Shown here: one piece after another, positions 1-49,711 of the stretch
Layout of the letters: each line of letters starts with the position of its first letter
How positions within the stretch are numbered: position 1 is the stretch's first letter
Origin: Armatimonadota bacterium
Lineage (GTDB): Bacteria > Armatimonadota > UBA5829 > DSUL01
Length of the DNA stretch: 49,711 nucleotides
Assembly (NCBI GenBank): GCA_039811685.1
Contig: JBDHZC010000011.1
Coordinates: 1-49,711, forward strand
Direction: 5' to 3'
Program-made: the position numbers and the translations under genes
Notes under the pieces: generated by a model
Told to the model about the DNA's origin: nothing
What the model saw: only the letters and a program-made list of their open reading frames with translations
Databases searched by the model: none

Positions 1-288
1 AGCCTGCGCCAGCGTCGATGTTCTTCCACTTCACGGCGTCCCCCTCACTTCACGGCGTCCCCCTCATTTCGGGATTTCCAGGTTGGAGCCAGGATTGCCT
101 GTCAATCCGAGAGTGCTCACGTCCAACCCTCAAATCCCGAAATACCTGAATGTAGTAGCAGCCTGCGCCGGCGTCGGTGTTCTTCCACTCCACGGCGTCA
201 CCCTCATTTCGGGATTTCCAGGTTGGAGCCGTGACTCTCCGACGATCTGAGGGCCTCACAGCCAACCTTCAAATCCCGAAATACCTGA
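1..288. repeat. Two tandem ~140-nt units, each with a long imperfect hairpin (family B); first unit truncated by the window edge
   Basis: AGCCTGCGCC recurs at 1 and 160. Arms TTTCGGGATTTCCAGGTTGGA and (T/G)CCAACC(C/T)TCAAATCCCGAAAT enclose ~32-nt related loops. Unit 1 has a 19-bp duplication (27-45/46-64). Confidence 0.9.
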
Positions 289-316
289 CCTGGAGGGATG
301 AGAGCTGCGTAGTGGC

Positions 317-670
317 TTATCGTAGCCTCACACTGCCAAATGTAAAAACTATTACAAGGCTAAAAACGGCATAAAACGCCGCCAACATGCTGAAACCAAC
401 CGCCAAAATCCCGTATATTCCAGCGAGCAGACCGCGCACCCTCAGTTGTCTGGCCACGATGAATGCCCCAATAGCTGCCGCCAGCGCCGCAGTCCCGGCA
501 ATGTACAGTCCAACAGGCAGTTGGCGCTCCAAAGCACCGGATACTCTCGGCGACGTGCCAGCCAGCATGAAATCGAAGATCGGGACAACTGCCATTCCGA
601 CTGCTAGCCAAGAAAGCAGAAAAGACACGACGATAAGAAGAGACAAGGTTAACCGACCTACAAATTTCAT
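317..670 (-). CDS. Small multi-pass membrane protein (hypothetical, ~117 aa)
   Basis: ORF 317..841 re-started at ATG 670 (MKFVGRL) after AGAGAGG RBS. The upstream part of the ORF runs through repeat/IS DNA. About 3 hydrophobic segments. Confidence 0.7.
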   Translation of the reverse strand: MKFVGRLTLSLLIVVSFLLSWLAVGMAVVPIFDFMLAGTSPRVSGALERQLPVGLYIAGTAALAAAIGAFIVARQLRVRGLLAGIYGILAVGFSMLAAFYAVFSLVIVFTFGSVRLR

Positions 671-720
671 TACAACCTCTCTAATGAGTAATCCATGCGT
701 CAACCCATACATCAAGTGTT

Positions 721-851
721 TGATACTGCGGTGGTCAAAAGCCTCTGGGAATGACCGGTCCTGAATGCAGAAGCCGCCAAAACATAATGACATAACGGGA
801 ATGGCACACTCCTCAGGCCTCTCGTCCTCTACCGAACTCAATTCCCGCAGC
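721..851. repeat. Family C palindrome (GCTGCGGGAAT...ATTCCCGCAGC) interrupted by an IS110 remnant
   Basis: Removing 732-796 and one GG restores a near copy of 46010-46076. Confidence 0.9.
732..796 (-). mobile_element. 65-nt left-end remnant of the IS110 element
   Basis: Reverse complement equals 48132-48196 except the first two nt (GT vs TA). Flanked by CC on both sides on the minus strand (730-731, 797-798). Confidence 0.92.
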
Positions 852-878
852 TACCTCTAACGCCTCGTGAACCACCGG

Positions 879-1055
879 TTTCATCCCTCCAGGTTTCCGA
901 ACCTGGAGGCATTGAAATGCAGTAGCAGCCTGTGCCAAAGTCAATGCTCTTCCATTTCACGGCGCCCCCTCCTTTCGGGATTTCCAGGCTGGAGCTGTAA
1001 CTCTCCAGCGATCCGGCGGCGCTCACGTCCAACCTTCAAATCCCAAAATACCTGA
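879..1055. repeat. Family A hairpin followed by a third family B unit
   Basis: TTTCATCCCTCCAGGTTTCCGAACCTGGAGG (879-909), then a diverged copy of the 140-nt unit (927-1055). Confidence 0.9.
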
Positions 1056-1185
1056 ACTACGCCAGCGGGCTGCATTCTTCCTCAGATTATAGTGCTGAGG
1101 CAGAGGCGCAAGTGCGGAGACTGGACGTAGGCTGGCGCATATTTCCAGTCCTCTCGCTATAGTACTTCATCGAAATACCCATGTC

Positions 1186-2475
1186 CTACCTTGAGGGCGC
1201 AGCCGCTGGAAGCGCGTTCAGCTCCGACAGGCGGACACGCGCCTGCTTGCCCGCACTATCTGTGTATCCCACGGTATCACGATCCACCCACCACGCGCTG
1301 GACTTCGACTGAACCATACCTTTCAATTGCCGGGCGGTCTGCAGATCAACAAAATACAGCCTCTGATCGTCCGAACTGGCGCCGGCGGCATACACTAGAT
1401 ACCGCCCGTCCGGCGAGGGCACCAGCCAGCTTGCCTCAGCTGGCATCCCAACGCGAACGAGGTTGCCGGATCGAGGATTTGCGATGATTAGGCTCTGGTT
1501 CTGCGGCCAGTACGCCCGCCCGTCGGCCGTCCACGTCACGCCAAATCGCAGCGGGTGAATATCCATACTCTTCGCCAATCTCTTCACCGCAATGAGTCTG
1601 TCGCCTTCGATCCGAACGAGCGACGGCCCTGCGCTCATCACGCCGTACCGGCCATCCGGCGACACGCTGAGGAACGTGTCTCTGGAGAGAGTGCCGTCTG
1701 GATCCAGTCCCGCGAGCCGGCGCGGAGGCGGGTTGTTCGCGGCCATTGTGTGGTATGCGCCCTCAATTGCCGCCAGCGCCAGGAACGCTGATCCGATGCA
1801 TAGCGCATACACCTTCAAGCGGTAACCAAAGCCCGCAGTCAACCCGAAGCGCGTCACAAACACTGCTGCCACAGCTCCTCCAACGAACCAGCACGCAGCC
1901 GAAATACTGTCCGCTGAGTCCTGGCGTGGCCAACCGATCTCCTCCCTGAACGCCGTGTTCAGAAACACCGTGAAGACAGTCAGTGCCCAGAAAGCTACGA
2001 AGACCATGCCGCTTGCATGTTTGCCCGGAGCGAGCGCGGACGAGCCAAAGCCCGCACCAAAAGCAATCAGCGTAACCCACCAGAGAAAGCCCGCGCCAGA
2101 CGAGAGATGCTCCTGATCGATGAAAGGCTGGTACTGGGACGGGGCCAATACGCGGTACGCAAGTGCCGCCAAGGCGCAGGCTACTATCACGACGGCAATG
2201 CCCGTCAGCAGCTTTGCAGCGACTATCGCTTGCCACCTGACCGGCCGCGAGAACAAGAAGTCGCCGCCGTCCTGATCTCCGTCCTTCGCGAACATCGCGA
2301 TGCCAGAAATGACGGCCACAGCGGCCGGTAACATGAACCACGGGCTGAACGCTTGAATATCCCCTGAGAAGGCCATTCCCGAGCCGAAGATAACCGGCGC
2401 TACTGCGGCGGCGATAACAGCCAGCCACAGAATCCGCCGCTCACGCCATTCCTTCCAGAACACCCGCTGAATCAT
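1186..2475 (-). CDS. ABC-2-type permease-like membrane protein with C-terminal beta-propeller-like domain
   Basis: MIQRVFWKEWRE start, FLFSRPVRWQAIVAAKL permease motif, SPDG repeats. ATGA overlap with the upstream gene; GGAGG RBS. Confidence 0.8.
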   Translation of the reverse strand: MIQRVFWKEWRERRILWLAVIAAAVAPVIFGSGMAFSGDIQAFSPWFMLPAAVAVISGIAMFAKDGDQDGGDFLFSRPVRWQAIVAAKLLTGIAVVIVACALAALAYRVLAPSQYQPFIDQEHLSSGAGFLWWVTLIAFGAGFGSSALAPGKHASGMVFVAFWALTVFTVFLNTAFREEIGWPRQDSADSISAACWFVGGAVAAVFVTRFGLTAGFGYRLKVYALCIGSAFLALAAIEGAYHTMAANNPPPRRLAGLDPDGTLSRDTFLSVSPDGRYGVMSAGPSLVRIEGDRLIAVKRLAKSMDIHPLRFGVTWTADGRAYWPQNQSLIIANPRSGNLVRVGMPAEASWLVPSPDGRYLVYAAGASSDDQRLYFVDLQTARQLKGMVQSKSSAWWVDRDTVGYTDSAGKQARVRLSELNALPAAAPSR

Positions 2476-3818
2476 CTTATGTCCTCCCACTTCGGACGGT
2501 ACCGCGCGGCCTTGCCACCAGGCAGGTCCACAAGGATCTGGGGCGGGGCCCCACTCAGAATCGCGCGATTCCGAAGCCAGGTCGCGCGGCTGGCGGCGAA
2601 CGTCTGGAAGTTCGGGTACACGATCTTCGCCTTGCCCCGCTTCATGTCAATCAGCCAGAGGTCCACTCCTGAGCCGTTCGACGGACGCGTACGCAGCAGC
2701 AACCAGCGCCCGGCTGGATTTACCCACGCGACGAAGCCGCCCGTATATGTGTTGTCGGTACCGAGAGCGAACCTGGCCCGCGCGTTGTAAGGTATGCTGA
2801 CGACCTCGCGAACGGTGTTGTCGGCGTGCGCCCACGCGCGGATGCTCATGCGCCCTTCTCCAGGATTTCGGACGGCGATAACCGCGCTGTCCCTGCCCGC
2901 AAACCCGAGCGGCTGGACGAACAGCGGGAAAAGAGCCTTGGCAGACACACCGGTCCTGCGATCCGTGAACTGACAGTAGGTTCCGCTGGCAGCGCGCCCG
3001 CTGAACTGCCCGGTCATTGAGACGATCAGGGAGCCGTCTTCAGACAGGAATGGCGGGAATCCGGCGCCGGGAAAGCCCCCGGCCCATGCGACCCACACGG
3101 CTGGAGAGGCGCAGACGAAAAGCGCCAGTACGCCCGCGACGAATGCAGCCCATTGCCGCCAGAACCTCTGCTTTCGCCTTGAAGCCGCCCAGACGAATGT
3201 GGCGACGATCGGCGCTACAACAAAGGCGGCTACCAACAGCCATTCTCCCGGATCGCTCGGCAGCATGTCCAAGCCGTGGTTGAGTCGGTCACGGAATGCA
3301 AGCAACACCGCCGGCCCTATATTCCCCGCCATCGCAGGGTATATCGCGCCGGCGTGCTTCGTGCTTGCAGCAGAGACAACATAGCCCATCGCGAAGCAGC
3401 CAGTAGTGAGCGCTGACCACTGGCAGCAGTAGGCAAAGACTCCGGCGTAGTGGTGCATCGCGCCGGGAAGACTACACCAGCCTGTCCACAAGCCGAGCAG
3501 GGCCGCCACAACCAGAGGCAGCAGGAATGAGGCCTTCAGGACGTCCGGAGCCGCCAGTGGCAGATGAGACGGCGTGTATGCGCCGGCCCCCCAGTCCTCC
3601 TGCGCCAGCCTGGCCGCCAGGATGCCCGCAAGAGCGGGGACCAGATAGGCCGTCGGATAAACTACGAGGAGACGGAGTATCTGCCAACCGGATGAGGTCT
3701 CCGGGATGGATGCCGCAAGCGGAAAACCCACCGCCGGGACGACGACGAGAAGAGCCAGCCACCATCGCGTCTCGCGCCAGAGCTTCCACGCGAGCCTGCC
3801 AGAACCAGAAGCGGCCAT
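2472..3818 (-). CDS. Second ABC permease-like membrane protein with soluble C-terminal domain
   Basis: LAWKLWRETR N-terminus, multiple TM segments, operon position. Confidence 0.7.
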   Translation of the reverse strand: MAASGSGRLAWKLWRETRWWLALLVVVPAVGFPLAASIPETSSGWQILRLLVVYPTAYLVPALAGILAARLAQEDWGAGAYTPSHLPLAAPDVLKASFLLPLVVAALLGLWTGWCSLPGAMHHYAGVFAYCCQWSALTTGCFAMGYVVSAASTKHAGAIYPAMAGNIGPAVLLAFRDRLNHGLDMLPSDPGEWLLVAAFVVAPIVATFVWAASRRKQRFWRQWAAFVAGVLALFVCASPAVWVAWAGGFPGAGFPPFLSEDGSLIVSMTGQFSGRAASGTYCQFTDRRTGVSAKALFPLFVQPLGFAGRDSAVIAVRNPGEGRMSIRAWAHADNTVREVVSIPYNARARFALGTDNTYTGGFVAWVNPAGRWLLLRTRPSNGSGVDLWLIDMKRGKAKIVYPNFQTFAASRATWLRNRAILSGAPPQILVDLPGGKAARYRPKWEDIR

Positions 3819-3822
3819 CGCG

Positions 3823-4725
3823 TCAGCCCTCCTCCTGCCCCACCAGCGCGACGAAGATGTCTTCCAGCGACAGATCGTTCACAGTCACTCCCGAAGCACC
3901 AAGCTCGCGGGCCGTCTTCACCGTCGCTTCCGAGAAGTCCCTGACCGTTACCGCTGCCTGCCGACGGTTCCTGTCCACCTTGAGAATACCTGGAATGCTC
4001 GAGAACGAGGCGGGAAGGCTGTCATACGTCAGGTACAGCAGCTTGACCTGATTCTTCAGCTCATCGATCGGGCCGGAGAATATCAGACTGCCCTTGTGGA
4101 TAATTCCCACCCAGTCCGCAACGCGCTCCACCTCGTGAACAAGGTGGGACGAAAAGAAGACCGTCCGGCCCTCTTCGCTCAGCAGCTCGATGACGCCCTC
4201 CAGGAAGTTGCGACGGACCACGACGTCCAGTCCAGCTGTCGGTTCGTCCAGGATCAGCAACTCGGGGTGAAACGCCATCGAAAGCAGTAGCAAGAGCCGC
4301 GCCTGCGTTCCGCGGCTTAGCTCCGCGATCTTCTTCTCGCCGTCCAGGTCCAGGCGATGCTTCAGATCACTCGCGAAACTGTCGTCCCAACTCGGGTAGA
4401 ACCCTTTGCAGAACCAGATGATCTCGTCCACCCTCATCCAGTCGTACATTCGGCAACCCTCAGCCACATAGCCAACGCGACGCTTGATCTCCAGCGCCTC
4501 CCGCCTGCAGTCCATTCCAAGCACCTTCGCATCGCCGGATGTCCGGTCCAGCAGGTCGAGCAACATCCGGATAGTCGTTGTCTTGCCCGCTCCGTTGCGC
4601 CCCAGAAACGCATAGACCGATCCCTTCGGCGCCTTCAGCGACAGTTCGTGGACCGCGTCGGCGCGTCTGAACTTCTTCGTCAAGCCCGATGTCTCGATCG
4701 CAAAAGTCTCCCTATCTGTCTTCAT
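3823..4725 (-). CDS. ABC transporter ATP-binding protein (YtrB-like)
   Basis: Walker A GRNGAGKTT, LSRG signature, LLILDEPT. Start reassigned to ATG 4725. Confidence 0.93.
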   Translation of the reverse strand: MKTDRETFAIETSGLTKKFRRADAVHELSLKAPKGSVYAFLGRNGAGKTTTIRMLLDLLDRTSGDAKVLGMDCRREALEIKRRVGYVAEGCRMYDWMRVDEIIWFCKGFYPSWDDSFASDLKHRLDLDGEKKIAELSRGTQARLLLLLSMAFHPELLILDEPTAGLDVVVRRNFLEGVIELLSEEGRTVFFSSHLVHEVERVADWVGIIHKGSLIFSGPIDELKNQVKLLYLTYDSLPASFSSIPGILKVDRNRRQAAVTVRDFSEATVKTARELGASGVTVNDLSLEDIFVALVGQEEG

Positions 4726-5143
4726 CTCGCACCTCGTCCCCTCCGGCGGCTTGTCCACGAAGGCTCTGTGGGGCCGCCCGCAACCGCTCTTCGAACACCT
4801 CTCGCACCTCGTCGAATCCCACACCGAGGTCCATAGCGTCCACAAGGACCCTGTCAATCCCCCGGGCGATAGCGTCCCTTCCGAACTCCCTTGCCGGACT
4901 TTTCGCACTGCCCGCTACGAAGCTTCCCAGCCCATGCCGTGTCTCGATCAGCCCTTCCTGCTCGAGCTGCTTGTAAGCCCGCCCGACCGTCAGCGGGTTG
5001 ATCCGTAACTTCATTGCCATCTCCCGCAGGCTCGGCAGTGCGTCTCCGGCGTCAAGCACTCCCGCCGCCACCGCGCGCTTGACCTGCTCGACGATCTGCG
5101 CATAGACCGGAACCGCATCTGTTGTGTCAACTCTAAGTAGCAT
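4712..5143 (-). CDS. GntR family (YtrA subfamily) transcriptional regulator
   Basis: PVYAQIVEQVK...LPSLREMA...INPLTVGRAYKQLEQEGLI wHTH; short C-terminus; precedes an ABC ATPase. Confidence 0.93.
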   Translation of the reverse strand: MLLRVDTTDAVPVYAQIVEQVKRAVAAGVLDAGDALPSLREMAMKLRINPLTVGRAYKQLEQEGLIETRHGLGSFVAGSAKSPAREFGRDAIARGIDRVLVDAMDLGVGFDEVREVFEERLRAAPQSLRGQAAGGDEVRDEDR

Positions 5144-5152
5144 TGGCTATCA

Positions 5153-5201
5153 ACTGTTATAGTGATATATAACAGTATGGCACTTTGACGGGCGTTGTCA
5201 A
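5153..5201 (-). promoter_or_regulatory. Sigma70 promoter with overlapping palindromic operator (probable YtrA autoregulatory site)
   Basis: Minus strand TTGACA(5201-5196)-N16-CATACT(5179-5174) with TG extension. Inverted repeat ACTGTTATA-N6-TATAACAGT at 5153-5176. Confidence 0.75.
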
Positions 5202-5481
5202 GGGGTAAAAGCGAAAAAACTAAAAAAAGTTGCTTCGGACGGCCGCTATGCCCGCCATCGGTCTGGCGTGGCGGCCATTGAACGCACTGAAAACCCGGAC
5301 ACAGTATGGTAACCTTACTGGGATACGCCGGTCTGGCGACCTTCGGATTGACGCCAGAAGAGGTTTGCAAGCCGGGGAGACGATTTGCGTTGAGCTGAGG
5401 CGATGGACGCTTTTGCGAAAAACATGGAAGTATCTACTGCCTGCTCTTCGCAAGATCAGGCCAAAGGACGGACTTCCTGCT

Positions 5482-6366
5482 ATGGGTCTACTCAGAACGC
5501 TTGGCTATATCAGACAGCGGCGCAGAGATATGGCGGAAGAGCTCGCCAGGCAGCGATCGTACTGCGACCTTGAGCTCGAACTGCTTGCGCCCCATCTGAC
5601 TCGCCCGCTGCAAGGGTCGAGGGCACTGGATATCGGGTGCGGGCAGATGCTCCCGATGCTTATCGGACTGAACGCTCAGGGCTGCGAAGCGACCGGAATT
5701 GACCTGGACCCATATCTCCCGGGACAGCATTCTGCGAACTTCTGGCGAAGGCGCAGGGAAGGCGGTCTGGCGTCGGCAGCGTCGGCCGCCGTGCGCAACA
5801 TTGCGGTGGACGACCAGATCGGCCGACGGCTGGCTGTTGAGCTTGGCTACAGGAAGCCTCTGAAGTCGCTGGACGTGAGGGTCATGAACGTCTGCGCGCT
5901 GGATTTCCCGGACAATACTTTCGATCTAATGACCTCGCTTGCTGTCTTTGAACACATTGAAGATATGCCGGGGACGCTGAGAGAGATTCACCGGGCGCTG
6001 AAGCCCGGGGCGCCGGCCTGCCTGCACGCTCATCTTTTCGCATCGTTCACCGGTGGCCACAACTGCGACATTATGGACACCAGCGGGCGCCATATCGGGG
6101 GCGAGGTGGACTGCTGGGATCACCTGCGGGCAAACCGCCACACCGTACCCGTCTATCTCAACAAGCTGAAGCTGGCTGAGTTCAGACAGTTGATCGAAGA
6201 CTCACCGCTGGAGCTTGCCGCCTGGCATGCGCATCCGCCAAGTGAGTCCGACCTCAAGCGTCTCACCCCTGAAATCGAGACCGAGCTTACGGCAAAAGGC
6301 TACACGCGCGAAGATCTCCTGACCACCAGCCTGCACATGATTGTCCGAAAGCCGCAAGCGGGCTGA
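5482..6366 (+). CDS. Class I SAM-dependent methyltransferase
   Basis: ALDIGCG motif I, LDFPDNTFDL, FEHI, ALKPG. Start uncertain (5482 or 5530). Confidence 0.85.
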   Translation: MGLLRTLGYIRQRRRDMAEELARQRSYCDLELELLAPHLTRPLQGSRALDIGCGQMLPMLIGLNAQGCEATGIDLDPYLPGQHSANFWRRRREGGLASAASAAVRNIAVDDQIGRRLAVELGYRKPLKSLDVRVMNVCALDFPDNTFDLMTSLAVFEHIEDMPGTLREIHRALKPGAPACLHAHLFASFTGGHNCDIMDTSGRHIGGEVDCWDHLRANRHTVPVYLNKLKLAEFRQLIEDSPLELAAWHAHPPSESDLKRLTPEIETELTAKGYTREDLLTTSLHMIVRKPQAG

Positions 6367-6381
6367 CCGAAGAGCTGTTCG

Positions 6382-6555
6382 CTGCCGTTGCCGCACGGAG
6401 CGCCCTTGCGTCTGCAGGTGGAGAACCAACTGGGCTTCAAAATGGTCAAGTGGCTGGATTCCATTGAGTTCGTTGAAGACCTGACGGGAGTTGGCGAGGG
6501 AGAAGGCGGCTACGCCGAAGACCACGAGTACTTCGGCGAGCTGGCCAATATCTGA
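6382..6555 (+). pseudogene. C-terminal remnant of a molybdopterin-dependent (sulfite oxidase/MsrP-like) oxidoreductase
   Basis: Translates LPLPHGAPLRLQVENQLGFKMVKWLDSIEF...GGYAEDHEYFGELANI*; the N-terminal part is missing. Confidence 0.8.
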
Positions 6556-6700
6556 GAAGCATCACCAGGCAGGCCCCGGAGCGCTGTTTCCGTGAGGCTC
6601 TTGTCCTGCAAGCCGCAGTGGAGTATCATTGTGAGCGGCGGCTGGACGGCGCCAGGTTGCGCTGTCCCACAGGCGCAACGAACGCTTTAGAAGGATTAAG

Positions 6701-7837
6701 GTGAACACAGACCCGGCAAGGCAACTGAACCGCACGCTCAGCGCCGCGAAGAAGGCCAAACAGGACGAGTTCTACACGCAGTACGACGACATCCAGAACG
6801 AGGTGGCGGCGTACCTTGAGCACGACCCGAACACCTTTCGTGGTAAAGTCGTCTACTGCAACTGCGACGACCCTTTCGAGAGCCACTTCTTCAAATACTT
6901 CGCCGTCAAATTCAACGAGCTTGGGTTAAGAAAGCTCATCACTACCAGCTATGATGGCTCCCCTATCGCTGGTGGCGAGCTCCCGTTCACGGAGTTCAAC
7001 GCGGGTAACGGCACGCACCAGAAGCCAAAGGCCCTTGCAGTTGAGTTAGCAGAGGTAAAGGACCTCACCGGCGATGGCGCGGCCGCCATCGAGGATGTGA
7101 AGCTCTTCCTGGAGCGAAATCCGCACACCCGGACGCCGCTTGCCGGAGGGGGCGATTTCCGCAGCGCGGAGTGTGTCGCGTTTCTGAAAGAAGCGGATAT
7201 CGTTGTCACTAACCCGCCCTTCTCCCTCTTCCGCGAGTACGTCGCGCAGCTCGTCGAGCATGATAAGAAGTTCCTAATCATCGCAAATAAAAACGCTATC
7301 ACTTACAAGGAGATATTTCCGCTCATCAAGCGCAACGAGGTCTGGACCGGCGTAAAGGCATTTTCCGGCGGCATGTGGTTCATGGCCGATTACAGCGGCA
7401 AGTACGAGAAGATTGTGGACGGCGTGAAACTCATAAACGTTCCCGCGATCTGGTTCACTAACCTCGACCATCGTCGCCGCCACGAAAAGCTGGAGCTGAT
7501 GACGATGGAAGACAACTTGAAGTTCAGCAAACACAAGGAGATAAGAGGCAAGGCGGCTTACGACCGCTACGCCAACTATGACGCCATTGAAGTGCCTTTT
7601 ACCGACGCTATTCCGAGCGACTACGATGGCGAAATGGGCGTGCCCATCACCTTCCTTGATAAGTACAATCCTGAGCAGTTTGAGATTCTAGGGTCAAGCA
7701 GGACTCTCGGCGCACCGATGGCAGCCGTCGCTGAGAAGGGAAGCTATGTGCAAGGCGGACCGCGGTTCTACATTGCCACTGGCGACGGAACCTACCGGCG
7801 CATGTACGACAGGCTCGTTATCCGCCATCGCCGCTAG
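6701..7837 (+). CDS. Adenine-specific DNA methyltransferase, M.EcoRI family
   Basis: DEFYT, VYCNCDDP, GDFRS.EC, DIVVTNPPFSLFREY, MGVPITFLDKYNP. Confidence 0.9.
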   Translation: MNTDPARQLNRTLSAAKKAKQDEFYTQYDDIQNEVAAYLEHDPNTFRGKVVYCNCDDPFESHFFKYFAVKFNELGLRKLITTSYDGSPIAGGELPFTEFNAGNGTHQKPKALAVELAEVKDLTGDGAAAIEDVKLFLERNPHTRTPLAGGGDFRSAECVAFLKEADIVVTNPPFSLFREYVAQLVEHDKKFLIIANKNAITYKEIFPLIKRNEVWTGVKAFSGGMWFMADYSGKYEKIVDGVKLINVPAIWFTNLDHRRRHEKLELMTMEDNLKFSKHKEIRGKAAYDRYANYDAIEVPFTDAIPSDYDGEMGVPITFLDKYNPEQFEILGSSRTLGAPMAAVAEKGSYVQGGPRFYIATGDGTYRRMYDRLVIRHRR

Positions 7838-7851
7838 CGCCAGGAGAGTGA

Positions 7852-9018
7852 ATGATTACCACGCTGAAAACCGAAATCACGGTTGCCGACATCTGCGCCG
7901 GGTTTGTCTACAACGAGCTGGAGGGCAAGGGGCTGTACGGGCTTGGCGGTAAACTCACCATTCAGCCAGAGTATCAGCGGAACTACATCTATGCGGATGG
8001 GGGAGGGAAGAAGGAACAGGCGGTCATCGAGTCGCTTCTCAAGGGCTATCCTCTCGGGTTGATCTATTTCAACAAGGTCGCTGAGGACAAATTCGAGGTG
8101 CTGGACGGGCAGCAGCGCATCACAAGTATCGGCCGCTTCTGGACCGGCAAGTTCGCGATAATGGAAGAAGGCAATCCGAAGTACTTCAACAGCCTGCCAA
8201 CAGACCGGCGAGAGCGGATTCAACAGTCAAAGCTCCTTATTTATGAGTGCGAGGGCACAGAGACCGAGATCAAGGAGTGGTTCAAGACCATCAACATCGC
8301 GGGAGTGCCTCTCAACGATCAGGAGCTGCTGAACGCCGTTTACTCCGGCCCGTTTGTGACGCTTGCCAAAGCCGAGTTCAGCAACAGCCAGAACGCGAAC
8401 ATCCAGAAATGGAGCGCGTACATCAAAGGCAGCGCGAACCGGCAGGATTTTCTGGAGCGCGCTCTGGACTGGGTGAGCAAAGGCGATATCGGCGGCTACA
8501 TGAGCGCTCACCGCAACGAGGACACCATCAGCGAGCTAAAAACCTACTTCAACAGCGTGCTCGACTGGGTTTCAACAGTTTTCACGGACGTTCTCCCGGA
8601 AATGAAGGGCTTGGAGTGGGGTAGGCTGTACGAGCAGTACCACGGGACGAGCTACGATCCGGTGGTGATGTCGCGCGACGTCCAGAGGCTCTCCGCGGAT
8701 GACTATGTGAAAAACCGTAAAGGGATTTTTGAGTTTCTGCTGGGCGGCGCAAAGGATATGAAACTGCTCGATGTGCGCGTGTTCGACACCAGCATCGCTC
8801 GCGCCGCCTACGCGAAACAGACCCAGGCCGCCGAGGCCAAAGGGGAGTCCAACTGCCCGCTGTGCGCTGTGGGCCACGACGCCAATAAAGCCAGAATTTA
8901 CAAATTCGACGAAATGGACGCGGACCACGTAACGGCATGGAGCAAGGGCGGCGCAAGTTTGGCCCGGAACTGCCAGATGCTGTGTGCCACGCACAACCGC
9001 GCAAAAGGCAACCGCTGA
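7852..9018 (+). CDS. DUF262 (GmrS-like) plus C-terminal HNH endonuclease
   Basis: [22 protein letters not shown]...DADHV..WSKGG...NCQMLC..HN. Confidence 0.9.
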
Positions 9019-9186
9019 CGCGCGGGCGCGCACTGTTTCTTGCCTCTCTGAAAGAACGTACACGCTTCCCACACTTTCTCCAGCTTCACCTTCGCCCCAG
9101 ACTCGGCAGATCGGTCTGTTCCGCGCCTGCAAAACAGGATTTCGGGATACCGTAGCGAAGCGGTGATCAAACTTCGGGACGTGACA

Positions 9187-9636
9187 ATGATTATTGACTC
9201 ACTGGACAACGCCGTTAAATACCACTCTCTGGGTTCGCGCATCCGCATGGCGCTGGAGTATCTAGGGAGCGCGGACTTCAGCGCAATGGAGCCCGGACGC
9301 GTCGAGTTGCAGGGGGATGAGTGCTACGCCCTGATCCAGCGCTACGACACGCGGGAGATGGACAACTGCAAGTGGGAGTCTCACAGGCGCTACATTGATG
9401 TACAGTATGTGGCGAGCGGGCGAGAGCGCATGGGCTGGGTGCCTGCTGCGTCTATGACCGTCAAGACCCCGTACAACGAGACGAAAGATCAGACGGTGCT
9501 CAGTGGCGACGGGAGTTTCATCAGTGTGCCAGCCGGCTATTTCGCCATTTTTGGCCCCGACGACGCACACATGCCCTGCGTGGCAGACGGGGAGCCTTCT
9601 CCTGTGGTGAAAGTGGTTGTGAAGGTGGCGCTCTGA
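9187..9636 (+). CDS. YhcH/YjgK/YiaL family protein
   Basis: WESHRRYIDVQY, FAIFGPDDAHMP, KVVVKV. Confidence 0.9.
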   Translation: MIIDSLDNAVKYHSLGSRIRMALEYLGSADFSAMEPGRVELQGDECYALIQRYDTREMDNCKWESHRRYIDVQYVASGRERMGWVPAASMTVKTPYNETKDQTVLSGDGSFISVPAGYFAIFGPDDAHMPCVADGEPSPVVKVVVKVAL

Positions 9637-9644
9637 GCGCACAA

Positions 9645-11660
9645 TTGAGGAAGCGGCTGTGTGCGCTAAAGCGACTGTGGACGCTAAAGCTGCTGTTTGC
9701 GTTCGCCATCTTGAGGATGGCGGCGGTCGCTTGCGCGGACTCTGCGCCGCATTTGCCTGATGTACTTCGCGCGGGACACTGGGCTGTGCGCGACGTGGCG
9801 GCAGATACAGCTTTTGTGCCTTCGGATAAGCTCGGCGCTGCGCCGGGTCTCAAACTGCGCCTGAAAGTCTCAAGGGGGAAGGGGCCGAATGGGTCCGCCT
9901 GTACGGTGACAGACCTCACCGGCGGGGAGCGCGCGCTGACTCTGGCCTACATCCTGCCCTTCAAAGCCGAGCGCGCTGTGTGGTGGGACGACCCGCAGAC
10001 GCAGCGGCGCATAACGGCCGGAAAGCTCTATATCAACCCGGTTGACACCGGAGTCGGAGTTGGCGGCGAGGCCTCGCGTTATCCTCTTGCCGTCATCTCT
10101 TCGGCTGAAAGCGCCCTCTGCCTGGCTCTGCCACTGGAGCCTCCGAGAATGGCGCGTCTGCTCTACGACTCGGGCAAAAATGAATTGCGCGCAGAGTTTG
10201 ACCTTGGGGTGTCTGCCGTAACGCAAGCCTCTCCCTCCTCCGCAAGCGCCGCCGTCATGGGCTATGAGATACCGCCAGACTGGGCATTTCGCCGGGCGCT
10301 GGAGCGCTACTGGCGGCTGCATCCATCCGCCTTCAGCAGAAAAGTAAAGCGGGCGGGCATCTGGATGCCGTTCACTCCGCTGAGCGCAGTGCATCGCCCC
10401 GAAGATTTCGGCTTCGGTTTTCACGAGGTCTCTTATGGAAACTGGGAGAGCGTCAAGGCGGACAAAAAGCTGGGCGTCGGCAGCTATGTCTATGTGGAGC
10501 CGCAGACCAACTGGCGCGTGTTTCGCGGCGAGGGTGAAGCGCGGGGTGACTATTCCGGCTTTGTGAAGCAGCTCTGGGAGGACGCGCTCGGAGGAGACGA
10601 AAAAGCGCGCGCGACGCTGGTGAGCGGGATCGTCCGCGAGGACGGGCGGCGGGATCTGTACCTGGGGCCGGTAGCCTATACCACCGCAGCGCCGTTTGGC
10701 TGCAACGCCGATCCGGACGTCCTCTGCGAAAGCTGGCCGGGCTGGCCCAATAAAGGCCGGTACGAGCTGAATCAGCTTGCCAGGCCACTGGGATGGAGCA
10801 AAGACTCTGGAGAGGGTCTGAGCGGCGTGTATGTGGATTCGCTGGAGGGATGGGGCGAGATTCACAATTTCAACCGCGAACACTGGCTCGTCTCGAAGCA
10901 ACCGCTCAGCTTTGAGCCGCAGACCAACCGCGTCTGCCTGCTGAACTTCTGGGGCACGTATGCCTTTGTGAAAGAGCTGCGTGAACGCCTGAGCGCCAAA
11001 GGCATGCTGTTGATGGGCAACGACGCCTTCTACCGCCACTGGTACCTTGCGCCACTGGTGGATATTCCGGGGCGGGAGTACAGTTGGGTAACAGACGGAA
11101 AGCAGACTCCCGTTGCCGATGAACGCTACCTGTTCCTGCGCGCGATGTCCGGCCACAAGCCGTATCTGATGTTGATGAACAACAGCTTTGAGAACGGCTC
11201 GCATATGGAGGAATACTTTCAGCGCAGCCTGTTCTGGGCGGTGTACCCGGGAATGTTCAAGGCGCACGCTCAGATCGGGGAGGCGGCGTACTTTGAGAAT
11301 CCGCAGTGGTACGAGCGCGACCGCCATCTTTTCATAAAATACATCCCACTAATTAGCAGGCTGGATGAGGCTGGCTGGCAGCCCGTTCCTCTGGCGGCAG
11401 TCTCTCCCAAGGCCATTCGCATTGAGCGCTACGGGGACTTCACAAAGGGCACTCTGGCCTTTTCGCTTCACAACCCGGCTAAGACCGAGCAGACAGCAAA
11501 GCTGACGCTGGACGCCCGGCAGTTGAAGTTGGCTGGCGCTCCACAGGCCAGGGAGTGGATAGGCGGGCAGGCGCTGAGCGTGCGCCGCACAGGCGGCAAC
11601 TTCACCCTTACACTGCGGCTTCCCGCCGGTGGCTACGGGGTCGTTGGAATCCAGCGGTAG
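9645..11660 (+). CDS. Secreted hypothetical protein, possible glycoside hydrolase-like TIM barrel
   Basis: 671-aa ORF, signal-like N-terminus, GVYVDS motif, aromatic-rich; family not certain. Confidence 0.6.
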   Translation: MRKRLCALKRLWTLKLLFAFAILRMAAVACADSAPHLPDVLRAGHWAVRDVAADTAFVPSDKLGAAPGLKLRLKVSRGKGPNGSACTVTDLTGGERALTLAYILPFKAERAVWWDDPQTQRRITAGKLYINPVDTGVGVGGEASRYPLAVISSAESALCLALPLEPPRMARLLYDSGKNELRAEFDLGVSAVTQASPSSASAAVMGYEIPPDWAFRRALERYWRLHPSAFSRKVKRAGIWMPFTPLSAVHRPEDFGFGFHEVSYGNWESVKADKKLGVGSYVYVEPQTNWRVFRGEGEARGDYSGFVKQLWEDALGGDEKARATLVSGIVREDGRRDLYLGPVAYTTAAPFGCNADPDVLCESWPGWPNKGRYELNQLARPLGWSKDSGEGLSGVYVDSLEGWGEIHNFNREHWLVSKQPLSFEPQTNRVCLLNFWGTYAFVKELRERLSAKGMLLMGNDAFYRHWYLAPLVDIPGREYSWVTDGKQTPVADERYLFLRAMSGHKPYLMLMNNSFENGSHMEEYFQRSLFWAVYPGMFKAHAQIGEAAYFENPQWYERDRHLFIKYIPLISRLDEAGWQPVPLAAVSPKAIRIERYGDFTKGTLAFSLHNPAKTEQTAKLTLDARQLKLAGAPQAREWIGGQALSVRRTGGNFTLTLRLPAGGYGVVGIQR

Positions 11661-11802
11661 CCCGTTATCCGAGTTTGCATCTGATTCTCAAAAGTTCAGT
11701 CAACTGAGTGGCGCAGTTGCGCTCCGGGCGGACAGGCGGCTAGAATAAAGTGGTTTTGAGCGAGGCGTGCTGAGCATCGCTACTTCTGGAGGATCACCCT
11801 AA

Positions 11803-12795
11803 ATGCCACTAGTCACAAGCATAGAGCTGCTGAACGCCGCCGAGAAGGGCAACTACGGCGTCGGCGCTTTCAACGCCATCAACATGGAAACTGCGCAGGC
11901 TATCTTCGAAGCTGCTGAAGAGGAGCGCGCACCCTTCATTTTACAGGTTACACAGACGACCCTGGGTTACACCGAGCCTGAGGAGCTGGTCGCATGCATC
12001 AAAGCGCTTGCTGAGAAGTCCACGGTGCCGATGGCGTTGCACCTGGATCACGGCCGATCCTTCCAGAAAGTGATGCAGTTCCTCGCGCTCGGGTTTACCT
12101 CTGTGATGATTGACGGCTCGCTGCAGGAGGACGGCAAGGCGCCGCGCTCCTGGGAAGAGAACATTGAGGTGACGCGCAAGGCTGTAGAGGCCGCACACGC
12201 CATCGGCGTTCCTGTCGAGGGCGAGTTTGGAATGCTGGGTCAGATCGGAAAAGACCTGGACAAGGGCAGCGAAGCGCTGACAGATCCGGACATGGCAGCG
12301 AAGTTTGTCGAGGAGACGGGAATAGACATTCTGGCGGTCGGCGTCGGAACCGCACACGGTCTTTTCAAGGGCACGCCCTACATTGACCACGACCGCCTCA
12401 AGGAGATTGACGCGAAAGTCAAGGTTCCTCTGGTGATGCACGGATCGACGGGTGTTGCGGACAAAGACATCCAGCAGGGCATCACTGAGGGCATTCGCAA
12501 GATCAACTACGATACCGGTATCCGCGTTTCGTTCCTGGAGAGCGCTGCTGAAGAGATCAAGAAGATTGAGAAGGCGTGGGCGGATGCGGACGCAAGCGGC
12601 GGGGTGCGCAAGTACGACATCCGCGCCATCCTCAAGCCGGCCCGCGCGGCGATGGTCGAAGCGGTGCGCGACCGCATGCGCGTGTTTATGTCCAGCGGTA
12701 AGGCCGACGTCTCCGGTGGCAACGGCCGCGGCGCTGATTCAGCAAAGATCGCCGAGAAGGCGCGCGAAGCGGAGATCGCAAAAGTGCTGGAGTAG
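11803..12795 (+). CDS. fba: Class II fructose-bisphosphate aldolase
   Basis: GAFN, LHLDHG, SVMIDGS, GTAHG, LVMHGSTG. Confidence 0.92.
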   Translation: MPLVTSIELLNAAEKGNYGVGAFNAINMETAQAIFEAAEEERAPFILQVTQTTLGYTEPEELVACIKALAEKSTVPMALHLDHGRSFQKVMQFLALGFTSVMIDGSLQEDGKAPRSWEENIEVTRKAVEAAHAIGVPVEGEFGMLGQIGKDLDKGSEALTDPDMAAKFVEETGIDILAVGVGTAHGLFKGTPYIDHDRLKEIDAKVKVPLVMHGSTGVADKDIQQGITEGIRKINYDTGIRVSFLESAAEEIKKIEKAWADADASGGVRKYDIRAILKPARAAMVEAVRDRMRVFMSSGKADVSGGNGRGADSAKIAEKAREAEIAKVLE

Positions 12796-12824
12796 TCTCT
12801 GGCAGACTGAGTTTCTGACTTTCG

Positions 12825-12854
12825 GGCCGGAGCCAAAACGCTCCGGCCTTTTTT
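12825..12854 (+). terminator. Rho-independent terminator
   Basis: GGCCGGAGC-CAAAAC-GCTCCGGCC followed by a T-tract after fba. Confidence 0.85.
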
Positions 12855-12856
12855 GT

Positions 12857-13210
12857 TTACGATTTTGCAAAATCCCCTTCCTGAACGCCCTCTGGAGTTT
12901 CTTGAAAAGCGAGGGACGGCTGCGCGATGTCTTTCAGCAGATGCAGTCTACGCAGGCGGGCAATGGCGCGGCGCAGATGCTTGCACTGAGCGTCCTTCGT
13001 TGCGACGGTCGGGGCGAAGCTCTCGCAGCGATAGCGGAAGTCCGGACAGTTGCAGGACACGGCGCCAGTGCGCGTATTTACAATCGGGTAATAGTTGCGC
13101 CGGCGTCCGGTGAAGCTCTTGGTTTTGAAGCGCACCACTCCGTCCTCGCCGTCAGACTGCCGGCGGACGCAGCGGCGGATGGCGTAAGGGTTATACATAA
13201 GGCTCTGCAA
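12857..13210 (-). CDS. Small SWIM zinc-finger protein
   Basis: CNCPDF...CKH motif; start may be 13198. Confidence 0.75.
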   Translation of the reverse strand: MQSLMYNPYAIRRCVRRQSDGEDGVVRFKTKSFTGRRRNYYPIVNTRTGAVSCNCPDFRYRCESFAPTVATKDAQCKHLRRAIARLRRLHLLKDIAQPSLAFQETPEGVQEGDFAKS

Positions 13211-13269
13211 AGATGAAGGCGAACGCAGGACGCGTGCTTGCCCGCTTTGTCCGCCACCTAATTCAACGC

Positions 13270-13297
13270 AAAATACCGAACATTAGTTCTTTTTCAA
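13270..13297 (-). promoter_or_regulatory. Putative LexA (SOS) box inside a promoter
   Basis: CGAAC-ATTA-GTTCT at 13277-13290, between minus-strand TTGAAA and TATTTT (16-nt spacer). Confidence 0.6.
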
Positions 13298-13354
13298 GAT
13301 TGAAACGGCGCTGGATGGCTGCGAGAGCGGGAGCGTGAGGGGCAGCAAAGCGGC

Positions 13355-13383
13355 TTGCAGAATAGACATTCTTAGTGTACACT
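13355..13383 (+). promoter_or_regulatory. Putative sigma70 promoter for the DeoR gene
   Basis: TTGCAG-N17-TACACT. Confidence 0.45.
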
Positions 13384-13474
13384 TGTGTCATATTCGCATG
13401 CACACTGTGCAAAGAGTCTGCTTGTTACGAAGATAACTCTGTGAGTCTCGCGACAATCAGACTGATCAGCCGCT

Positions 13475-14245
13475 ATGCCTGTCACCAAACGCCGTAGAAA
13501 CCAGATTATGGAGCGCCTGATGTCCGCCGGGCGCGTGGATGTCAAAGCACTGGCGCGCGACATGGACGTCTCGGAGGCCACCGTCCGGCGCGACCTGCGC
13601 ACGCTTGCAGGGCAAAGGCGGCTCGAGCTTGTCTACGGCGGCGCGAAGCTGCCTGCGCCCTCGGAAACCTCGCTTGAGTCGCGCTCCCAGCGCAACATGG
13701 ACGCCAAGCGCCTGGTTGGGCGCCTGGCGGCGGATCTGGTGAGCGACCGGGAGATGCTGTATGTGGACGGCGGGACGACCTGCATGGAGATGCGCCACCT
13801 TCTGAAGGAGCGGCGGGGCTTATCGGTCATCGTCAACTCGTGGCGCTGGGCCGTGGAGCTGGCGGGAACAGACGGTAACAGCGTGATTCAGATTGGCGGA
13901 CACTATCGCCCGGAGCGTGCGGACTGCGTGGGGCCGCTTGCGGCGCAGTCCATTGACCAGCTTCGCGGCTACGTGGCGTTTATCTCCGCAGACGGTCTCT
14001 CCACAGATTTCGGGCTGTGGTCCAACGACATCGAGACCGCCTACCTCTACCAGCATGTCATCCGCAACGCCCGGGATACCGTGCTGCTTGTGGACCATAC
14101 AAAGTTTGATGCGCCGTCGCTGTTCCGCATCTGCGACTGGGGGCCGGTGTCGCGTATCGTGACGGACCGGAAGCCCTCTGCACAGTGGCTGGAGTTTTTC
14201 GAAGAGCGCGGCGTGCGGGTAGTATTTGAGGAGGAACGGACTTGA
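13475..14245 (+). CDS. DeoR/GlpR family transcriptional regulator
   Basis: VSEATVRRDL HTH, YVDGGTT, LVDHTKF. Confidence 0.93.
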   Translation: MPVTKRRRNQIMERLMSAGRVDVKALARDMDVSEATVRRDLRTLAGQRRLELVYGGAKLPAPSETSLESRSQRNMDAKRLVGRLAADLVSDREMLYVDGGTTCMEMRHLLKERRGLSVIVNSWRWAVELAGTDGNSVIQIGGHYRPERADCVGPLAAQSIDQLRGYVAFISADGLSTDFGLWSNDIETAYLYQHVIRNARDTVLLVDHTKFDAPSLFRICDWGPVSRIVTDRKPSAQWLEFFEERGVRVVFEEERT

Positions 14246-14985
14246 GACGCTATTTGCCTGCATTGGCGCTTGCAGCGCTCTTTGCGATCAGCGGGTGCGC
14301 ACGACAGGAAAAGCCCGCACCGCCTCCCTCTGTGGGAAAAATGATGAAACAGCAGAGCGCGGAGTTTTTCGCGGCTGCTGATTCAGGGGATGCCCGGAAG
14401 CTCCGGGGACTGGCGAAGGCCAATCCCTCCCTGTTGGAGATGCGCTCTACGGGTGGTGACAGCGCGCTAATCCGGGCGGCGGATGGCGGTCGTGTTGAGG
14501 CAGTGCAGGAGCTGCTGAAATTGGGGTCCGACACAGATGCGAGGGACGACCGGGGCAATACGGCGCTGCACCGCGCGCTGCTCGGCGTGTCCACACGCGA
14601 CGACCCCAAAAGGTTTGAAACGGCAAAAGCTATCGTTCGGGCGCTGCTGAACGCCGGGATGACGCCTCATCAGCGCAGCCCGCATTGCGGGACAGCGATG
14701 GGCGCGCTTGCTTCGGCGGTGAACCTGGAGTTGCACGGCGCGGGTGGACAGGCCGAACTGCCAGCCGGTTACTACGATCTGGCGGACTATCTGCTGTCGG
14801 CCGGCGCGAAAATGAACGAGGACGGTGAGTCTCCCCTTCTGCATGCCTTTGCCGACTGGGGGTATATGCCGGGCCTCAAGTTTGCGTTGTCCAAAGGCGC
14901 AGTCGTAGATGCAAAGACGATCGCACTGGCGCGACAGATGGGACACCCGGAAGCCGCAGCGCTCCTGGAGAAGAATCTGCGCTGA
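14242..14985 (+). CDS. Ankyrin-repeat lipoprotein
   Basis: Lipobox ISGC; GDSALIRAA and GNTALHRA repeats. Confidence 0.8.
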   Translation: MRRYLPALALAALFAISGCARQEKPAPPPSVGKMMKQQSAEFFAAADSGDARKLRGLAKANPSLLEMRSTGGDSALIRAADGGRVEAVQELLKLGSDTDARDDRGNTALHRALLGVSTRDDPKRFETAKAIVRALLNAGMTPHQRSPHCGTAMGALASAVNLELHGAGGQAELPAGYYDLADYLLSAGAKMNEDGESPLLHAFADWGYMPGLKFALSKGAVVDAKTIALARQMGHPEAAALLEKNLR

Positions 14986-15037
14986 TGCGATGTCGCAGGG
15001 GATGCTCGCCGCAGGAACAATTTGAGGATCAGTCATC

Positions 15038-16402
15038 GTGCTGAGCGAGAAACTAACAGCCAAATATCCGGGCCCGGTCTCCTCTGAGATGATCGAGGAG
15101 CTACAGCGCTACGTCATTGTCACGCCGCAGCCCTTTGTCGTGAATCTGGAAGCCTCGGAGGGAATGTGGCTGGCGACGATGGACGGCCAGCGGCTGTTCG
15201 ACTGGGCAGGCTACTACGCCTCCAAGCTGCTCGGGCACAACCACCCCGGACTGTCCGAGCCGGACTATCTGAAGCGCCTGGCGCTGGCGGCCAACAACAA
15301 GACCGCCAATCCGGACTTTCTGACGCCTCAGTGCCTGGAGTACTACCGGCTTGTGCATGAGCTGGCGCCGGAGTGCATGCGCAGCGCTACGCTGGAAGTC
15401 TATGCGGTCAACTCGGGCGCTGAGGCGGTGGAGAATATGTTGAAGTACCTCATCAACCTCTATCTCCAGAAGCACAAAGTCAGCCAGCGCGAGCTTGAAA
15501 AGCGCCGCTTCATCTATTTTGATCAGGCGTTTCATGGGCGCACAGTGTTTGCGCTGAATGTGACGCGGCTTGCTCACGACCCGCTCATCACGCGCGATTT
15601 CGCAGGATTTGACCACGGCAACATCCGCATGACCTTCCCCGCAGTGGACACGTCTCGTCCGGCGGAGGAAAACCGCAAAGCCACCCTGGCCGCGCTTGAG
15701 GCTCTGGAGGCGGTACTTAAGCGGGAGGGGGACAACATCGTCGGCATCATTCTGGAGCCGCTGCAGGGGGCAGGCGGACAGCGCATCGCCGAGCCGGAAT
15801 TCTACCGCCAGCTTGCCGTTCTCGCGCACAGGTACGGCGTGCTGCTCGGCTTTGATGAGGTGCAGACCGCGGGCGGGCAGACCGGTAAGTTTTTCGCCAT
15901 TGACAGCTTCGATCTGCCGTATCCGCCGCAAGCGGTAGCCTGCGCAAAGAAGATGGGCTGCGGCGTGGTCTATATGCTGCACCCGATGACGGACAAGGGG
16001 GTGCTGGACTCGACGTGGGGCGGGCATCTGGCGGACATGGTGCGCTTTGTTCAGGAGATGAAGATTGTCCGGCGCGAAGCTCTGATTGAGCAGGTCCCCG
16101 CGAAGGCGGGGCGGCTGGTGGAGCACCTGAGCGCGCTGCAGTCCCGCTACGCGGGCCTCATGTCCAACGTGCGCGGAATGGGACTGTATCAGGGGTGGAC
16201 GATGGCCAGCGCCGAGTCCAAGTCCCGTCTTCAGAAGATCGCCCTTGAGCAGGAAGATCTGCTGCTGCTCGGAGCGGGTACGGACGCCATCCGCCTGCGC
16301 CCGATGATCAGCGTCACGCTTGAGGAGGTTGACCTGTTTGCACAGAAGCTGGGGCGGGCGCTTGAGACGCTTGAGACAAGAGGGGATGAGGCGGAGATAT
16401 GA
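15038..16402 (+). CDS. Class III PLP aminotransferase, L-lysine 6-transaminase-like
   Basis: NSGAEAVEN, AFHGRT, EPLQGAGG, FDEVQT, STWGG. Confidence 0.85.
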   Translation: MLSEKLTAKYPGPVSSEMIEELQRYVIVTPQPFVVNLEASEGMWLATMDGQRLFDWAGYYASKLLGHNHPGLSEPDYLKRLALAANNKTANPDFLTPQCLEYYRLVHELAPECMRSATLEVYAVNSGAEAVENMLKYLINLYLQKHKVSQRELEKRRFIYFDQAFHGRTVFALNVTRLAHDPLITRDFAGFDHGNIRMTFPAVDTSRPAEENRKATLAALEALEAVLKREGDNIVGIILEPLQGAGGQRIAEPEFYRQLAVLAHRYGVLLGFDEVQTAGGQTGKFFAIDSFDLPYPPQAVACAKKMGCGVVYMLHPMTDKGVLDSTWGGHLADMVRFVQEMKIVRREALIEQVPAKAGRLVEHLSALQSRYAGLMSNVRGMGLYQGWTMASAESKSRLQKIALEQEDLLLLGAGTDAIRLRPMISVTLEEVDLFAQKLGRALETLETRGDEAEI

Positions 16403-17346
16403 AAGCGACGTCTGAACAGGGCCGGTCAATCCAGACAGAGGTCCGGTGGGAGCGGATGTTTCCGGATCAGCTTGAGGCGGCTTTTCAGGCGTGTCCGGTC
16501 GTCTATTTCGCCTACGGCCTGTGCGAGCCGCACGGCTATCACAACGCCCTCGGGCTGGATGCGCTGAAGGCGCACGGCATCTGCGTACGCGCCGCACGGG
16601 AGCATGGCGGCATCGTCGCGCCGCCGGACTACTGGCACATCCACGAATCCAGCGGCTCCGCACCGTGGGCGCACAACGAAATTGGGCAGGTTCCGCGCAC
16701 GTGGCTGAGCGCCATCCCGCCTTGGCAACACTTCAAGAACGTCTGCTACCACATCCGCGCCGCGGACCGGCTGGGTTTCAAGGCGGCTATCCTGCTCACC
16801 GGGCACTACGGCCCGAACTGGAACGACCTGAAGACGCTGGTGGAGATTGTCCAGCCCCGCGTGGGCACGCGCCTCTACAGCCTGCCGGACTTCGAAGCCA
16901 ACCAGCCGGGCTTCAGTGGTACGGGAGACGGCGGCGACCATGCGGGCAAGGTGGAGACATCGCTGCTCTGGGCGCTGGAGCCGGACTGCGTGGACGTAAG
17001 CCGCATTCCGCCGGACGATGCGCCGTGGCCGCGATTTGCCCAGGGGCGGGACGCCCGAGACGCCAACCGTCTCACCGGAGAGCGGATGGTAGCCGACGAG
17101 GTGGCGTGGCTGGGAGATAAGGCGCGGGTGTTGGTTGAGGAGTACGACCGCATTCAGCCGGCGCACACGCTGCGGACGTTCGCGCAGGTGGAAGAGCTCT
17201 GGCGGGACGCTGTGGAGCCGCGTCTCGGCGAGTTTCACACAATGCAGGATTTGTGGAGCGGCCAGCAGAGCGTTCCCGAGGACTCGGTCTGGTTCGAGAA
17301 CTGGAGAGTCAGAACAGAGGGAAAAGGGCGCACAGAACGGGTCTGA
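16399..17346 (+). CDS. Creatininase family amidohydrolase
   Basis: [23 protein letters not shown]. Confidence 0.85.
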
Positions 17347-17453
17347 AGCGGCGCCAGGCTTTGAAGACCTGGTCGCCTGGCGCGACAGCGCCCAACCCTG
17401 ATCCCGAATTCCTATTCCGTACTCCCTGTTTTCACTTTTCGAAAGGAGCATTT

Positions 17454-19928
17454 ATGCCAAAGAGTATCGCAATCCATCCAGATGACGTCCGCAAGAGCGG
17501 ACAGATCGACTTCACACCCATCCCCATCAATCAGTACAGCAGGTCGCTGAAGGATGAGCTCGACCGCTTTGCCCGCGAAGACCTCATCCGCATCCACCGC
17601 GACATGGCCATCATCCGCGAGTTCGAGACCATGCTGCACAAGGTCAAGACCGAGACGAAGTACGGCGGTATCGAATACAACCACCGCGGCCCCGCGCACC
17701 TGTCCATCGGGCAGGAGGCCTCGGCGGTCGGACAGGCCTTTCTGCTGGGGCCGGACGACCACATCTTCGGAAGCCACCGCTCCCACGGAGAGATTCTGGC
17801 CAAGGGGCTCTCCGCCATCGAAAAGCTGGACGATGATGCGCTTCTGAAGATCATGAAGGAGTACAACGGCGGGCTGACGCTGAAAGCCATCGAGCCAACC
17901 GCCTCCACGGACTCGACAAAGTCGCTGGCGGTGGATTTTCTGATTTACGGTACACTGGCGGAGATTTTCGGGCGTGAAGCGGGCTTCAACAAGGGCATGG
18001 GCGGCTCGATGCACGCCTTCTTCACACCCTTTGGCGTCTATCCGAACAACGCCATCGTGGGCGGCTCCTCAGATATCTCGGTAGGCGCGGCGCTCTACAA
18101 GAAGGTCAACCGCAGGGCCGGAATTGTCATCTGCAACATCGGGGACGCTTCGGCGGGCTGTGGCCCAACGTGGGAAGCGCTCTGCTTCTCGACGATGGAT
18201 CAGTTCAAAACGCTGTGGAGCAAGCCTTACAAGGGCGGACTCCCGCTGATTATGAACTTCGTCAACAACTTCTACGGGATGGGTGGACAGCCAGTGGGCG
18301 AGACGATGGGCTTCAAGGTGCTAGCGCGTCTGGGAGCAGCACTGAACCCCGAGCAGATGCACTCAGAGCGGGTGGACGGCTACAACCCGCTGGCCGTCAT
18401 TGACGCTATCGCGCGCAAAAAAGAGATTCTGGCAAAAGGCGACGGACCGGCGCTTCTGGACACGATGACCTACCGCTTCAGCGGCCACTCGCCCTCAGAC
18501 GCATCTTCCTACCGCGAAAAGGCGGAGATCGAGGAGTGGCAGCGCCAGGATTCGCTGGTCACCTATGGCAGGGAGCTGGTGGAGTCCGGCCTTTGCTCCG
18601 GGGAGGACCTGGACCACGAGAAAGAAGAGATTGACGCGCGTATTCTGAAGGCGTTCAAGGCCGCAGTGGACCTGGAGATTTCCCCCCGAGCAGACCTGTA
18701 CGCGGTCGGCAGCCTGCTGGAGGAGACCATGTTCTCCAATCAGCGCATCGAAAAGCTGGACGACCGCAAGGTGGAAACGCTGATTCCCATGCAGGAGAAC
18801 CCGCGGGTCAAGCAGATTGCGGGCAAGAGCCGCTCCGGCATCGGTGAGGACGGAAAGCCGCTGCCGAAGGGCCGCTGCGTCGCGCTGCGGGACGCTCTGT
18901 TTGAGGCGATTATCGAGCGTTTCTACACCGATCCGACGATGGTGGCCTACGGCGAGGAGAACCGCGACTGGGGCGGGGCGTTTGCGGTCTATCGCGGCCT
19001 CACCGAAGCCCTGCCCTACCACCGCCTGTTCAACTCGCCGATTTCCGAGGGCGCCATCATCGGAACGGGCGTCGGGTATGGACTGGAAGGCGGACGGGCG
19101 CTGGTGGAGCTGATGTACTGCGACTTTATGGGGCGCGCGGGCGATGAGCTGTTCAATCAGCTTTCCAAGTGGCAGGCGATGTCTGGCGGGATGCTGCGGA
19201 TGCCGGTGGTGGTTCGGGTGTCGGTTGGCAGCAAGTACGGCGCGCAGCATTCGCAGGACTGGACAAGTCTGGTGGCGCATATCCCGGGACTGAAGGTGGT
19301 GTTTCCCGCCACGCCCTATGATGCGAAAGGCCTCATGACCTCCGCTTTGCTCGGGACAGACCCGGTCATCTTCTTTGAAAGCCAGCGCATCTACGACCAG
19401 CCTGAACTCTTCCACGGCACGGAAGGCGTCCCGCAGGGGTCTTACGAGATTCCGATTGGCGAGCCGGATGTCAAGAAGCATGGCAGCGATCTGACCGTGT
19501 TGTCCATTGGCGCTACACTTTACCGGGCGCTTGAGGCCGTGAAGGAGCTGGAGGAGAAGTACGGCATCTCCTGTGAGCTGATTGACGCGCGCTCCATCGT
19601 GCCCTTCAACTACGACAAAGTCATCGCGTCCGTGCAGAAGACCGGACGTATCCTGCTCACTAGCGACGCCTGCGAGCGCGGCAGCTTCCTGCAGACGCTG
19701 GCCTCCCGGATAGCGCAGTTCTGCTTTGACGACCTGGACGCTCCGCCAGTCGTCGTGGGCGCTCGCAACTGGATCACGCCCGCCGATGAAGTGGAGGACG
19801 CCTTCTTCCCCTTCCCGTCGGATATTCTGGACGCCGTTCACGAACACATCGAGCGCCTGCCGGGTTATCAGCCCGTGCGAGAGGTCGGCAATGACGATCT
19901 GCTGAGGCGGGCGCGTCTGGGCATCTAG
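17454..19928 (+). CDS. Fused E1 alpha/beta 2-oxoacid dehydrogenase (TPP-dependent)
   Basis: [39 protein letters not shown] before ATG 17454. Confidence 0.92.
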
Positions 19929-20092
19929 CAGGAAACATCTGCAAAAAACGGCTGTTTACTGGCATTCAGAGCGCATGCCCCGGATTCTGCTTGGCGTCAC
20001 GTAGGAAAACGGCGCTGCGGTGTCTAATCGCGAAGACTGCACTGAAAGCTCGCGGTGAGTAAAGGTATTGTCCGCGGGTAGAAGAGGGTTTC

Positions 20093-20917
20093 ATGCTCAT
20101 CATTGGCGAGCGGATCAATACGAGCCGGAAGATCAATAAGGAACTGGTCATTGAAAACGCGGTTCGCAACAGAGACGCGGACTACGTCGTCAAGCTGGCC
20201 TCAGATCAGGTGGATGCTGGAGCTCACTACGTAGATCTGAACTGCGGGACGCTTCACGAAGGGGAGGCGCACAGCCTGCAGTGGCTGACCGAGACAATTC
20301 AGGCCCGGGTGCCCGGTGCGCTGTGTTTCGACTCCCCGAGCGCCGAAGCCCTGGCGATGGCGCTGGAGGTCTATGACACCGGGCGCGGACAGCCGATGAT
20401 CAACTCCATCACCGCTGAAACCGAGCGCTTTGACCAGATTTTGCCACTGGCGCTCAAGCACAAAGCGAAAGTCATTGCGCTGGCGATGGACGAAGCGGGC
20501 ATCCAGCCGGATGGACAGAAGCGCTATGAAGTGGCGCTTGCGCTCATCAGACGTCTCACAGACGCAGGCGTCCCGATTGACGACATCTATGTGGACCCGC
20601 TCACCTTTCCAATAGGCACGGGCAGTGATTTCGGAGTGGTGATGCTGGATGTGGTGCGCCGTATCAAAGACAGCTTTCCCGATGTGCATGTGACGGCGGG
20701 TGTATCAAACGTCAGCCACGGCATGCCTGCGAGAAAAATTCTCAATGAGGCTATGCTGGTTCTGGCGATGGGCGCGGGGATGGACTCGGCCATCATAGAC
20801 CCGATGGATCGCCACCTTATGGCGCTGATTGCCGCCTCCGAATCCATTCTCGGGCTGGATGAGTTCTCGATGAACTATATCGCGCTGGCGCGCGCGGGGA
20901 AGTTCGAAGGGCTTTGA
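20093..20917 (+). CDS. Methyltetrahydrofolate:corrinoid methyltransferase (AcsE / MetH pterin-binding domain)
   Basis: MLIIGERIN, MINSI, GVSNVSHGMP, DSAIIDP. Confidence 0.88.
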   Translation: MLIIGERINTSRKINKELVIENAVRNRDADYVVKLASDQVDAGAHYVDLNCGTLHEGEAHSLQWLTETIQARVPGALCFDSPSAEALAMALEVYDTGRGQPMINSITAETERFDQILPLALKHKAKVIALAMDEAGIQPDGQKRYEVALALIRRLTDAGVPIDDIYVDPLTFPIGTGSDFGVVMLDVVRRIKDSFPDVHVTAGVSNVSHGMPARKILNEAMLVLAMGAGMDSAIIDPMDRHLMALIAASESILGLDEFSMNYIALARAGKFEGL

Positions 20918-20918
20918 A

Positions 20919-21911
20919 ATGGAGAATGCGCGCTCTGACGCCTGCGGTGTGTCCCATCTGGAGCGGGTTCTAAGCAGCGGGCACTTTGCCGTCTGCGGAG
21001 AGATTGGCCCGCCGCGTGGCGCAGATCCGTCCGAAGTCCTGCGCAAGTGCGAGTACTTTCGCGGCGTGGTGGACGCTGTCAACCTGACGGACAATCAGGC
21101 CGCAGTGGCCCGGATGTCCTCGATGGCGGCCAGCCTCCTCACGATGCAGGCAGGGCTGGAGCCGATTATGCAGATGACCTGCCGGGACCGCAACCGCCTT
21201 GCGCAGCAGTCGGACATGCTGGGGGCTGCGGCGCTTGGCATCAGAAATATCCTCTGCCTCTCTGGAGACCACGTTACTCTGGGAAACCACCCTCAGGCCA
21301 AGTCTGTTCACGACCTGGACGCGGTGAACCTCACGGCGATGATGCGGGGCCTGCGCGAAGGGCACTTCTTGTCCGGGGACGAAGTCAAGACACCGCCGGA
21401 GCTGTTCATCGGCGCCACCGCCAATCCGTTCGGGGAGCCCTTCCTTGCCCGCGTCCACAACCTGAAAAAGAAGGTAGCCTCGGGCGCGCAGTTCATCCAG
21501 ACACAGGTAGTCTTTGATGTACCCCGCTTTGAGAAGTGGATGCAGGCGTGCCGGGACGAAGGACTGACGGAACAGACCTACATTCTGGCTGGAATAGCGC
21601 CTGTGCGCAGCGCTTCGACTCTGAAGTTCATGCGCAACAATGTGGCGGGTGTTCATATTGCGGAAGAGTACATCCAGCGGATGTCGGCCGCCTCCAGCAA
21701 AGAGGATGCGATGGACGAAGGTGTGCGCATTGCGGTAGAGACGATTCAGCGCGTGCGAGATATTCCCGGCGTGGCGGGCGTCCATATTATGCCGGTCATG
21801 TGGGAGTCCGTCATTCGCAGAGTCGTGGAAGGCGCGGGGCTGCTGCCGCGGCCGGATGTTCTTGAGAGCCCGCCAGCGGAGGCGCGCTCTGCGTCCGAGT
21901 TGACACCATGA
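20919..21911 (+). CDS. metF: Methylenetetrahydrofolate reductase
   Basis: EIGPP, NLTDN, MQMTCRDRNR, LSGDH, GAQFIQTQ. Confidence 0.92.
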   Translation: MENARSDACGVSHLERVLSSGHFAVCGEIGPPRGADPSEVLRKCEYFRGVVDAVNLTDNQAAVARMSSMAASLLTMQAGLEPIMQMTCRDRNRLAQQSDMLGAAALGIRNILCLSGDHVTLGNHPQAKSVHDLDAVNLTAMMRGLREGHFLSGDEVKTPPELFIGATANPFGEPFLARVHNLKKKVASGAQFIQTQVVFDVPRFEKWMQACRDEGLTEQTYILAGIAPVRSASTLKFMRNNVAGVHIAEEYIQRMSAASSKEDAMDEGVRIAVETIQRVRDIPGVAGVHIMPVMWESVIRRVVEGAGLLPRPDVLESPPAEARSASELTP

Positions 21912-22405
21912 GCAAACTCACCGAAAAAATTGCTGCGTTCATAGAGCGCCATCCCACCCTCTACCGAATAATTTTCACGCTCGAAAACGCCGTGAAAAAG
22001 CCTCTATTCGACTGCCGCGAGTGTGGACAGTGCATTCTCAGCTCAACAGCCTTGATCTGTCCCATGCGCTGTCCCAAGGAGCTGCGGGATGGCCCATGCG
22101 GCGGAACGCTTCCGAACGGGCGCTGTGAAGTGGACCCAAACATGGACTGCGTGTGGTATCTCATCTACAAGCGCGCGGACAAGCTGGACAGGCTGCCACT
22201 TCTTGACACCGTGCAGAAGCCCTACGACAACCGCCTCCGGGGAACGAGCGCGTGGATCAATCTGATGGCTGGACGTATCGAAGGCGTGAAGCTGCGCGCC
22301 AGGCCGAAGAAGCGCTCGAGCGCGCAAACAGGAACTTCACCACTCGCGGCGGCGGAAACCTCGGACCAGAAAAGCTCCTCTGCGGCTCCCGGCGCAAGAA
22401 GCTGA
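21908..22405 (+). CDS. MetV-like Cys-rich MTHFR partner subunit
   Basis: CRECGQC...CPMRCPK..GPCGG...CEV...CVW; ATGA-coupled to metF. Confidence 0.85.
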   Translation: MSKLTEKIAAFIERHPTLYRIIFTLENAVKKPLFDCRECGQCILSSTALICPMRCPKELRDGPCGGTLPNGRCEVDPNMDCVWYLIYKRADKLDRLPLLDTVQKPYDNRLRGTSAWINLMAGRIEGVKLRARPKKRSSAQTGTSPLAAAETSDQKSSSAAPGARS

Positions 22406-22416
22406 GGCCTTGCTGC

Positions 22417-22851
22417 TTATCTGGACGCCCCCTGCGCCTGAGTCACCGCGCGGATTCGCGGCCACAGGTGCGCGGCATAAAACAGCACAGACAACCCGAG
22501 CAGTGCCCCCGAAGCGGGCCTGAGCGCTCCGAAAAAGTGCCCCTCGGCGGCTGACAGCGCAAGCACTAGCAGCGAGAGATTCAGGCTGGCGTAGCTGGCC
22601 CATGCAAGCTCCGTAAGCGGGCGCTCCGCAGTCTCGGGCGCAGCCGACTTTGGCATGATCCAGTAGGCGACTCCCATGGCAAGCTGCATCATCCACCCAA
22701 ACAGCAGCCATGCGACATGCACAGGCAGCAGCCTCCAGATGACGCCAGTGTGCCCAATCGCCCGAGACCACAACAGAGCGCCTCCAATCAGAAATCCGAG
22801 ACACAGATAAATCAGGGACGTCCTGACAAACCAGCGGGAAAGAAGAGGCAT
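22417..22851 (-). CDS. 4-TM membrane protein (heme-copper oxidase subunit I / NnrS-like fragment)
   Basis: HVAWLLFGWMMQLAMGVAYWIMP; paralog of the next gene. Confidence 0.75.
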   Translation of the reverse strand: MPLLSRWFVRTSLIYLCLGFLIGGALLWSRAIGHTGVIWRLLPVHVAWLLFGWMMQLAMGVAYWIMPKSAAPETAERPLTELAWASYASLNLSLLVLALSAAEGHFFGALRPASGALLGLSVLFYAAHLWPRIRAVTQAQGASR

Positions 22852-22852
22852 C

Positions 22853-23290
22853 TCAGGCCGCCTTGCTTCGCGCCGGAGGCGGTTTGGGGCCTTTGACGCG
22901 TGGCCACATCTGCCAGACAAAGAGCCATCCGGCCACGACCTGTAGAATAGCTGATACGATCATTAGAGCCGTAGCGACATGGTTAGGCCGCAGGGCGTGC
23001 CAAGGCTCGGAGACAACGCGCATCAGCAGTCCAAGGTTGAGAAACCCGTAGATTATCCATCCCACGTTTTCGTTTCCGCGCGGCTTTTCGCGCGAAAAAA
23101 CTGGAAACATCCACACCGCAACACCAAAAACAAGCTGCGTCAGCCAGCCAACCATGAACAGGTGGTAGTAAACGAGGGTCAACACGGGAGTCGCAGCAGT
23201 CGTTTTGGAAAAAAGGAGCGCTGCGACAAGAACTGAGAGCACCAGATACGCCAGGGACGTCTTGATAAATGTCCTGACAAGCAGCGGCAC
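22853..23290 (-). CDS. 4-TM membrane protein, paralog of 22417-22851
   Basis: HLFMVGWLTQLVFGVAVWMFP; shared MPLL.R.F..TSL.YL N-terminus. Confidence 0.78.
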   Translation of the reverse strand: MPLLVRTFIKTSLAYLVLSVLVAALLFSKTTAATPVLTLVYYHLFMVGWLTQLVFGVAVWMFPVFSREKPRGNENVGWIIYGFLNLGLLMRVVSEPWHALRPNHVATALMIVSAILQVVAGWLFVWQMWPRVKGPKPPPARSKAA

Positions 23291-24436
23291 TCAGGCCGCC
23301 TGTTTCACTTTTTTCGCAGGCCGCGCCAGCGCATGGTAGGGCATGAACAGGAGGATAGCTACAACATTGAACATGCCGCCCCATTCCCGGGCCAGTGGCA
23401 GGCTCGCCAGGTCTCCCACAATTCTCAACACCAGTGAGCCGTGCAGAATCGCGAGATGTCCGTAAAGCAGGGGAGAGTAGCGGGCGCCGGTGGTCTCAAA
23501 GACCGCAGGAAAAATGATCGGCGCGTGCGCAAAGACCATTGAGATGACGTAGCCCAGGAAGAACGTATGCAGAAGCGCGTCGTAAATTGGCCCGCTTACG
23601 ATTGGACCGGTTATCATCCAGACAAGCCCCGTAACAATCAGCCAGCCGTACCCTATCAGCAGCGCAACCGCGATGAAGCGTGACAGGCCCGGCACACGCA
23701 CAGACCGCCTCGCCATGTCAAACAGCAGCAGCCAGACCCCTGCGGCCGCTGCGCACGCTCCGGCAATGCGCGTACCTATTACCCACTGCGCGCTGACGAA
23801 CGCGTTGCCAAAACGCGTGAACGCGACTATTCCTCCGCCTGCCTCCACTGGCGCGCTGAGTGTCCACAGCGCCATAGCGACGAAAGTAATGAGAACAGCA
23901 GCAAACAGCGTACGCAGGATTGGGCGCACACTCATCATGCGGCTGAGCTCCAGGCGCTCCCCGGAGATCGTCAACAGTAGAAACCCTATCCAGAATGGAA
24001 CCACAGCCGGCACTGCGCGGTGTTGCGCCCACGCGATGTTGCCCACAAGCCACGTCACAACGCCAATGAGCATCACGACATTGTGAAGCGCGCGCTGTAG
24101 ATGGACGATAAAAATGAAGTTCGCAACCAGACACAACGATCCCGCCGTGATGAGGAGTCTGGGAATTAGCGACGCGGGAGCGAAAACCAGTGTCACCGCT
24201 CCCGCCGCAGTTAATATCGGAGCCAGAAACGCCCACGGCCTCTTCAGGGCTGCCGCGCGTTCCAGGCTGATCAGCGTGCCGAGAAAACCGCTGACCATCA
24301 GCGGCCCATGGGCATCCACCAGAAAAGGACTGGGCGCCCCAAAGCGCCAGCCGAGGCGTATAAGCCCGGCATACATGCCCATGATCAGCGCCAGCCCACC
24401 GCCCGCGGACAGCACAAAGCGTCCGATGCGCCGCAT
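23291..24436 (-). CDS. Polytopic membrane protein (NnrS-like)
   Basis: HGPLMVSGFLGTLISLERA, GERLELSR, YDALLH, FAHAP; start uncertain. Confidence 0.75.
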   Translation of the reverse strand: MRRIGRFVLSAGGGLALIMGMYAGLIRLGWRFGAPSPFLVDAHGPLMVSGFLGTLISLERAAALKRPWAFLAPILTAAGAVTLVFAPASLIPRLLITAGSLCLVANFIFIVHLQRALHNVVMLIGVVTWLVGNIAWAQHRAVPAVVPFWIGFLLLTISGERLELSRMMSVRPILRTLFAAVLITFVAMALWTLSAPVEAGGGIVAFTRFGNAFVSAQWVIGTRIAGACAAAAGVWLLLFDMARRSVRVPGLSRFIAVALLIGYGWLIVTGLVWMITGPIVSGPIYDALLHTFFLGYVISMVFAHAPIIFPAVFETTGARYSPLLYGHLAILHGSLVLRIVGDLASLPLAREWGGMFNVVAILLFMPYHALARPAKKVKQAA

Positions 24437-24521
24437 AAAGCGTCCGATGCGCAGAGGCTTCTTCAATGCTGTGGTGGCGCCGTGTTCAGCGGGGCCTCGG
24501 ACAGAGGTGTGTGCGCGAGAC

Positions 24522-24776
24522 TCAGTGGCTGCAAGAGCCGCCGTTTGCGCCCTTCTTGCCAATCTTGACTCGCCAGACGTCCGGGCCTTCCTCGAGATAC
24601 TCCCAGTCGAACTCGTCATTGTGCTCGGCGGAGAACTGGTAGTAGAGCGGTTTGGGGTCGTGATCGTTCACCAGCACAAAGCTGGCGCCGTCACTCAGAC
24701 TCTTGAAAGTATCAAAGATCAATGGGTGCCGTTCGCGCGGAGCAATCTCGCGCACGTCAAGTGTTTTCGTTTCCAT
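24522..24776 (-). CDS. DUF2249 domain protein
   Basis: LDVREIAPRERHPLIF...LVNDHDPKPL...W.Y...GP..WRV. Confidence 0.9.
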   Translation of the reverse strand: METKTLDVREIAPRERHPLIFDTFKSLSDGASFVLVNDHDPKPLYYQFSAEHNDEFDWEYLEEGPDVWRVKIGKKGANGGSCSH

Positions 24777-24808
24777 ATATGTTCCTTTCAGTCCCGTTGA
24801 ACGGGCAA

Positions 24809-25111
24809 TCACTCAGGCCAGCCGAGTTGGCGGCGGCCTTCGGCAGTCATGCGGGATGGATCCCAGAGCGGCTCCGCGACTACGTCCACGTTAACCGCCA
24901 TGTCAGGGTACACAGAGCTGATGGCATTTTCTGCGTCTCGTTTCATAACGTCGTGAAGCGGACACGCGGGAGTGGTCATTACCATGGTGACATTGAGTTT
25001 CTCATCTGAAATGTCTATCGCTTCAATCAGCCCCAGATCCACTACGTTCACCCCAACTTCCGGGTCGTCCACCGTTTTTAGCGCCTGAAGTACTACTTCC
25101 TGGTCTGCCAT
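24809..25111 (-). CDS. DUF59 / SufT-PaaD-like metal-sulfur cluster assembly factor
   Basis: V.DPE.G.NVVDLGL, TTPACP, PLWDPSRM. Confidence 0.9.
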   Translation of the reverse strand: MADQEVVLQALKTVDDPEVGVNVVDLGLIEAIDISDEKLNVTMVMTTPACPLHDVMKRDAENAISSVYPDMAVNVDVVAEPLWDPSRMTAEGRRQLGWPE

Positions 25112-25131
25112 TGTGTTGCCTCCGAGTGGCA

Positions 25132-25173
25132 AGTATAGAGAGTCTCTTACCAGCTTACCTTGACGCAAATCAA
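25132..25173 (-). promoter_or_regulatory. FNR/DNR (Crp-Fnr) box with class II promoter geometry
   Basis: Minus strand TTGAT-TTGC-GTCAA (25173-25160), then 22 nt, then TATACT (25137-25132). Confidence 0.75.
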
Positions 25174-25384
25174 GAATCAGATATTCCACCCCCTGCGAAA
25201 AACGCTTGCGCCGGAGCCGAGCGCTGACTGGCGGAGCATTTGCTGTGCCTGCGTGTTACTGTCTGAAGAGCTTGACTCCCACAGTGGGCGGAAGCAACTC
25301 TGTCAAATAGCCCGGCCGAAGGCTCTGCGGTGAGCGCAGCGTGTGTTACAATACGCGTGACGCGTCCATCTGTCCGCAAAGTCC

Positions 25385-26242
25385 ATGCGCTCCAAAGTCA
25401 TCACAGTTTACCTCCTGGCTCTCCTGTCCGCCCTGTTTCTTTTCTCTGGCTGCGCCCGGCAAGAGCTCCCAGCGCACCACATGCGCCTGACGGTGATGTC
25501 TATTGGAGAGGCGGATTCGCTGCTTATCCAGACTCCCGACGCAGCCGTCCTGGTTGACACGGGCGACATTCACTCCGGCTCAGCGATTCTGCGGCGGCTG
25601 AGAGCAGACGGAGTGCGCAGGCTGGATATGGTGGTTCTCTCTCACCCGCACGAGGACCACATTGGCGGCTTCTGTGACGTCGCCAGCGCCATCCCTGTGG
25701 GCACAGTGCTGGATTCCGGATTTCCCTATGGCTCTCCGGTACAGAGGAGCACTCTGGAATGTATCAGAAAGCAGCGCATTCGCTACCGCCGGGCCCACGT
25801 GGGGCAGAGAATCCGGGTAGGCAATGCGTTGTGGATGGAGGTGCTCTGGCCATCTGCCCGCTTCCTGCGAGGAACTGAGTCGGACGCAAATAACAACTCG
25901 GTTGTTCTGATGGTTCACTTCGGAAAGACGCGTCTTCTGCTGGCCGGGGACGCCGAGACTGCGGCAGAAGAGGGAATTCTGGCGTCAGGCGCGGACATTC
26001 GGGCAGATTTCCTCAAAGTCGCGCACCAGGGCAGCCGCGACTCTTCCTCTCTCGTCTTTCTGCGCCGCGTTCGCCCGCGCTTCGCGGCCATCTGTGTCGG
26101 GGCGAACAACAGCTACGGCCATCCCACCCGCGAAGCTCTTGCGCGGCTCCACGCCGTGGGCGCGCGGATCGCAAGGACGGATCACGACGGCGATCTGATC
26201 TACGAATCGGACGGCAAGACCCTCAGCAATCTGACAAGGTAA
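25385..26242 (+). CDS. ComEC/Rec2-type metallo-beta-lactamase-fold lipoprotein
   Basis: Lipobox FSGC, SHPHEDHIGG, NNNSVV, LLAGDAE, YGHP. Confidence 0.9.
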   Translation: MRSKVITVYLLALLSALFLFSGCARQELPAHHMRLTVMSIGEADSLLIQTPDAAVLVDTGDIHSGSAILRRLRADGVRRLDMVVLSHPHEDHIGGFCDVASAIPVGTVLDSGFPYGSPVQRSTLECIRKQRIRYRRAHVGQRIRVGNALWMEVLWPSARFLRGTESDANNNSVVLMVHFGKTRLLLAGDAETAAEEGILASGADIRADFLKVAHQGSRDSSSLVFLRRVRPRFAAICVGANNSYGHPTREALARLHAVGARIARTDHDGDLIYESDGKTLSNLTR

Positions 26243-26348
26243 CGGCACGCCTTCGCACGCGCCAGACTGAAACGGAGCTCGATCTGTATCATATCATCGC
26301 GTGAGAACCCTTCACAAACCGGTCCGACATTCCGATTATTGAATAGCT

Positions 26349-27005
26349 ATGCCGGACAACCGCACCTCCACATCTACCCCCCCGCAGACCGGATCGGCAG
26401 CCGCCTGCTCACTTCGGCCCGGGGCTCTCGTTCTTCTAGTTGCTCAGGCCGGGGCCAGCGACGCCTTCTCACAGGTTCTGTCGAACACGCCGCGGGATCT
26501 CAATGCGGCCTTTGTCGCCCTTGCGGACGTGCGCAAAGGCTTCAGCTCCCTGCTGTGTGAACGCCTTCGCAGTGAGTGTAACCTGCAGGTGGATGAACTC
26601 TCTCAGGATTCACCTGTTTCGCCGGGACACGTTCTGGTAGCGCCGGCGCAGATGTCTGTGGAGTTCTCTGAGACCGAACCGGGAGGCGTCGTCCACGCCA
26701 GTGGCGTCTCACTTGACGGGGAGCGCGCAGCGCAGTCACCGGTTCGTCTGCGCGAGATCGCGCAGAAAGCATGCGCACTGTTTGGATCCTCCACCGTCGC
26801 CATCATGCTGAGTGGCCTTGGCGGAGATACGGTGGACTGCCTCAGGCAGGTGAAAGAAGCCGGCGGACACGTCATCACCCAGGACCCTATGACAGCTCTG
26901 GTCTCCGAAGGCCCCAGAGCCGCAGCCGCAGCCAATCTTGTTGACGAAGTCCTGCCTCTTTGGGCTATCTGCTCTCATCTGAGCGAGTACCTGGAAGCGC
27001 TATGA
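26349..27005 (+). CDS. Stand-alone CheB methylesterase-like domain, degenerate active site
   Basis: LSGLGGD, GGHVITQDP...PRAA...VDEVLPL; lacks STGG and QH motifs. Confidence 0.75.
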   Translation: MPDNRTSTSTPPQTGSAAACSLRPGALVLLVAQAGASDAFSQVLSNTPRDLNAAFVALADVRKGFSSLLCERLRSECNLQVDELSQDSPVSPGHVLVAPAQMSVEFSETEPGGVVHASGVSLDGERAAQSPVRLREIAQKACALFGSSTVAIMLSGLGGDTVDCLRQVKEAGGHVITQDPMTALVSEGPRAAAAANLVDEVLPLWAICSHLSEYLEAL

Positions 27006-28744
27006 TGGAACGGTTCTACCGGAAGCCGCTGGGCACAATTTTTCTCTCCGCCGGACTCCTGACAGAAGATGACCTTGAGAAGGCGCTGGATCAGGGCCGC
27101 ACGACGGGCAAGCGGCTGGGTGAGATACTGCTGGGGCTTGGGCGCGTTGAGGAAGAGGATCTGGTTGAAGCGCGCGCGCTTCAGTTGGATATGCCCCACA
27201 TCCACCTCCAGAACCACACGGTGGACGCCGCTACAGCCAAAATGGTACCGGAGTCCGTGGCGCGCTCTTACGTATTGATTCCCATTAACGCCTCCGAGGG
27301 ACGGGTCGTGCTGGCGATGTCAGATCCGCTCAACGTCGAGGCGATTGATCTGGTTCAGAGGACGACGCGCTGCAAAGTAGAGCCACTTCTGGCAAGTGAC
27401 TCGGCAATCGAGCGTCTGATTAACGAGACATTCGGATCGCCCACCAGCGAAGCGATCAGTGGCGCTCTTGAAGAAGCTCTTGGCGCAATGGGGGCGCTGG
27501 CGGACGTTGAGGTTGGGGACGCGGAGGCCGATCAGGATGATACGGATATCTCTGAGACCCGCCGCGCCAGCGAACAGGCGCCGATCGTGCGCACCGTCAA
27601 CCACATTTTGAAGGAAGCTGTGGAGGCCAGAGCCAGTGACATCCACATCGAGCCTCGCCGCGCAGGATGCGAAGTGCGCTATCGTCTTGACGGGGCGCTG
27701 CGCGAGATCCGCACGCTTCCGAAAAGCATTCAGGCGGCAGTGCTCTCTCGTATCAAAATCATGGGAGATCTGGATATCGCCGAAAAGCGAATCCCTCAGG
27801 ACGGACGCATCGCGATAAACGTCGCCAACAGAGCTGTTGACATACGGCTCAGCACCCTGCCAACGCAATTTGGTGAGCGCATCGTCATGCGTTTGCTGGA
27901 TCGCGGCGTGAACACACTTTCACTGGACCAACTGGGATTCTCGGAAGTGGCGCGGGGTCACCTGGATGAGATGATTCGCCGGCCCTACGGCATTGTGCTG
28001 GTAACGGGTCCCACAGGCTCCGGAAAAACCACCAGCCTCTATTCCTTCCTCAACGAAGTGAAATGCCCGGAAGTGAACATTATCACGGTGGAGGACCCGG
28101 TAGAATACGAACTGGAAGGCATCAGCCAGTCCAACGTGAATGTGCGCGCCGGGCTGACCTTTGCCGCCCAGCTTCGCTCCATCCTGCGCCAGGACCCGGA
28201 TATCGTGCTTGTCGGCGAAATTCGAGACCAGGAAACCGCTGATATCGCCTTTCGCGCCGCTTTAACCGGACACCTGGTCTTCAGCACTCTGCACTGTAAC
28301 GAAGCGGCCGGCGCGTTTGCCCGCCTCACAGATATGGGCGTGGAGCCTTTTCTCATCTCCTCTGCCATCTCGGGTGTGCTGGCTCAGCGGCTGGTGCGGA
28401 CAGTGTGCGCGCGCTGCCGGGAAGAGTATCAACCCGAGGACGACGTCACGCTGGCTTTCAAGGAAGAAGGTTTCGACATTTCAGGCCGCAAGCTGCTGCG
28501 CGGGCGTGGGTGTAACGCCTGCGGTAATACAGGCTACAAGGGGCGAACCCTCATTGCCGAGACGTTGAGGGTGAATCAGGAGATCCGCAAGCTCGCTATG
28601 GAGAAGGCCGCCACCGACCTCATCCGCGAAGTGGCCGTGTACAATGGCATGGAGACCATGCGGCGCGACGGCATGAACAAAGTCCTCCAGGGCATCACAA
28701 CCTTCGATGAACTGCGCAAGAAGGTGTTTCTGAGCGAAGATTAG
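27002..28744 (+). CDS. GspE/PilB family ATPase with N-terminal MshEN domain
   Basis: RLGEILL, ASDIHIEP, GPTGSGKTT, TVEDPVE, LRQDPD, tetra-Cys motif. Confidence 0.93.
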   Translation: MMERFYRKPLGTIFLSAGLLTEDDLEKALDQGRTTGKRLGEILLGLGRVEEEDLVEARALQLDMPHIHLQNHTVDAATAKMVPESVARSYVLIPINASEGRVVLAMSDPLNVEAIDLVQRTTRCKVEPLLASDSAIERLINETFGSPTSEAISGALEEALGAMGALADVEVGDAEADQDDTDISETRRASEQAPIVRTVNHILKEAVEARASDIHIEPRRAGCEVRYRLDGALREIRTLPKSIQAAVLSRIKIMGDLDIAEKRIPQDGRIAINVANRAVDIRLSTLPTQFGERIVMRLLDRGVNTLSLDQLGFSEVARGHLDEMIRRPYGIVLVTGPTGSGKTTSLYSFLNEVKCPEVNIITVEDPVEYELEGISQSNVNVRAGLTFAAQLRSILRQDPDIVLVGEIRDQETADIAFRAALTGHLVFSTLHCNEAAGAFARLTDMGVEPFLISSAISGVLAQRLVRTVCARCREEYQPEDDVTLAFKEEGFDISGRKLLRGRGCNACGNTGYKGRTLIAETLRVNQEIRKLAMEKAATDLIREVAVYNGMETMRRDGMNKVLQGITTFDELRKKVFLSED

Positions 28745-28792
28745 CCGGCAGCGCTGCCGGAGTCCTGTTTCGCTGCGTGCTGCACGACAGCT

Positions 28793-30847
28793 CTACTTCA
28801 ACATCCCCAAGAAAGCGTCGTCGAAGTACGCCGCTCCTGACTGGCCCTCAATCCACAGGTTCAGCGACAGCCGCTGCGAGCCTTCAGGCGCTGCGCCCTG
28901 CACGTCAAGATACTTCCAGTCGCTTGTGCCGGAGACTTTGACCGGGTTCACAAACTCTTTGAGCGGAGCGCCGCCATTGTCCGTGAAGGTGATGGACATC
29001 CACGCGCCACCCTTGTCCGAAGCAGTGAGTTTATCCGTCCTGATCCAGATACCCCCTGCATAGGTTTTGCCGGGCGTTATAGTCCCGTAATTTGTAATCT
29101 GCCGGATCGCTGAGGCCTCTGGTGTCGGATTCAGCTTCATCGAGCGCTTCCCCGTGCGGCTGACATCTTGCGTCACTTCCCAACTGCCCTGCTTCAGCGC
29201 CTCCCAGGTTAGCGGCTGCATCTGTTTGGCGCCCGGATCGGCCACCTTTTCAAAGCCGGGGTTCAACGCCATGTTAGTTACTTTTGGCCAGGAATCTGGC
29301 CCGATTTTCATTGCGACAGTTGAAACCTGATTGGGGCTGACGCTCACCCCCGCAAGCTCAAAGCTGTTGTAGCCACCCAGAGTCGCCTCCAGCGTGTAGG
29401 GGATAGCCGGAAGCCCCTGAAAGCGGAAAGCGCCTGTGGTGTCCGTTTTAGTTGTCTCCCCGCCAGGTCCAAGGGCCACAGCCACCGCTGGCAGTGGCGC
29501 TCCAGTCATTCCGTCAGTCACGCGTCCGGCTATGGTGCCGGTCGCAGAGGCGGCAAGGGGCATGTCGGCCGGTGTGTTGGCCCCTTTCAGCACACGCGCC
29601 TTGCGCTCAGTTCTACGAAAGCCGGGCGCTTCCACCACAACCAGATACGCGTCCTGATTGAGGCTGGGGAACCAGAAATTGCCCATAGCATCAGAAGTCG
29701 TCGTCTTTCCCTGCCCCTGCAGTGAGACAGCGGCGCCGGGCAGGCGGGCTTTGTACTTTGCGTCCATGACAGTCCCGCTGATGGCGCCCGTTGAATCAGT
29801 CGGCTTTGCAAGGAAGCGCACAGCGTCGTACTGCGCGTGGCGCTTTACGGGCACGCCGTCCGGTAGGGTTGCGCTGTCAGGATCAACCCAGTTGAATGCT
29901 TTCCATCCAGCGTCACTGAACAAAAACGGCAGGACAGCCACAATCTCCGGCCACTTCGGATAGTAGTCGCGGAAGGCGCGCATGGTGTAGTCTGCCCGGT
30001 TGGCTTCGTCAATGGCCGGGTAGCCCTCCGTCTCATACAACCCATTTCCCAGCACCCAGCCTGTCTCCGTGATCATCACCTTCACGTCCTTGCGACCGTG
30101 CCTGGCCAGAGCTTCCGTCTCAAGGATATAACCGTCAATCGTCGCTTCTTTGTACCTGGCTGTCTTGTCGTGAATGTTGTAAGAGGGTGGGTGATTTTGT
30201 GGGTACGGATGTGATGCCCACACGTCAAAAGCGTTAATGAAGTCCGGGTCGGCCTTCACGCACTCATCCACACAGTCTGAGCACAGGGCAAATGCGCCGT
30301 TCATAACCACAATGCGTTTGTCCCCTAAAGACCGAATGGCGCGGGATACTTCTGTGAAAAAGTGAGCGTACTGCGCCAGATCGGCCTTTCCGCTCCACTC
30401 CAGATCCAGATTTGGCTCGTTCCAGACCTCAATATAAAGTGGGTATTTGTCCGAGCGGGGCAGGTCGCGCACCACACTTTTCACAGCTTCCGCCATGCCC
30501 TTGTACGAGCCGTCCGCATCCGATTCCGGTTTGAGCCAGTAGCCTTTGGCGCCGTCGTAAACGCCCGCAAGCCGGATTACCGGGATCATGTCCATCTGGT
30601 AGATTGCGGACACAAACTCTTTCCAGTTTCCCGGCGCGCCCTTCGTCCCGCGCGTGATACCCCCAAAGAGCGTTTTGAGGTAGCTGCCCTTGCCGTTCAA
30701 CTGCCGCGCCCATTGAAGCTGCGCTTTCCCATAGGCGTCTGGTGTGTCGCACACCAGATGCGCTCCAAAAAAGTTGTTCTGGGCGCAAGCCGGCGCGGCC
30801 GCCAGAGCCGCGATTGCGCCAAACAAAGCCAGGTACAGGAATCTCAC
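28793..30847 (-). CDS. Secreted glycoside hydrolase (clan GH-A-like) with carboxypeptidase-regulatory-like repeats and a CBM-like C-terminus
   Basis: Signal peptide, EVWNEPN, SHPYP, ITETGW, NPGFE. Confidence 0.8.
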   Translation of the reverse strand: MRFLYLALFGAIAALAAAPACAQNNFFGAHLVCDTPDAYGKAQLQWARQLNGKGSYLKTLFGGITRGTKGAPGNWKEFVSAIYQMDMIPVIRLAGVYDGAKGYWLKPESDADGSYKGMAEAVKSVVRDLPRSDKYPLYIEVWNEPNLDLEWSGKADLAQYAHFFTEVSRAIRSLGDKRIVVMNGAFALCSDCVDECVKADPDFINAFDVWASHPYPQNHPPSYNIHDKTARYKEATIDGYILETEALARHGRKDVKVMITETGWVLGNGLYETEGYPAIDEANRADYTMRAFRDYYPKWPEIVAVLPFLFSDAGWKAFNWVDPDSATLPDGVPVKRHAQYDAVRFLAKPTDSTGAISGTVMDAKYKARLPGAAVSLQGQGKTTTSDAMGNFWFPSLNQDAYLVVVEAPGFRRTERKARVLKGANTPADMPLAASATGTIAGRVTDGMTGAPLPAVAVALGPGGETTKTDTTGAFRFQGLPAIPYTLEATLGGYNSFELAGVSVSPNQVSTVAMKIGPDSWPKVTNMALNPGFEKVADPGAKQMQPLTWEALKQGSWEVTQDVSRTGKRSMKLNPTPEASAIRQITNYGTITPGKTYAGGIWIRTDKLTASDKGGAWMSITFTDNGGAPLKEFVNPVKVSGTSDWKYLDVQGAAPEGSQRLSLNLWIEGQSGAAYFDDAFLGMLK

Positions 30848-30942
30848 TGTCTCGCCGTCTCCTCGTAGAAGTTGCTATTATGAGCTTAGCGCAGCCCGCG
30901 CCAGCGTCCTGCATACGCTTACAGATTCAAGAGTCTCTCGCA

Positions 30943-31710
30943 ATGCGTTTTCGCCGTTTTCTGACAGTTTTGCTTCTCTTTGCGCTTTGCGCCGGTGAGA
31001 ATCCGTCGCAGGGCTCCACTCTGCTTGTTTCCGCCGCCTCCAGCCTGACGGAGACCCTTCCAGAGATTGTCCGCTCCTATGAAAAAAGCCATCCTCGCGT
31101 GCGCGTACAGATGAACTTTGGCTCTTCTGGTTCTCTCCAGCGCCAAATTGAACGGGGCGCGCTGGTGGACGTCTTTTTGTCCGCTTCCAGAACGCAAATG
31201 GATGCGCTGCAGAAGAAGCGTCTGATCCTGAGCTCAACACGAACCGATTTTGCGGACAACGAGATTGTGCTGGTGGCGCAAAAAGACTCGACTGAGATCA
31301 GAAAGTGGACAGACCTTCACCGCGCCGGGATTTCCTATGTTGCCATCAGCGACCCTGACACTGTGCCATCGGGTGAATATGCGCGCCAGACGCTGCGCAA
31401 GCTCGGTTTGTGGGTAGACCTCCAGCCCAGGCTTGTGCTTGGTGAAAACGTGAGGCAGACGCTGGCCTACGTGCAACAGAAGAGCGTGGACGCTGGCGTA
31501 GTTTTCGCGTCTGATCTGCGCATCGCCCGGGGTCTGCGCCTGATAGCCCGGGCGCCCTCCCGCACGCACGCGCCCATTGTCTATACCGCCGCTGTTACGA
31601 AATCTTCTCGCCAGCCAGAACAAGCTACAGCCTTCGCACGCTTCCTAAAATCAGCGAGCGCTCAGGCGACGCTGAAGCGCTTTGGCTTCAAGCCGGTCGC
31701 GCTGCGCTGA
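30943..31710 (+). CDS. modA: Molybdate ABC transporter substrate-binding protein
   Basis: VSAASSL, GSSGSL, DVFLSA, VPSGEYA, ENVRQ. Confidence 0.92.
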   Translation: MRFRRFLTVLLLFALCAGENPSQGSTLLVSAASSLTETLPEIVRSYEKSHPRVRVQMNFGSSGSLQRQIERGALVDVFLSASRTQMDALQKKRLILSSTRTDFADNEIVLVAQKDSTEIRKWTDLHRAGISYVAISDPDTVPSGEYARQTLRKLGLWVDLQPRLVLGENVRQTLAYVQQKSVDAGVVFASDLRIARGLRLIARAPSRTHAPIVYTAAVTKSSRQPEQATAFARFLKSASAQATLKRFGFKPVALR

Positions 31711-32381
31711 TGTCGCCCTCTCTCTCGCCAGTGTGGGTGTCCTTGAAAGTGACGCTTTGCGCCAGCGCCGCAGTACTGGTCATCGGCACCCTTCTGGCCT
31801 GGCGGCTGGCGATGTGGCGCTGGCGGGGAAAAGCCGTCCTGGAGACAATTCTGACACTTCCGCTCGTGTTGCCTCCGACAGCCGTTGGCTATTATCTGCT
31901 GCTGATACTTGGACGGGGAACAGCCTTTGGCGAGTGGTTGAACGCTATGGGAATCCGCTTGATCCTGACGTGGCAGGGCGCCGCGATCGCCGCTGCTGTT
32001 ATGGCGGCGCCGCTGATGGTGAAAAGCGCCCAGACGGCTATGGAGGGTGTGGACACCGAAATGCAGGAGGCCGCCCGGACGCTGGGCGCGGGAGAGTGGA
32101 CGATCTTCTGGTACGTGCTGCTGCCCCTGTCGTACCGCGGTCTTCTGGCGGGCGCGGCGCTATCGTTCGCCAGGGCGCTGAGTGAGTTTGGCGCAACGTT
32201 GATGGTGGCAGGCAACATCCCGGGACGCACTCAGACCGCGCCGATTGCGCTCTACACCGCGGTGCAGGCCGGCCGCGACGGTGAAGCCGCGGCCTACGCC
32301 GTATTGTTGACTGTCATTGCGTTCGCGATGCTGTGGCTGGTCAGCTTCTACCAGCGCCGCCTGAGCGCCGCACGAAGCTAA
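31710..32381 (+). CDS. modB: Molybdate ABC transporter permease
   Basis: LPLVLPPTAVG, EAARTLGA, FARALSEFGAT, GNIPGRT. Confidence 0.93.
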   Translation: MSPSLSPVWVSLKVTLCASAAVLVIGTLLAWRLAMWRWRGKAVLETILTLPLVLPPTAVGYYLLLILGRGTAFGEWLNAMGIRLILTWQGAAIAAAVMAAPLMVKSAQTAMEGVDTEMQEAARTLGAGEWTIFWYVLLPLSYRGLLAGAALSFARALSEFGATLMVAGNIPGRTQTAPIALYTAVQAGRDGEAAAYAVLLTVIAFAMLWLVSFYQRRLSAARS

Positions 32382-32431
32382 TCTCGTGGCCTCATTCGCC
32401 CTTCACACAGCGTCGCCGGAACGCGGCAGAC

Positions 32432-34204
32432 TCAGGAGACCGGAATCTTCTCCTGGGCTTTCAGCCTCCGCTTGAGGTTCTCAGCCTGATCGCGGAACTC
32501 CTGCGGCAGATCGTCGCCAAACTTCTGGAAGAACTCCTCAATGCCCTCAACTTCCTCCAGCCACGCGTCGGGATCTACAGTCAGAAGCTGCTCTACTGTA
32601 TCACCCGGGAGGTCAAGGCCACTGAGGTTGAGCTCCTGCGCGCGCGGAAGCCGCCCGATTGGCGTTTCTGTGCCCTCAACTTCATCCCGGCACCGCTTGA
32701 GCGCCCACTCCAGCGCTCTAAGATTGTCGCCGAAACCTGGCCAGAGGTAGTTACCCTCGTCGTCTTTCTTGAACCAGTTGACGTTGAAGATTTTCGGCGG
32801 ATGTGGAATGCGTTTACCCATCTCCAGCCAGTGGTGGAAGTAATCCGCCATGTTGTAGCCACAGAAGGGCAGCATAGCCATCGGATCGCGGCGAAGCACT
32901 CCGGAAGCGCTGGTGGCAGCGGCGGTGGTTTCCGATCCCATCGTCGCTCCAACGAAAGTCCCGTGATTCCAGTCCAGCGTCTCGTAAATCAGCGGAGTCA
33001 GATGTGAGCGGCGCCCTCCAAAGAAGATGGCCGAAATCGGCACGCCCTGCGGGTCTTCCCAGTGCGAAGACATGACCGGACACTGCGCGGCTGGCGCGGT
33101 GAAGCGGCTGTTCGGATGGGCGCCCTTCTCTCCGCGCTCAGGAGTCCACTCATCGCCCTTCCAGTCCGTGCCGTGCGCTGGCGGGTCCACGCCCATTCCT
33201 TCCCACCATACCGTGTTGTCGTCCGCCTTCACAACGTTGGTGAAAATGGTGTTCTTCTTCATTGTGAGCATGGCGTTCGGGTTGGTCTTCATGCTGGTTC
33301 CGGGAAGCACGCCGAAGAATCCGGCCTCCGGATTAATGGCCCACAAACGCCCGTCCGGCCCGACGCGCAGCCACGCAATGTCATCACCAACTGTGTACAC
33401 TTTGTAGCCTGGCATGGAGTCCGGCGGAATGAGCATGGCCAGGTTGGTCTTGCCGCAGGCGCTCGGGAAAGCAGCGGCAATGTAGGACGTGTTCCCCTGT
33501 GGGTCTTCAACACCCAGAATGAGCATGTGCTCCGCCATCCACTGCTCCTTGCGCCCCAGATAGCTAGCGATGCGCAGAGACAGACACTTCTTGCCCAGGA
33601 GCGCGTTGCCACCGTAGCCGGAGCCAAAGCTCCAGATCCGGTTGTCCTGCGGGAAGTGACAGATGTAGCGGCGGTCAATATCCAGCTCACCGTTGGAGTG
33701 CAGGCACTCCGTAAACTTGCCGTTCGTGCGAAGCTGCTCAAGCGCCACATTGCCCATGCGCGTCATCATGCGCATGTTTTGCACGACGTAGAGGCTGTCC
33801 GTAAGCTGAATGCCAACCTCGCAGAAAGGGGATCCGGGCGGGCCCATGATGAAGGGAATAACGTACATCGTGCGCCCCTTCATACAGCCGTTGAACAGAG
33901 CGCGCAGCTTTTCGTAGGCGGCGTCTGGCGCCATCCAGTTGTTGGTCGGCCCGGCCTCCCGCTCGGTGGGTGTGCAGATGAATGTGAGGTGCTCCGTGCG
34001 GGCGACGTCGTTCTGCGCAGACCGGTGATAGTAGCACCCCGGCAGCTTCTCCTGGTCCAGCCTCTGGAACTCACCTGTCTTTAGCGACAGCTCGTAAAAG
34101 CGCTCTTTCTCTTCGTCCGACCCGTCGCACCAGACGACCTGATCGGGCTGACACAGAGCAGCCATCTCTTCCACCCAGGCGGCGGCTTTGTCATTTTGAA
34201 CCAT
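32432..34204 (-). CDS. pckG: Phosphoenolpyruvate carboxykinase (GTP)
   Basis: GSGYGGNALLGKKC, FPSACGKTNLAM, VGDDIAW, RRDPMAMLPFCGYN. Confidence 0.96.
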   Translation of the reverse strand: MVQNDKAAAWVEEMAALCQPDQVVWCDGSDEEKERFYELSLKTGEFQRLDQEKLPGCYYHRSAQNDVARTEHLTFICTPTEREAGPTNNWMAPDAAYEKLRALFNGCMKGRTMYVIPFIMGPPGSPFCEVGIQLTDSLYVVQNMRMMTRMGNVALEQLRTNGKFTECLHSNGELDIDRRYICHFPQDNRIWSFGSGYGGNALLGKKCLSLRIASYLGRKEQWMAEHMLILGVEDPQGNTSYIAAAFPSACGKTNLAMLIPPDSMPGYKVYTVGDDIAWLRVGPDGRLWAINPEAGFFGVLPGTSMKTNPNAMLTMKKNTIFTNVVKADDNTVWWEGMGVDPPAHGTDWKGDEWTPERGEKGAHPNSRFTAPAAQCPVMSSHWEDPQGVPISAIFFGGRRSHLTPLIYETLDWNHGTFVGATMGSETTAAATSASGVLRRDPMAMLPFCGYNMADYFHHWLEMGKRIPHPPKIFNVNWFKKDDEGNYLWPGFGDNLRALEWALKRCRDEVEGTETPIGRLPRAQELNLSGLDLPGDTVEQLLTVDPDAWLEEVEGIEEFFQKFGDDLPQEFRDQAENLKRRLKAQEKIPVS

Positions 34205-34582
34205 GAGTCACTCCTCATACGCCGCGCGTCGAACGTCTGCGGCGGTAGCTGTTTTTTGAGGTATCCGGCTTGTGAAATCCGGCAGTCAGGAGAGCCTGTG
34301 CCCACAGCGCCGTAACCATCACCAGACGCCTGCGCACCGGGCCGAGAAAGACGCCGAGCGGTCAGGCCACTATCCCCTCAAGCGTCTCCGCTTTACCGGA
34401 TACGCATTCAAGCACGATTCCGCGCACTTTGACAACAGGGAATCGGGCTACTGGGCAGAACTTTGTGAAAAATTACGCATAACCGGCGGGCGCGGACGCT
34501 TCAGCGGGTTTATAATGGCGTCAGAAAGGCGCTCGACGCTCTGTACAATAGCAGCGCCTGCAAATGAGGACTAAGCCCGACT

Positions 34583-36646
34583 ATGAGATATTTGCCGCGC
34601 TTTCGATTTCATCTGTTTGTTGCGACTCTCTGCGCTCTGAGCCTTTTCCGCCTGAATCCGGCTCATGGCTCTGCCGGGAAGGCCGAAGGCTCTTCGTCTG
34701 CAACAGTCATGTCAAGTGAGATCGCTATCTACGGGGCTACACCCAGCGGCATCAGCGCGGCGCTTTCAGCAGCACGGCTGGGCTCCAAAGTGCTTCTGCT
34801 GGAGCGCAACGCGCACATCGGCGGGTTGATGGCCAACGGGCTTGGCGCGACAGACATCAAGAATCGCGCCGCAATCGCGGGCAATTTTCTGGAGTTTGTA
34901 AGAAGTGTCAAGCAATACTACTCGGACACGTACGGCGCTGATTCCGCCCAGGTCAAAGCCTGCAATGACGGCTACTACTTTGAGCCTCACGTCGCGGAGT
35001 TGCTCTTCAAGCGCGCGATTGGCGCAGAGCCTAATATTACGCTCATCCAGCCTGTAGAACTCGAAAAGGTCGAAAAAGACGGGCGCAAAATCAGAGCGCT
35101 GGAGCTGCGCGATCTCAACAGCGGCAACCGTCTCAATGTTCGCGCTGGGACATTCATTGACGCCACTTACGAAGGAGACCTGGCGGCTCTGGCGGGTGCG
35201 CCGTTTCGGGTCGGCCGTGAGGCGCGGGCCAAGTACGGGGAGCCGTACGCCGGCGTCATCTACTGGGGCTACTGGAACAAACGCTACTATGACGATCTCT
35301 CCACGGGAAAGGGCGACCAGCGTATCCAGGCCTACAACTACCGTCTTTGCCTCACTGACGTCCCTGAAAATCGCAAGCCCTTCGAGAAGCCAGAAAACTA
35401 CAACCGTCAGGAGTTTATGATTTTGTCGCGCCAGGTGCGCCTGGGGCAGGTCAAGCACTTCGATCAGGCAGTCAGTATCATCCGGATGCCTAACGGCAAG
35501 AGCGACACCAACAACCACACAATTCCCCTGATTTCTACTGACCTGCCAGTTGAGAACTATCCGTATCCGACGGCTTCCTGGGAGTGGCGCGACCACTTCG
35601 CAAAGCGCCTGCGCGACTACACGCTGGGATTTCTGTACTTCAGCCAGAACGATCTGTCGCTGCCGCAGTTTTTCAGAGACGAAGCCAGGCAGTGGGGGCT
35701 GGCCAAAGACGAGTATGTTGACAACGGCAATTTCCCGCGCCAGATCTATGTTCGCGAAGCGCGCCGCATTGACGGAATGTACAACTTCACCGCTTACGAC
35801 CTGATTATCAAGCCGGATATGCACCGCACAAGATTGCAGCCCGGCTCCATCGCCTGCGGGTCTTACGAGATGGACAGCCACGCCACCCGCAAATACGAGC
35901 CAGGAGTACCGGTTATGGAAGGTTTGCTGGGAGTCTGGCAGCACTCAAACGTCTATCAGATTCCTTACGGCGTAATCGTCCCGCGCAAGGTAAAGAATCT
36001 GCTGGTTTGTGGCGCGATATCCGGCACGCACATGGGTTTTAGCACCCTGCGTATGGAGCCGTGCTGGATGGCGATGGGACAGGCAGCGGGAACCGCTTCA
36101 AACATTGCCCTCAAAGACCACGTGGACGTTCCAGATGTGGAAGTCGCAAAGCTCCAGCGCCAGCTTCTGGCGGACAACGCTGTACTGATGTACTTTGAAG
36201 ACGTCCCCACAGACAATCCGGACAGCCCGGCGATTCAGTTTTTTGGCTCAAGACTGCTGGAGTCCTACCAGGCGAATCCGGCCAAGCCACTGGACAGGGC
36301 GACTGCGGCAATCTGGCTGGATGAGGCGCGCAGGCTGGGACTCTGGAGCCACCCTTACAAGCGCGTGTCCGATCCATTTGTTGACGTGCGCGAAGGAGAG
36401 GTAGCTTTCAAAGAGATTAGAGCGCTGGCGGAGCGCGGGATGTTTACAAAAGAGATACAGCAGCGCGAGTTCAGACCGTATGAAGCGCTCACACCAGACC
36501 AGCTTACACAGTGGTTTGCAGACGCCGGCATTGATGCGAAGTTGCCTGACTTCACCGGGCGGTATCAGATCAGGCGCGGAGAGTTTCTGACCATTCTATA
36601 TAATCTGAACAGCGGCAACGCCCTTCACGTGGGCGACAATAAGTAG
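34583..36646 (+). CDS. Secreted FAD-dependent oxidoreductase with SLH-like C-terminus
   Basis: [40 protein letters not shown]. Confidence 0.85.
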
Positions 36647-36665
36647 AGAGGAGTCACCGACAAAG

Positions 36666-37772
36666 ATGGCAACAGCAGGCGCTACGGATATTAAGAGAGT
36701 CTTCAATTTCAGTGCGGGACCGGCGGTTCTGCCAGAGCCTGTTCTCAAACAGGCAGCCGAGGAGATGCTCTCCTGGCATGGCAGCGGCATGTCTGTGATG
36801 GAGATGAGCCATCGCGGCAAGGAGTTCATCGCTATTGCTGCGGAAGCCGAAGCTGATCTGCGGGAGCTTCTGGGAATTCCGGAGACCCACAAAGTGCTCT
36901 TTCTTCAGGGAGGAGCTACAGTGCAGTTTGCAGCAGTCCCGATGAACCTGCTGCGCGGGAAAACCAGAGCCGACTATATCAACACAGGCCAGTGGTCCAA
37001 AAAGGCCATTTCAGAAGCGAAAAAGTACTGTGACGTGAATGTGGCCGCCACCGCTGAAGACCGCAACTTCACCTACGTACCCGACCGCAGCGTTTGGAGC
37101 CTTTCCTCTGAGGCAGCCTACGTTCACTACACATCAAATGAGACGATCGGCGGAGTTGAGTTTCACGCTGTCCCAGATACAGGCGGAGTCCCGCTGGCAT
37201 GCGATATGTCATCCGACTTCCTGTCACGCCCCCTGGACGTGAGCAAGTTCGGCGTCATCTACGCTGGAGCGCAGAAGAATGTCGGCCCGGCCGGGTTGAC
37301 GATCGTCATTGTCCGGGAGGATCTCCTGGGCGATCCTCTGCCTTCGACGCCAACATTACTGGATTACAAAATTCAGGCCGACAACGACTCGATGTACAAC
37401 ACTCCGCCGACCTTCGCCATCTATGTGGCGGGACTGGTGTTCAAGTGGGTGAAGGAACAGGGCGGCTTGAGCGGCGTGGAGCAGAAGAACATCGCCAAAG
37501 CCAGCCTGCTGTATGACTTCATTGACTCCAGCGGGCTGTACCAGTCCCCGGTGGCGCCGGCAGACCGCAGCCGCATGAATATCCCGTTCACTCTGCGCAA
37601 GGAAGGCCTGGACGATCAGTTCCTGAAGGAGGCCAGAGAACACGGTATGGTGCAGCTAAAAGGCCACCGGTCCGTCGGCGGGATGCGAGCGTCTATCTAC
37701 AATGCTATGCCCATTGAGGGAGTCCAGGCGCTGTGCGGCTTTATGAAGGAGTTTGAAGCTCGCAACGGATAG
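36666..37772 (+). CDS. serC: Phosphoserine aminotransferase
   Basis: [32 protein letters not shown]. Confidence 0.96.
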
Positions 37773-37802
37773 CTCAATTCTCGTAGAGGATTAGCAGACC
37801 GT

Positions 37803-38225
37803 CCCGTTACCGGCGGTTGAAACCGCGCCTGCTCAAACAAAGCCTGCCTGCGCAGGCTGGTGGTAGATCAGAGTCTCCGAAGGGAGACTTCGTACGGTAG
37901 CCGCGACTTCAGTCGCCGGGTGGACGGGAACCCGTCACCGGATGGGTGCGAACCCGTTACCGGCGGTTGAAACCGCGCCTGCCCAAACAAAGCCTGCCTG
38001 CGCAGGCTGGTGGTAGACCAGAGTCTCCGAAGGGAGACTTCGTACCGTAGCCGCGACTTCAGTCGCCGGGTGGACGGGAACCCGTCACCGGGTGGGTGCG
38101 AACCCGTTACCGGCGGTTGAAACCGCGCCTGCCCAAACAAAGCCTGCCTGCGCAGGCTGGTGGTAGATCAGAGTCTCCGAAGGGAGACTTCGTACCGTAG
38201 CCGCGACTTCAGTCGCCGGGTGGAC
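37803..38225. repeat. Tandem 150-nt GTAG-type REP/BIME-like array (~2.8 units)
   Basis: Units start at 37803, 37953 and 38103. Each has an inverted pair CCGGCGGTTGAAACCGCGCCTGC / GTAGCCGCGACTTCAGTCGCCGG plus internal hairpins. Lies between convergent genes. Confidence 0.9.
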
Positions 38226-38233
38226 CGGGTGGA

Positions 38234-39298
38234 CTACAGCACGCTCACATCGCTGGATTCGCCAAGCATGAACCGGTAGGCGCGGGGCTTCGAATCATCG
38301 CGGCACACGCGTACATTGCGCCCCAGAAGGCTGTCCTCCATCCGCGCTTCAAGGTTCTCAATGCAGCAGTCCTCAAGGATAATGGAGTGCTCAATTTCGC
38401 TGTTGGTGACGACGGCGTTGTCGTTGATGGAGGTGAACGGGCCGATATAGGCGTCGGTGATTTTACAGTTGGCGCCGATGATCACCGGCCCGCGGATAGT
38501 CGAGCGGACGATCTCAGAGCCATCTCCCACAACCACGCGGCCGTGTATGACAGAGGCGTCGTCAATCTGCCCACCAAGGCTCGGCTCAAGGTCCTCCAGC
38601 ATCAGGCGGTTGGCCTCCAGCATATCTTCCCGCTTTCCAGTGTCCTTCCACCAGCCGCCAATAATATGGGAATGTACGGTGCGTCCAGTGTCCACCAGAT
38701 ACTGAATCGCGTCGGTGATCTCGAGCTCGCCGCGCCAGCTTGGCTTGATGGAGTTCACGGCCTCAAAGACCGTACGGTCAAACATGTAAACACCGACCAG
38801 GGCCAGATCAGTCTTGGGCTCTTTGGGCTTCTCAACAAGCCGCACAACGCGGTTGCCCTCCAGCTCAGCCACGCCGAACTCAGTGGGGTTTGGCACATGC
38901 GCAAGCAGAATCTGCGCGTTTGGTTTCTCGCGCTCGAACTCCTCCGCCAGATTGATGATGCCGTCGCGGATGAGATTATCGCCCAGGTACATCACAAAAG
39001 GCTCACCGGCGATGAAATCCTCAGCGATCTTCACAGCGTGGGCAAGTCCAAGCGGGGCGTCCTGCTGAATGTAGGTGATGCGACAGCCCCAGCGCGATCC
39101 ATCTCCGCAAGAGTCTCTGATCTCCTGGTGCGTATCCCCGACGACAATGCCAACCTCCCTGACGCCTGCGGCGACTACGGCTTCAATCGTGTAGAAAAGA
39201 ATCGGTTTGTTGGCGACGGGCACGAGCTGCTTGGCGCTGGTGTGCGTGATCGGGCGCAGGCGCGTCCCTTTTCCACCGCTCAGAATGAGTGCTTTCAT
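38234..39298 (-). CDS. rfbA: Glucose-1-phosphate thymidylyltransferase (long form)
   Basis: LSGGKGTRLRP, KQLVPVANKP, GELEITDA, WWKDTG. Confidence 0.92.
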   Translation of the reverse strand: MKALILSGGKGTRLRPITHTSAKQLVPVANKPILFYTIEAVVAAGVREVGIVVGDTHQEIRDSCGDGSRWGCRITYIQQDAPLGLAHAVKIAEDFIAGEPFVMYLGDNLIRDGIINLAEEFEREKPNAQILLAHVPNPTEFGVAELEGNRVVRLVEKPKEPKTDLALVGVYMFDRTVFEAVNSIKPSWRGELEITDAIQYLVDTGRTVHSHIIGGWWKDTGKREDMLEANRLMLEDLEPSLGGQIDDASVIHGRVVVGDGSEIVRSTIRGPVIIGANCKITDAYIGPFTSINDNAVVTNSEIEHSIILEDCCIENLEARMEDSLLGRNVRVCRDDSKPRAYRFMLGESSDVSVL

Positions 39299-39377
39299 AA
39301 GATGGTCGGTTGTCCTTGTCTGTTGCCGGGTGATTTTCCGAGGAGACCAGGAGACTGTACCGCTAAACGCTCCCAGC

Positions 39378-40352
39378 CTACGCCGTTGTCAGCGCGCCCT
39401 GGCGATAGTATTCCACGACACTGCGGATTGTCTCATCAAGGGTAGTATCCGGCGCATAGCCGATCGCCTGTCGCAGTTTTTCCGTGCTCGGCACGCGACG
39501 CTGCATGTCCTCAAATCCATCGCCGTAAGCCTGCGAATAGGGCACGTACTGCAAGGGCGACTTTGATCCGGCTATACGGCGCACACGCAGCGCGAGTTGC
39601 TCGATGGAGACTTCTTCGCTGGCGCCCATATTGAATACCTGACCGGCCGCCTGCTGGGTTTCCATCAACAGACGTGTGCCGCGCACAGCGTCACCGACGT
39701 ACGTGAAGTTGCGGCGCTGCTGGCCGCTGCCAAAGATGCGGATCGGCTCTGCCGCCAGCGCGGAGCGCACGAAGTTTGGCAGCACCATCCCATACATCCC
39801 GGTCTGGCGCGGACCAACCGTATTAAAGTAGCGAACCATGACAGTCTGCACCCCGCGCTCACGGTGGTGCGCCTGTCCAAGGAACTCATCCATCGCCTTG
39901 CTGGTAGCATAAAGCCAGCGCGAGCGGCAGGTCGCCCCGATAATGGAGTCATCCTCTTCAGTGAGAGCGTCAGACGTGTTCTTGCCGTACACCTCTGAGG
40001 TTGAAGCAATCATCACCGGCTGGCCTTCGACGGCGTACTTCAGCACGTTCTCTGTCCCACGCAGATTCACCTCAATAGAAGCCAGAGGCCTGTCCAGAAT
40101 TCTGTGCACGCCCACAGCCGCAGCGAGGTGGTACACCTGATCCGCTTCCCGCACCAATTCGCGCGTCAGTGACTCATCCAGAACTGAGCCTTCCACAACG
40201 TCCAGTGGCGCTGAGGGGCTGACGTGCGCAAGGTTCTCTCTGCGTCCGGTCGAGAAATCGTCCAGAACAATCACTTCAGCGCCATCAGCCAGCAGGCTGT
40301 CCGTGAGGTGTGAGCCAATAAACCCGGCCCCACCCGTAATCAGAGCTTTCAA
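39378..40352 (-). CDS. NAD-dependent nucleotide-sugar epimerase/dehydratase
   Basis: TTG start overlapping the upstream stop; ITGGAGFIG, YATSK, YFNTVGP. Confidence 0.9.
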   Translation of the reverse strand: MKALITGGAGFIGSHLTDSLLADGAEVIVLDDFSTGRRENLAHVSPSAPLDVVEGSVLDESLTRELVREADQVYHLAAAVGVHRILDRPLASIEVNLRGTENVLKYAVEGQPVMIASTSEVYGKNTSDALTEEDDSIIGATCRSRWLYATSKAMDEFLGQAHHRERGVQTVMVRYFNTVGPRQTGMYGMVLPNFVRSALAAEPIRIFGSGQQRRNFTYVGDAVRGTRLLMETQQAAGQVFNMGASEEVSIEQLALRVRRIAGSKSPLQYVPYSQAYGDGFEDMQRRVPSTEKLRQAIGYAPDTTLDETIRSVVEYYRQGALTTA

Positions 40353-42190
40353 AGTGTTCCTCCGCTCGCCGCTACACCAGTCGTGAGGTGCTCTTGCGGC
40401 ACAGAGTCCGCTGCCACAATGCAGCGCACACCGCGCCTGCGGCACGTCTCTTCGACAGTCGCCTGCGCTTCAACCGCCGTAACTAGCACTGCGCCCGCTT
40501 CCACTTCGCAGAGCACTGACTCCAGCGTCTCCACCGTACCAAGCAGCGGGACGCCGTCCACGCGTGCGCTGCTGAGCGCTGAAGAGGTGACGATGCCGGC
40601 TGGAGCGGTTTTCCGTCCATAGCGCTGCTGCAAGTCTTTCAGAAGGCCGTCCACATTTGCCTCCGGACCAAGCGCATCCGCCGAGGCTACAAGCAGCCAG
40701 CGGTTCTGAAGAGCTGTTCCCGTGCGCCCAACCAGCGTCAAGCCCCTGTAGAGTCCCCGCGCAACGACCAGGAGCGCCATCAGAATCCCCGCATCAAGAA
40801 TTCCGATGCGAACAGACATGATAGCCCCGTGTCCTGCGACAACCAGCACCGCGAATACAGTCATCCCTGCCAGAGCAGTCCCGAAGGCAAATCGCGCGAC
40901 GTCGTGCATGGACAGATGATGCCATACGCCCTTGTAAACACCCGCAATGCCCAGACCGGCGGCCGCGCCGATGACTGCCCAGGGAGCCAGAGCCAGCAGC
41001 GTCTGAGAGTTTGCCAGCGAAGCGCCTCCGATGAGGCTTGCAAGCAGATACGCGGCAAAAGCCAGAAGCGTGTCCATCAACGCAGTCCCGGTATGACGCT
41101 TGTAAAGTCTCTGCGCCGCCAGTACGGCGCCTGGACGCGAGGTGAAGGCCAGGAGAGCCTCAGAGACCGGGTACACCTCCACCTGCGCCAGAAAGCGCCC
41201 GAAGACGAGCAGCGACGCTCCGGCCAACGACCCCACAATCGCCAGATAGGGCGCCTGGTAGCGCATGGCGGCAAGTCCAAAAACACCCACGACGAGACTT
41301 GTGCCACAGAGCAGCATCACAGCCTGCGGCTCGCTCAGCCCCAGCTTCACCAGTCTGTGTGACGTGTGATCGCAGCCCCCCTGAGAGATTGATCGCCCGT
41401 TGATCTTACGCATCACTGTAACAAAAACGGTGTCAAAAATCGGGATCGCAAGCGCAATGCTCGGGAATAAGACGGCGCCGGCCAGGCCGGTAGTTGCCGA
41501 GTCAGAGGTCTGCACAGCCAGCACTGCCAGAACCAGCCCCAGAAACATGCTGCCGCAGTCCCCCATAAACACGCGCGCAGGGTGAAAATTGAAGATCAGA
41601 AACGCAAGACATGCGCCGGCAATGCTGCCCGAGGCGATGGCGGCAGGGGCGTTGTGAGCGAAGAAGGCCCCGGCGCCCAGCACCAGGGCGGACACCAGGC
41701 TCACACCCGCGGCCAGTCCGTCCATGTTGTCCAGCAAATTCATCGCGTTTGTGATCCCCACGATGAACAACAGCGTGAGGGGAAGAGTCAGATACGGGCT
41801 TCCCCCCAGCCCGAAGTGAATGTTGCTGGCCAGAATGACGCAGCCAGCCACCACCTGAGCCAGGAGCTTGTACTGCGGGCGCATGTGTACAACATCGTCC
41901 GCCAGACCCACGGCAAAAATAATCAATGCCGCCGCGCCAAGCCCGTGCAGGGGACGCAGGTCCGGGGCTGTGAACGCAGTCGCAACGCAGGCGGCTATGA
42001 AGATACCAATGCCACCCATCAACGCCGTGGGCCGGCTGCTCCATCGGTCTGCGCGCGGTTTGGCCACAAAACCGATGCGCCGCGCCAGCGCGATGACAAC
42101 AGGGACCGCAACTACCCCCAGCGCAAACGCGATCCCAAAGGCCAACAGCATCTGGCGGCTGAGAGTGTCTCCGGTTGTGCCTCCGGTCAT
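40349..42190 (-). CDS. MraY/WecA-like polyprenyl-phosphate HexNAc-1-P transferase with C-terminal CapD/PglF-N-like extension
   Basis: GLADD, NAMNLLDNMDGL, FNFHPARVFMGDCGS, DHTSHRL; C-terminal GVYKGVW plus Rossmann-like segment. Confidence 0.88.
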   Translation of the reverse strand: MTGGTTGDTLSRQMLLAFGIAFALGVVAVPVVIALARRIGFVAKPRADRWSSRPTALMGGIGIFIAACVATAFTAPDLRPLHGLGAAALIIFAVGLADDVVHMRPQYKLLAQVVAGCVILASNIHFGLGGSPYLTLPLTLLFIVGITNAMNLLDNMDGLAAGVSLVSALVLGAGAFFAHNAPAAIASGSIAGACLAFLIFNFHPARVFMGDCGSMFLGLVLAVLAVQTSDSATTGLAGAVLFPSIALAIPIFDTVFVTVMRKINGRSISQGGCDHTSHRLVKLGLSEPQAVMLLCGTSLVVGVFGLAAMRYQAPYLAIVGSLAGASLLVFGRFLAQVEVYPVSEALLAFTSRPGAVLAAQRLYKRHTGTALMDTLLAFAAYLLASLIGGASLANSQTLLALAPWAVIGAAAGLGIAGVYKGVWHHLSMHDVARFAFGTALAGMTVFAVLVVAGHGAIMSVRIGILDAGILMALLVVARGLYRGLTLVGRTGTALQNRWLLVASADALGPEANVDGLLKDLQQRYGRKTAPAGIVTSSALSSARVDGVPLLGTVETLESVLCEVEAGAVLVTAVEAQATVEETCRRRGVRCIVAADSVPQEHLTTGVAASGGTL

Positions 42191-43134
42191 ACGCCTGCCG
42201 CCTTCCGGCTCTGCTGATACCAGGCCACCGTGCGCCGCAGCCCTTCAGAAAACTCGACAGACGGCTTGAAGCCCAGGATATCACGCGCTTTGGCGATGTC
42301 GGCGACTGAGTGCTTGATGTCGCCCTCCCGGACTGGCTCGCGGATCGGTTCTTCGTCCAGCCCGATCAGATGCTTCAGGATGAGATAGAGCTCATTGAGG
42401 GTGAACTGATGCCCGCATGCGGCGTTGATGACTTCGCCAAAGTTGCCGTCCATCTCCAGAGCCAGCATGTTCGCCTGCACAATATCCGCAATGTAGATGA
42501 AGTCTCTGGACTGCTCTCCATCCCCGAAGATGACCGGCGCTTTGCCATCCAGCATCCGCGCGATAAACTTCGGAATCACCGCCGCATACTCGGAATCCGG
42601 GTTCTGACGCGGTCCAAACACGTTGAAGTAGCGCAGACTCACCGTTTCCAGCCCGTAAAGCTGATAAAACACTTTGCAGTAGTACTCGCCTGTCAATTTG
42701 GCGACTGCGTAAGGGCTGAGCGGCTTTGGCGCCTGCGTTTCGCGCTTGGGAAGCTGGGGATCGTCTCCGTACGCCGCCGCTGAGGCTGCAAACACGAAGC
42801 GTCTGATGCGCGCCTCAACGGAGGCTTGCAGCATATTCAGGGTCCCGTCAACGTTGATCCTGTTTGCCCCGACAGGATCGTCAATAGAGCCTTGCACTGA
42901 AGCAAGGGCCGCGTGGTGAAGCACCGCCTCTACTCCGCGCACAGCCTCCCGAGCCTGATCCGGCTGTGACACATCAAGCGTTCGCAGGTCGATGCGCTCC
43001 AGCACGTTGCGCAGATTCTCAGTCTTTCCAGTAGAGAGGTTGTCGGCGACAACGACATCGTGGCCCCGCGCCACCAGTTCCTCTACCAGATGAGACCCGA
43101 TAAAGCCGGCGCCGCCTGTTACGAGAACGCGCAT
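42187..43134 (-). CDS. UDP-glucose/GlcNAc 4-epimerase-like SDR
   Basis: VTGGAGFIG, SPYAVAK, RYFNVFGPRQ. Confidence 0.92.
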   Translation of the reverse strand: MRVLVTGGAGFIGSHLVEELVARGHDVVVADNLSTGKTENLRNVLERIDLRTLDVSQPDQAREAVRGVEAVLHHAALASVQGSIDDPVGANRINVDGTLNMLQASVEARIRRFVFAASAAAYGDDPQLPKRETQAPKPLSPYAVAKLTGEYYCKVFYQLYGLETVSLRYFNVFGPRQNPDSEYAAVIPKFIARMLDGKAPVIFGDGEQSRDFIYIADIVQANMLALEMDGNFGEVINAACGHQFTLNELYLILKHLIGLDEEPIREPVREGDIKHSVADIAKARDILGFKPSVEFSEGLRRTVAWYQQSRKAAGV

Positions 43135-43246
43135 GTCTCTTCCCGGGACTCTGTCTTTTCTCTCATCTCAAATCTCAAAATCGCTCCAACGTGGGCGCGG
43201 TGTGGCCCGTCTCGCTACAGAGCTTTTTACCACTGTACTCCCAGGC

Positions 43247-44425
43247 TCACTGACCGGGCTCTGGCTTTTCCGGGATCATCAGCAGATTGATGGCCAGCCC
43301 TACGGCCAGCCCAAGCACGACGGAGATAGCCAGATTCAGACCCGGCTTCGGGCGTATCGGGACGCGCGGCGGGAGGGCCAGGTCAATTATCTGATACGCG
43401 CCCAGGTCGCCCTGCTCAGCGATTTTCGCCAGTTCATTCTGCTGCGCAACTGTCTCGAAGCTCTTCTCCGTCACGCTGATTTCGCGCTCCAGCCTGGCCT
43501 GCTCCAAAGCAGTCTCGGGAATGGCGCCCATGTGAGATCGTACGTCTGCGATAGCTTTTTCAATCTCCAACTGCTGAGCCTGCAGCGACTGCTCTTTGGC
43601 TTTCAGATTGGCCAGCTCATCCAGATCGCCCGTATTTTTCAGGTCGCTGACAACGCCTTCAAGCTGCGTTCTTACGTTTGTCAACTGCGTCTGCAGATTG
43701 GACAGGTTGCTCACGGCGGCGGCAGTCTGCTGGGGCAGATCCACGACATCGCGGCTCTGATTCAGCCGCTTCAGCTTCTCCTGCAGGGCGTCCAGCTTTG
43801 ACCTCAGATTGGCGATCTGCGTGTCAGTGTAAACCCGTTTCTTTGTATTGGCGGTTTCCACAGATTCTTTGAAGAGACTGAGATAGCTGTTTGCGATTTT
43901 GGCAGCTAGATCAGCGGAAGAGGAGTCAACTGTCAGCGTGAGCACTCCGGATTTGTTGTCCATCACCTTGGCGCTGCCTTTGAGCGCCAGTCCCGCTCTC
44001 TCAATGTCCAGTTTGCCGGTGGGATTGAAGCGCTTGTCGGAGAGCAGATTCAGCTCACGCACAACCTGCTGCGCAAAGGTGTGGCTGGACAGGATGGCGC
44101 TGGCATAGCTGGCGGAGCTGTTGTCGCGCCCCAGCCCCAGCGACCCGAGTACATCCCCCACACCCCCGGAAGGCGCAGAAGTTCCGCTGGTGACCAGCAG
44201 AGTTGCCTGAGCTTCGTAGGTGGTGGGAGTATGCGCCGTGATGTAAGCGCCCACGCCAACGCACACGCCAATGCTTACAATAAGCACGACTACGCTGCGT
44301 ATGAGCGCCAGCGGTGGTGCGGTAGTTCTGGCTGTGGAGGAGTTCTGCACTGTTTCGAGCATAGAGCGAAAGAACGTAGCGCCGGGCTCAAAACAAACGC
44401 CGGCAGCCGCTGTGTCCAGAGTCAC
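43247..44425 (-). CDS. Wzz/GumC-type polysaccharide chain-length protein
   Basis: TM-YEAQATL, coiled coil, IIDLALPP..P..P, C-terminal TM; start may be 44362. Confidence 0.85.
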   Translation of the reverse strand: MTLDTAAAGVCFEPGATFFRSMLETVQNSSTARTTAPPLALIRSVVVLIVSIGVCVGVGAYITAHTPTTYEAQATLLVTSGTSAPSGGVGDVLGSLGLGRDNSSASYASAILSSHTFAQQVVRELNLLSDKRFNPTGKLDIERAGLALKGSAKVMDNKSGVLTLTVDSSSADLAAKIANSYLSLFKESVETANTKKRVYTDTQIANLRSKLDALQEKLKRLNQSRDVVDLPQQTAAAVSNLSNLQTQLTNVRTQLEGVVSDLKNTGDLDELANLKAKEQSLQAQQLEIEKAIADVRSHMGAIPETALEQARLEREISVTEKSFETVAQQNELAKIAEQGDLGAYQIIDLALPPRVPIRPKPGLNLAISVVLGLAVGLAINLLMIPEKPEPGQ

Positions 44426-44495
44426 GACACGGGCGAGTCGCCGTCATTTTAGACGCCTGTGACGAGGCTGTCAAATAAGGAGGCAATCACGTGCC

Positions 44496-44703
44496 TTTTA
44501 CCCCTCCAGGTTTCCGAATCTGGAGGCATTCAAGCGTTTGCACCCATCCAGACAGCAGTTCCGGCAGCGCAAACTGCTCAAGGGGCTATGACACCACGTC
44601 CGGTTATTGTGCGGGGTGTCCGGAGTGCTGGCGGAAATTTCGGTGTCCAGTCACGCGACACGCTGCGCAGGCTTGCCATTCCCGCGGCATCTGGAAGCGA
44701 AAA
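44496..44703. repeat. Composite repeat element (A hairpin ... C right arm plus degenerate inverted A)
   Basis: TTTTACCCCTCCAGGTTTCCGAATCTGGAGG (44496-44526); GCCATTCCCGCGGCATCTGGAAGCGAAA (44675-44703). Confidence 0.75.
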
Positions 44704-44706
44704 ATC

Positions 44707-44735
44707 TTGACGGCGGAGATAGCCTGTGCTAGGAT
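44707..44735 (+). promoter_or_regulatory. Putative sigma70 promoter for the CsgG-like gene
   Basis: TTGACG-N17-TAGGAT with TG extension. Confidence 0.55.
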
Positions 44736-44858
44736 GCCGGGATAATTCCAACAGATAGTGGAACATGGATTTATAGGCTTCTTCGGCGGCGCAAGGAGTG
44801 CTGAAATACAAAAAAGCCAGGCGTCTTGCCGAACCTTTGTTACAAACGGATTTGATTT

Positions 44859-45878
44859 ATGACACGTAGTCTGTGCACCAGCAAGTTAGTTTTGTTCCTC
44901 GGTCTTATCGTCGCGCTGACGGTTTCGCCATTAGCAGCGAAAGACGACAGCGAAAAAGACGTAAAACCGGCGCCAAAGCCAGTCTATACCGGACCAAAAA
45001 AGAGAATCGCCGTGATGCCGATGACCGCAGAAGGCAAGACAGGCGATCTGTTTGGGCAGTGGGCGAACATTTACAAGTCTCAAAACAGAGTCTATACATC
45101 CGAGGATGTCGGGAACAGGTTAACGGAAATGCTTACGACAGCCCTGTTCGACACCGGCCGTTTTGTCATTTTGGAGCGTCAGAACATCGGCGATATACGT
45201 GACGAGATAGCAATTGGCGCAGAGCTTGGCAATGAAAAGACCGCCGTTAAGAAGGGTAGCGTTCTGGGCGCTCAGATCCTGGTGCGCGCAGCCGTTACCG
45301 AGTTCGAGAATACATCGAGCGGTCAAGGCGGGGGACTTAGTATCAAAGGCTTCAAGATCGGCGGCGGCAAAGGCAAAGCCAAGGTCGTTATAGATGTGCG
45401 CATGTACGACGCCGGTAGTTCGCGAGTATTGTACAACGCTTCGGCCGACGGGGATTCTTCCAGTCAGGGGGGATCGATCGCGTTGAACATTGGGAGCTTC
45501 GGAGTTGGGGCTGGGGCCGAAAAGAACGAGCCGATAGAGCGCGCTACGCGCAACGCCATCGAAAAGGCAGTGATGTTCATTGTCGCGAAAATGGACGCTG
45601 TACCCTGGGAAGGCCGCATTGCCACAGTCAAGGAGGACGGTACCATCTATCTCAACCGTGGCTCCGATGACGGTTTGAAGGTGGGTGACAGGTTGATTGT
45701 CTACAAAGCAGGCGAGCCCATTACGGACCCTGAGACCGACGAAATCATTGGTCGTGAAGAGGATGTTCGAATCGGCGCGACGTCCGTTTCCTGGGTTGAC
45801 AAACGCCTGTCTCGGATCAAGCCAATAGCGGGCAACAAGATCGAGAAGAACTACGTCGTGAAACTGGCTTCCGAGTAG
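44859..45878 (+). CDS. CsgG/HfaB family protein with FlgT-C-like domain
   Basis: KKRIAV, MLTTALFDTGRFVILER, AVTEF, IYLNRGSDDGLKVGD. Confidence 0.85.
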   Translation: MTRSLCTSKLVLFLGLIVALTVSPLAAKDDSEKDVKPAPKPVYTGPKKRIAVMPMTAEGKTGDLFGQWANIYKSQNRVYTSEDVGNRLTEMLTTALFDTGRFVILERQNIGDIRDEIAIGAELGNEKTAVKKGSVLGAQILVRAAVTEFENTSSGQGGGLSIKGFKIGGGKGKAKVVIDVRMYDAGSSRVLYNASADGDSSSQGGSIALNIGSFGVGAGAEKNEPIERATRNAIEKAVMFIVAKMDAVPWEGRIATVKEDGTIYLNRGSDDGLKVGDRLIVYKAGEPITDPETDEIIGREEDVRIGATSVSWVDKRLSRIKPIAGNKIEKNYVVKLASE

Positions 45879-45976
45879 CGGTTTTGTGGCGTGGGAATGA
45901 CAGATTTCTCACGCGTTTAGTCCTCCGCCTACTCTGATTGCCGCAGCCTGTCCGGTGGCTGCGGCAAGTGCCCGGC

Positions 45977-46078
45977 TTTCATTCCTCCAGCTCGTAAAGG
46001 CGCGCGACTTGATGCTGCGGGAATGGCACACTCCTCATGCCCCTCGTCCTCCACTGACCTCAATTCCCGCAGCATCTG
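45977..46078. repeat. Half A motif plus intact family C palindrome (unoccupied IS110 target)
   Basis: TTTCATTCCTCCAG at 45977; perfect 14-bp stem GATGCTGCGGGAAT (46011-46024) / ATTCCCGCAGCATC (46063-46076). Confidence 0.9.
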
Positions 46079-46087
46079 AAATCCGTG

Positions 46088-46510
46088 CTATCGGGGCACC
46101 GCCTGGTACACCAGTACTGCCATGACTACGTGTAAGAGCAGATAGCCTCCGACGACCCACAACCACGCGCCTGACGGGCGCAGATCACCCACTTTGAGCT
46201 TCGGATCCAGTGCGCGCATGAGCGCAAAGAGAAGAATGTAGCCGTACAAGCGCAGGAACCACGCCATGAAGACGGCTCCAATAACTGCCTTGTATACGAT
46301 GACGTGTATGGGCGATGACCAGCTATGTTTGATGAAAGCAATTGGCTTGTTCATGACGCCGGCGCTGCACGCTAACAGGAAAACAAGACAAACAGCTCCA
46401 CTGAGCAAGCCTTCGAAACGATACGGGAAGTCGCGCTGGTGAACAAGTGCCACCATACCGGCAAGAACCAGGATCGCAAAGACAAGTAGAGCGGCAGTAG
46501 AGTACGACAT
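46088..46510 (-). CDS. Small 4-TM hypothetical membrane protein
   Basis: ATG 46510 (MSYSTAALL) after AGGGG; four hydrophobic segments; lies between repeats. Confidence 0.7.
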   Translation of the reverse strand: MSYSTAALLVFAILVLAGMVALVHQRDFPYRFEGLLSGAVCLVFLLACSAGVMNKPIAFIKHSWSSPIHVIVYKAVIGAVFMAWFLRLYGYILLFALMRALDPKLKVGDLRPSGAWLWVVGGYLLLHVVMAVLVYQAVPR

Positions 46511-46631
46511 TGCTAGCCCCTGACGCCATATCCGTGATGGCACTCCTGGTTGCAGACACCTCGACACAATTCATCCCAGCGGCGGGCCGCTGGGCCGCAG
46601 TACATGCGAAAAGCCGTAATCTGCGCTAGAC

Positions 46632-46856
46632 TTCCATCCCTCCAGGTTTCCCCAACCTGGAGGCCAAACGCCGTACTCATAGTCTCACCTACCGCTGAGT
46701 GCGTCAAGGCTGAGGCTTTGGTCCTGCGGGCTTCTTGATGCTGCGGGAATGCCGCACTCCTCATGTCTCCTGGAACCTCAGGCTCGAAAACGGCCGAACC
46801 TCCTCGCCCGCGTTTTAGATCCCGCCAGGTTTCCCAACCTGGAGGCATCGAAATGC
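46632..46856. repeat. A hairpin - C left arm - A hairpin cluster
   Basis: A at 46632-46663 and 46819-46845; GATGCTGCGGGAATGCCGCACTCCTCATG from 46737. Confidence 0.85.
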
Positions 46857-46862
46857 TTCCTC

Positions 46863-47945
46863 TCATTTGCGCGTCAGCGCCTCCATCAGCCGTGGGTTAA
46901 AGAACAGGCGCTCGCGCCCCACCTTCGTGCCTGCGAGAATGCCGATGCGCTCGAGTTCGCGCAGGTATTCGGATGCCGTGTTCCTGCGGGCAATGCCCGC
47001 GGCCTCCACCAGCCCAATGCGGGTGTAGGGTTGCGAGAACACCATATCCAACAGCTCCCGGCTGTACCCCTTCCGCATTCCGGACCTGGCCATTTCGGCG
47101 GCCTCATCTATGGCTCTGCGAACGGAGCGCAGCATGGCCCTTGTCATAACGGCGGTTTCCTCAATCGCCCGGAGCATGTACAGAATCCATTCCTCCCACG
47201 CATCCGCCTCCGTCACCGCCCGCAGGCGCTCATAATACTCGGACTTGCTGGGGACGATGTACCAGCTCAGGTACAGCACAGGCATCTCCAGCATTCCGCT
47301 CTGCAGCAAATAGAGGATGTTCAACACACGCCCCGTGCGCCCGTTGCCATCGGGAAACGGATGGATGGCCTCGAACTGGCGATGTCCGGCAGCCATCTTG
47401 ATGAGAGGATCAATGCCGTCGCCAGCCGCGAGCCATCCGCACATGACGTTCAGCATGTCGAGGATCCGATCACGCCCAATGGGCGGCGTGTACACCACCT
47501 CGCCCGTCCTGTCGTTGACGATCCGGCATCCCTCGCCGGAACGGACGTCCGTGTCTGCTCCCTTTATGCGACGGGCGAGATCAATGAGCAGCGACGGGCG
47601 GATGGGGCGTCCCTCGCGCAGATCCCGGTACCCCGCCCACAGCGCCTCGCCGTAACGCAACACCTCACGGGTGCGCGGGTCGGCCGCCTCGGGGCGCTGA
47701 TCAAATGCCCGGTAGAGGGCATCGTTGGTGGTAACGACATTCTCGATCTCCGAAGACGCGCGCGCCTCCTGCAGCAGGATGGCGCGAAGCAGCACCGCCT
47801 GGTTCGGGACGAGATCGCCGCCCGCATTCAACTCGGCCAACACCCGGTTTGCGGGTATGGCCGCCTTCAGTGTTCGGGCGGTCTCCAGCCTGTCCGCCGC
47901 GGGAATCGGAGGCAGATAGTTGTAGGGCCGGTTACGGTCGAACAT
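46863..47945 (-). CDS. Fic/DOC family adenylyltransferase with C-terminal HTH
   Basis: HPFPDGNGRTGR catalytic motif; SSEIEN inhibitory motif; GAGG RBS before ATG 47945. Confidence 0.93.
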   Translation of the reverse strand: MFDRNRPYNYLPPIPAADRLETARTLKAAIPANRVLAELNAGGDLVPNQAVLLRAILLQEARASSEIENVVTTNDALYRAFDQRPEAADPRTREVLRYGEALWAGYRDLREGRPIRPSLLIDLARRIKGADTDVRSGEGCRIVNDRTGEVVYTPPIGRDRILDMLNVMCGWLAAGDGIDPLIKMAAGHRQFEAIHPFPDGNGRTGRVLNILYLLQSGMLEMPVLYLSWYIVPSKSEYYERLRAVTEADAWEEWILYMLRAIEETAVMTRAMLRSVRRAIDEAAEMARSGMRKGYSRELLDMVFSQPYTRIGLVEAAGIARRNTASEYLRELERIGILAGTKVGRERLFFNPRLMEALTRK

Positions 47946-48148
47946 GCACGCACCTCGTGGGTTTTGCCCCATTATACACGCGCAGAGCCCAAGACGCGTG
48001 CATATTATGGCCATCCGCACGCGCTGCGTGCATTTTTTTCATCCCTCCAGGTTTCCCAACCTAGAGGTTCTGTATGCTGCGGGAATATCGGTTTCCAGTC
48101 ATCCATCACGCTGGTGGGCCTCGTCATTCCCTATATGTCATTATGTTT

Positions 48149-48298
48149 TGGCGGCTTCTGCATTCAGGACCGGTCATTCCCAGAGGCTTTTGACCACCCG
48201 CTGCGGTCTGTCCGTTTGCAGATGAGTGTGAGTACCGATGGAGAGTTGTGCTTCGAGCACCGATATAGGGACGCATCACGCCTCGAGAGCAGCCGCCA
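48149..48298 (+). ncRNA. IS110 bridge RNA (target-binding and donor-binding loops)
   Basis: Closing stem TGGCGGCT/AGCCGCCA; LTG 48173-48181, RTG 48200-48206, LDG ~48240-48247, RDG 48263-48269. Confidence 0.88.
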
Positions 48299-48312
48299 GG
48301 AAAGGGAAGACG

Positions 48313-49494
48313 ATGAACTTCGTTGGGATTGATTGGGCAGACCAGACCCACCGTTTGTGCATACTGGGTGATGAAGGGCAGCGCCTGGAGAGTTTCGAGA
48401 TCGCTCATGGCCGTAAGGGCTTTGAAGCCGCCCACAGCAGGATCGCCAGGCACGGCACACCTGATGCCACAAGGATCGCCATCGAGACCAAGGACTCGCT
48501 GCTGGTGGACTTTCTTGTTGAGCTTGGCTACGCGCTGTATTTCGTGAACCCCAAACAGACGGATCGCTTTCGCGACCGCCACAGGATGAGCCGCTCCAAG
48601 TCTGACGCCTTCGACGCTTTCGTCCTGGCTGACGCGGTCAGGACGGATCATCAGTTGTTCAATGCGCTGTCGCCGCTAGACGAGACGAGCCTGCAACTCA
48701 GGGTCCTCACACGTTCGAGGGAGGGGCTTGTTGGCAGGAAAGTTGCGGTGCACAACGAGATCACCTCACATCTGAAACGCTACTTTCCGGTGGCGAGTGG
48801 GCTGTTCGGCGGACTAGACAACGCCGCGGCCATCGCTTTCCTGCTACAGTATCCGACCTTGGAGCAGGCAAAGACAGTATCGCAGGCCAGGATCACTGCC
48901 CTCCTGATCAAGGAAGCCAGGGTCACACCGGCCATTGCCGTCAGGCACGCCACCAGGGCACGCGCGCTTCTCTCGGAGCCCCAGGCTGCAGCCAGCTCAT
49001 CTGTTACCCGAGCCTATCCGGTAGCGGTACAGTCACTGCTACGTCAGTTGAAAAGCATTCTGGCTGAACTGGAAGCGCTGGACCGGGAGATCGCCTCGAT
49101 CTACGACCACCATCCGAACAAAGAGCTCCTTCAATCTTTGCCCGGGGTGGCCGAGACGCTGGGCCCCGTGCTCGCAGCTGAGCTGGGGACAGACGTTACC
49201 CGCTTTGTCAATCTGAGAGGCCTGAAGGCTTTTGCCGGAACCAGCCCTGTCACCGTGCAAAGCGGCAAGCATCGCAGCGTCCACATCCGGCGCGCGTGCA
49301 ACCAGCACCTCAGACAAGCGTTACACATGGCCAGCCTTGTAGCTGTGAGAATAGCCCCCTGGGCGAGAGAACTTTTCGACCGGCTGCGCAACGAGGGCAA
49401 GACCTACGGCCGCGCCCTGAGAGCTGTAGGCGAGCAACTCCTGGAAATACTCTATGTCCTTCTCACGCGCCGGACACGCTATGACGAGGGCTAG
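48313..49494 (+). CDS. IS110 family recombinase (DEDD RuvC-like plus Transposase_20)
   Basis: FVGIDWA, IAIE, KSDAFDA, LQSLPGV, FAGTSPVTVQSGK; AAGGGAAG RBS. Confidence 0.96.
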   Translation: MNFVGIDWADQTHRLCILGDEGQRLESFEIAHGRKGFEAAHSRIARHGTPDATRIAIETKDSLLVDFLVELGYALYFVNPKQTDRFRDRHRMSRSKSDAFDAFVLADAVRTDHQLFNALSPLDETSLQLRVLTRSREGLVGRKVAVHNEITSHLKRYFPVASGLFGGLDNAAAIAFLLQYPTLEQAKTVSQARITALLIKEARVTPAIAVRHATRARALLSEPQAAASSSVTRAYPVAVQSLLRQLKSILAELEALDREIASIYDHHPNKELLQSLPGVAETLGPVLAAELGTDVTRFVNLRGLKAFAGTSPVTVQSGKHRSVHIRRACNQHLRQALHMASLVAVRIAPWARELFDRLRNEGKTYGRALRAVGEQLLEILYVLLTRRTRYDEG

Positions 49495-49604
49495 CATATG
49501 CGGATGAAGGCGTTGCACGGCAGCATAATCGCAGCCCGAGTTTGACATAGAGAGTCCGCAGCATCTGAGGTTGGGAAATCTGGAGGCGTGAAAATATTCG
49601 ATCT

Positions 49605-49711
49605 TCACGGCAGGGAGTCCCCTCCAGGCAGGTCTGCCCAGCGAGGAGTGTACACCTGCGTGCGGCCGCTCTTCAGCCAGCGCACCATCACGCTTTGCGG
49701 GGGAACGGTGG
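49605..49711 (-). CDS. 3' end of a minus-strand gene entering from outside the window
   Basis: Open frame ...VMVRWLKSGRTQVYTPRWADLPGGDSLP* stops 10 nt from the repeat end. Confidence 0.35.
   Translation of the reverse strand, partial: TVPPQSVMVRWLKSGRTQVYTPRWADLPGGDSLP

Follow-up and report, generated by a model that had tools for sequence, protein, structure and literature searches.

The bridge recombinase system of IS621 and the IS110 family was reportedly described by Durrant et al. in 2024, and REP/BIME-type repeats are the class of intergenic repeats used for comparison with the targets considered here. The bridge RNA of IS621 has a two-loop layout (Hiraizumi et al. 2024, PMC11208158), and the sections of that paper drawn on here describe top-strand cleavage downstream of the core as well as handshake guides that read two bases to the left of the core (PMC11208158). 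IS621 also recombines at sites that match no guide arm (27 of 168 in a re-analysis; preprint 10.64898/2026.08.31.748434), and a 2025 preprint proposes a 'direct transfer' that involves only the top strand, in which the step at the left junction comes first and is efficient, whereas the one that follows at the right junction is inefficient. ISPpu9 modules and solo copies of ssr9 reside in REP sequences of Pseudomonas putida (PMC12288879).

The locus analysed here lies in a 49,711-nt stretch of DNA (hereafter, the window) from an uncultured member of the Armatimonadota, and consists of 65 nt (positions 732-796, minus strand) that are a dead left-end stub of an IS110-family element, the only full copy of which occupies positions 48132-49555 (plus strand) of the same window. 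In the features taken from these sources, the parent element resembles IS621: it encodes DEDD and Tnp domains and has a left-end leader with two internal loops, in each of which the 5' guide is same-sense to the left arm and core and the 3' guide is antisense to the core and right arm; it carries a dinucleotide core at both ends and is inserted into palindromic intergenic repeats. It differs from IS621 in its CC core (CT in IS621), in its uncultured host from the Armatimonadota and in a leader with no Rfam match; moreover, unlike active IS621, the object itself is a 65-nt stub. With ISPpu9, the stub has in common the occurrence of partial IS110-family pieces alone in REP-type targets, but the pieces described for ISPpu9 have functional ends, form circles and occupy several sites (PMC12288879), whereas the stub lacks the right-end arm and is single. 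In our search of the literature, we did not come across any left-end stub described as stopping precisely at the right-end core, and one preprint, in the portion of it consulted, explicitly filtered out such remnants (10.64898/2026.08.14.744561).

The full copy is flanked by CC cores at 48130-48131 and 49556-49557, within a type B unit of the target repeat (48073-48131 and 49556-49564), and its ends read CC-TATATG...GAGAGT-CC-GCAGCAT. The recombinase gene (48313-49494, plus strand) codes for 393 aa that comprise an N-terminal DEDD (RuvC-like) domain (DEDD_Tnp_IS110, PF01548, residues 4-159, E 2.4e-35) and a C-terminal Tnp domain (Transposase_20, PF02371, residues 271-354, E 1.2e-18). As expected of an IS110-family element, there are no terminal inverted repeats, and the CC core is found at both junctions. 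Homologues were identified in 3 of the 40 other genomes searched, namely G002 (same family, 92% identity), G004 (same family, 67-68%) and G037 (same class, 67%), and these have the same ends and CC core. In the home assembly (G000; 3.42 Mb, 15 contigs, 97% complete), tblastn detected no second recombinase gene; the other matches were the start of the gene in a fragment on contig C5 and a right-end fragment on contig C1. The C5 fragment (23685-23955, minus strand; 271-nt alignment) is a second left-end remnant that covers element bases 1-262 with 100% identity and starts with CC-TATATG; a partial type A unit precedes it, its other end borders the start of a different repeat family (TCA-GGTATTTCGGGATTTGAGGG), and inverted copies of this family bracket the remnant as a whole. 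The C1 fragment (213576-213851) is a right-end remnant of 276 nt with 2 mismatches that ends in GAGAGT-CC-GCAGCAT, its left breakpoint being within the recombinase gene. A gene of the Fic family (Fic_N, Fic and SoFic-like_C domains; 46863-47945, minus strand) stands alone between repeat clusters and adjoins the full copy. Hybrid circle-junction promoters have been reported for other IS110 elements; in the inferred circle junction of this one (49541-49557 joined to 48132-48145), TTGACA is seen by eye 17 nt upstream of CATTAT, a candidate hybrid promoter.

Upstream of the recombinase gene is a bridge-RNA-like leader (48146-48301, plus strand), in which the alignment of 5 homologues predicts an outer stem around a target-binding loop and a donor-binding loop. 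The predicted consensus structure has the expected two internal loops of a left-end RNA: besides the outer stem, it has two further stems, each with an internal loop, the first also carrying a small distal hairpin and the second a GUGCU-UCG-AGCAC hairpin, and 12 of its 36 predicted pairs show compensatory changes. Folded as a single sequence, the leader is no more stable than shuffled sequences (z 0.02). A search of Rfam 15 over 48000-49711 (E <= 1) yielded no relevant match from a library that may hold no bridge-RNA model; two sub-threshold matches, to a microRNA model and a snoRNA model, were dismissed as chance. The left target guide, CGGTCATTCCC (48171-48181, plus strand), has the same sense as the left arm of the target and the core. 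The right target guide region (48199-48209, plus strand) includes GCTGCGG (48200-48206), the reverse complement of the core and right arm, CCGCAGC. Between them, directly preceding the right target guide, is an internal CC (48197-48198, plus strand) that forms the base of the distal hairpin on its 3' side; it is here that the stub ends. The donor guides, GGAGAGT and ATATAGG (48263-48269), were compared by eye with the element ends AGAGAGT and CC-TATAT.

Guide assignment can be assessed from the match of each guide to the flanks of its own element, core included. The full copy in G000 matches over 9 nt on the left (GTCATTCCC) and 7 nt on the right (CCGCAGC); where a side is present, the same lengths are found in the fragments, 9 nt for the left of C5 and 7 nt for the right of C1. 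The two copies of the G004 element match over 8 nt each on the left and over 10 nt (L004) and 8 nt (L006) on the right, and the G037 element over 7 nt on both sides; at one further locus (L011), the left match is shifted by one C and the right one spans 8 nt. The G002 element shows a weaker correspondence (6 of 8 positions on the left, 4 nt on the right). For the G000, G004 and G037 elements, complementarity between loop guides and flanks thus extends over 7-10 nt per side. The flanks of the stub match the same guides over 7 nt on the left (CATTCCC) and 6 nt on the right (CCGCAG). Because the guides match their own flanks lineage by lineage, guides and flanks co-vary, and the stub sits at the predicted site. 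In G004, palindromic-ended units (L004, L006, L035) have the ends TGTTTCGGGATTT...AAATCCCGAAACA, and the guides of the IS110 relatives there are altered to fit (GAAATC-CC-GAAACA). As read from these sequences, the difference between the G004 and G000 guides is best described as natural guide retargeting between sister genomes. Overall, the parent has the features of a bridge-RNA-guided IS110 element for which we looked, apart from a match to a curated RNA family, and is predicted to be one.

The target repeat consists of intergenic units of about 66 nt with 13-nt inverted ends, ATGCTGCGGGAAT...ATTCCCGCAGCAT, that occur in clusters. There are 17 distinct units of two internal types, A and B, and ATTCCCGCAGCAT is found 20 times in the genome, against 0.1 expected from composition. 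Two of these units are interrupted at the CC of the right arm, one of type A by the stub and one of type B by the full element. Like REP/BIME sequences, the units are palindromic-ended, intergenic and clustered, but the genome lacks a RAYT match (Y1 transposase, PF01797; 0 matches in the 97%-complete assembly, with the control positive in 6 of 14 named genomes), and the units are REP-like by form only. Two other repeats share this environment. A second family of about 100 nt (GGTATTTCGGGATTTGAGGGTTGGAC ... CTCCAACCTGGAAATCCCGAAA) has 18 matches in the genome, including those at 146, 285 and 1052 of the window (minus strand), and many of its copies have CTGGAGAGT-like loop motifs that resemble the right end of the element (AGAGAGT) and the left donor guide (GGAGAGT). 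A short hairpin repeat, CCTCCAGGTTGGGAAACCTGGAGGGATG, accompanies the palindromic-ended units (46640-46670, 46830-46860, 48040-48070, 49565-49595 and 880-915).

On the minus strand, positions 807-721 read GTGCCATTC-CC (798-797)-GTTATGTCA...TTTTGACCA (796-732, 65 nt)-CC (731-730)-GCAGTATCA. The 65 nt correspond to bases 1-65 of the element and are identical to it at 63 of 65 positions; the sole differences are at element bases 1-2, which are GT in the stub and TA in the full copy. The CC at 797-798 (minus strand) is the left core, where the left arm of the target joins the element. The CC at 730-731 (minus strand) is the deletion junction, and can be read either as element bases 66-67 or as the right-end core. 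Positions 799-855 (minus strand) are the left part of the interrupted type A unit (GCTGCGGGAAT...GTGCCATTC), with the left arm of the target at its end, and positions 723-729 (minus strand) are the right arm, GCAGTAT (GCAGCAT in the family consensus). The segment 796-851 of the window aligns to a type A unit with 91% identity. Excision of the 65 nt together with one CC gives CCATTCCCGCAGTAT, which differs from the family consensus CATTCCCGCAGCAT by one C-to-T change. Because this excision restores the repeat consensus, the right edge of the deletion coincides to the base with the boundary between element and target.

Of the leader, the stub retains the 5' halves of two stems (outer and target-loop), a copy of the left target guide (747-757) and the distal hairpin; the right target guide and donor loop are gone, as are the recombinase gene and the right end. 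In the 5-homologue alignment of the leader, element bases 66-67 are columns 95-96, and the right-guide strand occupies columns 97-107, immediately 3' of them. Judging from this anatomy, the stub can make neither a bridge RNA nor a recombinase and has no right end, and is predicted to be immobile. The earlier note had described an independent insertion at the same CC core in another copy of the repeat, broken between the two target guides with the left one kept and the right one lost. Identity by blastn, alignment to the type A unit and the guide/flank matches agree on the insertion and on its occurrence at the guide-predicted target; the break between the guides is borne out by the leader structure and the same matches, and the coordinates, including those of the internal CC in the full copy, proved correct. 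The stub is a clean second, independent insertion at a guide-predicted site of an undescribed IS110 element from the Armatimonadota, and supports the guide assignment.

The stub is located in a 515-nt intergenic region rich in repeats. Upstream is a gene for an ABC-2-like membrane protein (1186-2490; 3 Pfam matches with E of about 1e-4 to 6e-6, all just under the curated cut-offs), and downstream a hydrophobic ORF of 117 aa that starts at ATG 670 and has no Pfam match. A longer ORF of 174 aa (317-841, minus strand) crosses the stub and the repeat unit from a TTG start, but this upstream extension is probably non-coding, ATG 670 being the likely real start. A scan for promoters and terminators over 560-1100 returned 0 sites, with no sign that the stub gives the downstream gene a promoter.

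The stub could have been created in assembly, by a chimeric join of the left end of the element into a repeat. Repeats break such assemblies, and the window is a whole contig that ends 150 nt past the full element, but the contigs of public sequencing runs argue to the contrary. The stretch or a part of it is present in 19 listed runs from 12 studies, mostly metagenomes of sludge and wastewater, and contigs of 4 runs from 4 studies (X1, X2, X6 and X9, of which X1 may be the source sample of the assembly) carry the stub. Its left junction (796/797) is spanned by at least 31 nt on each side in 3 of the 4 runs (X1, 730-1280; X2, 730-854; X6, 765-865), and its right junction (731/732) in one (X9, 300-802), whereas the records of the other three cross it but extend just 28 nt into the stub. 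No empty site, in which a joint bypasses the 67 nt, appeared in the contigs of these 4 runs, which tend to drop rare variants and may have missed a minority of empty sites, and alternative letters at 795-796 were likewise absent from the 4 runs. We therefore treat the scar as genuine and an assembly artefact, which the earlier note had allowed for, as having a negligible chance of being the explanation.

The two-base difference at the start of the stub admits another interpretation, namely that the stub derives from a sibling IS110 element that starts with GTTAT and has the donor guide ATAACGG, or else is a mobile mini-element. The sole point in its favour is this difference itself, at element bases 1-2 in positions read by the right donor guide, and the searches run against it. 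Queried with its flanks against the whole assembly, blastn placed the stub at three sites, namely itself, the full copy and the C5 fragment, and query bases 5-78 aligned to window positions 48125-48198 and to C5:23953-23880 (each 74 nt with 2 mismatches, E 7e-32). Accordingly, the pattern CC-NN-TATGTCATTATG occurs three times in the genome (full copy, C5 and stub) and the right junction, TTTTGACCACCGCAG, only once, where a mobile mini-element would be expected in several copies. Nor does the stub have both ends: the bases ahead of its right CC are TTTTGACCA, not the right end ...ATAGAGAGT, and with that end the left arm of the donor is missing. The single full recombinase gene in the 97%-complete assembly goes with the guide ATATAGG.

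Searches in other genomes gave the same picture. Element bases 3-20 (an 18-mer) matched 13 loci in 185,579 species genomes, none of them starting with GTTAT; 11 were unrelated AT-rich matches, and 2 were left ends of the G002 element, both with TATAT. In metagenome contigs, a GTTAT left end was found at 0 loci, and a broader left-end pattern at 3, all of the G002 type and with TATAT. The pattern of the predicted sibling guide, ATAACGG, had 1 match in the species genomes (L045), which lies in coding-like DNA of a gammaproteobacterial MAG without bridge-RNA features and was judged to be chance, about 4 chance matches being our estimate for a 19-mer in 596 Gb; in the home genome, with up to 2 mismatches, it hit just the resident ATATAGG (full copy and C5). 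Of what the earlier note had proposed here, the two-base difference between GTTAT and TATAT stands, but the sibling IS does not, there being no GTTAT left end in the genome, the species genomes or the metagenome contigs; neither full GTTAT copies nor a right donor guide ATAACGG was found, and a mobile mini-element or a recurrent route of inactivation is not supported, the stub being single. A single copy without a GTTAT sibling is also the contrary outcome that the earlier note had named in advance. The stub is a one-off, not a family, and its derivation from a sibling or a mini-element is highly improbable.

No model considered here accounts for the GT itself, which counts against the favoured reading given below. 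Both changes lie beside the left core, in positions read by the right donor guide ATATAGG, and the C5 remnant retains TATAT there; that the only two changes cluster at this place by drift is unlikely. The handshake guides of IS621 do not offer an explanation, because those guides read bases to the left of the core and GT lies to its right. Given that GT falls in positions read by the donor guide, the stub is now probably a poor substrate for the living copy. By way of speculation, the loss may have followed a change that put an end to normal excision, or the change may have been favoured later by stopping recombination with the living copy.

How the remainder of the element was lost has to be read from the right junction. 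The junction microhomology is exactly 2 nt (CC). With the left breakpoint held fixed, 1,480 alternative right breakpoints are available, 243 of them with at least 2 nt of microhomology and several with 5-7 nt, and the element contains 98 other CC dinucleotides to the right of base 67; the chance of landing on the exact boundary is estimated at about 0.2-0.4% (1 of 243 to 3 of 1,480). The product, GACCA-CC|GCAGT with exactly two Cs, is what would be expected if both top strands were cut 3' of CC, the cleavage position described for IS621, and exchanged. Because the right junction is exact to the base with a mere 2 nt of microhomology, we favour the view that the element's own machinery fixed this junction, by aberrant excision or by truncated insertion, with a probability of roughly 0.55.

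Under this favoured reading, a parent copy entered the right arm of a REP-like unit at its CC, the site set by both target guides, a step that we count as established, and a single event would then have joined element bases 66-67 (CC) to the right-end core CC. The loss would amount to 1,359 bp and one copy of the core, covering everything from the right target guide to the right end, donor loop and recombinase gene included. One possibility is an aberrant excision, in which the recombinase cleaved the top strand on the 3' side of the right-end core and linked it to an internal CC that is not a legitimate partner; alternatively, an insertion intermediate may have been truncated, and, by analogy with 'direct transfer', a truncated insertion of that kind would give the architecture of the stub as well. 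The half-match and no-match recombination of IS621, of which the former requires one matching arm (10.64898/2026.08.31.748434), suggests how the recombinase could have acted at the right-end junction on a partner that has the core alone in common; in the portion consulted, that preprint is concerned with assays of insertion and excision rather than with self-truncation. The internal site, TTTTGACCA-CC-CGCTGCG, is unlike all four arms read by the guides (GTCATTC, AGAGAGT, GCAGCAT and TATATGT), which counts against the favoured reading. Because it matches no arm, a guide-directed or half-match reaction is unsupported, and just a no-match event would fit. Also against it, the argument from precision rests on a single coincidence (n = 1), and host deletions evidently do truncate these elements, as the other remnants described below show.

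The principal alternative is an ordinary host deletion, by replication slippage or illegitimate recombination, in an inserted copy, that by chance ended at the right-end core and was perhaps followed by point changes. The lack of guide complementarity at the internal site speaks for it, as does an imperfect block, CCGC(T/A)G, common to the right-guide DNA and the flank, but a crossover within that block would leave three Cs, whereas the stub has two, and the microhomology between CCGCTGC and CCGCAG that the earlier note had considered as a cause does not account for the junction. Moreover, the sites with 5-7 nt of microhomology on offer were not used, the exact boundary is rarely expected among the alternative breakpoints, as estimated above, and additional mutations at the junction would be ad hoc, given that the other 63 bases of the stub are unchanged. 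The fate of other left-end remnants is a precedent for such a deletion: in this clade, all five of those whose right junction can be seen have the appearance of ordinary or microhomology deletions. None of them ends at the right-end core, which sets the stub apart and counts towards the favoured reading. The C5 remnant ends against another repeat; two remnants in G002 (C90 and C28) end in unrelated DNA and a third (C118) ends after about 30 nt; and a remnant of about 69 nt in G004 (C1:743018) ends in left-guide DNA and joins another repeat via CCCG microhomology. Balancing these considerations, we regard a host deletion as a serious contender that falls well short of being probable.

Several candidate parallels and routes were examined and set aside. 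The stub of about 69 nt in G004 is not a second example, because its right side is the other repeat, reached via CCCG, and not the right-end core. The C5 remnant might appear to end at an internal mimic of the right end (GGAGAGT), but the adjoining repeat family usually starts with TCA-GGTATTT and the junction is ambiguous. Two apparent solo right ends in G002 (C39 and C8) are both at contig ends and represent assembly breaks. By reasoning, an inverted repeat of right-guide DNA against the core and right arm would yield an inversion or another deletion, and a nested insertion at the internal copy of the left guide would leave a stub of 48 nt, not 65 nt. The remnant on C118 of G002 (L037, about 1414-1451) is a 30-nt left-end stub of a G004-type element at the end of a G000-type unit (ATGCTGCGGGAAT...GTCAATTCC), and its junction has one C fewer than expected.

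Altogether, the finding is mostly ordinary apart from one precise, unexplained junction, and this base-exact right junction with 2 nt of microhomology is its sole point of wider interest. A more specific version of the favoured reading, to which we give not quite an even chance, is that a bridge recombinase acting in the absence of a guide match left the stub as a natural footprint: the enzyme would have cleaved at the right-end core of its element and linked this core to an internal CC unrelated to it, or an intermediate of top-strand insertion would have been trimmed back as far as a CC able to pair next to the right arm, so that the element truncated itself, with GT then barring recombination with the living copy. 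Recurrence of such stubs in other IS110 lineages would show that bridge recombinases cut their own elements short at non-cognate core dinucleotides, and self-truncation, if shown, would bear on the off-target behaviour of these enzymes as tools for genome editing. If true and general, this reading would make base-exact left-end stubs recognisable as a product of IS110 elements and turn them into a natural record of off-target chemistry.

Follow-up and report, generated by a model that had tools for sequence, protein, structure and literature searches.

The element and its junctions

The window, i.e., the whole 49,711-nt stretch of DNA that was analysed, belongs to an uncultured Armatimonadota bacterium and carries an IS110-group insertion sequence on the forward strand at 48130-49555 (1426 bp counting one CC core), and its features are listed in Table 1. 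The boundaries of the element are settled because empty sites with the sequence GTCATTC-CC-GCAGC exist elsewhere in the genome. The left junction reads GTCATTC-CC-TATAT (48123-48136) and the right one AGAGAGT-CC-GCAGC (49549-49562), each with one copy of the core (48130-31 and 49556-57), and the empty site has a single CC. Eight exact empty sites in the same genome indicate that insertion occurred without target duplication. An earlier note on this DNA had derived the target GTCATTC-CC-GCAGC and the circular donor AGAGAGT-CC-TATAT from these junctions; both could be confirmed in the sequence, and all of the motifs that it named lie where it had placed them. The non-coding ends measure 183 nt (left) and 61 nt (right), and the subterminal inverted repeat (TGACAT/ATGTCA) is short, 6 bp. 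This is the layout of the IS110 group, for which a long left end, a short right end and a short subterminal repeat are given as criteria in the accessible text of Durrant et al. (2024; PMC11208160).

Table 1. Coordinates of the features in and around the element (positions of the window).
Feature	Coordinates	Strand	Basis or remark
5' arm GCTGCGGGAAT of ~61-nt palindromic REP-like repeat	48076..48086	+	target positions 4-14 inverted, no mismatch
Left target half (LT) GTCATTC	48123..48129	+	same flank at C5 fragment copy
Right donor half (RD) TATAT	48132..48136	+	junction reading
Extended -10 TGtCATTAT of candidate junction promoter	48136..48144	+	overlaps subterminal repeat ATGTCA (48135-48140)
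Predicted bridge RNA body, ~150 nt, closed by stem P1	48149..48298	+	covariance model, stem conservation
Target-binding arm, 66 nt	48157..48222	+	stems TCTGCA/TGCAGA and GGAC/GTCC, distal hairpin
Left target guide (LTG) GTCATTCCC	48173..48181	+	equals LT plus core, 9/9
Right target guide (RTG) GCTGCGG (48200-06), then handshake TC	48200..48208	+	7/7 against CC-GCAGC
Left donor guide (LDG) GGAGAGTT	48240..48247	+	against LD plus core AGAGAGT-C
Donor-loop distal hairpin GTGCT-TCG-AGCAC	48248..48260	+	compensatory pair in 7 sequences
Right donor guide (RDG) ATATAGG (48263-69), then handshake GA	48263..48271	+	7/7 against CC-TATAT
Recombinase gene, 393 aa	48313..49494	+	DEDD RuvC-like domain, long linker, Tnp domain with catalytic serine
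-35 TTGACA of candidate circle-only promoter	49542..49547	+	overlaps TGACAT (49543-48); conserved in 6/6 elements
Left donor half (LD) AGAGAGT	49549..49555	+	junction reading
Right core copy CC and right target half (RT) GCAGC	49556..49562	+	same flank at C1 right-end fragment

The recombinase

The product of the recombinase gene matched PF01548 (2.4e-35, 122.1 bits, cut-off 29), PF02371 (1.2e-18, 67.7 bits, cut-off 21.3) and the NCBIfam model NF033542, "IS110 family RNA-guided transposase" (179.8 bits, cut-off 140), and its PDB matches were the ISCro4 and IS621 transposases. In an HMM alignment to 8wt6_A it retained the five catalytic residues of IS621 together with the adjoining glycine, namely D7, E58, D98, D101 and S317-G318 (D11, E60, D102, D105 and S241-G242 in the IS621 numbering of PMC11208158), and these residues were invariant in a three-sequence alignment. 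The assignment of the protein to the IS110-family RNA-guided (bridge) recombinases is supported by these profile matches. The element had been called intact, a description that stands at the level of the sequence, where the ORF is open and the catalytic residues are in place.

Fold and guides of the predicted bridge RNA

The left end is predicted to specify an RNA with two internal loops closed by stem P1, TGGCGGCT (48149-56) with AGCCGCCA (48291-98). P1 was retained in 7/7 relatives, with 7-8 of the 8 pairs in each (TGGCAG/CTGCCA in locus L020). Inside the target arm GGAC (48167-70) faces GTCC (48210-13), and a distal hairpin lies at 48182-48198; in the donor loop, the distal hairpin has a C-G pair in 4/7 sequences where the other 3/7 have U-A, i.e., a compensatory change. 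The closing stem, TCTGCA/TGCAGA and GTGCT/AGCAC had all been named in the earlier note and are present in the letters. So is GACCG/CGGTC, which it had listed among the stems of the target loop, but the relatives are unable to form this pairing (GACCA/CGGAC in L007) and the conserved stem is GGAC/GTCC instead. The RNA had also been described as compact. It is indeed shorter overall, but only because it is without a 5' stem-loop, and its target arm is as long as that of IS621 (66 vs. 65 nt).

In the structure alignment 96% of the cells were paired and four pairs showed compensatory change; the covariation score was reached by 0/500 shuffles. The fold energy of the single sequence was no more stable than that of shuffles (z = +0.25) and is uninformative as evidence of structure. 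A covariance model (R1, spanning 48149-48279) matched 41/80 metagenome loci at E<=1, 25 of them at E<0.01, always in the orientation of the recombinase gene and 5' of its ORF. R1 has a narrow range (effective sequence number 1.23) and gave 0 matches on three actinobacterial plasmid IS110 elements of ca. 35% identity. A scan of 47900-49711 against Rfam 15 at E<=1 returned only two chance matches, one to a microRNA model and one to a snoRNA model.

On its 5' side each of the two internal loops reads like the top strand of LT or LD, and on its 3' side it is complementary to RT or RD, respectively, the core being included throughout. Having the sense of LT plus core, the LTG would pair with the bottom strand, and the RTG is the reverse complement of core plus RT. 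The LDG shares six identities with AGAGAGTC and differs at positions 1 and 8, both of which are wobble-compatible (G-T and U-G) against the bottom strand. All four guides proposed before, the LDG with its two wobbles included, agreed with the junctions. Following the handshake logic of the guides (Hiraizumi et al., 2024; PMC11208158), the RDG with its GA matched the integrated left junction TCCCTATAT at 9/9 positions, and the first handshake base 3' of the RTG (U) fails to pair with the T at donor position 7. When the mononucleotides of the 181-nt left end were shuffled 200,000 times, the individual guide matches occurred at rates of 0.00057 (the 9-mer), 0.021, 0.0088 and 0.073 (the 8-mer with wobbles), and the four jointly in 0/200,000.

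Guides and targets of the relatives

Relatives whose proteins are 61-69% identical preserve the scaffold, while their target guides shift with the flanks. The LTG of L006 is TAAGTTCCC and its flank TTAGTTC-CC; for L021 they are TCCGTTCCC and GCCGTTC-CC. L007, L010 and L020 have the RTG GTTTCGG against CC-GAAAC and the LTG xGAAATCCC against CGAAATC-CC, which gives CGAAATC-CC-GAAAC as an example of a retargeted site. On the donor side, the LDG of L007 (AGGGAGTC) fits AGGGAGT-C at 8/8 positions. The RDG ends in GG where the core is CC and in AG where it is CT. The earlier note had set the CC core of this element against the CT of IS621; the CC is real, but it is found clade-wide and is no peculiarity of one copy.

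When guide and junction were scored by their longest common run, the LTG reached at least 7 nt against its own junction in 11/16 loci, compared to 1/238 mismatched pairs, and the RTG in 12/17 loci, compared to 2/272. Some of the own pairs below 7 (5/16 for the LTG, 5/17 for the RTG) are probably due to mislocated ends. Two loci with a broken ORF fit poorly, L013 (RTG CCTGCGG, flank CC-GCTTG) and L008 (left flank one base out of register), and the closest relative (93% identity) is frameshifted. A single-protein scan of genome contigs yielded only two loci, one of them useful. We regard this natural covariation of guides and targets, read from the sequences, as the strongest support for a bridge RNA.

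The target repeat and the host genome

In its natural setting the element occupies one arm, the 3' one, of a REP-like palindrome of ~61 nt that recurs in the genome, and the crossover would fall at the centre of this arm. The eight exact empty targets (0.025 expected) are all inside such palindromes. At 5/6 close-clade sites target positions 4-14 recur upstream in inverted orientation with no mismatch, L010 being without a palindrome. The palindrome is not a rule for the whole family, as an inverted copy (<=2 mismatches) was upstream at only 7/18 wider-family sites. The relatives use two repeat families, ...ATTCC/CGCAGC and ...AAATCC/CGAAAC, and both arms occur in the genome of the window; to judge from the sequences, the switch from one family to the other may have come about by guide changes alone.

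The repeats bound genes at a spacing of ca. 1 kb, but an integron was rejected, the best match to TIGR02249 being 86.6 bits against a cut-off of 265 (genome 97% complete). The attC consensus usually has a GTT core, and the ends of the repeat are without it. A REP with its own RAYT transposase was likewise discarded, with no PF01797 match in the genome.

One full-length copy of the element and three fragments were found in the genome. Identity to the full copy is 99-100% for the C5 and C1 fragments, which carry the same flanks, on the left and on the right, respectively. The element is also present in DNA sequencing runs from sludge and wastewater. A circle junction was sought in the assembly and none was found, in an assembly that may collapse repeats and leave rare circles unrecorded.

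A candidate promoter at the circle junction

A TTGACA-17-TGnCATTAT motif spans the joint of right end and left end in 6/6 elements examined, and a search of the linear integrated sequence found no promoter. As a motif, then, a sigma-70-like promoter would be rebuilt at the circle junction. The region 48123-48377 was covered by one RNA-library contig of 262 nt, at a depth of 2.1, unstranded and with no transcript start, which could be DNA carry-over or stem from the C5 fragment copy. In these contigs the uncovered parts carry no meaning, and the covered parts are low-depth and unstranded.

Interpretation of the element

This is very probably an intact IS110-group element with a DEDD/serine recombinase and a left-end bridge RNA of ~150 nt. 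The IS621-type two-loop architecture put forward before holds up on the protein, the lengths of the ends, the single-CC empty sites, the junction promoter motif and, above all, the covariation. By analogy with IS621, excision would join the right end to the left end, creating the promoter described above, which would fire at ~48150. The RNA would fold with its two internal loops within one closing stem; the first would read the 14-nt target, the 5' side with the bottom strand and the 3' side with the top, and the second would read the joined ends of the element itself. The recombinase, which would bind this RNA, would exchange strands at the common CC. That the system would be reprogrammable, as had been claimed, we infer because its relatives have been retargeted naturally.

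It could be argued that the IS110 and its bridge-RNA leader are genuine but that the element has lost its mobility, staying on as one resident copy whose decay products are the fragments; to call it an intact, reprogrammable ortholog would then be an overstatement. We consider this unlikely, although with a real chance of being correct. The scarcity of copies while eight perfect targets stand empty speaks for it, as do the assembly without circle junction, the two wobbles that the LDG needs against the actual end and the frameshift in the closest relative. However, the ORF is uninterrupted and encodes every catalytic residue, the promoter motif is intact and the near identity of the C5 and C1 fragments to the full copy argues for recent events; besides, an assembly can collapse repeats and misses rare circles. 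Because there is one full copy despite the empty targets, and no circle junction, present-day activity is something that we only infer.

Much less probable, and close to refuted, is the idea that the guide-like matches are non-functional, arising by chance or from a piece of the target repeat captured in the left end. In its favour, GCTGCGG is also found in the flank at 48076, the target being a repeated palindrome, and the fold energy is unremarkable. Against it stand the shuffles, which never gave all four matches, the placement of the matches in internal loops of a conserved scaffold, and guides that change with the flanks in relatives having other targets. Hardly any credence can be given to an IS1111 or seekRNA-type guide RNA downstream of the recombinase gene, with the left-end structure a mere leader. 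The 6-bp subterminal inverted repeat might suggest it, but the unequal ends have the IS110-group layout (in the accessible text of PMC11208160), all four guides are in the left end, and no structured RNA with guide matches is visible in 49495-49555.

Within the preferred reading of a bridge-RNA element, the recombinase of this Armatimonadota clade could recognize the hairpin of the target as well as its sequence. A bridge-RNA-only copy on contig 5 breaks off directly behind an internal site with an 8/8 match to the donor guide, and might have arisen naturally when a donor half-site recombined ("half-match"). This reading, hairpin recognition and half-match origin taken together, is in our opinion rather improbable. 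If such an origin were true, the contig-5 copy would be a guide-RNA gene on its own that could work in trans.

Comparison with known systems

The element is a well-supported added member of a known system, and its mechanism is not new. Bridge RNAs had already been predicted by the thousands in the IS110 family, according to the accessible text of PMC11208160. The element shares with IS621 of Escherichia coli (Durrant et al., 2024, PMC11208160; Hiraizumi et al., 2024, PMC11208158) the DEDD RuvC-like and Tnp domains with the five catalytic residues, a left-end RNA with a target loop followed by a donor loop, the core in all four guides, 3' sides of the loops with an antisense stretch of 4-7 nt, a promoter (here as a motif) that is restored when the circle closes and a target inside a palindromic repeat. 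On the other hand, the two are distant in sequence, only Tnp aligning strongly in a single-sequence search (phmmer E 3e-19), and the protein has 393 aa against a chain of 328 residues, with roughly 85 extra residues between RuvC and Tnp by alignment coordinates. The core is CC rather than CT, the RTG has 7 nt rather than 4, an 8-bp stem closes both loops in place of the 5' stem-loop, and one of the two handshake bases in the target loop does not fit.

The best PDB match was ISCro4/IS622 (bioRxiv 10.1101/2025.05.14.653916; PDB 9t56; E 1.4e-19, profile 4.3e-23), which has the same 14-nt, 7-2-5 recognition with handshake guides, but differs in its CT core, its enterobacterial host and the smaller size of its protein (341-residue chain). 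ISPpu10 of Pseudomonas putida (bioRxiv 10.64898/2026.03.19.712850), also of the IS110 group, inserts into REP palindromes as well, and there a stem-loop at the target adds specificity. Its core is CT and its target adjoins a 5' stem-loop, whereas here the target is a palindrome arm and the role of the hairpin is putative. The IS1111 group with its seekRNAs, including the IS1111-attC group, belongs to the same recombinase superfamily and is RNA-guided to structured-repeat targets. There a long right end encodes the guide RNA and the subterminal repeats measure 7-17 bp (accessible text of PMC11208160), in contrast to the left-end RNA and 61-nt right end found here.

Neither the target nor the donor 14-mer was found among the text matches listed for the supplements of Durrant et al., and the two Armatimonadota recombinases among those listed there differ in sequence from that of the window. 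"CC core" together with "bridge RNA" was not found in the literature text, with figures and part of the supplements beyond reach, and a CC core may be published. The element leaves the understanding of the mechanism unchanged. It is an orthologue from a little-studied phylum that differs by its CC core, its 7-nt RTG and its scaffold without a 5' stem-loop, and its relatives, with one scaffold in common, make up a small series of natural retargeting, which helps to pick orthologues to test and to ask how far the core varies.

Guide sequences and their covariation with the flanks

The window spans the whole of contig 11 in a 3.42 Mb assembly of 15 contigs. All the strings that the earlier note had read from it (junctions, four guides and stems) were confirmed in place, and so was the observation of bridge RNA guides that match target and donor. 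Chance frequencies of the single guide matches, from 200,000 shuffles of the 181-nt left end, were 0.00057, 0.021, 0.0088 and 0.073, and no shuffle gave all four.

Features of the IS110-family element and intergenic repeat kinds of its genome
Feature	Position	Sequence or details
Left junction	48123-36	GTCATTC-CC-TATAT
Right junction	49549-62	AGAGAGT-CC-GCAGC
Left target guide (LTG)	48173-81	GTCATTCCC
Right target guide (RTG)	48200-06	GCTGCGG
Left donor guide (LDG)	48240-47	GGAGAGTT
Right donor guide (RDG)	48263-69	ATATAGG
Closing stem		TGGCGGCT/AGCCGCCA
Other bridge RNA stems		TCTGCA/TGCAGA, GTGCT/AGCAC
Recombinase ORF	48313-49494	393 aa; PF01548 and PF02371 matches
Repeat kind 1		~61-nt palindromes, arms GCTGCGGGAAT / ATTCCCGCAGC
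Repeat kind 2		24-nt hairpin CCTCCAGGTT-N4-AACCTGGAGG, 42 matches over both strands
Repeat kind 3		palindromes, arms TTTCGGGATTT / AAATCCCGAAA

Homologues were present in 3 of 40 related genomes and at 80 further loci in a metagenome scan. The RNA scaffold is nearly constant among relatives with 61-69% protein identity, and the loop sequences vary together with the flanks. This covariation is the main evidence for the predicted bridge RNA and supports, some corrections aside, the earlier reading of an IS110 element with an IS621-type bridge RNA. The donor side covaries also: at locus L007 the LDG is AGGGAGTC and the element end AGGGAGT-CC, with plain pairs at both positions that are wobbles in the window. 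The fit was poorer at two decayed copies: at L013, which is frameshifted (RTG CCTGCGG vs. CC-GCTTG), and at L008, with a broken ORF 5' end, where the left side is off register by one base.

Target guides and junctions at loci of close relatives
Locus	LTG	Left target	RTG	Right target
L006	TAAGTTCCC	TTAGTTC-CC	GCTGCGG	CC-GCAGC
L007, L010 (one genome, two sites)	AGAAATCCC	CGAAATC-CC	GTTTCGG	CC-GAAAC
L020	GGAAATCCC	CGAAATC-CC	GTTTCGG	CC-GAAAC
L021	TCCGTTCCC	GCCGTTC-CC	GCTGCGG	CC-GCAGC

The guide bases directly 3' of RTG and RDG are described as pairing, once strands have been exchanged, with the other DNA at its position 7 (PMC11208158). The window RDG is followed by GA, complementary to C and T at target positions 7 and 6, which brings its match with the integrated left junction to 9/9. 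The window RTG is followed by UC, of which only C has a fitting donor base (G at position 6). L007, L008 and L020 have AC there, fitting both donor positions.

Of the 80 metagenome loci, 41 (E<=1) or 25 (E<0.01) were matched by a covariance model built from seven RNAs, always upstream of the ORF and on the recombinase strand. Guide columns were taken from the model alignment, ends were placed by the donor guides with at most one mismatch, and duplicates, partial matches and loci with unplaced ends were left out before counting. The target guide shared a run of at least 7 with its own junction at 11/16 loci (left) and 12/17 (right), against 1/238 and 2/272 for mismatched guide/junction pairs; several low own-pair scores look like products of mislocated right ends, and all were counted as misses. 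Cores at located right junctions, as read from the output, were CC in about 12 cases and CT in about 14, and the final two bases of the donor guide track them (GG with CC, AG with CT). The CC core is therefore guide-encoded and clade-wide rather than peculiar to this copy.

Predicted bridge RNA structure and recombinase

In the minimum-free-energy fold, proposed earlier as a check, the closing stem and the two arms are seen, yet the stability of the fold does not exceed that of shuffles (z = +0.25), so folding energy by itself is uninformative. In the seven-sequence alignment, a 25-pair structure drawn from the same sequences on which it is scored had 96% of cells paired (at most 47% in slid controls) and both-sided changes at four pairs, with a covariation score reached in 0/500 shuffles. 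The closing stem forms 7-8 of its 8 pairs in 7/7 sequences (TGGCAG/CTGCCA in L020 vs. TGGCGG/CCGCCA in the window). Of the two target-loop stems first suggested, TCTGCA/TGCAGA is present. GACCG/CGGTC was rejected: it would occupy some bases of the right target guide and is impossible in L007. The conserved alternative is GGAC (48167-70) / GTCC (48210-13). The RNA, earlier called compact, is indeed shorter than the 177 nt given for IS621, but because it lacks the 5' stem-loop described there; the target arm is not smaller (66 vs. 65 nt). L006 is among relatives with ~150 extra nucleotides where that stem-loop would be.

The recombinase scores above the cut-off of NCBIfam NF033542 ("IS110 family RNA-guided transposase"), and among solved structures only the ISCro4 and IS621 transposases are related to it by sequence. 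Its D7, E58, D98, D101 and S317-G318 correspond to IS621 D11, E60, D102, D105 and S241-G242 (HMM alignment, chain 8wt6_A), residues named in PMC11208158. It is ~65 residues longer than IS621, the surplus lying between the RuvC and Tnp domains by alignment coordinates. No other PF01548 gene was found in this genome.

Bridge RNAs have been predicted for thousands of IS110 elements, including 85.7% of ISfinder IS110-group entries, and the described guide layout (8-9 nt / 4-7 nt, core in every guide) is the same as here (Durrant et al., PMC11208160). The element's target and donor sequences were not found among the matches listed in the text of those supplements. A literature search for "CC core" together with "bridge RNA" found no paper; figures and full supplements lay outside its reach, so we do not claim the CC core as new.

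Predicted promoter and expression

The promoter scan found no sigma-70-like site in linear 47950-49711. Under identical criteria, the right end joined in silico to the left end gave TTGACA (49542-47), a 17-nt spacer and TGtCATTAT (48136-44), an arrangement present in 6/6 elements examined. This motif would put the start of transcription close to 48150, at the base of the closing stem, and agrees with the junction promoter described for IS621 (PMC11208160).

The stretch was present in 14 DNA runs from nine studies (sludge, wastewater, bioreactor and soil metagenomes). Four RNA-library runs gave low-depth contigs over parts of it, one of 262 nt covering 48123-48377 exactly; these come without strand or ends, the libraries may contain DNA and the contig 5 copy could be the source, and they are at most a weak hint of bridge RNA expression.

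Target repeats and partial copies

The empty target 14-mer GTCATTCCCGCAGC has 8 exact copies elsewhere in the genome (0.025 expected) and 16 sites at <=1 mismatch, which sets the element at 48130-49555, with one shared CC and no target duplication. The empty sites form the 3' arms of intergenic palindromic repeats ~61 nt long, GCTGCGGGAAT-N38-ATTCCCGCAGC, clustered between ~1-kb genes. Neither an integron integrase above cut-off nor a RAYT transposase was found in the 97%-complete genome, so we term the repeats REP-like and leave their mobiliser unnamed. REP targeting with a target stem-loop is described for ISPpu10 (10.64898/2026.03.19.712850).

Besides the full copy, the genome holds three fragments. 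That on contig 5 (G000 23685-23955, locus L002/L099) is 100% identical to positions 1-271 of the interval first proposed (48123-48393), has the same left flank GTCATTC, and includes the entire bridge-RNA gene (a covariance model match) and the first ~27 recombinase codons. It ends exactly 3' of GGAGAGT, part of an internal site GGAGAGTT (48387-48394) that matches the donor guide 8/8, a closer match than that of the actual right end. The fragment may have arisen by donor-half-site recombination, an origin that fits 10.64898/2026.08.31.748434 and 10.64898/2026.08.14.744561 as far as these describe it, or its end may be a coincidence. It adjoins another palindromic repeat, of the TTTCGGGATTT type. 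The contig 1 fragment comprises the final 274 nt, with the right flank GCAGC of the full copy. An older left-end fragment in the window (730-803, minus strand; identity 97%) stops at an internal CC, where it is fused directly to GCAGT, a target repeat's right half; it looks like the result of a deletion that ran from this CC as far as the right junction, through the recombinase or through 2-nt microhomology.

L007 and L010 (genome G004) are copies of one element at two sites with an identical 14-nt target. One of them carries a frameshift and sits at a site without the upstream inverted arm present at the other close-clade sites, so the hairpin is not strictly needed for insertion. At L019 (1067-1162), a relative at 68% protein identity, unrelated sequence replaces the target-binding loop, and the donor loop and open recombinase gene are kept, making this a naturally occurring copy that has no target loop.

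All three repeat kinds recur among ~1-kb genes in window 44503-48136 and at 221.6-224.1 (contig 1), 183.6-187.4 (contig 3) and 4.6-6.2 kb (contig 5). A Fic-family gene (46863-48020, minus strand; Fic_N, Fic and SoFic-like C-terminal domains) adjoins the element, which lies ~110-185 nt upstream of its start, inside the repeat preceding that gene.

Follow-up and report, generated by a model that had tools for sequence, protein, structure and literature searches.

The window analysed here is a 49,711-nt stretch of DNA in which positions 48132–49557 constitute an IS110-family element of 1426 bp, counting one core, with CC flanks at 48130–48131 and 49556–49557. All features of the element are given on the + strand. 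The gene at 48313–49494 encodes a 393-aa IS110-family recombinase, recognized from its Pfam domains, DEDD_Tnp_IS110 (PF01548; 2.4e-35) and Transposase_20 (PF02371; 1.2e-18), and from matches to solved structures, the sole ones being ISCro4 (1.4e-19) and IS621 (3.2e-19). Its GID, E, SKSDAFDA (SKxDAxDA), and QSG motifs line up with those of ISCro4, and the protein is predicted to combine an N-terminal DEDD RuvC-like domain with a C-terminal Tnp domain carrying the catalytic Ser. A putative bridge RNA is encoded in the 181-nt left end, 5′ of the recombinase gene, and the right end spans ~60 nt; this layout, a long left end holding the RNA and a short right end, places 48132–49557 in the IS110 group as judged from the DNA. 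Directly left of the insertion, on the − strand, lies a Fic/DOC-family gene (window 46863–48020) with Fic_N, Fic, and SoFic-like C-terminal domains.

The element boundaries were read against its insertion site. The left target half (LT, positions 1–7) is GTCATTC at 48123–48129, identical to 48173–48179 within the LTG of the putative RNA, and its positions 6–7 are TC (48128–48129), the partner bases of the donor-loop handshake dinucleotide considered below. The left CC core dinucleotide follows (48130–48131), CC being the only sequence common to both junctions, and the element then starts with the right donor half (RD) TATAT (48132–48136), which is the reverse complement of 48263–48267 and pairs with the RDG. 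At the other end, direct reading places the left donor half (LD, positions 1–7) AGAGAGT at 49549–49555, with GT at 49554–49555 as its positions 6–7, and the right CC core at 49556–49557. The right target half (RT) GCAGCAT (49558–49564) comes next, and its first five bases pair with the RTG. A right-end fragment on contig C1 is likewise followed directly by CC-GCAGCAT, as at 49556–49564. CC was found at both ends in all relatives with recovered ends, a non-independent result since the searches required CC.

The element sits in a repeated intergenic target, CATTC-CC-GCAGC. The window contains five exact copies of the uninterrupted target ATTCCCGCAGC, and at ≤1 mismatch there are nine matches against 1.59 expected, a count reached in 0 of 100 shuffles; in the 3.4-Mb assembly, CATTCCCGCAGC occurs 15 times and its reversed control not once. 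At the empty sites, CATTC-CC (the end of 48123–48131) runs straight into GCAGC, and the same genome holds two further left-end copies with differing outer flanks, each behind CATTC-CC. The TC at 48128–48129 is therefore target DNA and the GT at 49554–49555 is element DNA. A reading of the TC as element DNA, forming part of a longer inverted repeat, was ruled out because the empty sites join ATTCCC directly to GCAGC.

Unoccupied copies of ATTCCCGCAGC lie at window positions 46014–46073, 46740–46750, 48076–48086, and 841–851, clustered and in both orientations; they adjoin a REP-like palindrome of the CCCTCCAGGTTTCCCAACCTGGAGG type (e.g., at ~46638, 46826, and 48043), and one of them is ~45 nt left of the insertion. 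Partial copies of the element are also present. On the − strand at window 730–803, a 74-nt left-end fragment (L004), 97% identical and preceded by CATTC-CC, ends in GACCACC, immediately followed by GCAGTATC, a half site resembling the right target. Its structure suggests nucleotides 1–67 of the left end with everything beyond them deleted exactly to the right boundary, and the deletion could have been caused by the recombinase or by a 4-nt microhomology, CCGC. Contig C5 of the same genome carries a 271-nt left-end copy (L002; 23685–23955) with its own flank, GGGTCT-GTCATTC-CC, which breaks off after an internal TGGAGAGT (window 48385–48393 in the full copy). Since TGGAGAGT and the next T repeat the LDG stretch 48239–48247 at 9/9 positions, the break falls at a site that the donor guide could recognise. 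The left flank of L002 also holds CCCTCAAATCCCGAAACACC, which is the exact unoccupied target (left half, CC, and right half) of the relatives L046 and L067, and the genome therefore carries sites for a relative not seen there. The contig C1 fragment (L003; 213576–213851, same genome) is a 276-nt right end that lacks the upstream part of the element, and after its CC-GCAGCAT the flank is a different one.

The fold of the putative bridge RNA was derived with RNAalifold from 36 distinct sequences, since the single-sequence fold of 48128–48312 was no better than shuffles (z 0.39) and structure claims consequently rest on the alignment. The target-binding loop and its closing stems occupy 48157–48222. 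Compensatory changes were found in the outer stem (TCTGCA 48157–48162 with TGCAGA 48217–48222), where U:A becomes C:G in nine sequences and C:G becomes U:A in five, and the inner stem is formed by GGAC (48167–48170) and GTCC (48210–48213). The donor-loop hairpin GTGC-TTCGA-GCAC (48248–48260) has one pair that changes from C:G to U:A in 17 of the 36 sequences. A search of region 47900–49711 against Rfam 15 at E ≤1 returned two chance-level matches, to a miRNA and a snoRNA, and none to a bridge-RNA family.

Four guides are readable in this RNA. The LTG, GTCATTCCC (48173–48181; GTCATTC plus CC, in top-strand sense), is 9/9 identical to 48123–48131, and the RTG, GCTGCGG (48200–48206), is the reverse complement of 49556–49562 (CC-GCAGC) at 7/7 positions. 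The LDG, GGAGAGT (48240–48246), is identical at 6/7 positions to the right end AGAGAGT (49549–49555), and the RDG, ATATAGG (48263–48269), is complementary to CC-TATAT (7/7). These strand rules match the description of IS621 in PMC11208160. We compared the window element with its close family, which numbers 51 loci when the window is counted; the relatives come from genomes and metagenomes and are 55–93% identical at the protein level. A scan of genome contigs with the single protein gave two loci, and an alignment-based scan recovered the same seven places as the genome search. The upstream regions of the family can be aligned along the entire RNA, and CC-TATAT stands upstream of the bridge RNA in 41/51 loci. 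The RDG is invariant across all 36 aligned sequences, the RTG covaries with RT (GCCGC, GAAAC, TCTCC, and others), and the LDG variants AGGGAGT, AGAGAGT, and GAAGAGT each occur with a matching right end. Among 33 distinct relatives with both flanks, LTG agreed with LT at an average of 5.85 of 7 positions (shuffled mean 3.53, maximum 4.33) and RTG with RT at 5.45 of 7 (shuffled mean 3.38, maximum 4.21). The guides thus track their flanks beyond every one of 2000 shuffles, and the first-pass annotation, made from the letters of the window, had placed LTG, RTG, LDG, and RDG correctly.

Some members of the family depart from this pattern. The left junction of L049, L050, L053, and L027 lacks one C predicted by the LTG (GAAAT-CC vs. 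GAAATC-CC), and the right half matches; by their sequences, we read these as register-shifted or half-matched insertions. L032 and L047 keep the donor-binding loop and the recombinase and have the target-binding-loop half replaced by unrelated sequence.

Joining the two ends of the element would bring together the parts of a promoter. The right end contains a −35 hexamer, TTGACA (49542–49547), which is TTGACA in 40 of 41 loci and TTGACT in the other, and the left end contains a −10-like hexamer, CATTAT (48139–48144), located 17 nt after TTGACA once the ends are joined. The spacing TTGACA-17-[T/C]AnnnT is kept in 40/41 family loci having both ends. TTGACA-17 nt-CATTAT is accordingly a candidate sigma-70 promoter that would form solely on the circle junction, its activity being predicted from these motifs.

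The bases next to the right guides are of particular interest in light of the handshake model for IS621. According to Hiraizumi et al. 2024 (PMC11208158) and a 2026 Nature paper (PMC13626964), once the top strands are exchanged, the dinucleotide directly 3′ of the RTG pairs with donor positions 6–7 and the dinucleotide directly 3′ of the RDG with target positions 6–7. Cognate pre-exchange pairing blocks insertion and post-exchange pairing promotes it, with opposite effects on excision (PMC11208158, PMC13626964). In the window element both candidate dinucleotides lie directly 3′ of GG: UC (48207–48208) after the RTG in the target loop, and GA (48270–48271) after the RDG in the donor loop.

The donor-loop GA is complementary to the target TC at 48128–48129 and would form two Watson-Crick pairs with it after exchange. 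Direct reading bore out the first-pass observation that the RDG extended by two nucleotides, ATATAGGGA (48263–48271), is the reverse complement of TCCCTATAT (48128–48136) at 9/9 positions. The accompanying statement that both extra positions mismatch the donor (GT-CC-TATAT) is accurate in that the bases differ; it overlooked that G48270 opposite T49555 can form a G·T wobble, so that the pre-exchange state against donor GT comprises this wobble and an A48271/G49554 mismatch. For the target loop, the extended RTG GCTGCGGTC (48200–48208) has the reverse complement GA-CC-GCAGC, and the reported 0/2 extra matches to the target TC-CC and 1/2 to the right junction GT-CC-GCAGC (49554–49562) were both reproduced by direct reading. 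UC therefore has zero pairs with target TC before exchange; after exchange it faces donor GT, where C48208 can pair with G49554 at position 6 (C:G) and position 7 is a U/T mismatch, U48207 pairing with neither donor T49555 nor target C48129. For the element as a whole, zero Watson-Crick pairs and one G·T wobble before exchange give way to 3/4 pairs after it. The proposed IS621 handshake pattern consequently stands for the donor-loop GA and only by half for the target loop, given the mismatch at position 7, for which a covariation signal has been published. The suggestion that this pattern independently supports the guide assignment adds little, as a 2-nt match is weak (a 2/2 extension has a chance of 1/16) and the assignment rests on other, stronger evidence. 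By our own arithmetic, the chance of ≥3/4 handshake positions in the window element alone is 13/256. A match of this kind in a single element is suggestive, and the weight lies with the relatives.

Across the 51 family loci, the donor-loop dinucleotide is GA in 44, GC in 4, AA in 1, and CA in 1, with one unscored; the four GC cases are 93%-identical copies with a broken recombinase frame. The target-loop dinucleotide is AC in 27, UC in 17, and GC and CC in one each, with five unscored. The right end finishes in GT in 47/47 loci where it was recovered, and likewise in L061. Every one of the 35 distinct cases scored on all four counts had more Watson-Crick pairs after exchange than before it, the number rising from 0 to 3 in 16, from 0 to 4 in 11, from 1 to 2 in 5, and from 1 to 3 in 3. 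Much of this agreement among family relatives is shared descent: the donor GT is invariant, and GA and target C7 are nearly so. UC is confined to one clade, which holds the window (12 bridge-RNA types) and is explained by one change on the tree (support 93/87), and for this reason U48207 is best described as a derived loss of a pair and not as a covarying base. Pairing of U48207 with another donor base within its clade was ruled out, all recovered right ends there finishing in GT. The two nearer clades have T at target position 6 without exception, and the more distant clade has A, C, or G there opposite an RNA base that stays A. Two loci carry a different first donor-loop base. In L061 a donor-loop C accompanies an LTG specifying G, the left junction being cut off by the contig end. 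In L055 a donor-loop A faces target A7 and would pair with donor T7, a pairing reported to inhibit or cripple IS621 in the accounts consulted (PMC11208158, PMC13626964); its recombinase frame contains two stops, and L055 may be a decayed copy.

The comparison was then widened to distant Armatimonadota relatives (32–37% identity), which share the donor-loop scaffold. A DNA pattern built on this scaffold, which fixes the donor GT in the LDG, returned 84 loci across several phyla, all with a CC core. It replaced a shorter pattern limited to the donor-loop hairpin, the hits of which were mostly chance matches in GC-rich genomes (~7 of 82 with a recognisable RDG). The loci L194–L277, with the scaffold, a CC core, and a GT right end, come from Alphaproteobacteria, Myxococcota, Acidobacteriota, Gemmatimonadota, Chloroflexota, Actinomycetota, and Armatimonadota, and some of these genomes carry at least 10 copies. 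The merged sets contain 128 loci with 95 distinct bridge-RNA sequences, 77 of which have a recovered left junction.

In these 77 types, the first donor-loop handshake base forms a Watson-Crick pair with target position 7 in 75 (G:C 73, C:G 1, and A:T 1), the two exceptions being one register-shifted junction and L055. None of 10,000 shuffles, in which relatedness was ignored, reached 75 (mean 70.2, maximum 74). On a recombinase tree of 57 types the first base changes twice, and both changes are complementary to target position 7, giving C with G7 in L250 and A with T7 in L267. The second donor-loop base pairs with target position 6 in 42 types (A:T 27, G:C 9, and C:G 6) and is unpaired in the other 35; the same number of shuffles, again ignoring relatedness, averaged 25.4 and peaked at 36, none reaching 42. 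The predominance of target C7 with G opposite (73/77), the modest pairing at position 6 (42/77), and the scope for a G·T with donor T7 throughout the family would all fit an effective three-base target core (C-CC), in which G48270 belongs to an 8-nt RDG that tolerates G·T and A48271 is irrelevant. We consider such a core barely credible: position-6 pairing lies above every shuffle, with the GG/CC and GC/GC combinations contributing to it, and position 167 of IS621 affects efficiency in the experiments we drew on (PMC11208158).

A different alternative, unlikely in our judgement yet the most serious, combines scaffold conservation with coincidence. On this view GA and UC would be conserved because they serve structure or protein contact at the 3′ margin of their loops, the LTG and the repeated target used by the family would be what fixes the target TC, and the complementarity would have no function. 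Several observations are in keeping with it. GA, found in 62/95 bridge-RNA types, fails to track target position 6, the donor-loop A being retained with A, C, or G at that position in 29 of 56 A-bearing types; the 57-type tree shows 7 changes of the second donor-loop base against 17 of target position 6; and a comparison of independent pairs had just 2–4 usable contrasts, none of them significant, with C/G going the wrong way as often as the right. Independent changes are too few to prove covariation of the handshake bases among the 77 types, and for the window element alone the 1/16 chance noted above applies. Coincidence would nevertheless leave unexplained that both changes of the first base complement a changed target position 7 (C:G in L250, A:T in L267), and that donor-loop GG occurs with target CC in 9/10 types and GC with target GC in 6/10. 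The LTG itself also argues against it, with positions 1–5 varying freely (1.5–2.0 bits) while position 7 is held (0.74 bits; 1.26 bits at position 6), and published IS621 experiments show that the handshake positions matter (PMC11208158). The target-loop side can carry no covariation signal here, as the donor GT is invariant or fixed by the search pattern. Among 65 scorable types its dinucleotide is AC, which fully complements donor GT, in 50, UC in 12, and AT, GC, and CC in one each.

Collectively, these results indicate that UC at 48207–48208 and GA at 48270–48271 are probably IS621-type handshake guides, belonging to a CC-core element new to the IS110 group, a function assigned by analogy with IS621. 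Conservation and a small number of compensatory changes speak for the donor-loop pair at position 7; the position-6 pair and the target-loop side are no more than consistent with the handshake model. From the complementarities, element ends, guide–flank covariation, and conservation and covariation at position 7 observed here, we infer that the pairs form and influence recombination as follows. Prior to top-strand exchange, UC and GA would make zero Watson-Crick pairs with their own substrates. After exchange, GA would pair with target positions 6–7 (TC) and C48208 with donor position 6 (G), and this gain of three pairs should draw insertion forward. Once the element is integrated, the same three pairs would hold its two junctions and should make excision less favourable.

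The latter point bears on whether the extended guides serve mainly to read the integrated left and right junctions, for excision or for retention of the element, and not to drive insertion. What the 9/9 match reproduces is the left junction of the integrated element, and in IS621 the same bases pair with the left- and right-junction substrates before exchange in the excision complex (PMC13626964). According to that same source, such pre-exchange pairing lowers excision in IS621 and the same bases raise insertion. Junction recognition is thus the reverse side of the handshake model, not a mechanism of its own, and as a primary function it seems highly improbable.

With the handshake reading as the starting point, the variation within the CC-core group permits a more speculative proposal, which we put forward tentatively and would not expect to hold in full: that handshake strength is naturally tuned, an ancestor having had four post-exchange pairs and different lineages having reached three by different routes. 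The ancestral target loop appears to have been AC, with the donor loop matched to the target. The clade of the window would then have fixed an unpaired U as the first target-loop base, and distant relatives would have lost the donor-loop pair at position 6. Such differing routes to three pairs may govern how insertion and excision are balanced. Beyond the published signal at position 7, there may also be a second, more weakly covarying handshake position, namely position 6. The natural handshake states (donor loop GA, GG, GC, CA, and AU; target loop AC, UC, and rare others) are ready-made test variants, usable against the published rule that handshake pairing sets the efficiency of insertion and excision. 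The handshake feature is already published for IS621 and the finding reveals no new mechanism; what it adds, from an Armatimonadota-like genome, is a clearly delimited natural bridge-RNA element whose sequence directly reveals its target, its donor, the four guides, and the two handshake dinucleotides.

IS621 from Escherichia coli, with handshake guides at RNA positions 81–82 and 166–167, is the natural point of comparison. Both elements have a DEDD/Ser IS110-family recombinase and a left-end bridge RNA containing target and donor loops. In each, the left guides (LTG and LDG) are in top-strand sense and the right guides (RTG and RDG) are complementary to the top strand, a 2-nt core is present at both ends, and the −35 hexamer, a candidate one in the window element, lies in the right end. 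In both, the two bases 3′ of each right guide can pair with the noncognate positions 6–7 (a likeness drawn for the window element from its bases), and the layout at position 7 is the same, with target C, donor T, and donor-loop G (G166 in IS621). Wild-type IS621 also shares the G·T wobble seen here at G48270/T49555. The net change in pairs is from 1 to 3 for wild-type IS621, by the account in PMC13626964, and from 0 to 3 for the window element. There are also differences. The proteins are distant (E 3.2e-19, mainly through the C-terminal domain) and the core is CC, whereas that of IS621 is CT; unlike in IS621, the LDG core positions are TG and do not match CC. The first target-loop handshake base is a mismatched U in the window element versus A81 paired with donor T7 in IS621, and the second donor-loop base forms an A:T pair versus a G·U wobble in wild-type IS621. 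The ISCro4 transposase (PDB 9t56) is the best solved-structure match (E 1.4e-19) with both domains aligned, a distant relationship drawn from protein comparison only. Elements of the IS1111 group (seekRNA/3′-encoded guide RNA) have a recombinase of the same family and RNA-guided target choice. They are described, in PMC11208160, as having short left and long right ends, in contrast to the 181-nt left end and ~60-nt right end of the window element.
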